Source of the DNA: a virus
Lineage: Duplodnaviria; Caudoviricetes
IMG/VR virus record: IMGVR_UViG_3300028638_000027
Location: 1-37,240 of that record
Strand: one strand, 5' to 3'
Length of the DNA stretch: 37,240 nt
The notes under the pieces were generated by a model. That model did not search any database and was not told where the DNA came from. It saw nothing but the letters and a program-made list of their open reading frames with translations. Shown in pieces: positions 1 through 37,240 of this stretch (position 1 is the first letter of the stretch; the number at the start of each line of letters is the position of its first letter). A program made the translations under genes and the position numbers.

Positions 1-320
1 ACACCGTAAATCGGAATAGGCGTCCATTTACGTCCATCGACAGTTACTCTACTAACTTTATTCATGGCTTTTTCAATGGCTTGTTGAACACCTTTTTCAC
101 TAAAGGATATCGAATTCATGTTTTCATTGATCAGAACCATAGGATCAATCTCAAGGGCTTCAGCTAATTTCGCTATCTTATCCCGTCTTAAGTTTTTGAT
201 TTCACCCGATTCATAACGATTGATCGTTGCAGCGGATACGTTTATTTTTTGAGCCAATTCGAGCTGTGTCATGCCAAGTAGCTGTCTTCTGTTTTTGATT
301 ATTTCACCGATTTTGTCCAT
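1..320 (-). CDS. Phage CI/LexA-like repressor (XRE HTH plus start of S24 peptidase domain), runs off the window start
   Basis: Not in ORF track. Minus strand from ATG at 320 (RBS AGGAG) reads MDKIGEIIKNRRQLLGMTQLELAQKINVSAATINRYESGEIKNLRRDKIAKLAEALEIDP...KWTPIPIYG and stays open to position 1; divergent from the cro-like gene. Confidence 0.9.
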   Translation of the reverse strand, partial: MDKIGEIIKNRRQLLGMTQLELAQKINVSAATINRYESGEIKNLRRDKIAKLAEALEIDPMVLINENMNSISFSEKGVQQAIEKAMNKVSRVTVDGRKWTPIPIYG

Positions 321-340
321 AATATCATCTCCTGACTTGA

Positions 341-438
341 ATTATACACTTGTGTTACTTAAAAGTAAACATCGTGATTGCATTAACGCAATTAATATGC
401 GAAAACGTATTGACAGATACCTTAACAAGTGTTAGTTT
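341..438. promoter_or_regulatory. Divergent lysis/lysogeny promoters with repressor operators
   Basis: Rightward TTGACA(410-415)-17bp-TAGTTT(433-438) with upstream TG; leftward TTTACT(369-364)-17bp-TATAAT(346-341); dyads TTACTTAAAAGTAA (355-368), TTGCATTAACGCAA (378-391), ATGCGAAAACGTAT (397-410). Confidence 0.7.
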
Positions 439-478
439 TTTCTTAGCAACACGCATATTTCGGCAAGGAGGTGAACAG

Positions 479-685
479 ATGCTTGACAAAAAGGCACTCC
501 AAATTGAACTCATCAAGAAGGATATGACACTTGCTAAACTCGCTAAATCACTTGGTATCAGCCCGGATGTTCTATACCGAAAAGTCAGGGGTGACAGCGA
601 CTTCTACCGAAGAGAAATCCAGGAAATCAAAGCCATTCTTGAACTTGACGACGAAACGACCTACAATATTTTTTTTGCTGAATAA
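479..685 (+). CDS. Cro-like HTH regulator (68 aa)
   Basis: Start moved to ATG 479 after RBS AAGGAGGTG; MLDKKALQIELIKKDMTLAKLAKSLGISPDVLYRKVRGDSDFYRREI...IFF is a typical phage Cro-like HTH. Confidence 0.85.
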   Translation: MLDKKALQIELIKKDMTLAKLAKSLGISPDVLYRKVRGDSDFYRREIQEIKAILELDDETTYNIFFAE

Positions 686-730
686 ATTGAGTATACGTAA
701 TATTTTAATGAAAAGGAGGTAGTCAGTTCT

Positions 731-1129
731 ATGGATTACAAAAAGAATGGCCCTACCAGACCCAAAACGTGTGAAGTTTGCTTATACTATTCACCCATCA
801 CCAAAGGACGCGGTATATGCCAGAGAAGAGTTAGCAATGGTGGTGTCGGTACAACGCTAAGGGTTAAAACCTGTCCATTCTATAAAGCCATCAAGAAAGC
901 GGAGCAAACGATGTTTTTTGAACTGAACGATGATCATAACGTAACCCAAGACTCAAATTCTAAGGATCAGATGATTAGCGCCATCCGCGATGCTGAAAAG
1001 GAGATGATAGCGCATACAGAAATTCAAATTCGTGAGCTGAGGGATCAAATTGCTGAAATCATCACGACTAGGGAAAGCTATCAGCTTGGCGTCGAAGCGG
1101 CCATCAATGCGATCAGGTCAACCAAATAG
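731..1129 (+). CDS. Hypothetical phage protein, N-terminal 4-Cys motif and C-terminal coiled coil
   Basis: RBS AAGGAGGT; CEVC...GIC...CPFY. Confidence 0.7.
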   Translation: MDYKKNGPTRPKTCEVCLYYSPITKGRGICQRRVSNGGVGTTLRVKTCPFYKAIKKAEQTMFFELNDDHNVTQDSNSKDQMISAIRDAEKEMIAHTEIQIRELRDQIAEIITTRESYQLGVEAAINAIRSTK

Positions 1130-1144
1130 AAAGGTGGTCAATAC

Positions 1145-1375
1145 ATGAAAGAGTACGGCTTGATTTTACTCATCGCACTCATGGTCACCTTGGTTTATAT
1201 TGAGCATCTGATTGGCTTCGCTGACGGGAAAAAGACGGGTTATGCCATAGGCCTAACCGATGGCAGGATCCAAATGAAAAACGAGCAGGCAAAGACGGAA
1301 GCGTTTCTAAGAGTGATCTCAGATGAACACAAAATCATCGATTCATGCAAACTCCATGAAAAAGAAAGAGCCTGA
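1145..1375 (+). CDS. Small hypothetical protein with N-terminal hydrophobic helix
   Basis: RBS AAGGTGG; GLILLIALMVTLVYI hydrophobic stretch. Confidence 0.65.
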   Translation: MKEYGLILLIALMVTLVYIEHLIGFADGKKTGYAIGLTDGRIQMKNEQAKTEAFLRVISDEHKIIDSCKLHEKERA

Positions 1376-1447
1376 CGGGCGGCCACCCATTCAGACTCAT
1401 GTGAAAAACTATTGCAATGCAATTATACCACGAAGGAGGCTTAAAGT

Positions 1448-2002
1448 ATGAATGGAAAAATTCTTACTGAGAGAATAATCAATCCAATATATAAGAGCAT
1501 CCCTGGTTTTGAAGGATACTATGAGATCACTGAAAATGGTGATGTCTTAACAAGCGGTGTATTCTATCGTCTGTGTTTTTTTCTAAAACCCAGTGTTGAT
1601 AGATATGGATATTCAAAAGTTGTATTGACTAAGGAAAATAAACGTTATTACTTTACTGTGCATAGACTTGTTGCAATGACTTTCATCCCTAATCCAGATA
1701 AGAAACCGCAGGTAAATCATAAAAATGGAAACAGAAAAGATAATAATGTTAAAAACCTCGAGTGGGCAACTGCAAAAGAAAATGTATATCATTCATTTCG
1801 ATTTGGCAACCAAATAGCAATTATGAAACCAGTACGAGCAATAAATCTAAAAAGTGGGGAAGAATATATTTTCAATTCTCAAAGAGAAGCATCGAGATAT
1901 TTGAAAATAAGCCAAGCTCATATTTCAAAAGTTCTATTAGGTATATACAAACAGACAAATGGTTATGCTTTTTTGCATTTGAAGGATGGTGAAACAGAAT
2001 GA
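1448..2002 (+). CDS. Free-standing NUMOD4-HNH-NUMOD1 homing endonuclease
   Basis: YKSIPGFEGYYEI (NUMOD4), VHRLVAMTF...VNHKNGNRKDNNVKNLEW (HNH), FNSQREASRYL (NUMOD1-like HTH); visibly AT-richer than neighbours. Confidence 0.9.
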   Translation: MNGKILTERIINPIYKSIPGFEGYYEITENGDVLTSGVFYRLCFFLKPSVDRYGYSKVVLTKENKRYYFTVHRLVAMTFIPNPDKKPQVNHKNGNRKDNNVKNLEWATAKENVYHSFRFGNQIAIMKPVRAINLKSGEEYIFNSQREASRYLKISQAHISKVLLGIYKQTNGYAFLHLKDGETE

Positions 2003-2934
2003 TGAAATACAGAATTCTTGCATCCACAAAAAATCAAAGCCGAGAAGAGTGGATTTTATTGAGAAAAAATCATTTGGGCGGCAGCGACTCGGCTGCAATC
2101 GCAGGTCTCAATCCTTGGAAAAGTGCAATTGCTGTTTGGCTCGAAAAAACGGTACGTGAGACTGAAGACTGCGACAATGAGCGTATGCGTATCGGTCGAG
2201 ATCTTGAGGATTATGTCGCAAGGCGTTTTGAAGAAGCCACAGAGCTCAAGGTCAGGCGCAGGAACGCCATCCTGCTGCACGAGAGTATCGACTGGATGAG
2301 TGCCAATGTGGACCGTTTAATCGTCGGTAAGGATGAAGGTCTAGAATGCAAAGTCACCGGATCCTACTCCTCAACTGATTGGAAAGATGATAATGTCCCG
2401 CTCATGTATGAAATGCAGATGCATCACTACATGGCGGTCACCGGGGCAACTGCCTGGTGGATTGCTGCCCTGATCGGCAATGAGCGGATCGCTATCAAAC
2501 GCATTGAGCGGGACGAAGAAGTCATCAGCGCCCTCATAGGCATCGAAAGAACCTTCTGGGAGGACAATGTCCTTGCCGGTGAGATGCCAGCGCCAGATGG
2601 CAGTAGGGCCGCCCAGGAAGCCATCAAGAAGCTGTGGCCAATGGCAAATGAAGGATTAACCATTGAACTCGACTCCGAATTCGAAAAGATGATTGAAAGG
2701 CGAGACGATCTGAGTGGACTAATTGAAAATATGTCAAAAGAAGTTGACGAGATAGAACAGAAAATACAGGTCGCCATGAAGGATGCCGAAGTAGCAACCG
2801 TCGGAAAGCACAAAGTCACATGGAAGACTCGTTCGTCCATACGACTAGATTCTAAGCAACTTAAAAATTTAGAGCCTGAAGTCTTTGAGAGATTTTCGAA
2901 ACCGAGTATCTACAGGGTCTTCATCGTCAGATAG
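1999..2934 (+). CDS. YqaJ-like viral recombinase/exonuclease
   Basis: EWILLRKNHLGGSDSAAIAGLNPWKS, ANVDR, GLECK, QMHHYMAVTG motifs; adjacent to RecT. Confidence 0.92.
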   Translation: MMKYRILASTKNQSREEWILLRKNHLGGSDSAAIAGLNPWKSAIAVWLEKTVRETEDCDNERMRIGRDLEDYVARRFEEATELKVRRRNAILLHESIDWMSANVDRLIVGKDEGLECKVTGSYSSTDWKDDNVPLMYEMQMHHYMAVTGATAWWIAALIGNERIAIKRIERDEEVISALIGIERTFWEDNVLAGEMPAPDGSRAAQEAIKKLWPMANEGLTIELDSEFEKMIERRDDLSGLIENMSKEVDEIEQKIQVAMKDAEVATVGKHKVTWKTRSSIRLDSKQLKNLEPEVFERFSKPSIYRVFIVR

Positions 2935-2946
2935 GAGGAAATAAAA

Positions 2947-3735
2947 ATGGATGCAAAAACCGCACTTCAGTCAAAAACTCAGTCCAAACAACCACAAACT
3001 GTCAAGCAATGGATCATCGCCATGCAGCCTGAAATAGAGAAAGCACTGCCTTCTATCATCACCTCAGAGCGTTTTACACGAATGGCATTAACGGCTATCA
3101 GCACCAACCCAAAGCTGGCAGAATGTAGTCCCAAATCCTTTATGGCGGCCCTTATGCAGGCGGCACAACTTGGACTTGAGCCAAATACACCGCTTGGTCA
3201 AGCGTACCTCATCCCTTATCGTAATAATGGTATTCTCGAAGCTAGCTTTCAGTTAGGGTACAAAGGATTAATCGATCTTGCACACCGAAGTGGTGAATTT
3301 AGAGAGATCTATGCTGAAATTGTCTATTCAAATGACCTATTTGAATATTCACTGGGTCTCAACCGAAAACTCGAACATGAACCGGTTGAAGTTGATAGAG
3401 GCATTCCAACGAAGGTCTACGCTGTTTATAAACTGATCAATGGCGGATATGGTTTTGTCGTTATGACCTACGATGAAGTAAAGGCCCATGCTAACAAATA
3501 CAGCAAGTCTTATGGCAGTGGTCCTTGGACAAGTGATTTTGAGGAAATGGCCAAGAAAACGGTCTTAAAAAAGGCACTCAAATATGCACCAATCAAGACG
3601 GAATTCGTCCGAGAGTTAGTCCAGGACGGCACAATCAAATCAGAACTCTCAAAAGAAATGACTGAGGTAGATGCCGAGAATGTATTTGAAGCCGAATACC
3701 AGGTCCACGAAGAACTAGTGGAGGGGCAGCAATAG
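2947..3735 (+). CDS. recT: RecT family single-strand annealing protein
   Basis: ALMQAAQLGLEPNTPLGQAYLIPY, FQLGYKGLIDLAHRSG, PWTSDFEEMAKKTV. Confidence 0.95.
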   Translation: MDAKTALQSKTQSKQPQTVKQWIIAMQPEIEKALPSIITSERFTRMALTAISTNPKLAECSPKSFMAALMQAAQLGLEPNTPLGQAYLIPYRNNGILEASFQLGYKGLIDLAHRSGEFREIYAEIVYSNDLFEYSLGLNRKLEHEPVEVDRGIPTKVYAVYKLINGGYGFVVMTYDEVKAHANKYSKSYGSGPWTSDFEEMAKKTVLKKALKYAPIKTEFVRELVQDGTIKSELSKEMTEVDAENVFEAEYQVHEELVEGQQ

Positions 3736-3765
3736 CTGTCCTCCTGAGCTGAGGGGGTACAGAAA

Positions 3766-4590
3766 TTGCCCAATCGAATCCTAAAAGAAACTATTTGCAA
3801 TAGTGAAGATATTAATCAACTGAAGCCACTTGAGGAAATTACTTTCTACCGGCTCATTGTCAGTTGCGATGATTTCGGTACTTTGGACGCCAGATCTAAA
3901 ATACTGAAAGCAAAGCTTTATCCAATCAAAGACGATATTACGCCACATGATATTGAACAGATCATTTGGAGCCTGCATGACGCTGGGCTCATCACCCTCT
4001 ATGAAAACGATGATCGTCTATACCTTTATCTAAACAAATGGGATGTGCACCAAAGGGTTAGAAACACACGTTCAAAATATCCCAGACCGTGTGATAAAGG
4101 AAGTAAAATCCTAGAAAATGATTACTTCTGTGACAAGTTGCAGCAAGTTGCGGCGAGTTGCTGCGACTCGCGGCCTGAATCCTTATCCTTATCCTTATCC
4201 GAATCCTTATCCGTATCCTTATCCGAATCCATATCCAGACGCGAGAAACAACATCGGATGGATTCAACACCGTTTGACCTGATTCTTGAGCTATATCACA
4301 GAGTATGCACTTCGCTTCCAAAGGTGTCCTTATTGACCGAGGAACGAAAGAAAGCGATGAGGGGAAGATGGAAACAAACAGGAAGGACGCTTAACAGCTT
4401 TGAAGCAGTATTCATAAAAGCAGAGAACTCCGATTTTCTTTCTGGACGCAGCGGTAAATGGACAGGGTGCAATTTTGATTGGCTAATGAAATCCGCTAAT
4501 TTCATCAAAGTTGGCGAGGGAACTTATGATTCAAAACAATCTAGTAATTCATTCATGCAGGCGCTAAAAGAGCTGGAGGATGAAAAATGA
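3766..4590 (+). CDS. Phage replication initiator (replisome organiser)
   Basis: MPNRILKETI...FYRLIVSCDDFG N-terminus, central low-complexity linker over DNA repeats, C-terminal SDFLSGRSGKWTGCNFDWL...EGTY; position before helicase-loader gene. Confidence 0.8.
   Translation: MPNRILKETICNSEDINQLKPLEEITFYRLIVSCDDFGTLDARSKILKAKLYPIKDDITPHDIEQIIWSLHDAGLITLYENDDRLYLYLNKWDVHQRVRNTRSKYPRPCDKGSKILENDYFCDKLQQVAASCCDSRPESLSLSLSESLSVSLSESISRREKQHRMDSTPFDLILELYHRVCTSLPKVSLLTEERKKAMRGRWKQTGRTLNSFEAVFIKAENSDFLSGRSGKWTGCNFDWLMKSANFIKVGEGTYDSKQSSNSFMQALKELEDEK
4134..4236 (+). repeat. Iteron-like repeats, putative phage replication origin inside the initiator gene
   Basis: Four 10-bp repeats CAAGTTGCAG/CAAGTTGCGG/CGAGTTGCTG/CGACTCGCGG (4134-4173), then ten tandem nnATCC hexamers (4177-4236). 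Confidence 0.7.
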
Positions 4591-5120
4591 TCATTAAAGA
4601 AATGGGCGTTGTCATGATGATAATTCAAAATGCTTATCCCAGATGGGCACAGTCGTTATCAGTTGAACAGCACAAGCAGATGATTTTAGTTTGGCATGAA
4701 ATGTTTGAAGAACTGGACTTTGGAATGGTAAAAGCGGCAGTCAAGGCTCATTGTGCATATGAAAAGTTTCCTCCATCGATTGCTGAGATCCTTGAACGTG
4801 TCAATTACATCAAATCTGGCGGTGAATCTGAAATGACCGGTATGGAGGCATGGAGTCTGGTGAGAAAAGCACTTAAAAACGGCCTGTATCATGCCAAAGA
4901 AGAATATGACAAACTGCCTAGGAAGGTCCAGTCAGCAATCGGAAACCATAACTCACTCAAGGCTTGGGCGGAAATAGAGCTTGACGAACTTGAGACTGTG
5001 GTTCAAAGCCAATTCATACGGTCATACAGCATGAAAGCAGAACAGATAAGGAAAAGCGAGTCACTTCCGAGTGACGTTAAATCACTTGTAGACCAAGTGG
5101 CTGGGAGGCTGATTGAGTGA
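4587..5120 (+). CDS. Replicative helicase loader/inhibitor (SPP1 G39P-like)
   Basis: IQNAYP...VWHEMF...VKAAVKAH...KFPPSIAEI motif; follows initiator. Confidence 0.8.
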   Translation: MIIKEMGVVMMIIQNAYPRWAQSLSVEQHKQMILVWHEMFEELDFGMVKAAVKAHCAYEKFPPSIAEILERVNYIKSGGESEMTGMEAWSLVRKALKNGLYHAKEEYDKLPRKVQSAIGNHNSLKAWAEIELDELETVVQSQFIRSYSMKAEQIRKSESLPSDVKSLVDQVAGRLIE

Positions 5121-5488
5121 AATACACCTTAACCATCCCAGGCCGCCTTCCTTGCCTAAACGACATCATCGATGCCGGAAGATCTAATCGTTATCAAGGA
5201 GCAAACCAAAAGAAAGAAATTGAAAGTGAGATCATCTGGCTCATCAGGTCACAGCTTCCAGGCATTAGAATCACCAAGCAAGTCAACCTTCGCCACTGGT
5301 GGTATGAGCCGAATCAAAGACGCGATAAAGACAACATCATCAGCGCAAAGAAATTCATATGGGACGCACTGGTAAGGGCAGGCATCCTTAAAAACGACGG
5401 CTGGAAAGAAATCGCTGACATCAGGGACTTTGTCCTGCTTGACGAAAAGAATCCAAGGATCGTCGTTGAGATTGAGGAGATAGGTTAA
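5117..5488 (+). CDS. rusA: RusA-like Holliday junction resolvase
   Basis: RRDKDNI...KFIWDALVRAGILKNDG and NPRIVVEI motifs. Confidence 0.85.
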   Translation: MKYTLTIPGRLPCLNDIIDAGRSNRYQGANQKKEIESEIIWLIRSQLPGIRITKQVNLRHWWYEPNQRRDKDNIISAKKFIWDALVRAGILKNDGWKEIADIRDFVLLDEKNPRIVVEIEEIG

Positions 5489-5503
5489 GAGAGAAGGCGA
5501 GAC

Positions 5504-5731
5504 ATGACGAAAGATCAATTTATACTGATCTGCACCAAATGCGGATACGCCTCGAAGAGAGTGGCACGCTTTTATGCAAAAGACAAAATAGAACTCACAG
5601 AGGATGATTTCATCGAGGTGTTTAGAATATTTGAGAGACTAATGACAATAAATAACCGCAAAGAAGATGAGCGCTTCGCAGCATTAGAACATGGAAGAAC
5701 GACAAGAATAATAAGTGATGATCCAAATTAA
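5504..5731 (+). CDS. Hypothetical protein
   Basis: Fills the operon gap, plausible RBS; no family recognised. Confidence 0.6.
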   Translation: MTKDQFILICTKCGYASKRVARFYAKDKIELTEDDFIEVFRIFERLMTINNRKEDERFAALEHGRTTRIISDDPN

Positions 5732-5757
5732 GTGTTTTAACCTGAGGAGGTCGCGTC

Positions 5758-6198
5758 GTGAACACAATAACTTTGGTAGGTCGGCTCGCCAATGAGCCTG
5801 AACTAAGATATATGCCTTCAGGACAAACCATGTGTAGTTTTATACTGGCCGTGGATAGGCAGTTAAGCAGGGAGAAAAAAGAAGATTACAAGCAGCGCGG
5901 GATTCCCACAGCTGACTTTCCCCGGATCATCACATGGGGTAAGACCGCAGAAACCGCTTCAGGGTACCTGAAAAAAGGTCAGCGCGTCGCCCTTGAGGGT
6001 AGTATTCAAACCGGTAGTTACGATAAAAATGGTGTGAAGATCTATACCTGTGATGTGATCGCCACGCGCATAGAATATTTGGAGAGGGCTGAACAGGCAC
6101 CGAAAGAAGAATATAAAACATCAACTCGAGAAGAAGTACCTATGAAAGATAGTGGCGACTTTATGTCCATGCTTGACGATGATGAAGTGCCATTTTAG
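5758..6198 (+). CDS. ssb: Single-stranded DNA-binding protein
   Basis: MNTITLVGRLANEPELRY, LKKGQRVALEGSIQTGSY, acidic tail DDDEVPF. Confidence 0.95.
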   Translation: MNTITLVGRLANEPELRYMPSGQTMCSFILAVDRQLSREKKEDYKQRGIPTADFPRIITWGKTAETASGYLKKGQRVALEGSIQTGSYDKNGVKIYTCDVIATRIEYLERAEQAPKEEYKTSTREEVPMKDSGDFMSMLDDDEVPF

Positions 6199-6221
6199 AG
6201 ATCGTGAGTGGAGGGGAAAGA

Positions 6222-6644
6222 ATGAAGCGAATGAGCCCGCGTCAATTAAATTATAAAGTCATAGAAGCTGAACTGTACAACTACCACTCGAACAAGGAAG
6301 AATTCAATCGCCTTCGTCAACAAATCTTTGATGAGAGTGGAAATGGTGACGGCATCAAAGTCAAAGGTGCAATTAGCAATCCAACTGCAAAAAAAGTCTT
6401 TGCACTCAGCAGCGCGGTTCTGCTGGAAGTGGAACGCAGACTAAAAGCTATCGATTATGTTTTGAGGTTAATCAGTAAACATGAAGAATCAGGTAAAGCA
6501 GAACTTGTTCGTATGAAATACTTTGAGAGAGAACTCACCGACCAAGGCATCCAGATGAGGCTCAATATCTCTCAAAGCACTTTCACCCGCTGGAAGAGAG
6601 AAATTATCGAACTCATCGCCGAGAGACTGGGATATCTTGTCTAA
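6222..6644 (+). CDS. RinA/ArpU-family late transcriptional activator
   Basis: IEAELYNY...ISNPTAKK...C-terminal HTH...IAERLG; last early gene before packaging module. Start moved to ATG 6222 after GGAGGGG. Confidence 0.85.
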   Translation: MKRMSPRQLNYKVIEAELYNYHSNKEEFNRLRQQIFDESGNGDGIKVKGAISNPTAKKVFALSSAVLLEVERRLKAIDYVLRLISKHEESGKAELVRMKYFERELTDQGIQMRLNISQSTFTRWKREIIELIAERLGYLV

Positions 6645-6645
6645 A

Positions 6646-6695
6646 AAATGATGACGAAATGATGAGCACAAAGGCATGTCTTTCTGTGTTATTAT
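6646..6695 (+). promoter_or_regulatory. Putative activator-dependent late promoter
   Basis: Direct repeat AAATGATGA x2 (6646-6654, 6657-6665), then extended -10 TGtTATTAT (6687-6695) with no consensus -35. Confidence 0.55.
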
Positions 6696-6717
6696 GTTAG
6701 TATCAGAAAATGTGTAC

Positions 6718-6761
6718 AAGGCCGCCGGTCAAGTGACCACTCCTTAAACGGCGGCTTTTTT
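6718..6761 (+). terminator. Terminator-like hairpin in the late leader
   Basis: GCCGCCG(6721-6727)...CGGCGGC(6749-6755) followed by TTTTTT. Confidence 0.6.
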
Positions 6762-6794
6762 ATGCCCAAAATGCAGTGAGGGTCGGTGATGAGA

Positions 6795-7051
6795 TGACTT
6801 TTAAAGACGAACTTAGATTTAAGAAAGTTCATGACGGTTACATTGTCTTCATCGATGGTCGTGAGGGACATGCCCACTTCCGAAGCGTCCGAGGCTGTCA
6901 GAAGCTGATTAGACTTCTAAAGTGCGGAAGGCTACCCGCAGTGGGTTATTTTAGAAACGCGGCAAAACGGCTGCTCACCGAAGATGAGTTTGCATCAATG
7001 ATAGACCACCACAAGCCAATGTATATCAACATCGGTAAAGTCGTTAAATAA
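6795..7051 (+). CDS. Hypothetical phage protein
   Basis: ORF 6776-7051 of the track; the likelier start is a downstream ATG near 6794-6795 (MTFKDEL), exact start uncertain. GHAHF motif. Confidence 0.55.
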
Positions 7052-7157
7052 GGCATCTAGCGCTACGTGCGCTTGATTGACATTTTGGGTCCGCGAAACC
7101 GCATCTGTTACCAAGACGGCGCGGACCACCCCTTTCGGGGTACGGAGGTGAAGTTTC

Positions 7158-7547
7158 GTGCCACTTAAACCTAAACGACCCTGTAGCCATCCTGGCTGTA
7201 ACCAGTTCACTGAGTCAGGTTTCTGTCCAGAACATCAAGTGATCCACGACCAGCAGAAAGCTGAGCGTAATTCAAACTACAACGAGCAACGTGGCAACGC
7301 TACCAAACGCGGCTACGACGTCAGGTGGCAGAAGGTGAGAAACACTTACCTTAGTCATCACCCCATCTGTGAAGCATGCCTTGAGCAGGGTAGGTATAGA
7401 GCAGCGGTACTTGTTCATCACGTTAGACCCATCAGTGAAGGTGGAGACAGACTAAGATTTGATAACTTAAGAGCACTCTGCGCCCCATGTCACGAGAAAA
7501 TCCATGGACCGGACAGGTTTAGGAGAAGGAAGCCACCAGAGGGGTAG
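7158..7547 (+). CDS. Packaging-associated HNH endonuclease (HK97 gp74-like)
   Basis: MPLKPKRPCSHPGC, RGYDVRW, HPICEAC...VHHVRP...NLRALCAPCHEKIH. Confidence 0.9.
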   Translation: MPLKPKRPCSHPGCNQFTESGFCPEHQVIHDQQKAERNSNYNEQRGNATKRGYDVRWQKVRNTYLSHHPICEACLEQGRYRAAVLVHHVRPISEGGDRLRFDNLRALCAPCHEKIHGPDRFRRRKPPEG

Positions 7548-7612
7548 GGGGCCTCAAATCCTCTGAAATCAACGTATGTAGACCAGCCCCGACCTTTCGC
7601 GCGAAATTTTTT
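7540..7612 (+). other. Putative cos site region
   Basis: GGGGTAGGGGG...TCAAATCCTCT...AGACCAGCCCCGACC followed by palindrome TTTCGCGCGAAA right after the HNH gene; layout typical of HNH/P27-terminase cos phages. Confidence 0.6.
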
Positions 7613-7646
7613 CGATTTATGAAACCAAAATTTAGGAGATGATATT

Positions 7647-8912
7647 TTGGCCGAACAAAACAAACCAGAAAACTCCATGGATTTGAAGATCATCCTCAAA
7701 CGCCTGGATGAACTCGTCCCCTATATCAATAATCCAAGGAAAAACGATGGTGCAGCCGTGGATAAGGTCGCTGCTTCGATTAGAGAGTTTGGCTTTAAAG
7801 TCCCCATTATCGTAGATAAGGCCGGCACTATCGTCGCGGGTCACACAAGATATAAAGCAAGTAAGAAGCTGGGTCTAACAGAAGTACCCTGCATCATTGC
7901 CGAAGAACTCACCGAACAACAAATCAAAGCGTTCAGAATCGCCGACAACCGAACAGCCGAAGAATCAAGTTGGGACTTTGAACTGCTCAGTGTTGAGCTT
8001 GAAAGTCTTGATGACTTTGACCTTTCGATCCTGGGTTTTGATGAAAATGAAATGGCTCGGATTTTGAGAAATGACGAAGTAGTCGATGATGACTTTTACG
8101 AAGATCCACCAGAAATTCCAATGACTCAGTCCGGCGATATTTGGGTCTTGGGCAGGCACAGAGTGATCTGTGGTGATGCAACGGTGAGAGATGATATCTC
8201 AAAACTGATGGGAGATGCACTTTCAGACCTTGTGCTGACAGATCCGCCATATAACGTCGACTACGAAGGCGGTACCAATGAAAAACTTAAAATTCAAAAC
8301 GATAAAATGGCCGATCTCGAATTCCTGAAGTTTCTCACCGATGCGTTCACCCTGATGTACGAGTACTCAAAAAAAGGCGCGCCGATTTATGTATTCCATG
8401 CCGACAGCGAGGGTTATAACTTCAGAAGCGCTTTTAAGGCAGCCGGATATAACCTTAGGCAATGTCTCATATGGGAGAAAAATTCTCTTGTCATGGGCAG
8501 GCAGGATTACCAGTGGCAGCATGAACCCGTCCTGTATGGATGGAAGGACGGCGCAAGCCATGCCTGGTACGGCGACAGGAAACAGACCACCATAATCAAA
8601 CACGATAAACCGCTTAGGAACGGCGAACATCCAACGATGAAGCCGATTGGACTATGCGGTTATTTTATTGCCAATTCTAGCAAAGAAGGGGACATCGTCC
8701 TGGATCCGTTTGGTGGCAGTGGAAGCACCTTGATTGCCTGTGAGCAGCTAGGCCGCGAATGCCGGATGGTCGAAATGGATCCCAAATATGTGGATGTCAT
8801 AGTTCATCGCTTTCAAAATTTTACAGGTGACAGCAGTAGCATTTATCTCATCAGAGAGGATGTTAAATTCCTATACGATGAGGTCAACAAAAACTCTGTA
8901 AAAGCCATATAA
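7647..8912 (+). CDS. ParB-like N-terminal domain fused to an N4/N6 DNA methyltransferase
   Basis: LVPYINNPRKN...IVAGHTR...RIADNR (ParB-like); LTDPPYNV, HPTMKP, VLDPFGGSGST (beta-class MTase). Confidence 0.93.
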   Translation: MAEQNKPENSMDLKIILKRLDELVPYINNPRKNDGAAVDKVAASIREFGFKVPIIVDKAGTIVAGHTRYKASKKLGLTEVPCIIAEELTEQQIKAFRIADNRTAEESSWDFELLSVELESLDDFDLSILGFDENEMARILRNDEVVDDDFYEDPPEIPMTQSGDIWVLGRHRVICGDATVRDDISKLMGDALSDLVLTDPPYNVDYEGGTNEKLKIQNDKMADLEFLKFLTDAFTLMYEYSKKGAPIYVFHADSEGYNFRSAFKAAGYNLRQCLIWEKNSLVMGRQDYQWQHEPVLYGWKDGASHAWYGDRKQTTIIKHDKPLRNGEHPTMKPIGLCGYFIANSSKEGDIVLDPFGGSGSTLIACEQLGRECRMVEMDPKYVDVIVHRFQNFTGDSSSIYLIREDVKFLYDEVNKNSVKAI

Positions 8913-8914
8913 CC

Positions 8915-8950
8915 CTTGCTATTACCTGTGTTTTGAGTGATAAATATACT
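8915..8950 (+). promoter_or_regulatory. Putative internal promoter of the downstream small gene
   Basis: TTGCTA(8916-8921) followed by TGaTAAATATACT, then RBS GGGAGG. Confidence 0.45.
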
Positions 8951-8979
8951 AACCAATACTCTAACAGGGAGGTAGTGAA

Positions 8980-9291
8980 ATGAAAGCGCTCTTCGGAAGA
9001 AAAATTGTTGATCTTGAAGAATTAAAAGACGCCACACGAATTGCAAAGCTAGAAGGCATGATTGGAACGGATTATGAGGTCACTAAAGAAGTCAGCCTAA
9101 GTGATGCTGAATTCCAGGTACTGGCGGGCAATCTCCTTGAAGATCAAACTTGGATTGACAAAGAGGATGGCGGTCCAAATGAGGACGGCGCCCTAAGATG
9201 TATCAGGGTCATCAATCTAGTCACCGATGAAAAAATCCTGATTTCATCAGAGGGTTACTCATACTGCCGGTATTCAGCCATTGAAGAATAA
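8980..9291 (+). CDS. Conserved clostridial phage hypothetical protein (DUF6329-like)
   Basis: C-terminal ILISSEGYSYCRYSA motif recalled from clostridial prophages; strong RBS. Confidence 0.65.
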   Translation: MKALFGRKIVDLEELKDATRIAKLEGMIGTDYEVTKEVSLSDAEFQVLAGNLLEDQTWIDKEDGGPNEDGALRCIRVINLVTDEKILISSEGYSYCRYSAIEE

Positions 9292-9320
9292 AAAAAAGCT
9301 GGCTTAGCGGCCAGCTTCTC
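9290..9320. terminator. Bidirectional terminator between convergent genes
   Basis: A-run, AGCTGGC-loop-GCCAGCT, TCTC. Confidence 0.6.
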
Positions 9321-9555
9321 TAATGGTCTGAATGCATTCAGGGCATAGGAGTTTACTTTTAAAAGAGATAGTTGCTCGGACAGTTTCACACAAATTGCAA
9401 CGAGGAGCATATTTTCTTAGAACAATGGTGTCCCCATCGATTAAGATTTCGAGTCCGTCTTCTTCTTCAAGATCAAAGACTGTTCTCAATTCCTTTGGAA
9501 TTACGAATCGTCCAAGATGATCTATTTTCCGTACAATACCCGTCGATCTCATCAA
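9304..9555 (-). CDS. abrB: AbrB-like transition-state regulator
   Basis: MRSTGIVRKIDHLGRFVIPKELR...IVLRKY matches the AbrB N-domain; C-terminal CxxC...LCPEC; RBS AAAGGGG. Confidence 0.85.
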   Translation of the reverse strand: MMRSTGIVRKIDHLGRFVIPKELRTVFDLEEEDGLEILIDGDTIVLRKYAPRCNLCETVRATISFKSKLLCPECIQTIREAGR

Positions 9556-9660
9556 ATACGCCCCTTTATTATTTTGCTTTGTTATTAATGGTATATTAAA
9601 ACATTTGCTAATTCAATAGTAATAAATGAAATTCAGTCATTGACTACAAGAGGTGATAAA

Positions 9661-9867
9661 ATGGACCATTTTTTTACGCAAGATGCCTGCGACAGGTGCG
9701 GGGGCTCACTTTCAAAGGGAAGAATTCTCTCGATGTACAATTTGGACTGCTTATGTCTTGACTGCAAAGAGAAAGAAAAACTTCGCAGTGACTACCGTGA
9801 AGCGGTAGAAGCAGAACACGAAGAAATCAAGAAAGGCAATTTCAACTACAAGGGGATCAAAGGCTAA
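9661..9867 (+). CDS. Small Zn-finger-like phage protein
   Basis: RBS GAGGTG before ATG 9661; CDRCGG...CLDC...KGNFNYKGI. Confidence 0.7.
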   Translation: MDHFFTQDACDRCGGSLSKGRILSMYNLDCLCLDCKEKEKLRSDYREAVEAEHEEIKKGNFNYKGIKG

Positions 9868-9875
9868 AACAGGGG

Positions 9876-10400
9876 GTGAAGATGATGGCGGGCAGAAAAC
9901 CATACCCTTTCGAGGTGATGAAGGCGACCAATGATAGGAATCGACTCACGAAAAAAGAACTGGATGGCAGACAAGCGCATGAACCGAAAATCCAGTCAGC
10001 CCTTCTTCGCTGCCCGGCACATCTGAGTCCAGAAGCCAAGAAAGAATGGAAACGTATCGTAAAACTATACAGGGAATTCGACGCGCCTATTCTCAATGAT
10101 CTCGATGTCAACGCCCTTGAAGTTTACTGTGAAGCGCTGGTCACCTACCGAAAAGCAATCAACATGGTGCGCCAGACGGCAGAAGTCGCCAAGTTTAAGG
10201 GCGATGACAAACAGCGTAAGAATCCATGGCTCACGGTCGCCAATGAAGCGGCAGGCCAGATTAAAAAATATGGTGAAATCCTGCTGCTTGACCCGGTTTC
10301 CCGCGCCCGCGTTGGTCTGGCTAAGAGTAAGGCAGAAGACGATGATGATCCTATGCTGAAACTCTTAAATACGCCAAAGACGGGTAGTCGCGATGTATGA
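9876..10400 (+). CDS. terS: Terminase small subunit, P27 family
   Basis: GRKP..., CPAHLSPEAKKEW, ALEVYC, KNPWL, LDPVSRAR. Confidence 0.9.
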   Translation: MKMMAGRKPYPFEVMKATNDRNRLTKKELDGRQAHEPKIQSALLRCPAHLSPEAKKEWKRIVKLYREFDAPILNDLDVNALEVYCEALVTYRKAINMVRQTAEVAKFKGDDKQRKNPWLTVANEAAGQIKKYGEILLLDPVSRARVGLAKSKAEDDDDPMLKLLNTPKTGSRDV

Positions 10401-11949
10401 TGAATCCCGCGCTCAGCGGGCCGTCAAATTCATCGAATGGCTGAAGCACACCAAAGGCAAGTGGCGCGGGGAGAACTTTGAACTGCTGAAATGGCAAAGA
10501 GATATCATTGAAGAGGTCTACGGTACCCTTGACGAACGGAACCAGCGGCAGTACCGATTTGTGTATCTTGAAATCCCAAAGAAAAACGGTAAAACGGAAC
10601 TGGCCGCTGCGGCGGGACTTTACCACACATTTGCAGATGATGAAATCAAAGGCGAGGTATACGGCTGCGCATCAGACAGAGCGCAAGCCTCCCTCGCCTT
10701 TGACGTTGCAGTCGATATGGTTGATCAGAGTCCGGTTCTCAAAAGAAGGTGTAAGTATAGAGCCAGCCATAAGCGCCTTGAGGATCTTAAAACCGGGTCC
10801 TTTTATCAGGTTCTCTCAAGCGAGGCCTATACCAAGCACGGCCTAAACGCCAGCGCGGTGATCTTTGACGAGCTGCACGCCCAGCCAAACCGCGACCTTT
10901 GGGATGTTATGACCTTCGGTGCGGGGGATGCCAGGCGCGAGCCTATCTGGTGGGTTATTACAACGGCTGGCGACGACCCCGACCGACTGAGTATAGGATG
11001 GGAAATCCACGAAAAAGCCAGGCGTATTCTCGACGGGGAAATCATGGATCCCAGGTGGTATGTCAAAATATATGGTGCCTCTGAAGATTCAGACCCCTGG
11101 GATGAAGCCTTGTGGTATAAGGTAAACCCTTCCCTTGATCAAACCATTGACATAGAAACGGTCCGCCAAGCGGCGCTCTCAGCTAGAAATAGCGAATCTG
11201 AGGAGCGCCTTTTTAGATGGCTTCGCTTAAATCAGTGGATCAGCCTCAAACGCACCGGATGGCTGCCGCTGACGCTTTGGGACATGACGGTTGGCGACTG
11301 GGGATATGAGGATCTTGTCGGAAAGAAGTGTTACGGTGGCCTAGATCTCTCCAGCACCGGTGACATTACGGGGTTGTGTCTACTTTTCCCGCCTCAAAAG
11401 GGCGTCAGGGAGTGGCGATCCATTTATGAGGCATGGATCCCGGAGGATAACATGAACGAACGAATCCGGCGCGACCATGTGCCCTATGACCGGTGGGTAG
11501 GCGAGAAAAGCCTTCATGCCACGCCAGGAAATGTCATCGACTATGAATTCGTCGAAGCAAGAATCATGACATTATCTCGCCATTATACCATTGCAGCCCT
11601 TGCAACGGACCCCTGGAACAGCCGGATGCTAACTCAAAGGCTGATGAAAAAGGGCCTTGAAGTCATCGAGATGCCCCAGACTATGCTGCACATGAATCCT
11701 GCCATGAAGGAAATCGAGCGGCTGATGAAAACCGGTGAACTCTCCCACGAGAAGCACCCGGTCGCCCGTTGGTGCTTTGGTAATGTGACCATCGCCATTG
11801 ACGGCAACGGTAATATTAAGCCGATGAAGAACAAGTCTATTGAGAAAATTGACGTCATCGTGGCGATGATCAATGCCATGTCGATTGCAATGAAGCTTGA
11901 AGACAATCAAAGCGTCTATGAGCGTCGCGGCATGGCGTCGCTATTATAA
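10393..11949 (+). CDS. terL: Terminase large subunit
   Basis: Walker A PKKNGKT, Walker B VIFDELH, ITTAG, GGLDLSSTGD, KIDVIVA. Confidence 0.97.
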   Translation: MYDESRAQRAVKFIEWLKHTKGKWRGENFELLKWQRDIIEEVYGTLDERNQRQYRFVYLEIPKKNGKTELAAAAGLYHTFADDEIKGEVYGCASDRAQASLAFDVAVDMVDQSPVLKRRCKYRASHKRLEDLKTGSFYQVLSSEAYTKHGLNASAVIFDELHAQPNRDLWDVMTFGAGDARREPIWWVITTAGDDPDRLSIGWEIHEKARRILDGEIMDPRWYVKIYGASEDSDPWDEALWYKVNPSLDQTIDIETVRQAALSARNSESEERLFRWLRLNQWISLKRTGWLPLTLWDMTVGDWGYEDLVGKKCYGGLDLSSTGDITGLCLLFPPQKGVREWRSIYEAWIPEDNMNERIRRDHVPYDRWVGEKSLHATPGNVIDYEFVEARIMTLSRHYTIAALATDPWNSRMLTQRLMKKGLEVIEMPQTMLHMNPAMKEIERLMKTGELSHEKHPVARWCFGNVTIAIDGNGNIKPMKNKSIEKIDVIVAMINAMSIAMKLEDNQSVYERRGMASLL

Positions 11950-11964
11950 AGGGGGCGAGCCAAT

Positions 11965-13254
11965 TTGAACTTTTGGGATCGACTAAAAATCGCAGTGATG
12001 CCGGAGAATAACCTCATGAGTATCCTGCAGAAATACGCAAACGACTTTTTAGCTGGCGAGGACATGCCAGCCTCATCCTATAATGCCATAGATGCACAGA
12101 CGGCCCTGACTTACTCGGCCGTTTTTTCATGTAACCGTGTCCTTTCTGAGACCCTGGCATCCTGCCCCATCTTTCTGTACCAGAAGGATGCGAAGGGAAG
12201 CCGTAAGGTCTTATCAAACACCCGTGAACACGACCTGCTTCATAATGCTCCAAGTGATGAAATGACGCCCGGTGCTTTCAAAGAGTTTGGGATGTCGAGC
12301 ATCAACCTGGGTGGCAATATGTTTGCTCAGAAGATCCGAAATGCCTATGGAGAGATCATTCAGTTGCGGCCAATATCATGGGACCGCGTTGAGATAAGGA
12401 TCCATAAAACCACCGGTGCCTATGAATATTATCTCGACTCAAGCACCTCAACACCGCTTTCACGCGTAGATATCCTGCACATCCCCGGGCTTACGATGAA
12501 CGGTTATATTGGCGTGACACCCATCGAATACGCCCAGGCAGCGCTTAAGGTCGGTATCTATCAAGAGGTCTTTCAGCAGAACTTTTATAAGAACGGCGTC
12601 ATGACCTCAGGCATTTTCGAACATCCGGGAGCCCTTAGTAACGAAGCCTTTGAACGCCTTAAGAGTGATCTAACGAAGAACTATGCCGGCATGAAGAACT
12701 CAGGCGTTCCGATGATCCTCGAAGAAGGGATGAAGTTTTCGCCGGTGACCATGAAGTTATCCGATGCCCAGTTTATCGAGTCAAAGCGCTTTCAGCTAGA
12801 AGACATCGCTCGAATGTTTCGGGTTCCGCTTCATCTGATTGGCGACTTAACCCGTTCTACCAACAACAACATTGAGCATCAATCCCTGGAATTCATTATT
12901 TACACCATGCTGCCCCATTTCAAGCGGTGGGAGGAAAACCTAAACCTGCAGCTTCTCACACCAGCGGACCGCATGGCCGGTAAGTATTTCGAGTTTAAGA
13001 TTGATGCCCTGCTGAGAGGCGACATTGCCTCAAGATACACCGCTTATGCAACGGCAAGACAGTGGGGATGGCTGTCGGTCAATGACATTCTGCGCCTTGA
13101 GAACATGAACGGCATTGGACAAAAAGGAGATATCTATCTTCAGCCTATGAACATGGTCGAAGCTGGCACTGAGCCGGTGGAAAAGCCCAAGGTGAGTGAA
13201 AAGGTAGCTGCCGAGCTCAGACAAATCATTGAAAGAGGTGGAAAGCTTGAATAA
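11965..13254 (+). CDS. Portal protein, HK97 family
   Basis: ALTYSAVFSC, ILHIPGL...GVTPI, ILEEGMKF, DAQFIESKRF...IARMFRVP, LLRGD. Confidence 0.96.
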   Translation: MNFWDRLKIAVMPENNLMSILQKYANDFLAGEDMPASSYNAIDAQTALTYSAVFSCNRVLSETLASCPIFLYQKDAKGSRKVLSNTREHDLLHNAPSDEMTPGAFKEFGMSSINLGGNMFAQKIRNAYGEIIQLRPISWDRVEIRIHKTTGAYEYYLDSSTSTPLSRVDILHIPGLTMNGYIGVTPIEYAQAALKVGIYQEVFQQNFYKNGVMTSGIFEHPGALSNEAFERLKSDLTKNYAGMKNSGVPMILEEGMKFSPVTMKLSDAQFIESKRFQLEDIARMFRVPLHLIGDLTRSTNNNIEHQSLEFIIYTMLPHFKRWEENLNLQLLTPADRMAGKYFEFKIDALLRGDIASRYTAYATARQWGWLSVNDILRLENMNGIGQKGDIYLQPMNMVEAGTEPVEKPKVSEKVAAELRQIIERGGKLE

Positions 13255-13984
13255 GTTTTGGAACTGGATGTACAACGAGGAAACCGATGAGGACGAATTG
13301 ATACTCAGCGGAGTGATCGCTGAAGAATCCTGGTGGGGTGATGAAGTCACGCCTAAACTGTTTAAATTTGAACTTGCTAAACACAAAGGGCGAAGTCTCA
13401 CCATCTGGCTCAATTCCCCGGGTGGAGATGTGTTCGCTGCTTCTCAAATCTACACGGCCCTAATGGAACATAAAGGCGACATCACGATTAAGATTGACGG
13501 CGTTGCAGCAAGTGCTGCGTCAGTCATCGCCATGGCAGGAACGAGGACACTTATGGCCCCTACCTCCATCATGATGGTCCATAACCCCTGGACAGTGGCG
13601 ATGGGTGAGGCGAAAGACCTTGAGCATATGATTGACGTTCTCGGTGAGGTCAAAGAAACGATTCTAAACGCCTATGAGCTTAAAACAGGTATGCAGCGCG
13701 CTAAAATATCGCGGCTTATGGATGATGAAACCTGGATGAATGCGAAAAAAGCACTCTCTGAAGGATTTATCGACGGGATCCTTTACACGGACCACGGCAG
13801 TAACGACACCGCTGAAGCCTATAGCTATAGCCGCATGACGGTTTTTAACTCACTGTGCGACAGGATCACTAATGATAAATCGCCTATGACCTGGACGACC
13901 ACAACCGTGGAAACCCGGCAAGCGCCGGCTGACCTATATGAAAAACTGCTTGAAAATAGAAAGAGGAGGCTGAATTCATTATGA
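13247..13984 (+). CDS. ClpP-type prohead maturation protease
   Basis: LNSPGGDV, AASAASVI, MMVHNP, ETWMNA; start moved to TTG 13247 after GAGGTG. Confidence 0.93.
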   Translation: MNKFWNWMYNEETDEDELILSGVIAEESWWGDEVTPKLFKFELAKHKGRSLTIWLNSPGGDVFAASQIYTALMEHKGDITIKIDGVAASAASVIAMAGTRTLMAPTSIMMVHNPWTVAMGEAKDLEHMIDVLGEVKETILNAYELKTGMQRAKISRLMDDETWMNAKKALSEGFIDGILYTDHGSNDTAEAYSYSRMTVFNSLCDRITNDKSPMTWTTTTVETRQAPADLYEKLLENRKRRLNSL

Positions 13985-15252
13985 ATCTGAAAGAACAACT
14001 TAGAGGCAAACTGGACGCGCAGGGGGCACTGGTGAAGACCGCAATTGATGAAAACCGGGCCATGACAGAAGATGAACAGGTCGTCTACAACACGATGAGC
14101 GCAGAAATTGACGCTCTCGAGATCACCCTCAAAGCACAGGAAGACATGGTAAAAAGGGAAGCTGAGATGAAAAAGCCGGCTGGCGGTGGTCTCATTATCC
14201 CGGCAGAAGCAAGAAAAGATGCCCCGAAGTTTCAAACACTGGGCGAATTCTTAGGTGCTGTTAAAGACGCCTCTGACCCCTTTGGCACTGTCGATAACCG
14301 GCTGATGCCAATGATGAAAAATGCGACTGGTATGAATGAACAGGTCAACTCAGAAGGCGGATTTGTAGTTGAAACCACCTATGTAAAAGAACTGATGCAG
14401 CGGGCCTATGACAAAGCGCCCATTGCTAACCGCGCCCGTAAGTTTCCCCTCGGTTCTAATTCCAACCGTATTAAGATCCCTGGGGTCGATGAAAACAGCA
14501 GAGCCAATGGTTCAAGGCTCGGTGGCGTTCATGCGTTCTGGACCGGTGAAGCTCAAACGGTTCCGGCCACGAAGCCAGCATTTAGAAACATTGAGCTCGA
14601 ACTTGAAAAACTGATGGCGCTTTGTTATGTCACCGATGAGCTGCTTCAGGACTCTACTGCGCTTGATACCTTTATCCGAATGGCCTTTGAAGAAGAGATG
14701 GCCTTTAAGCTTGACGACGCCATTCTTAACGGTACGGGTGCGGGCATGCCGCTTGGCATCATGAACTCAGGTGCCCTCGTCACCGTTGCAAAAGAAGGGT
14801 CCCAGGCTGCGAACTCCATCCTACACGCCAATCTCACAAAAATGTGGAACCGCCTATGGGGCAGAAACAGGGCCAGCGCGGCTTGGTTTATCAACCAGGA
14901 CGTTGAGCCTCAGCTTCAGGATATGCTTCACAGCGCCGGGATCATAAGTCCATACGCGCGTGAATACGTCGAGCGCGGTACAATTCTCGGTCGTCCAGTC
15001 GTTCCGGTGGAACAGGCATCTACCCTTGGCACCCTGGGTGATATCGTCCTTGCAGACATGAGCCAGTATTTCATGATCGAAAAAGGCGGGATCGATGCCC
15101 AGGTGTCGATGCATGTCAGGTTCCTTTATGACGAGCAGATCTTCCGTTTCATTTACAGAGCTGACGGTCAACCGGCCTGGGTCGCGCCACTTTCTCCATA
15201 TAAGGGTTCAACGACCTATTCTCCGTTTATCACCCTTGCAACCCGTTCATAA
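13981..15252 (+). CDS. Major capsid protein, HK97 fold with N-terminal delta domain
   Basis: Coiled-coil N-terminus, EGGFVV, WTGE, VTDELLQDS, ILNGTGAGMPLGI, ILGRPVV, RADGQP. Confidence 0.95.
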   Translation: MNLKEQLRGKLDAQGALVKTAIDENRAMTEDEQVVYNTMSAEIDALEITLKAQEDMVKREAEMKKPAGGGLIIPAEARKDAPKFQTLGEFLGAVKDASDPFGTVDNRLMPMMKNATGMNEQVNSEGGFVVETTYVKELMQRAYDKAPIANRARKFPLGSNSNRIKIPGVDENSRANGSRLGGVHAFWTGEAQTVPATKPAFRNIELELEKLMALCYVTDELLQDSTALDTFIRMAFEEEMAFKLDDAILNGTGAGMPLGIMNSGALVTVAKEGSQAANSILHANLTKMWNRLWGRNRASAAWFINQDVEPQLQDMLHSAGIISPYAREYVERGTILGRPVVPVEQASTLGTLGDIVLADMSQYFMIEKGGIDAQVSMHVRFLYDEQIFRFIYRADGQPAWVAPLSPYKGSTTYSPFITLATRS

Positions 15253-15273
15253 TTAACCTAGGAGGTCAAAATC

Positions 15274-15756
15274 ATGGGAATTAATCTCGCATATAATTTT
15301 AAACTGGTGCAGGGCATTCAGCCTCGCACCACCAACGGCGGCTTTACGTCAGACGTTATCAGTCTGAAGAACTATAAAAAGGCGACAATTATTGTCGAAC
15401 TGACTCAGGCCGTCGGTCACGCCACGGCTTTCACGCTGAACCAATACGACGCTGTCGGTGGTACGGGTAAAGCGCTAACTGGCGACGTGCTCATCTGGGC
15501 CAATGAAGACACCGCTACGAACGATACCTTGGTCCGTAAAACCGACGCCAAAGCTTATACAGTAGCGGCAGATGTTAAGAACAAAACCATCATCTTTGAG
15601 GTTGAGCCAAGCATCGCACTGGATCTTGCCAACAACTACGACTGTATCGCCCTCGTTGTCGCTAACAGTGGCCAGGCGACGAACTTTGTCAGCATCACGT
15701 TTGTACTTGAACCTAGGTACATGCAGGCGACGCCACCATCTGCCATTGTTGACTGA
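15274..15756 (+). CDS. Putative capsid decoration protein
   Basis: Beta-rich 160 aa, immediately after the capsid gene and before a terminator; function inferred from position. Confidence 0.55.
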   Translation: MGINLAYNFKLVQGIQPRTTNGGFTSDVISLKNYKKATIIVELTQAVGHATAFTLNQYDAVGGTGKALTGDVLIWANEDTATNDTLVRKTDAKAYTVAADVKNKTIIFEVEPSIALDLANNYDCIALVVANSGQATNFVSITFVLEPRYMQATPPSAIVD

Positions 15757-15763
15757 TACACAT

Positions 15764-15790
15764 GGGGCCGGGTTTAACCGGCTCCTTTTT
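15764..15790 (+). terminator. Intrinsic terminator after capsid/decoration genes
   Basis: GGGGCCGG-GTTTAA-CCGGCTCC-TTTTT. Confidence 0.75.
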
Positions 15791-15807
15791 ATGAAAGGGT
15801 GATTTAA

Positions 15808-15969
15808 TTGTTTACAGCAAAAGGCGGTGTAAAAAAAGTCATCATTGAAGCCGTCGTCACTCGTTCTGACGGTACTGTCGAGGATCTCGGCAAGATCGCA
15901 GAGATCAAAAAACCGGTGGGCCTTATCGGCAAAATGAAGTCAGGCGCACTTAAAAAAGTAAAGGGGTGA
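15808..15969 (+). CDS. Small basic hypothetical protein (53 aa)
   Basis: Below the ORF-track cut-off: RBS AAAGGGTG, TTG start, MFTAKGGVKKVIIEAVVTRSDGTVEDLGKIAEIKKPVGLIGKMKSGALKKVKG. Confidence 0.7.
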   Translation: MFTAKGGVKKVIIEAVVTRSDGTVEDLGKIAEIKKPVGLIGKMKSGALKKVKG

Positions 15970-15975
15970 AAATAA

Positions 15976-16365
15976 ATGGCTGATACCGTCTATGTCGTGA
16001 ATAACGGCCTGGGACTTGTCACTGCAGCTCTCGCCGCATCCGCTCACAAATACGTGGCATGGGGGACAGGCGTCACCGCCGCCACCGTCACCGATACCAC
16101 GATGCAAACCGCGGCCGCACCAACCGCGACGACTGCTGAAACTGGCACTCAGACACAACAAACCACGACAACAACGAACGACACTTATCAAGTCGTGGCC
16201 ACCATCACGGCCGGTGGTACGCTTGCGATTACTGAGGTCGGGATCTTAAATCAGGCGACCCTATCCGGCGCGACGTTGTATCTGCGGGGGACTTTCTCTG
16301 CGATCAACGTCTCATCCGGCGACTCGATTCAGTTCACAATCAAGACCGTGTTCGATCAGGCGTAA
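15976..16365 (+). CDS. Small fibre/collar-like structural protein
   Basis: NNGLGLV...YVAWGTG...ITEVGIL...RGTFSAINVSSGDSIQFT resembles tail-collar/fibre N-terminal-type modules. Confidence 0.6.
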   Translation: MADTVYVVNNGLGLVTAALAASAHKYVAWGTGVTAATVTDTTMQTAAAPTATTAETGTQTQQTTTTTNDTYQVVATITAGGTLAITEVGILNQATLSGATLYLRGTFSAINVSSGDSIQFTIKTVFDQA

Positions 16366-16372
16366 AATGACG

Positions 16373-16399
16373 GGGCCGGCGGTATCCGGCCCTATTCTT
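16373..16399 (+). terminator. Hairpin (weak terminator or attenuator)
   Basis: GGGCCGG-CGGTAT-CCGGCCC followed by TATTCTT. Confidence 0.55.
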
Positions 16400-16420
16400 A
16401 AGCTACCCAGAGGTGATGAT

Positions 16421-16837
16421 ATGACGAAAAATGAAATCACTGCAGAGATCCTATCTAGTCCGCTCGTTCACAAATTAATCAACACCCGCCAAACCGGATT
16501 ACTGGCAGACGGGACCGCGATTTACTCAATTGAGTTTCTTGAGGTCCTTGAAAAGTCTGCGACACTACGCGCGGTCAGTATCTACGTTCTCGATGAAGGT
16601 CTTCCGTCTGAGGCGGCCTATTATAGGGACGTTGAGGCATCTCCTGCGATTCAGACCTTTAGTGACAAACTGAAACCGCTTCTTAAGCTGTATAACGCCA
16701 GTATTATCGAGAGCGGTAACACCTGGGCGCTCGCAGAGACGAACATCCTTATTGAAAATGCGGGAGTGTTCACCATAAAAAAAGACCAGTATTTCGTCGT
16801 GGATGGAGATCCGATCACCATCACTAAAATCGGCTAA
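16421..16837 (+). CDS. Hypothetical protein
   Basis: Start moved to ATG 16421 after GAGGTG; no family recognised. Confidence 0.65.
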   Translation: MTKNEITAEILSSPLVHKLINTRQTGLLADGTAIYSIEFLEVLEKSATLRAVSIYVLDEGLPSEAAYYRDVEASPAIQTFSDKLKPLLKLYNASIIESGNTWALAETNILIENAGVFTIKKDQYFVVDGDPITITKIG

Positions 16838-16855
16838 TTGTAGGAGGGCGAGTCT

Positions 16856-18112
16856 ATGGCGATAACCTATGGATCAGAGGCCGTTATCCAGTCCGCGGCA
16901 ACCTCGGACATTAAGGTCGCCATGCTCGATAGCACTCATGCCATCATCGTTTATGTAGACGAAGCAAGCGGACTAAACTTCGTTCGGGCCGTGATCGCGA
17001 CCATCGACGGGATGAATATATCCTACGGATCCGAGTACACAGTCAACGGGGCGTGGTCGATGTCGGTGGGACTTGGGGTCCTTGACAGTACTCACGCGGT
17101 CATCACCTATTACGATTCAGGTAATAGCGGGTATGGTACGTCGAGGACTGCGACGGTTAGTGGATCCGCGATTTCGTTTGGTACTGAGGCAACCTTCAAT
17201 GCCAACATTTCATATATTAATCAGGTCGCGGTCCTCGATAGCACGCACTTTGCAGTGGCTTTCAATGATTATAACGCGGCACAATATGGGGCTGCAGTCG
17301 TGGGCGTCGTCAGCGGCGGATCTACAATCACCTATGGTACCAAGGTCACTTTCAATACTAGTGCCACCACTGAAATATCTGCCAGCGGGCTTGATAGCAC
17401 GCACTTTGTCGTGTCCTATCAGGAGGCAGGAAGTTGGAACGGACGCAGCATCATTGGGGTCGTTAGTAACGACGACGAGATTGCTTTTGGGTCCTACGCT
17501 TCTTTTAACGCCGGTGGTACATCGTCAACGTCTACTGTGGCGCTTACGAGCACCAGTTTCCTTGTGTCATACCGGGACGGGTCGAACACCTATGGCCGGA
17601 CGACGATTGGCGTGGTCAGCAGTGGATCGACGATCACCCTCGGCTTAGAGTACACCTTTAACGCGGCGAATACGGCTTATACTGCAGCGACGGTGCTCGA
17701 TAGTACTCACGCGATCATCGCTTATGAGGATTCCGGTGGGTCCTACTATGGCCGGGCCACCATCGCCACCATCAGTAATGATGATGAGATCGCCTTCGGA
17801 ACCGAGGACGAATTCAACGCGGCCACGACGACATGGGTTTCAATCGCAGCACTGACATCGTCAAAGGTTATCATCGCCTATCGGGATGAGGGTAATACAA
17901 ACTTTGGGACCGCGATCATTGGGGCAACTGCATCCACCACAGGGAAATCCCTGACGGGAATGGTCGATCTCACCGGCGCGGCTCATCGTACCATAGGAAA
18001 AATCATAATGCCTTTAATTAACGCCACCGCATCGGTCCTTTATGCCTTACCGCCGCCGGTCCTCGATGCTATTAGTAAAGTAGGGGCTTGCCTCTACCTA
18101 ACCTGGACCTAA
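16856..18112 (+). CDS. Seven-repeat (beta-propeller-like) putative adhesin with short C-terminal stalk and FN3 fragment
   Basis: Seven ~51-aa repeats I(S/T/A)(Y/F)G...FN...LDSTH..I.Y.D.G...G; ends LPPPVLDAISKVGACLYLTWT. Confidence 0.75.
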   Translation: MAITYGSEAVIQSAATSDIKVAMLDSTHAIIVYVDEASGLNFVRAVIATIDGMNISYGSEYTVNGAWSMSVGLGVLDSTHAVITYYDSGNSGYGTSRTATVSGSAISFGTEATFNANISYINQVAVLDSTHFAVAFNDYNAAQYGAAVVGVVSGGSTITYGTKVTFNTSATTEISASGLDSTHFVVSYQEAGSWNGRSIIGVVSNDDEIAFGSYASFNAGGTSSTSTVALTSTSFLVSYRDGSNTYGRTTIGVVSSGSTITLGLEYTFNAANTAYTAATVLDSTHAIIAYEDSGGSYYGRATIATISNDDEIAFGTEDEFNAATTTWVSIAALTSSKVIIAYRDEGNTNFGTAIIGATASTTGKSLTGMVDLTGAAHRTIGKIIMPLINATASVLYALPPPVLDAISKVGACLYLTWT

Positions 18113-18124
18113 GGGGGGGCAAAA

Positions 18125-20722
18125 ATGGCATATCCAGTAATCGCAACTTATGCGATTGGAGCGTTAAACTCGAATGGAACCACTTCGACCATTGTTGTCC
18201 CCACTGGCACGACCTCAGGCGATTTGATGATTTTGTTTTTTACTAAGGATGGCACGGGCGCCATTACCACACCCACAAACTGGACTCAACTAGCACATAA
18301 TGCTTCTGGTGGTCAGGCTCACGGAATCTATTACCGCCAGTTAACGGCTACACTCAACAATTTTTCGGTTTCACATGCCAGTGAACAAACGACATGGATC
18401 ATTGTAAGAATTCCCAGTGGAGCTATTCCCGTCATCAATACGGTGGCCACCGGATCAAGTACCACACCAAACCCGACCTCACTTACTTCTGGATTTGATA
18501 CCGGTACTGAAACACTATATCTCGCCTCGGCAGGCTGGGACTATAATCGAAGCTGCAGCGGATTCCCGTCCAATATGTCCTTGTATCGATATTCGTCGGT
18601 GGGAACTTCAACTGGTGGATGCGGTACGGCTATTGCCGGGGCTGAATCGTCAGCGGCGTCTTTTGATCCTTCCAGTTTTACGATAGGAGCGACGGACACA
18701 TGGGCAGCGTATACCGTTGCGGTCAAAACAATTGCTTCTGGAACCGAAACCCAAAAATCGTTATCCTCAATTATTACTACTAACGTAACCGCGAGACGGC
18801 GAACGGATAAACTTGGGGCGGCGTCCGTAACAGCCACGGCAACGACCCGTAGGGCTGTTATTCGCACGATAAGTACGGCTGTGGACGCGGCCGGAGTCGC
18901 GCTCAAAGTCACCGCCCGGACCTTTTCCGGATACACCAGCTTGGCCAGGTCTCTACTTAAAAACTTCAATGGTTTTGTAGTAGAGCGAAAAGACGGGGAA
19001 GGGGAGTGGATTACACTTTCGAGTATTGGAGCAGGGTCGCATAACTATACGGACTGCTACAACCTCGAAAACGGTGTGACATACTATTACCGGGTCAAGA
19101 GAGTCAGTCTCATCCTCGGGGACTCAGGTTGGTCAAATATACAGTCTTACAGCTACACCGCGACCGAACCCATCGATAAGAGCCTCACTACGGGGCTCAC
19201 GATCACTTTTAAGGCCCGCCGTCAGTCGAAGAAGGACCTGACCGAAATCGTCGATGTTACCACGACGACCCGCAGATCCACTGAAGTCGTCAGGTCGATT
19301 GGTGTTGAAGCTGCCGGAACATTTCGTCGATCCATTACCCAGACTCTGAGCACTGTGGCAGAAGTAGCCGGTAATCTCATCAGGCAGACGGAGAATCGGC
19401 TGACAGGGACCTTGGGACTCTTCGCGACGGTGAACAGGCTAGGCGCGTTCCTCAAGACCCTTGCGGCTGAGGTCATTGCGGGCGGATCCGTTCGCAGAGC
19501 GATACGTAAACGACTTTCTAAATCCGCATCGATTTCAGTGATCATCTACCGCACCCGTAAAGTTCTGAAAACCTTGAGAGCGACGGTCAGCGCGACTGGA
19601 GAACTTATCAAACGGATGGCTAAGCGGCTGACTAGACCAGTGAAACTTGCCGCAATCGCTAACCGTATGAAAGTCTCACTCAAAACGCTCACCGCTCAGA
19701 TCCGCGTGAACGGGTCCATCAGGAGAGCGATCACCCGAGCCATAAGCGCGGCCCTTTCTACTGACGGAGCCGCTTGGAAATCAATCACCCGATACTTCGT
19801 CGTCGGTGTGGAGCTTGTCTTGACGGCCACTTGCAAGACCGGAAAAGCCTTCACAGTAGCTGCAAATGTGCTAGCAAACAAAACACATTCATCCGTGATA
19901 ATGCGCATCATCACCTCGGGCATCCAAGCTTCGACCACAGTGCGACGAGCTATCTTCAAGGCGACTACAACAGGGGCCAATGCGAATGCTTACGCGAGAC
20001 GGTTAGTCAGGAAATGGATCGATGCTACTCTTGACACCATCGCCACAATCCGTAGAACTATTGCCCTTGAGATTCAGTCGGATATAGACGTTATCGTATC
20101 TACATTCAGACACACCGCTATTGACATCGTCTCGGCACTTTCAGCAGCGACAACAGGCTTTGATGTTCATAAATTGGTCTCCATGATTTACTATAAGACC
20201 ATTTCGGCGACAACCGCTGTTACAGGTGCTGCGCGACGTTTGACGGCTCGGGGCCTATCCACTGCGGTTTCAATCTCCGGGGCACTATTCAAAGCGATTG
20301 CGAGTTCCTCTAAAAGAATCCGGTGGCTTTTAATGTCTCAGATGGACAGAGATTACGTGAACACCCAGAGCGAGCGCACCAGAGAATTATCAGGCGCAGG
20401 GCGGGTCTTAGTATTATCACTTTCAGATCAGGAAGGAGGGCCGCTGACCATGGCTTACACAGGGGACACTATCAGGTTATACGGCCGCTTTTACAACTGG
20501 GCAGGTGCTCTCTCCGACGTCGCCGGTGAGTCCATCAAGATTTACGACGGCAAGGGGACACAAATCGCCACAGGAACGCCGATAAAAGAATCGACCGGCG
20601 TCTATTATTATGAATACACCATTCCAGCGACCTACTCAGATCCACTCGTTTATGAAATGAGCGGCACTCTTGAAGGTTCCACAATTCTTGCTAGATCCAC
20701 CATCGAGCGGAGGTGGGTATAG
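18125..20722 (+). CDS. Large multidomain fibre-like protein: beta-rich N-domain, partial FN3, basic 18-20-aa repeats, C-terminal Ig-like domain
   Basis: PTGTTSGDLMI..PTNWT N-domain; GFVVERK...YTD...YYYRVK...SGWSN; RRxxxKxL repeats; C-terminal GDTIRL...STGVYYYEY. Confidence 0.7.
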   Translation: MAYPVIATYAIGALNSNGTTSTIVVPTGTTSGDLMILFFTKDGTGAITTPTNWTQLAHNASGGQAHGIYYRQLTATLNNFSVSHASEQTTWIIVRIPSGAIPVINTVATGSSTTPNPTSLTSGFDTGTETLYLASAGWDYNRSCSGFPSNMSLYRYSSVGTSTGGCGTAIAGAESSAASFDPSSFTIGATDTWAAYTVAVKTIASGTETQKSLSSIITTNVTARRRTDKLGAASVTATATTRRAVIRTISTAVDAAGVALKVTARTFSGYTSLARSLLKNFNGFVVERKDGEGEWITLSSIGAGSHNYTDCYNLENGVTYYYRVKRVSLILGDSGWSNIQSYSYTATEPIDKSLTTGLTITFKARRQSKKDLTEIVDVTTTTRRSTEVVRSIGVEAAGTFRRSITQTLSTVAEVAGNLIRQTENRLTGTLGLFATVNRLGAFLKTLAAEVIAGGSVRRAIRKRLSKSASISVIIYRTRKVLKTLRATVSATGELIKRMAKRLTRPVKLAAIANRMKVSLKTLTAQIRVNGSIRRAITRAISAALSTDGAAWKSITRYFVVGVELVLTATCKTGKAFTVAANVLANKTHSSVIMRIITSGIQASTTVRRAIFKATTTGANANAYARRLVRKWIDATLDTIATIRRTIALEIQSDIDVIVSTFRHTAIDIVSALSAATTGFDVHKLVSMIYYKTISATTAVTGAARRLTARGLSTAVSISGALFKAIASSSKRIRWLLMSQMDRDYVNTQSERTRELSGAGRVLVLSLSDQEGGPLTMAYTGDTIRLYGRFYNWAGALSDVAGESIKIYDGKGTQIATGTPIKESTGVYYYEYTIPATYSDPLVYEMSGTLEGSTILARSTIERRWV

Positions 20723-21300
20723 TGGACGGACGACTAAAAGTTATAACCCCGGTCAGCGGTGAGCCGATCAGCGTCGATGATGTGAAAGACCATCTCAGGA
20801 TCGACACCGCTGACGAGGATGACTATATCGCTGATCTCATCTTTGCTGCCAGGGAATATGCGGAGAAATATACCCGCCTCAGTCTTGCTACCCAGACGCT
20901 TGAACTCATGATGGATGCTTTTCGGGGGGAGGATTATTTCGAACTGCCGGGATCACCGGTCCAATCCGTGACGAGTATCAAATACACGGATGCATCTGGC
21001 ATCGAAACGGTCATGACCTCTGGCATAGATTATCTCACTGATCTCGACAGGCTACCGGCGCGAATCGTCAGGCCCTATGGCAAGTCGTGGCCGGTCGTCA
21101 CGCTTCACCCTGTCGCCCCGATCAGAATCAGGTACATCACCGGATATGATGGATCAACACTCAAGATTCCCTACAATCTTAAGGCGGGTATTCTGATTCA
21201 CGTTGGTCTACTTTACCAATACCGCGACGTGGAGATTCCAAGTGGTGCGGTGAACACCATCAAACGCCTTTACGACATGCACCGCGCTGTTTGGTTTTAG
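20722..21300 (+). CDS. Head-tail connector (gp6-like, long form)
   Basis: EPISVDDVKDHLRID...EDDYIADLIFAAREYAEKYT...IPYNLKAGILIHVGLLYQYR; GTG 20722 after GGAGGTG. Confidence 0.88.
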   Translation: MDGRLKVITPVSGEPISVDDVKDHLRIDTADEDDYIADLIFAAREYAEKYTRLSLATQTLELMMDAFRGEDYFELPGSPVQSVTSIKYTDASGIETVMTSGIDYLTDLDRLPARIVRPYGKSWPVVTLHPVAPIRIRYITGYDGSTLKIPYNLKAGILIHVGLLYQYRDVEIPSGAVNTIKRLYDMHRAVWF

Positions 21301-21312
21301 GGAGGTGCTCAT

Positions 21313-21633
21313 TTGCTATATGCAGGAGACTTAAATCACCGGATCACGATTGAAAAAAATGAGCCCCTTACCAATACTGACGGTGCGCAGATCGAGAACT
21401 GGGTCGTAATCGAGTCCGTGTGGGCCGACTATCAGGCCAGTAGCGGGAAGGAATTCTTTGCAGCTCAGCGACTTAATACCGAAGTGAGTGTAGTCTTCCG
21501 GGTCAGATTCCGGTCTGGTCTTGATACCAAAATGAGAGTTAAATACAGGGGGCGAACCTTCGGGATTCTTTTCCTGAATGACTCAGGCAGGGACCGTGGT
21601 GAACTCGTCATCGCCTGTAGGGAGGTGGTCTAA
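21313..21633 (+). CDS. Head closure / head-tail adaptor (SPP1 gp16-like)
   Basis: AGDLNHRITI, VWA, GKEFFAA, FRVRF, KMRVKY. Confidence 0.9.
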   Translation: MLYAGDLNHRITIEKNEPLTNTDGAQIENWVVIESVWADYQASSGKEFFAAQRLNTEVSVVFRVRFRSGLDTKMRVKYRGRTFGILFLNDSGRDRGELVIACREVV

Positions 21634-22013
21634 TGACGATTGAAGAAGCGATCAGGTACAGACTGATTGAACAGATCACTTCCCTCAGCGGAAGGATCTA
21701 CCCGGTCACAACTCCTCAAGGTGGGGACCTTCCTGCGATTGCCTTTAAGCGCATCAGTACTCGCCGAGATCCTACACTTACGACTCAAGGGCAGTATTAC
21801 ACGACGTTTCAGTTTGACGTACTGGCCCCTGATTATACCGTCATGAGAGGAATCAGGGATGCCATTCGAGCTGCGTTTGAGGATGTCGTCGGGCAGTACG
21901 CAACCGGTGCACCGTATATTTTAGCGGCAGATGTTTTCAACGAAATGGATGGCTTTGACACCGGGAAAGAAATTGCGCTCGGGGTTATCGAAATCGAATA
22001 TCTTTATACTTAA
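21633..22013 (+). CDS. Tail terminator (DUF3168-like)
   Basis: GRIYPVTTPQGGDLPAIAFKRIS, FQFDV; precedes the major tail gene. Confidence 0.8.
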   Translation: MTIEEAIRYRLIEQITSLSGRIYPVTTPQGGDLPAIAFKRISTRRDPTLTTQGQYYTTFQFDVLAPDYTVMRGIRDAIRAAFEDVVGQYATGAPYILAADVFNEMDGFDTGKEIALGVIEIEYLYT

Positions 22014-22031
22014 AAAGGGGGACATACTCAA

Positions 22032-22742
22032 ATGACGACACTTGCCAAAGCCGGAAACGGCACAACGCTGATGATTGGAGCAACGACCGTGGGCGAAGTC
22101 AAAAAGATTTCACCACTTGGCTCTAAACGCGATGAGATTGACGTCACTACACTTTCTAGCGCTGCAAAGGAATTTATCCTCGGGATGGCGGATTATGGCG
22201 CCGTCACCGTCACCATCAACTGGTATCCGGGTGATGCCGGACAAACCGCAATCAGGACAGCCTTCGCAAATCAAACGACCGATACCTATACGATCACCTT
22301 TCCGACGAGCCTTGGGGCTACCTACACATTCAGCGCCCTCGTGCTTGAAAGCCCAGGTCCCGAGATTGGTAATGATGTCCTTCAGTCCGAGATCGTACTA
22401 AGATGTACCGGCGCGGCCAATCTCGGTCTGACGGCATCAGGGGGTATCACCGCGCTTGCCTCCGCGGTCGGAACAATTTCACCAACCTTTGCGACGGGTA
22501 CTCTCAATTATTCCTGCACGTGGACGACGACCACCGCAACAACCGTCACCGTCACGGCGGCGGCCCACACCATCGACCTTTATGTCGACGGCGTCATCTT
22601 CCAAAGAGGTGTGACGAGCGGTGCGGCTTCGAATTCAATCGGGACCTTCGGGACACAGTCCTCGAAAAAACTCGACATTATTGTTTATGAGGTCGGCAAA
22701 ACCCCGAAAGTATACACCATTATCCTCATGAGAACGACATAA
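22032..22742 (+). CDS. Major tail tube protein with C-terminal cadherin-like beta-sandwich
   Basis: IDVTTLSSAAKEFILGMADYG tube motif; ISPTFATGTLNY...KVYTIILMR C-domain. Confidence 0.85.
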   Translation: MTTLAKAGNGTTLMIGATTVGEVKKISPLGSKRDEIDVTTLSSAAKEFILGMADYGAVTVTINWYPGDAGQTAIRTAFANQTTDTYTITFPTSLGATYTFSALVLESPGPEIGNDVLQSEIVLRCTGAANLGLTASGGITALASAVGTISPTFATGTLNYSCTWTTTTATTVTVTAAAHTIDLYVDGVIFQRGVTSGAASNSIGTFGTQSSKKLDIIVYEVGKTPKVYTIILMRTT

Positions 22743-22758
22743 TCTAAGAAACTTAGAA

Positions 22759-22786
22759 GGGGTGGCCTCACGGCCGCCCTATTTTT
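22759..22786 (+). terminator. Intrinsic terminator after major tail gene
   Basis: GGGTGGCC-TCAC-GGCCGCCC-TATTTTT. Confidence 0.7.
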
Positions 22787-22805
22787 AATAATGGAGGGCT
22801 AAAAC

Positions 22806-23105
22806 ATGATAAGACCATCAACAGCGATACAACTCGATAAAATGAGAAATTTACGCTTCGGAATGCGCGCGATCGCACTCATCGAGGATACCCTTGGCGT
22901 CAAAATATCTAAGCTTGATCTGTCCGAGGTCGGCGTCAAGGACCTCGCAGTCTTTATATGGGCCGGCCTCGTCCATGAGGACGCAGGTCTTACGGTCGAG
23001 AAAGTCATGGACCTCATCGATGACAGTCTCGGCATTAAGGAAGTGACCGAGATCCTCGGGAAAGCCATCGAGGCGAGTTTTGGGACACCGGAAAAAAACG
23101 CTTAG
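22806..23105 (+). CDS. Tail assembly chaperone (gpG-like)
   Basis: IQLDKMRNLRFGMRAI...IWAGLVHED; ends at slippery GAA AAA AAC. Confidence 0.85.
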   Translation: MIRPSTAIQLDKMRNLRFGMRAIALIEDTLGVKISKLDLSEVGVKDLAVFIWAGLVHEDAGLTVEKVMDLIDDSLGIKEVTEILGKAIEASFGTPEKNA

Positions 23106-23446
23106 AGGGCGCGCCGGATGAGTCCGAGGACCTAGACTTTGGGGATCTCATCCGACACGCCGCGCGCGCTGGCCTTAAGCCTGCTGAGTTTTGGGCGATC
23201 ACCCCGGCGGAATTAGGGGCGTATATCAGGGGCGCTAATGACCTTGAAATTGCTGGTTATCGCCGTGGAATTTATGTCGCCTATTTGACCGCAAAACTGG
23301 GCCGCGTCGAGGACTTCCCGCATTTTGAGGATGTCATCGCACCACTTGAGGGCGTCACCAAAGGCGATGAGGCCCAGACGCCGGAAGAAATGTACGCCAT
23401 CATTAAAAGCTTTGACGCAACGCTTAAACGGCAAAGAGGTGAGTAG
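23093..23446 (+). CDS. Tail assembly chaperone gpT-like extension reached by -1 frameshift
   Basis: Not in ORF track. A AAA AAC at 23093-23099; -1 frame reads KRLEGAPDESEDLDFGDLIRHAARAGLKPAEFWAITPAEL...QTPEEMY...RGE to TAG at 23446. Confidence 0.85.
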   Translation, partial: KKRLEGAPDESEDLDFGDLIRHAARAGLKPAEFWAITPAELGAYIRGANDLEIAGYRRGIYVAYLTAKLGRVEDFPHFEDVIAPLEGVTKGDEAQTPEEMYAIIKSFDATLKRQRGE

Positions 23447-23447
23447 C

Positions 23448-23906
23448 ATGATTAAATTTGAAAAAATTGAAGGCATCAACGACATCCTCCGTGGATTTGA
23501 GGAGGTCGGAACAGCTGCCTTTAATGAGGTGGAGAAAACAACCATCTCACTCGGGGAGAGGGTTCTCAGTGCAGCTAAGGCAAGAGCCCCAGGGCCGACA
23601 GGACGCAGGACCGGCAAATGGGCGCATCCGCCAGGCAATCTCGCTGAAAAAATACGCATGAAAACACCAACTGAACAGCAAAAATCAAAAGCAAAAATAT
23701 TCACGACCGTGGGCTTCGGCGCGGGCGCGGCCTATGGCGTCCCCGTCGAACTCGGTCACAAACTCATCGTGCACAGTCAAAAGGCAGGTGTTGTAAAGCC
23801 CGCACCCGCACCACATGGCTTTCTGAGACCGGCTGCAGATATGTATAAAAAAGCGGCTGCGGATGAACTCGAAAAAGCGATCAACGATGCTATTGGCAAA
23901 TGGTAA
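23448..23906 (+). CDS. HK97 gp10-like tail-completion protein
   Basis: Start moved to ATG 23448 after GAGGTGA; IEGINDI, AAKARAP, GNL, YGVPVELGH, FLRPAAD. Confidence 0.85.
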   Translation: MIKFEKIEGINDILRGFEEVGTAAFNEVEKTTISLGERVLSAAKARAPGPTGRRTGKWAHPPGNLAEKIRMKTPTEQQKSKAKIFTTVGFGAGAAYGVPVELGHKLIVHSQKAGVVKPAPAPHGFLRPAADMYKKAAADELEKAINDAIGKW

Positions 23907-23920
23907 GGGAGGTGGAGTAA

Positions 23921-26071
23921 ATGGCAGTTATTCGATCATTAACCGTCAAAATAGGGGCGGACCTGACCAAACTCCAAACCGGTCTCAACGATGCGAAAAA
24001 ACATATCAACAAATTTGGCAGGGACATGACCGCCGCCGGGCAGACCCTGACGAAATCGATCACCGCTCCAGTCGTCGGGATGACTGTCGCCCTCGGCAAG
24101 ATGGGCCTTGATTTTGATGATGCTTTTGATAAGATCCGCACCGGAACAGGGGCGACCGGTGACGCACTCGCCGGCCTACAGGATAATTTCAAAAACGTCA
24201 TGAACCAGGTTCCAAACAGTATGGACGAGGTATCTACCGCGATTGCGGATCTAAACACGCGCACCGGGCTCACCGGAACCGCTCTCGAGGATCTCGCGGT
24301 CCAGTTTCTAAACCTTTCTAAGATTACCGGGGAGGATCTCTCTACGACGATTGCCACGTCTACCCGGCTATTCGGGGACTGGTCAGTCGCGACTGAGAAC
24401 ACCGGCACAACGATGGATTATCTGTTTAAGGTCTCACAGTCCACAGGCATTGGGGTCACTGCTCTGTCAGACAACCTCGTTAAATTTGGTGCGCCCTTAA
24501 GACAAATGGGCTTTGACTTCGAGACATCTGCCGCCCTCATGGGGAAATTTGAAAAAGAGGGCGTCAACATGGAACTGGTTCTTGGTGGCCTTCGGATTGC
24601 CCTCGGCAAGATGGCCCGTGCGGGGATTACTGATACCAAGGCTGCGCTAATTGAAGTCACTCAGCGGATCAAAGACGCGGGGTCCACCGGCGAAGCGAAC
24701 GCGATCGCCCTCGACTTGTTCGGCGCTAAGATAGGCCCGGACATGGCCGCCGCGATCCGCGAAGGTCGTTTCGAGATCGATGAGTTTATGACCACCCTTG
24801 TCGGGTCCACAGAAACAATAGGCAAAGCCACCGAGGACACACGGGGTTTCGCCGAAAATATGCAGATCATGAAAAACAACCTACTGACAGCCCTGGAGCC
24901 GCTCGGGACTAAACTTGTCGAAGCGCTCGATACCGCAATGCCACTGGTTGCTTCGCTCATTGATCACATCGCCGGACTCGTCGACCGGTTTATGAACCTG
25001 GACCCAGAGATACAAAAGGTCATTCTTTCGGTCCTTGCAGTCGCCGCCGCAATCGGCCCGGCGCTGATCGTCATCGGTAAAATGGCGACAGGGGTCGGGA
25101 GCCTCATTCCGCTAATTGTTGGGCTATTATCACCGATCGGACTCGTCGTCGCGGCGATCGCTGCACTCATCGCGATCTTTGTTTATCTTTTCAAGACCAA
25201 TGAGACCTTCCGGGACGCCGTTGTGGCCGTTTGGACTAAGATCAAAGTGGTCGGGATTTCAGCTTTTAGCGCGGTCCGGGACATCGTTAAACTCGCCTTT
25301 GAAGCAATCACCGCGATCATCAACGTTTTTGTGGGGTGGGCGACTGCGATCTGGACCCAGTACGCCGACACGATCAAAGGGGTTTCTTCGGTTTTATTTG
25401 AAACCATCAAAGGTGTCATCGCAGGAGCGCTCAAGGTCATTGAGGGCGCTCTTAATGTTTTCATCGGAATATTCACAGGCGACTGGGGCAGAATGCGCGA
25501 TGGCGTCAACGCGATATGGTCCGGACTATGGGACACGATAAAATCGGTCATAAGCGGTGCGTGGAAATTACTCTCTGGGGCGTTTAACGCGCTAAAAGAC
25601 AGCATTGTCGGGTATTTTACAGGCCTTGCAAAAGACGCCCTCAAATGGGGCTCAAGTATCGTTCAGGGTCTCATCGATGGACTTAAGGCCAAACTCACGG
25701 CGCTCAAAAAAGCCGCGAAAGCCGTCGCTGATGCCATAAAAGACCGGATCAAATCTACCTTGAAAATATCATCACCATCAAAAGTCATGGAGGAATACGG
25801 GAGAAACATCTCACAAGGTCTGCAGATAGGAATCGACGCTGTCCGTGTAGATCCGGTGATCAGTCTCAGCAAGATCCCGGACGCGGGTGCCTTCGACAAG
25901 CGCATACCTTCGCCCACATCACTCACGGCTAGCAGCCTCACGATGGGTGCTTCGGGCGGGATCAGTGTTAACTTTTATGCGCCGGTCTATGGCCTTCTCG
26001 ATTTCGAGCGTCAGGTCAAATCCATTGTAAAAGATGCAGCTATCAACGGCGCTTTCCGGGGGGTTTTATAG
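23921..26071 (+). CDS. Tail tape measure protein (716 aa)
   Basis: SLTVKIGAD, LTKSITAP, periodic aromatic repeats, GDWG, LKISSPSKVM. Confidence 0.95.
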   Translation: MAVIRSLTVKIGADLTKLQTGLNDAKKHINKFGRDMTAAGQTLTKSITAPVVGMTVALGKMGLDFDDAFDKIRTGTGATGDALAGLQDNFKNVMNQVPNSMDEVSTAIADLNTRTGLTGTALEDLAVQFLNLSKITGEDLSTTIATSTRLFGDWSVATENTGTTMDYLFKVSQSTGIGVTALSDNLVKFGAPLRQMGFDFETSAALMGKFEKEGVNMELVLGGLRIALGKMARAGITDTKAALIEVTQRIKDAGSTGEANAIALDLFGAKIGPDMAAAIREGRFEIDEFMTTLVGSTETIGKATEDTRGFAENMQIMKNNLLTALEPLGTKLVEALDTAMPLVASLIDHIAGLVDRFMNLDPEIQKVILSVLAVAAAIGPALIVIGKMATGVGSLIPLIVGLLSPIGLVVAAIAALIAIFVYLFKTNETFRDAVVAVWTKIKVVGISAFSAVRDIVKLAFEAITAIINVFVGWATAIWTQYADTIKGVSSVLFETIKGVIAGALKVIEGALNVFIGIFTGDWGRMRDGVNAIWSGLWDTIKSVISGAWKLLSGAFNALKDSIVGYFTGLAKDALKWGSSIVQGLIDGLKAKLTALKKAAKAVADAIKDRIKSTLKISSPSKVMEEYGRNISQGLQIGIDAVRVDPVISLSKIPDAGAFDKRIPSPTSLTASSLTMGASGGISVNFYAPVYGLLDFERQVKSIVKDAAINGAFRGVL

Positions 26072-27571
26072 ATGGCAACTGCAACTTATGTCCTCGAGAT
26101 CGACTGGAACAATGACGGGGACTTCGGGGACGCCTACGAGGACGTAACCGCAAACACCGTCTCGATCGAAACCCGCCGTGGGCGTGACTACGCGAGCCAG
26201 CTCACCGGTCGCGCCTCACCGGGGCGGCTCATCGCTGTACTAAGAAATCCGAGCGGCATCTATTCGTCCTATAACTCCGCGGGCCCGCTTTACGGGTCTA
26301 TACTACCGGGCCGATCTGTCAGGCTCCGGACGACGTCACCCGTCGCAACAACTCTGTGGACTGGTATTCTCACGCGGCTAGTACCTGCGGGCGTCATCGA
26401 CGGCGTCCCTATCGCTCAACTCGAGGCAACAGGGCCTATGACCATACTCGCAAATAAGAATATTACTGTGGCCAAACAGTCCAGCCAATACACCGGCTCG
26501 CTGATCGGGGCCATTCTCGACGACATTGGGTGGCCCGCAGGCGCGCGAACGATCGACACGGGTCAGATCCAGGTAGGGTCATGGTATGAACACGACGTCA
26601 CCGCCATGACCGCAATCAGGAACATCGAGGACACTGAACTGGGCTTCGTCTACGAGTCTGGAGCCGGCTATCTCGTCTTTGAGGATAATAATCACAGGCT
26701 GCTAGGGGAACATATCGTCAGCCAACAAACCTATTCCGACGGTACAGACGCGGCGATGTCGTATAGCGCCATTGAGCAGATGGATCCTATCGAGGATATT
26801 TACAATGAACTCATCGTCGACGTCCAGACTTATGTTGTATCGGGGTCCGTATTAGTCCTTTGGACCTTCGAGGACACCGACCCTGTACTTTCTCCGGGTA
26901 CCTCCATCACCATATGGGCGGAGTACCCTAACACCTCCGTGGATTCAGAGAATGGCGCCTTCGCCAATTTATGGACCGTCCCCGTTGTCGGGATCGACGT
27001 CATGCAAACGGGCGTATTAAATACCGACATAGCGATATCTACGATAAGGTTTTCAAACTCAATGAAAATCACGATCTCGAATAACGGCTCGGCCGCAGCG
27101 ACCTTTACGCTGATTCAGGCCCGCGGCGTCAAAGTCACTAAAAATGCGATCATTAGAGTATCATCCGAGGACGCCACAAGCGCGACCAAATATGGAAAAA
27201 GGACGTACAAACTCCCATCGAAATGGCTCCAAAGCGTGAACATCGCGAAGGACTATGCGGACTTCCTCGTCAGCCGCTACAAGGATCCGACACCGCGGCT
27301 GACCATCCGGTACCTTGCGAATAAAGACGCGACGAGCCTCTCAGACGCGCTGTCCCGGGAGATTTCGGACCGCGTCACGGTCACAGCGACTGGGGCAAGG
27401 ACTCAACTGGGGATTGATATCGACTTTTATGTTGAGTCAATCTCACATAAGATCCGAAACGGGGGCGCGATCCATGAGGTCGAACTCACGCTGTTTGACT
27501 GCCTCACGGACGGGGACTACTGGCTACTAGGAACGAGCGCACTCGGAACAGAGACGCGCCTGTCGTATTAA
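26072..27571 (+). CDS. Minor tail / tail-tip (hub-like) protein
   Basis: Abuts the tape measure gene; EDVT...RRGRD...G.L...L.NP.G.YS N-terminus, SATKYGKR, FYVESISH, WLLGTSALG. Confidence 0.75.
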   Translation: MATATYVLEIDWNNDGDFGDAYEDVTANTVSIETRRGRDYASQLTGRASPGRLIAVLRNPSGIYSSYNSAGPLYGSILPGRSVRLRTTSPVATTLWTGILTRLVPAGVIDGVPIAQLEATGPMTILANKNITVAKQSSQYTGSLIGAILDDIGWPAGARTIDTGQIQVGSWYEHDVTAMTAIRNIEDTELGFVYESGAGYLVFEDNNHRLLGEHIVSQQTYSDGTDAAMSYSAIEQMDPIEDIYNELIVDVQTYVVSGSVLVLWTFEDTDPVLSPGTSITIWAEYPNTSVDSENGAFANLWTVPVVGIDVMQTGVLNTDIAISTIRFSNSMKITISNNGSAAATFTLIQARGVKVTKNAIIRVSSEDATSATKYGKRTYKLPSKWLQSVNIAKDYADFLVSRYKDPTPRLTIRYLANKDATSLSDALSREISDRVTVTATGARTQLGIDIDFYVESISHKIRNGGAIHEVELTLFDCLTDGDYWLLGTSALGTETRLSY

Positions 27572-27582
27572 GGGGTGAGGCA

Positions 27583-27963
27583 ATGCGAAAATCAAAAGAG
27601 ATCATCGGAACGAACGCTTCAAATTTCGCGCGTATCATATCAAGGAAACTGAACAGACAAATCGTCGATGAGGTCGACGGGGACCTTGTCGAGGCGGAGA
27701 TCAATCACGGGAGGTGGATCGTTCGCTGTCCATATTGCACCGGGGCGGAGATCGCCGACCGCGAGGATCCTGTCTTCCTATGTCTATCCTGTTTCAATGA
27801 GACGAACGGCGGAAAATTCCGACCGGTCCGTTTTCCGGCGGACGCGCTCAAGATCGAGAACACCCTCGGCAAGCGTAAAAAAGAAGAAAATCAGAACTGG
27901 GTCCCCGGCGAAACCGTCGTGGATCTCGAGAACGAAACTCGGGAAAAAGGGGGCGCTGAATAA
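27583..27963 (+). CDS. Four-Cys tail-associated protein
   Basis: NHGRWIVRCPYC...FLCLSC...QNWVPGET. Confidence 0.7.
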   Translation: MRKSKEIIGTNASNFARIISRKLNRQIVDEVDGDLVEAEINHGRWIVRCPYCTGAEIADREDPVFLCLSCFNETNGGKFRPVRFPADALKIENTLGKRKKEENQNWVPGETVVDLENETREKGGAE

Positions 27964-29591
27964 TGGCTTGGACCACACCCAGAACATGGACCACGGGCGA
28001 AATCGTCACGGCGGCCAATATGAATACACACGTGAGGGACAACTTATTAGAAACGGCCCCGGCTAAGATCACTACACTAGGGGATCTTCTTATAGGGAGC
28101 GGCGCAAGCGCGGCCAAGCGTCTCGGACGCGGCTCCGCGTATGCCGTCCTTGGCGTCAACTCGGGCGGGACTGACCTCGAGTGGTCAACCCCACACCTCA
28201 ATAATTACGCGAACCACATCCCATACGCGATCACGGGTGGGACATCGACGGCATACACCGTCACCCTATCACCCGCGCCCGCGTCTATGGCCGAGGGCTT
28301 TGGGATCTCAATCAAGATGCACCTGACTTGCGGCGCGACACCGACGCTCAACGTCAACGGCCTCGGCGCGAAAACACTAAAAACTCATTACGGGAACGCC
28401 TACGCCACGGGCGAACTCGTCTCAGGTCGCATCTACACCTTCCGGTATAATGGTACGGATTTTTTGGCATCTAGCGCCGGAGGGATGGATTCATTCTTCG
28501 GGGGAGGGACCGACGGCGCGCTAAACACAACCGGAGACGTGACCCTGACGTCAACACTAGATGGAGTCGCGGTCGTCAAATACTACTCGTCGATCACTAT
28601 AAACGCCGGCCATACGCTCACCGTCTCAAATCCTTGCGCCGGGCTCATCCTATATTCAGAGGGCGACATCGTCATCAGCGGGACCATCGACATGAGCGCA
28701 AAAGGTCCGCGAGGAGCAAGATATACGTCTCAAGTCGTTTTTGTCGACAAGAATATTGATAAGTATTACAAAGTGACAGGCACCAACAACTACCGTTTAG
28801 GCGGGGCAGGTGGATCGGGCGGGAACGGCGGAATGCACTCCTATGGCGGGAATGTTTATGCCGGCAGCGGTGCATCCAGTCCCGGGTCAGTCCGTGCTTA
28901 TTACGGAGGATTAGGCGGTGGCGGCGGAGGGGGCGGAGGATGCTCAGGAACCGGATCCAATACAGTGGACGGCGGGGATGCTGGCGGAACATCGTACAAC
29001 TTCCATGACGTTGGGCGTATGAACGCACCCGGTGGATTAACTTTTATTGTATCCGCGAACTTCGCTGCCAGGATTAACGGACAAGGGTGGGATACATCAT
29101 GCACAGGCGGCGGGGGCGGCGCGGCTTCATCAACAACCTCATATAATGCTCAAGGCGGGGATGGGAGTTATTCGTTCGGATCTGGCGGTGGCGGAGGCGG
29201 CGGCGCATATGTTACCTCTACATCAAGCCCAACCGCGAATTTTGGGTCTCAAGGCGGATACGTCGGTGGATTTATCCTTATCGTCGCCCGCGGGAGCATT
29301 ACCGTAAACTCTGGAGGATATATAAAAGCAAACGGGAGCAACGGCGGAGATGGCGGGTCCGCAGCGATAAGCGGGTCGTGTAGTGCGGGCGGCGGTGGAG
29401 GCGGTGGTGGATCCGGCGGTGGGGTCATTATGTTGAGGTATACCACCACCTACACCAATAGCGGCACTGTCCAATCGCTCGGTGGATCCGGGGGAGCCGG
29501 CGGAGCGGGGGCTGGAACGTATGCCCTCGCGGGACAAAGCGGGTCCGCGGGATCGGCCGGGACTATTAACTCTAATCAAATCGTTCCATAA
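27963..29591 (+). CDS. Tail fibre / receptor-binding protein with glycine-rich C-terminal domain
   Basis: MAWTTPRTWTTGEIVTAANMNTHVRDNL N-terminus, TLNVNGLGAK middle module, multiple poly-Gly runs. Confidence 0.8.
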   Translation: MAWTTPRTWTTGEIVTAANMNTHVRDNLLETAPAKITTLGDLLIGSGASAAKRLGRGSAYAVLGVNSGGTDLEWSTPHLNNYANHIPYAITGGTSTAYTVTLSPAPASMAEGFGISIKMHLTCGATPTLNVNGLGAKTLKTHYGNAYATGELVSGRIYTFRYNGTDFLASSAGGMDSFFGGGTDGALNTTGDVTLTSTLDGVAVVKYYSSITINAGHTLTVSNPCAGLILYSEGDIVISGTIDMSAKGPRGARYTSQVVFVDKNIDKYYKVTGTNNYRLGGAGGSGGNGGMHSYGGNVYAGSGASSPGSVRAYYGGLGGGGGGGGGCSGTGSNTVDGGDAGGTSYNFHDVGRMNAPGGLTFIVSANFAARINGQGWDTSCTGGGGGAASSTTSYNAQGGDGSYSFGSGGGGGGGAYVTSTSSPTANFGSQGGYVGGFILIVARGSITVNSGGYIKANGSNGGDGGSAAISGSCSAGGGGGGGGSGGGVIMLRYTTTYTNSGTVQSLGGSGGAGGAGAGTYALAGQSGSAGSAGTINSNQIVP

Positions 29592-29605
29592 AAGGGGGCC
29601 AGTTT

Positions 29606-30013
29606 GTGAAGGTCATTTATATTTACAACATGGAATCAGAAATCGAGCGGAACAACCTCAACCGGATCAGGGCAGAACTGGGGGACAATCTGATCCTTGA
29701 ATATGATTATCAAGAGGTCCGGGATATTCTACCCGTTAGGGCAACTCCGGCCTTCGTATTTATTCGCGAAGACCTACAGGGGGATGACCTTCTCGACGGG
29801 GATGCCGAACTTAAAATCACGGCTGAAGTGTATAAGGCAATCACCGATGAGGATGAAAAGATCCACAAACTCAATTCGCGGCGCTTTGATATTATGATCG
29901 ATGGCGAAAAAACAAAAGTACTCAACATGTTTAAAGAAGAACTAAAAGCCGAATTAACTTCGGATGCTCTTTCAGCGGTGCCGCATTCGATTAAAGAAAA
30001 ACTCGGGCTTTAA
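29606..30013 (+). CDS. Hypothetical protein, possible fibre partner or chaperone
   Basis: RBS AAAGGGG; position after the fibre gene. Confidence 0.6.
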   Translation: MKVIYIYNMESEIERNNLNRIRAELGDNLILEYDYQEVRDILPVRATPAFVFIREDLQGDDLLDGDAELKITAEVYKAITDEDEKIHKLNSRRFDIMIDGEKTKVLNMFKEELKAELTSDALSAVPHSIKEKLGL

Positions 30014-30036
30014 CGTGACGAAAGGGGGCGGGGATC

Positions 30037-30363
30037 ATGGCGGCACTTCACGATGAATGCATCAATACGGCACGCATACAAGATCTAACTGAAAAAATTA
30101 AGCTTCAGGGCGAGCAAATCCACAAAATTCAAATCGATGTTGCAAGTCTTCATGAATCCGCCTCAGTCGACCGCGAAAAAATTAATCAAATTTACTCGGC
30201 TCTTTCTGAAATCAAGATGAGTCTTTCCGAAATGACAAAGGAATTAAAAGGACTTCAAAATAGCCCGGATAGTTTCAAAAATTCAATGTTTTTAATCATG
30301 ATCGACATTGTGAAATTGGCAATCCTTGGGGGTCTACTTTACTATTTCGTCATGATGAAATGA
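30037..30363 (+). CDS. Coiled-coil protein with C-terminal TM helix (XhlA-like lysis accessory)
   Basis: Heptad pattern, then IVKLAILGGLLYYFVMM; upstream of endolysin. Confidence 0.65.
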   Translation: MAALHDECINTARIQDLTEKIKLQGEQIHKIQIDVASLHESASVDREKINQIYSALSEIKMSLSEMTKELKGLQNSPDSFKNSMFLIMIDIVKLAILGGLLYYFVMMK

Positions 30364-30374
30364 GGTGAGGCAAA

Positions 30375-31442
30375 ATGAACTTCGAAATCAAACCATTTCC
30401 TTATAAATGGAGCAGCGCACCTGTGCCACTACGAATGAATGAAGTCACCACTTTAGTCGTTCACCATATGGACCACCCAACCTGGACACTTAAAGACGTG
30501 CATGAAGAGCATCTTAAAAAAGGGTGGAAGGGTGCCGGATATAACTACTGGATCGATTTTGATGGAACCATTACCGAGGTGCGGGGACTAAGCTATGGTG
30601 CCCACGCATCCACTTCCAATGGTACATCCCTAGGGATTGGATTTCGCGGTGCTTACCACAGCGTGAATAAAGTGATGCCCGACGCTCAGTACAACGCCGG
30701 GGTATGGCTACTCCGAAAACTTTCTGAAGATCACAACATTAAGCGCATCAGAGGACATTTTGAAGTTGGATCGACGGACTGCCCAGGCAGGTATTTTCCA
30801 CTTATAGAAATGAGGAGTCTTAAATTCAGGGGATATCAAGAGCCTAAGTACTACCGGATATCTCTCACAGACGTCGTGGAAGTCGATCCCTTAGCCTTAA
30901 AAGTGCTCATGGCCGATAAGGCAATGGATAAAGTTGCTGCTTATAACCTGGTGAACGGCGGTTATTTTTGGTTCTATGGTCATGGCCAGACTTATCCACT
31001 AGGCATCATCGTATCAGAAGGTAAAGTCCTCTCGAATCGGCAGCCACACAATAAACCTGCTGGTACCTTGATTGTTTATAGGGATGGCACTGTCAAAGTC
31101 AAAGAGCTGATTAGTATTTCTGGAGAATCAAATATCTGGTTTGCTATTTCGGGATGCTCGATTCATCCTAAAATCAACATGGTGAGCGCTGGTTTTACTG
31201 GAGTCTTCAGCGACATTGGAATGACCAGAAGTCGTCCGATCATCGGATATAATCCAGATAAAAAGAAAGTCATCATTGCAGCTAGACCAAGTACCAACAT
31301 CGCAAGAGCGCAGCTCACTGCTAAGAATCTCGGATGCAGCGTTGCGATTACCCTTGATGCGGGGGACAGTACGAACTTTCGGGTGAAGGGTAAAGACTTT
31401 TTCAACACCAATCGGCGGATCAATCACTTTATCACATGGTAA
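30375..31442 (+). CDS. Endolysin: Amidase_2 (PGRP-like) plus phosphodiester-glycosidase (NAGPA-like) domain
   Basis: VVHH, GWKGAGYNY, GAHA, GH...TDCPG; C-half VNGGYF, RPIIG, AITLDAGDST. Confidence 0.85.
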   Translation: MNFEIKPFPYKWSSAPVPLRMNEVTTLVVHHMDHPTWTLKDVHEEHLKKGWKGAGYNYWIDFDGTITEVRGLSYGAHASTSNGTSLGIGFRGAYHSVNKVMPDAQYNAGVWLLRKLSEDHNIKRIRGHFEVGSTDCPGRYFPLIEMRSLKFRGYQEPKYYRISLTDVVEVDPLALKVLMADKAMDKVAAYNLVNGGYFWFYGHGQTYPLGIIVSEGKVLSNRQPHNKPAGTLIVYRDGTVKVKELISISGESNIWFAISGCSIHPKINMVSAGFTGVFSDIGMTRSRPIIGYNPDKKKVIIAARPSTNIARAQLTAKNLGCSVAITLDAGDSTNFRVKGKDFFNTNRRINHFITW

Positions 31443-31541
31443 CGCGACACGTTTGAATAGAAAAATAGCGGCTTGGATCATGGCAAAATCCAAGTCGCTC
31501 TGTTTGGACGTGTCGCATTCTTTTAGAGGGGGAAAAAAGCT

Positions 31542-31793
31542 GTGGATATCTTGGCATTCATTCAAGATAATATTGTCGTTCTCGTTCCGGTCCTTTGGAT
31601 CTTGGGTACTTTTCTTAAGAAAACACCTGCTATTCCGGATTGGACTATTCCTTGGATTTTAGTTGCGTTAGGCATTGGACTATCAATCGCTTTGATCGGT
31701 ATTAGTGCCGAAGCCATTATTCAAGGCGTTCTCGTCGCGGGTGGCGCAGTGCTTACACAAAATTTGATCAAGCAAACATCCGAACGCAAATAA
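31542..31793 (+). CDS. Phage holin
   Basis: VLVPVLWILGTFLKKTP.IPDWTIPWIL...AIIQGVLVAG...NLIKQ, clostridial holin type. Confidence 0.88.
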   Translation: MDILAFIQDNIVVLVPVLWILGTFLKKTPAIPDWTIPWILVALGIGLSIALIGISAEAIIQGVLVAGGAVLTQNLIKQTSERK

Positions 31794-31807
31794 CGGACTT
31801 ATAAAAT

Positions 31808-31833
31808 CAAAACCCCCAGTTCACACTGGGGGT
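31808..31833. terminator. Terminator between holin and convergent GNAT gene
   Basis: AAAA-CCCCCAGT-loop-ACTGGGGG-T; U-run on the minus strand. Confidence 0.75.
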
Positions 31834-31843
31834 AAGCATAATC

Positions 31844-32449
31844 TCACAACGATCGCATCATTTGCACTAAATATGAAACATCAAAATTATCAAGTTCATC
31901 TCTATCAAGTTTTCTTTTATCAAATTGAATAAAGGCATTGCGTTTGTAAAAATCTATCAACCTAGGTTTATCTTCGCATTCAAGATAAACTATTTTACCA
32001 CCAACTTCATTTTGAATTGCGGTGATCTTTTCACATGCCATTTTCAAAAGTTCATCACCCGTTATCAAATCATTATAGCCGTTGTTAAAATTTTTGCCGA
32101 TCTGAGCAATCAATGGGGCGGCTAAAATATGGGCCTTCAATTCATTATTATAATGTGCAAATCTACTTATTCGCTTACGATAAGTCTTACTAAGTGATGC
32201 TCGAGTAAGATTTATCGTCTTATAACACAACGTAAAATATCCGATCAAGACCGGCTCTTGTTTATACGAAGAAAACACCAGATGTGTTCTGGATAAACTC
32301 TGTTTTGAAAATTCAATGGCTTTATTTTTAAGAAAGTATTCAACATCTTTATTATGTGGGCAGGAATATTCAAATATTATCGGTTTTACAAATTCTTCTC
32401 CCATTTCACTAATGAGATCCGCTAAGTTGACAATATTATATCCAGTCAT
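31844..32449 (-). CDS. GNAT acetyltransferase, TacT/AtaT-like putative toxin
   Basis: YSCPHNKDVEYFLKNKA, LIGYFTL, PLIAQIGKN, GGKIVYLEC...LIDFYKRNAF. Confidence 0.8.
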   Translation of the reverse strand: MTGYNIVNLADLISEMGEEFVKPIIFEYSCPHNKDVEYFLKNKAIEFSKQSLSRTHLVFSSYKQEPVLIGYFTLCYKTINLTRASLSKTYRKRISRFAHYNNELKAHILAAPLIAQIGKNFNNGYNDLITGDELLKMACEKITAIQNEVGGKIVYLECEDKPRLIDFYKRNAFIQFDKRKLDRDELDNFDVSYLVQMMRSL

Positions 32450-32622
32450 CTTTTCTTATCAAAAATAGATCTTATTTGGTCTTTTGAAATGGTATTACAT
32501 TGTTTTGAATAAACTACTTCTCTTGGTTTGATTTTCTCAGCGTACTCTAAAGCCAGAACAAATTGCTCTCCTGCTTTTTTATCTCGTATAACAATATCTT
32601 TCAATATGCTCTTTGTTGCCAT
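32446..32622 (-). CDS. 58-aa protein translationally coupled to the GNAT gene, putative antitoxin
   Basis: Below the ORF-track cut-off: RBS AAGGTG, MATKSILKDIVIRDKKAGEQFVLALEYAEKIKPREVVYSKQCNTISKDQIRSIFDKKR; ATGA overlap with the GNAT start. Confidence 0.8.
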   Translation of the reverse strand: MATKSILKDIVIRDKKAGEQFVLALEYAEKIKPREVVYSKQCNTISKDQIRSIFDKKR

Positions 32623-32739
32623 AGTTTACACCTTCTTTTTTCTAGACTAGAGAATTATATCTACTATCTCATTATATACCCGATGCAAGAAAATGCAATC
32701 CGCATCAAGATTTCTAAATATTAAAATATGGATTCATTT

Positions 32740-32780
32740 AATTAAGTTTAACAGACTTCCAATTAAGTTTAACAGACTTC
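32740..32780 (+). repeat. Perfect 20-bp tandem duplication
   Basis: AATTAAGTTTAACAGACTTC at 32740-32759 and 32761-32780. Confidence 0.9.
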
Positions 32781-32978
32781 ACTAAAAATTCAAGTCGTTT
32801 GTTACTTCAACAATCTTCATAATCATAATGAAACACGTTCAATTAAAAGGCAAACGATTTGGTTCTAATAGCTATCTTCATAAACGAACAAACCGTTGTA
32901 TCTCTTGATATTAGCCGATTTCAGAGCTAACATGAACATGAAACAATAAGTAACCATATTTTGAAAGGGGAAAGGGAT

Positions 32979-33848
32979 ATGCTATTCATTGAAGCACTGG
33001 ACCTGCTGGTCGATTATATGAACAGTATCGATAGAAGTCAAAGAACCATCATTCTTTATCGCCGGGATCTTCTACTCGTCAAAAAATTCTTAGAAGAAAA
33101 ATATAACGGACCGGTTTATATTGAGGATGTCACTCAAAACGATTTAGAGGCATTCATGCTCTATACTAAAGAAGTCAAAAATTATTCGCCAAATTCCAGA
33201 AGCAATTTGTTTTATGCACTAAGAACGTTTTATGCCTTTTGCTACAAAAAAGAGATAGTCACACTAGATATTGCGGTGACCATGGAATTCATGAAAATGC
33301 CAAAGACAGAACGATTCTACCTTACTGAAGAAGAAGCTGATATGGTCATTGCAGCTATTTCGAACAAACTCATCAATCTCGTCGCAACATTTTTATTTAA
33401 CACAGGACTTCGAATTTCTGAATGTCTTAATCTCAAAATGGATGATGTCGATTTCGAAAAACGAACCATCCACGTTAGAGAAGGCAAAGGGAGAAAGGAT
33501 CGGATCGTACCGATCAACAATAAACTGCATAGTTTACTACTAGATTATCGTGACAATTGGAGAGAAGGTCAAAATTCAGATTTCTTCTTTTCAACAAAGA
33601 AAACCGGTGCAGTATCTTACCCTCACGTTAATTCGACCATTGGAAAAGCTGCCAAATCAGTCGGCATAAAAAAACCTGTTTCTTGCCATATTTTAAGGCA
33701 TTCATTTGCATCTGCTTTAGTAAAGAAAAACGTCAACTTAGTGCACATCCAAAAACTTCTCGGTCACGAAAGCCTGGCGGTAACTTCAATTTATACGCAT
33801 ACGAATCTTGAAGCGCTTTCTGAAGCTGTGAATGTTTTAAATGACTAA
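32979..33848 (+). CDS. XerC/D-like tyrosine recombinase
   Basis: SAM-like N-domain; catalytic R (TGLRISE), K (GKGRKDR), HILRH, LGH, Y (IYTH) all present; ATG 32979 after AAAGGGG. Confidence 0.95.
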   Translation: MLFIEALDLLVDYMNSIDRSQRTIILYRRDLLLVKKFLEEKYNGPVYIEDVTQNDLEAFMLYTKEVKNYSPNSRSNLFYALRTFYAFCYKKEIVTLDIAVTMEFMKMPKTERFYLTEEEADMVIAAISNKLINLVATFLFNTGLRISECLNLKMDDVDFEKRTIHVREGKGRKDRIVPINNKLHSLLLDYRDNWREGQNSDFFFSTKKTGAVSYPHVNSTIGKAAKSVGIKKPVSCHILRHSFASALVKKNVNLVHIQKLLGHESLAVTSIYTHTNLEALSEAVNVLND

Positions 33849-33869
33849 CAGTGAAAGGAGTATGTATTT

Positions 33870-34634
33870 ATGGCATTACTTGATTGCAGGGAACCAGTAT
33901 TTGATAGACAGGTCAATCAAATACTACAACTACTTGAAGAAGGTATCGATCGCGCCGAGATTGCTGAAAAGTTAGGATACAGCAATCCAATGTCGCTCGA
34001 CAATTATATGAGAAGACGAAATTTCTCATGGGACTCAAGACAAAAGAACTTCGTCCCGGCTGCAGAGCGATATTCTGGAAAGGGTCAAGATAACTTGCTT
34101 CAGCTTCATGGCACATCAAAAGCGGCATTGATCATATCGCTTTTTGATCAGGGTGAATCTGATCCCAAGGACATCGCAAGACAAGCGGGCATTGATTCAT
34201 ATAAGGAAATGGCTAATTATATGAAGAAAAAAGGATATGAATGGGATGTAGCTAAAGGCAATTACGTCAAAATGAGTAAAGATAAACTTCAGGCCAATCA
34301 AACCGATGGCAACTTAGCTCAACTTTCATCCAACGCAGCAGTCGCTGAAGCACTTCAAAATATCATCCCATTTCTTAAGAACATTCAAAACATGGAAAGA
34401 CCGCAAGTACAATCACAGGTGAATATTGAAGAAGCGCAGAACATTCCAAGATATAAGGTAAAAGGGCAGTACACTACAAAGGGAATGCGCATGGCTATTG
34501 CAATTGATGAGTTAACACGTCGATATAGCCTTGAAAGAAACATCAGCCAACGCGAGATCCTTGAAGTAGCCTTGATTGAATTTTTCAAAAGGTATGGGTA
34601 TCGAGATGAAATTGAAAACTATTTGAACGATTAA
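33870..34634 (+). CDS. Recombinase-associated DNA-binding protein: two tandem HTH-like repeats plus C-terminal RHH-like domain
   Basis: EIAEKLGYSNPMSLDNYMRRRNFSWDSRQKNFV and DIARQAGIDSYKEMANYMKKKGYEWDVAKGNYV; TTKGMRM...NISQREILEVALIEFF. Confidence 0.7.
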   Translation: MALLDCREPVFDRQVNQILQLLEEGIDRAEIAEKLGYSNPMSLDNYMRRRNFSWDSRQKNFVPAAERYSGKGQDNLLQLHGTSKAALIISLFDQGESDPKDIARQAGIDSYKEMANYMKKKGYEWDVAKGNYVKMSKDKLQANQTDGNLAQLSSNAAVAEALQNIIPFLKNIQNMERPQVQSQVNIEEAQNIPRYKVKGQYTTKGMRMAIAIDELTRRYSLERNISQREILEVALIEFFKRYGYRDEIENYLND

Positions 34635-34666
34635 TGGACGCCATTCATTAAGGTGTCCAATTTTTT
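34635..34666 (+). terminator. Terminator after the recombinase operon
   Basis: TGGACGCC...GGTGTCCA then ATTTTTT. Confidence 0.6.
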
Positions 34667-34894
34667 GGACCCATCTCAAAAATATGTGATTTCACTTCAG
34701 TTGTCTGACTTATCGTTAGCTCAAATTTGACTATATAATAATGATGGAAAACCACAGACTATTTTATTTAGTGATATTTTTCTACGAAATTTGACTTTTG
34801 CAGTTTCATATGATTTTTCAAAATTTATTTAAAAATATTCTGAATATTATTCTCAAAAAGTGGTATCAATGAAAAAAGAATATTTTATTTGAGA

Positions 34895-34972
34895 GAAGAG
34901 GAAGTGATGAAGCACAGTCTGTATCTGGACACCTGGACTGTGTGGAGCTAATGGTGTAACCGGCCTCCTTTT
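34895..34972 (+). ncRNA. c-di-GMP-II riboswitch aptamer
   Basis: GAGG-AAGTGATGAAG-CACAGTC-TGTATCTGGACACCTG-GACTGTG-TGGAGCTAAT-GGTGT-AACCGG-CCTC: P1 GAGG/CCTC, stem CACAGTC/GACTGTG, pseudoknot ACACC/GGTGT (covarying with the usual GCACY/RGTGC), conserved AACCG. Confidence 0.88.
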
Positions 34973-35226
34973 ATTTGTTTGAATGGGGAGTAAATTAAGC
35001 ATATTTATCATCTTAAAATTGTGGTGTGATGATAAGTTGTATTGATGGAAATGATTTTAATTTACTTTTCTATTTTTGAACCAACAGTATATTTTGTAAA
35101 TTGAAATATTTTGATGAAAAATCATAATTAGAATTAGAAGTGAATTAGTGATCATTGTCATTTCGATTATCACATAATCATAACGTTGTGATAGATAGAA
35201 CAACCATAATACCCTCCTTGATTTGG

Positions 35227-35272
35227 AAACAAAAAACCCGCGTATCCTTTGGAAATGGCGGGTTTTTTGTTT
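35227..35272. terminator. Bidirectional intrinsic terminator
   Basis: Perfect 15-bp inverted repeat AAACAAAAAACCCGC / GCGGGTTTTTTGTTT. Confidence 0.85.
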
Positions 35273-35313
35273 ATCTAAATTTACTTATTATTACTTATTT
35301 TACAATAATTTAC

Positions 35314-35625
35314 GGCTTCACGTTGATTGAACTGATTGTGGTTATTGCGATTCTTGCGATTTTGGTGTTAATTGCTGTTCCTAGGTTAAGCGGCTTCTCT
35401 GCTGCAGCACGTGAGAAAGCAGATTATGCAACGGCTGCAACTATTGGTCATGCAGCACAAGCTTGGGTTGCAATGGATGAAGAAAACAATACTGCAACAA
35501 CAGTTGATGACCTTGAAACAGCTAAGTTGCTAAATGAAGGTACAAAACCTCCTCAGAGCACAGATGGAGCATGGGAAATTACAATTACTGATGGTGTCCC
35601 TCGCAATAAATCAATTTTTGAATAA
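35314..35625 (+). pseudogene. Type IV pilin gene lacking start codon and prepilin leader (5'-truncated at G|FTLIE)
   Basis: GFTLIELIVVIAILAILVLIAVPRL is a clean class III signal N-terminus, but upstream is AT-rich sequence with no RBS/ATG and no basic leader. Confidence 0.85.
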
Positions 35626-35782
35626 TTAACTGAAGATACAAATTCGAAATGTTATATAGTGCTATAGTATCTATTATATGGTAGATTATATCTAAAAAAA
35701 TATTCTCAATATGTTCTTATTTAAGCATTAAATGGGAATGGAAGAGGTCAATGAAGAAATAGCTTGATGTAATTATTTTACA

Positions 35783-36882
35783 TTAAGCTATTTTTCTATA
35801 GATATGATATAACCCACCAAGTATAGGCTCACTAATCAACACCGTATCTTTGAGTAAAGTCTTAGGATAATCCGGCGAAGGTATTGGAGTATTGCCGTTC
35901 AATCCCTGATGGGTTCTATGAGGATTGTAGTATTTTTGAATATATTCGGTTAGAAGTTTTTCAAGATGGTTTTCATTAATTGGTATAATGTGATCGAGCA
36001 GATCTCGACGAATTGTACCAATCACACGTTCTGCATAAGGATTTTGCCAAGGAGATTTAATCGAAGTTTTTACCGACTTTATTGACGAAACTTTTAAAAA
36101 TTCCTGAAATTCTTTTGAGGTGAAAGTAGAATCATTATCATGAAATAAATACTTTGGACAATCTCCATATGGTGTAGCATTTCTAAGTTGCTGAATGACC
36201 CAAGCTGAATTTGGATTTTTAGTAATAGCAGTATGCTTAATTTGACGTGAACCATGTTCTATCATTACGAACACGTACAATCGTTGAAAAGTCAGTGTTG
36301 TTACAACGAAAAAATCCATCCCACAGGAAACTGAGGCTGTGGCATAATTTCTTAGAAAAATTAAGAAGTTTATGCGTTGCTGTTCAGTTGGCGATTTTCT
36401 AATTATTGACATATATTTTCTAATGGTATTGGGCGAGGGTAGATCTGCAATTCCTAATATTCTTATCTTTTCATATATTTTTTCAGGAGATAACAAAGGA
36501 TTGTCTTCGTTAAACTGTTTTATTAATGCAATCATCTCAGCTGAAATTCTGGGTCTACCTCTTTTTCTTGATTTTTGTGCCCATAATTTTTTAGCTGCTG
36601 CTTCGTGCCATCTGATTACCGTCAAGCGTTTATAAACTTTCATATCAGATTCCCAATAATCATACTTTCTAAAAAGTCTCACCCATAATTGTTGAAATGC
36701 TATTGTTGATTTTGGTTTTTTTTTTTATGATTAAGAACTTGCTGATCATACAGTGCCAGTTGACTCATAAGTGCAAGATTTTGTTGTCTTAAATGTTTAC
36801 ACGTCTTAAAATACGATATGATATAAAAGTATATATAGCGTGACCATTCCCAACAATAATCAATTTTTTCTCTCAGTCTCAT
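35783..36882 (-). mobile_element. rve/integrase-core DDE transposase split by a frameshift in an A11 tract
   Basis: QNLALMSQL (ORF 36700-36882) joins TVIRWH, GRPRI, MDFFVV, LFHDNDSTF, SPWQNPYAERVIGTIRR, YYNPHRTHQGL, PILGGLYHIY (ORF 35783-36682); T11 at 36716-36726. Confidence 0.85.
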
Positions 36883-37240
36883 AAATATACCATCCTTTCT
36901 AGTTGTTTGACAGTTTTTATGTGTATCCAGTTAAACTCAAACAAATTGCATGGTGTAAGAATTATTATATCCCACACAGATGGATACTAAACAACAAAGG
37001 AAGTGCCATATCTTAAATGCTGTCAACTATTCCCTAAATCATCATTTATGGCACTGTTAGTCGTATTTTTTTTGCAGCATTAATTATACAAAAGAAGAAC
37101 TTACAAAAGAAGACGTTGATTGAAAAACTAAGTTCCGTTTCCTTAAAGCTATTGCCATTGCAAGGGTAAACACCGTTTTATTCATCAAATGCGGCTACTT
37201 TCCAAGGTTTAAAAGGCATCTAATTGATACAAATCAGCGA

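Follow-up and report, generated by a model that had tools for sequence, protein, structure and literature searches.

A fibronectin type III (FN3) domain is divided between two adjacent viral genes. Its pieces probably reassemble into one domain across two chains, a Y-joint by which a 418-aa protein would branch off the 865-aa rope protein of a rope-and-bead virion fibre. In the window, i.e. the whole 37,240-nt DNA analysed, strands A-B end the 418-aa protein (gene A) and strands C-G lie inside the 865-aa protein (gene B), as the initial annotation had described. Its reading of the domain as completed in trans is supported by the persistence of the split in homologues, by selection on both halves and by a predicted complex. 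Going beyond that annotation, the fibre would be of the rope-and-bead type, with interchangeable heads and an optional disulfide.

The two genes and the divided domain

Gene A (16856-18112; all features lie on the + strand) opens with a head of about seven repeats of 50 residues, visible in the sequence and read as a putative beta-propeller (16856..17944), for which 425 homologues were found with no Pfam name common to them. It is followed by a 34-aa rope arm of about two repeats (17945..18046), which in a variant from another study is longer by 54 bases, equal to one repeat. The protein then ends in FN3 strands A-B, here termed the tag (18047..18112), comprising the strand-B Trp, the sole Cys of the protein (Cys412, codon 18089-18091) and the stop codon. 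This C-terminus reads LPPPVLDAISKVGACLYLTWT (18047-18109) and is closed by a TAA at 18110-18112. In a separate alignment to a profile of 2646 intact domains the tail covers FN3 positions 10-28; taken alone against the intact-FN3 profile it has a weak score (E 0.05), and the tails of the related loci L001 and L023 score poorly. When 1113 distinct ORF ends from the loci retrieved were ranked by the FN3 profile, the window tail came 2nd and those of four relatives 1st, 4th, 12th and 16th. By eye, no tail like that of the window occurs in the other 119 of the 120 propeller homologues listed, and the tag is therefore not a trait of that head family.

Gene B (18125-20722) begins with a head (18125..18754) of about 205 aa, which belongs to a common viral domain without a name and shares 56% identity with its counterpart in gene B of L013. 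A 69-aa rope arm of about four repeats (18755..18961) joins it to FN3 strands C-G, the catcher (18962..19159, NFNGF...YSYT), with Cys311 in strand E (codon 19055-19057). This half covers FN3 profile positions 33-93 (E 5e-16) and shows the Tyr/Leu pattern of the family; its top match among PDB sequences is FN3con (E 0.012). The C-G profile gave 29,911 matches in 1.84 billion proteins, the best among those listed being multi-domain repeat proteins, and this search, dominated by repeat proteins, was used only as intact-domain background. Strands A-B with the strand-B Trp are absent from the gene B chain, where rope repeats precede strand C, in agreement with the earlier observation that nothing of A-B stands before the C-G half.

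Downstream of the catcher runs the rope stem (19160..20355), about 400 aa long, basic, nearly free of Pro and made of about 21 repeats. Its period is 18 (also 36/38), with an autocorrelation z of 7.8 at lag 18, and the period recurs in all five loci (z 6.4-7.8). The chain ends in an Ig-like C-terminal domain of 90 aa with its own AGGAGG and ATG (20450..20722; phrog_18294, E 1e-7), which likely anchors the rope to the virion. A purine-rich stretch lies ahead of the anchor ATG in 8/8 loci, the atlas neighbours of the domain are free viral proteins of 91 aa, and in L099 and L109 it forms a separate gene.

Misassembly does not account for the gene split. In another study, one contig of 31,298 bp spans the whole stretch with identical protein ends and both Cys, and single contigs of two further studies cross the gene junction without indels; among the contigs of these three other studies, the stop codon was base-checked in the 31,298-bp contig only. 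The two ORFs lie 12 nt apart in one frame in the window, which would suit restoration of the domain in a single chain through stop read-through, splicing or DNA excision. Such restoration is scarcely credible, however, since the ORFs are in frame in only 1/5 loci, read-through would still place about 280 residues between strands B and C, and the insert encodes a conserved head (L001/L023); nor were an Rfam match at E<=0.1, repeats at either break point or a contig joint across the insert found, bearing in mind that contigs show presence and not absence.

Persistence of the split among relatives

Scanning viral contigs with the single sequence of either whole protein gave no match, and the relatives were reached through the anchor, the bead and a 160-aa gene nearby. 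Homologues keep the split: the whole cassette is visible in seven relatives, four of which are split by the same B-C loop cut (L001, L023, L012 and L013) while three have no FN3 and none an intact one, the A-B and C-G pieces being present together in the former and absent together in the latter. Among the 16 rope proteins with this anchor, several of them near-copies, eight have FN3 matches starting at profile position 32-35 and eight have none. The C-G halves of three lineages, the only independent ones, are 28-42% identical. Two further Cys-less catchers (P0299 and P0300) have no visible partner gene. Beyond the known ones no FN3 was detected in loci L001-L101, and the window holds one copy each of tag and catcher; an extra FN3 match in a Gly-rich head (P0303, E 0.008) was weak and taken as chance. 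Neither catcher nor bead has a match among 50,697 cultured phage records. A prophage of Acidaminobacter hydrogenoformans DSM 2784 is among the relatives, which makes the joint directly testable, and the anchor was found in 1/401 genomes of the order of this host. The anchor tree is weak (2/13 branches starred), with split and FN3-less ropes on both sides of its best branch, and no order of events is claimed from it.

Both halves are under purifying selection, which names no partner for either of them. In two independent pairs, and with synonymous sites close to saturation, pN/pS is 0.11 and 0.13 in the A-B tail and 0.25 and 0.22 in the C-G half, compared with values of 0.54-0.83 for the rope alongside; the halves are thus selected and not decaying, as the initial annotation required of a working joint. 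Identity is 95% and 86% in the 21-residue tail, as opposed to 37% and 53% in the adjoining rope. These values largely refute the alternative then considered, in which one ancestral gene was interrupted by an insertion of about 850 bp and its halves are functionless leftovers. The insert does lie in the B-C loop, the order of the pieces fits an insertion origin, the ORFs of the window share one frame and half of the related ropes lack FN3, and an insertion may be the origin of the split, not the reason for its upkeep. Functionless leftovers remain highly unlikely, given that both halves are better conserved than their surroundings in the two pairs, that the cut persists through replacement of both heads and that the Cys pair belongs to the split form alone.

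The A heads are of three mutually unrelated kinds, as are the B heads, and four pairings of them are seen; the arm ahead of strand C measures 69, 51 or 17 residues with the rope register kept. We lean slightly towards a broader interpretation, namely that a natural, disulfide-locked split-FN3 tag/catcher is a standard branching connector of phages in single-chain rope fibres. The 21-residue C-terminal tag would plug any head onto the fibre, the heads on both arms would be swapped independently between phages, arm length would vary in whole 18-residue repeats, and the same device would perhaps be found in unrelated rope families (L109).

The predicted joint and its proposed place in the fibre

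In the complex model the FN3 halves score 0.63, against 0.02 for the best of three controls, and may pass by their likeness to solved FN3. The pass mark, reached by 116/157 solved complexes and 2/215 mismatched pairs, is roughly valid here, where own alignments were used, and halves of split genes tend to pass it. Runs share at least 93% of contacts, the pLDDT of the partner is at least 69, and Cys311 and Cys412 are in contact with an expected error of 1.0 A. This predicted direct contact across strands agrees with the Cys pairing first proposed from alignment; the two residues are predicted to lie side by side and may form an inter-chain disulfide once oxidised. Since the nearest named host is an anaerobe, oxidation is uncertain.

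The Cys pair occurs in 0/2605 intact FN3 domains. It is kept in the window and in 3/4 relatives, while L013 has no Cys in either half. The paired loss is seen in this one locus, whose lineage keeps the joint without either Cys, and the disulfide is hence regarded as optional. According to the available passages on an engineered split FN3, such a domain reassembles with melting about 33 C lower (PMC11666773), which offers a rationale for a lock.

Selection does not identify a partner, and the halves could conceivably function without each other, C-G taking its missing strands from the rope, from a bead or from some other protein while the A-B tail binds elsewhere. The rope strands are free beta-strands, and in L109 the profile alignment continues into the rope repeat ahead of the half domain, where the strand-B Trp is lacking. 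We nevertheless judge separate partners to be unlikely, as the pieces are exactly complementary, are co-present in four and co-absent in three of the seven relatives, have covarying Cys residues, and unrelated peptides scored 0.02 in the complex model.

In the favoured Y-joint, the A-B tag of gene A would pair with the C-G catcher of gene B to give one FN3, a sandwich of seven strands. In the FN3 topology, strands A and C enter at one pole and strand G exits at the other, so each head would sit on a short arm of its own (about two and about four repeats), and the two arms would merge into a single stem with about 21 repeats, whose length would be roughly 55-60 nm if the spacing of the A1002 fibre applies. 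The 90-aa domain at the C-terminus would anchor the rope, probably at the neck, and dimers of the 129-aa bead would coat it, the Cys412-Cys311 disulfide serving as an optional lock of the joint and the heads presumably binding surfaces or glycans.

The bead protein (15976..16365, 129 aa) has the fold of GP4 gp80 and of the phage 812 arm segment. In its family 56/62 members match PF23140 at E<=0.05 (best 1e-9), the window bead at E 0.021, under Pfam's curated cut-off. Its model has a pLDDT of 84.8, an earlier one from three sequences (pLDDT 46) having been set aside, and matches 9euf_b, 9c39_K and 8jou_a with Z of 10.7, 9.0 and 6.3; by itself the match to GP4 is modest (Z 6.3; sequence E 0.096). 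Directly upstream of the bead gene, a 53-aa ORF (15808..15969), for which L001 carries similar DNA at the equivalent place, is possibly a fibre accessory. A 156-aa (or 138-aa) protein (16367..16837), with no family match above cut-off, occupies a variable cassette slot that holds different genes or none in other relatives. The cassette sits between capsid and adaptor genes. A candidate attachment site for the anchor is the head-tail adaptor (20713..21300; TIGR02215, 92 bits, cut-off 39), whose gene overlaps gene B at its end. A promoter and terminator scan gave chance-level results only.

If true, the joint would allow a one-rope fibre with a single free end to show two different tips, and would explain how phages reshuffle fibre tips. 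It would also provide protein engineering with a compact tag/catcher pair of natural origin (21 + 66 residues), and it warns annotators that a half domain at a gene end is not necessarily a pseudogene.

Relation to known systems

The literature covered, open-access and bioRxiv full text, yielded no conserved split FN3 that makes a fork and has a Cys pair specific to the split. Strand completion between virion proteins is already known (Tuc2009, A1002). In pilus donor-strand complementation another chain supplies a missing strand, and every subunit carries a donor strand as well as an acceptor groove. Unlike pilus subunits, the two proteins here have one part each, A-B in gene A and C-G in gene B, which would give one joint and no polymer. 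SpyTag/SpyCatcher (CnaB2) likewise takes a strand from another chain and is locked by a Lys-Asp isopeptide with a catalytic Glu, whereas the present domain is an FN3 with a predicted disulfide lock. Engineered split monobodies were reportedly worked on by Dutta in 2005. As far as the accessible passages describe them, they form FN3 from two fragments but are artificial, cut at the C-D loop and non-covalent, while the present split is natural, lies in the B-C loop and has a predicted disulfide (PMC11666773).

In the Lactococcus phage Tuc2009, a precedent for strand completion between virion proteins, the BppU-BppA pair has the C-terminal beta-hairpin of one protein completing the beta-sandwich of the other, which docks an accessory carbohydrate-binding protein (PMC4742702, in part); here the completion is predicted by model. 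There the scaffold donates the hairpin, whereas here the accessory protein would donate strands A-B; the Tuc2009 composite is titin-like and stands on a trimeric baseplate tripod (BppU, BppA, BppL), whereas here FN3 lies within a rope and the genes in the head-neck module. Moreover, arms here would enter from both chains and a Cys pair is present, while the available Tuc2009 passages mention no disulfide (PMC4742702).

The chain-like fibres of GP4, VP1 and A1002 consist of a gp80-like bead and an extended rope that binds the dimers by beta-sheet augmentation (PMC13730344, in part), and a gp80-like bead protein and a periodic beta-strand rope are both found here. A1002 has about 20 rope residues per dimer (226 residues divided by 11, our division) compared with the period of 18 in this rope, and its nozzle is completed by two proteins (PMC13730344). 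Those fibres are described as single chains on podophage tails, whereas the present genome is of siphophage type with a predicted fork. The neck fibres of A-1(L) were dropped as a model, their beads being trimeric in the passages available (PMC10966104). In fold, the bead comes closest to the baseplate arm of Staphylococcus phage 812 (Z 10.7; scaffold gp117, arm segment gp118), where gp117 forms linkers between dimers and its inserted domains dock receptor-binding proteins (PMC13433997, in part). Docking in phage 812 proceeds through loops and antenna domains to trimers on a myophage baseplate, whereas here it is predicted to proceed through a split FN3.

A fibronectin domain divided between two fibre genes

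The split FN3 domain is a real, conserved and selected feature of this virus. The window is a complete 37-kb virus record that encodes a head module of HK97 type, an adaptor, a lambda-like tail tube, a tape measure and a lysin. Its capsid and head-tail adaptor genes have a fibre cassette between them, made up in order of a 53-aa ORF, two proteins of 129 and 156 aa, gene A (418 aa; 16856..18112, +) and gene B (865 aa; 18125..20722, +). The cassette has a close relative in a prophage of Acidaminobacter hydrogenoformans DSM 2784 (L098), whose copy is the same as that of contig L012.

Both FN3 pieces reported in the initial annotation, strands A-B at the end of gene A (18047-18109) and strands C-G within gene B (18962-19159), were confirmed. 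Aligned separately to a profile of 2646 intact FN3 domains, the gene A tail covers positions 10-28 and ends one residue past the strand-B Trp, while the gene B piece, preceded by rope repeats, covers positions 33-93 (E 5e-16). Since the tail by itself matches the profile weakly (E 0.05), a set of 1113 distinct ORF ends, taken from the loci retrieved, was scored on the A and B columns of the profile, and the five A-B tails ranked 1, 2 (window), 4, 12 and 16. The region is also covered by a 31,298-bp contig from another study; at 97% and 94% identity, its proteins retain the two ends and the two Cys.

Conservation, exchange and selection

Among viral contigs, seven relatives have the entire cassette visible. 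As anticipated, the split is kept by homologues: four (L001, L023, L012 and L013) are cut at the same place, with the stop one residue past the strand-B Trp, three (L014, L015 and L016) encode a single rope protein without FN3, and an intact domain was found in none of the seven. In rope proteins with the same C-terminal anchor (n=16, near-copies included), an FN3 match starts at profile position 32-35 in eight and is missing in eight. The split forms belong to three lineages, between which the C-G halves are 28-42% identical. A further candidate, only a lead because the contig ends short of the upstream gene, is L109, where strands C-G (236-442) appear in a different, unrelated rope family of period 20, preceded by a rope repeat, with neither the strand-B Trp nor a Cys; this rope protein lies next to, and upstream of, a gene that reads as portal-like.

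The heads on either side of the cut have been exchanged. The gene A head is a seven-repeat head in the window, a DUF2341 plus LamG domain in L012 and another propeller-like family in L001, L023 and L013; in gene B the head is one of three unrelated kinds, and A and B heads are combined differently across loci. The rope preceding the FN3 piece is 34 residues long in gene A and 69 in gene B for the window and L012; the corresponding lengths are 150 and 51 for L001 and L023, and 0 and 17 for L013. A variant contig from another study has 54 additional bases in the gene A rope arm (window 17958-18039), exactly one 18-residue repeat, and its tag is altered yet recognisable.

Selection was measured for window/L012 and L001/L023, two pairs independent of each other, with synonymous sites close to saturation. 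The pN/pS ratio was 0.11 and 0.13 over the A-B tail and 0.25 and 0.22 over the C-G half; the rope segments flanking on both sides gave 0.54-0.83, and the positive references (bead and anchor) 0.12-0.27. Both halves are thus under selection rather than decaying, which argues against their being functionless leftovers of an insertion, a reading that the survival of the split through head exchange also contradicts and that we consider very improbable. The same selection would be compatible with each half serving a partner other than its counterpart, but the halves occur together and are missing together, which makes this unlikely. Rejoining in one chain, by read-through, splicing or excision, is hardly credible, as genes A and B are in frame in only one of the five loci, and neither an Rfam match nor flanking repeats nor a contig joint turned up.

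Rope, bead and anchor

Sequence and model place the 129-aa protein (15976..16365, +) with the beads of rope-and-bead fibres. PF23140 is matched by 56 of the 62 members of its family, and its model (pLDDT 84.8) matches the arm segment of phage 812 (Z 10.7, rmsd 3.0 Å, 119 residues) and GP4 gp80 (Z 6.3); Foldseek returned nothing at E<=0.001, and no match to the window's bead was found among 50,697 cultured phage records. In A1002 and 812, such bead dimers hold an extended rope via sheet augmentation (PMC13730344; PMC13433997). The arrangement of a bead gene with a rope gene after it, the rope bearing varied heads (L012-L091), is common in viral contigs (199 matching stretches, of which 80 were kept).

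Downstream of its FN3 piece, gene B continues for ~400 basic, Pro-poor residues with a period of 18 in all five loci. Its 90-aa C-terminal domain is elsewhere a free viral Ig-like protein, and the end coding for it overlaps the adaptor gene, from which we infer that the fibre is anchored at the neck. Although fused to the rope (20425-20722), the anchor retains a ribosome-site-like stretch and an ATG in 8/8 loci, and it is a gene of its own directly after the rope stop in L099 (7090-7372) and L109 (2160-2453); one gene may make both fused and free forms.

The slot 3' of the bead gene is variable, holding an unnamed 156-aa protein in the window (16367-16837), a CBM5/12 protein in L013 (7445-8026) and, in the FN3-less relatives, a 140-aa protein (L014, 4182-4604). 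Ahead of the bead gene lies the 53-aa ORF (15808-15969), with similar DNA in L001; in the virion, A1002 gp41 is reportedly shorter by ~30 residues at its N terminus, which makes a split-off leader conceivable here. A terminator-like hairpin (15764-15785) follows a 160-aa gene immediately 5' of the cassette, with a similar one at the same place in L001. Elsewhere, a 126-aa protein amid the tail-tip genes (27583-27963) has two CxxC motifs and no family match, and the low-GC right end (31844-36682) includes acetyltransferase-like and tyrosine-recombinase-like genes, a pilin-like ORF and an integrase-core ORF, as named from their sequences.

The predicted joint and its relation to known systems

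In FN3, the chains entering strands A and C come in at one pole and strand G exits at the opposite one, so that the rebuilt domain would form a Y-junction, with two bead-coated arms bearing different heads above and a single long stem below. The split probably arose when a stop, a ribosome site, a head and a rope were inserted in the B-C loop, and it would have been retained for doubling the number of tips. The complex model of the two pieces, whose A-G and B-E contacts agree with this topology, scored 0.63 (best control 0.02), passing a mark that 116 of 157 solved complexes attain, as do 2 of 215 mismatched pairs; with our own alignments these figures are only roughly valid. Runs share at least 93% of contacts, and partner pLDDT is at least 69. 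Since split domains can pass by likeness to solved FN3, the model demonstrates a possible fit and fixes its register rather than demonstrating binding. Overall, we regard a functional split-FN3 joint as probable.

The initial annotation had also proposed a disulfide lock between the halves. In the model, strands B and E are antiparallel and Cys311 of gene B faces Cys412 of gene A (expected error 1.0 Å), as that proposal predicted. The pair occupies profile columns 22 and 64, where, among 2605 near-complete intact FN3 domains, Cys occurs in one and in none, respectively, and never in both. Its expected conservation holds for L012, L001 and L023 but fails in L013, which has neither Cys and still keeps the split. 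L001, L023 and L013 share a second Cys pair, between strands F and G, which the window and L012 lack; it co-occurs in 39 intact domains and is probably an ordinary intra-chain bond. Around an anaerobic host, oxidation of the B-E pair is less than certain. An engineered split FN3 comes together again, with a melting point near 45 C instead of 78 C (PMC11666773), and a disulfide at the seam would therefore be favoured. A joint locked in this way is predicted with odds slightly better than even.

The split FN3 belongs to the type of fibre known from GP4, A1002 and 812, and the accessible portions of those reports describe no fork. A search of open-access literature text turned up no phage fibre with a naturally split FN3. 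The split FN3 would be a new form of strand-completion docking. In Tuc2009, domain 2 of BppA is completed by a BppU hairpin (PMC4742702), and the split-FN3 joint would work as this BppU-BppA joint does, without being a member of the Tuc2009 system.
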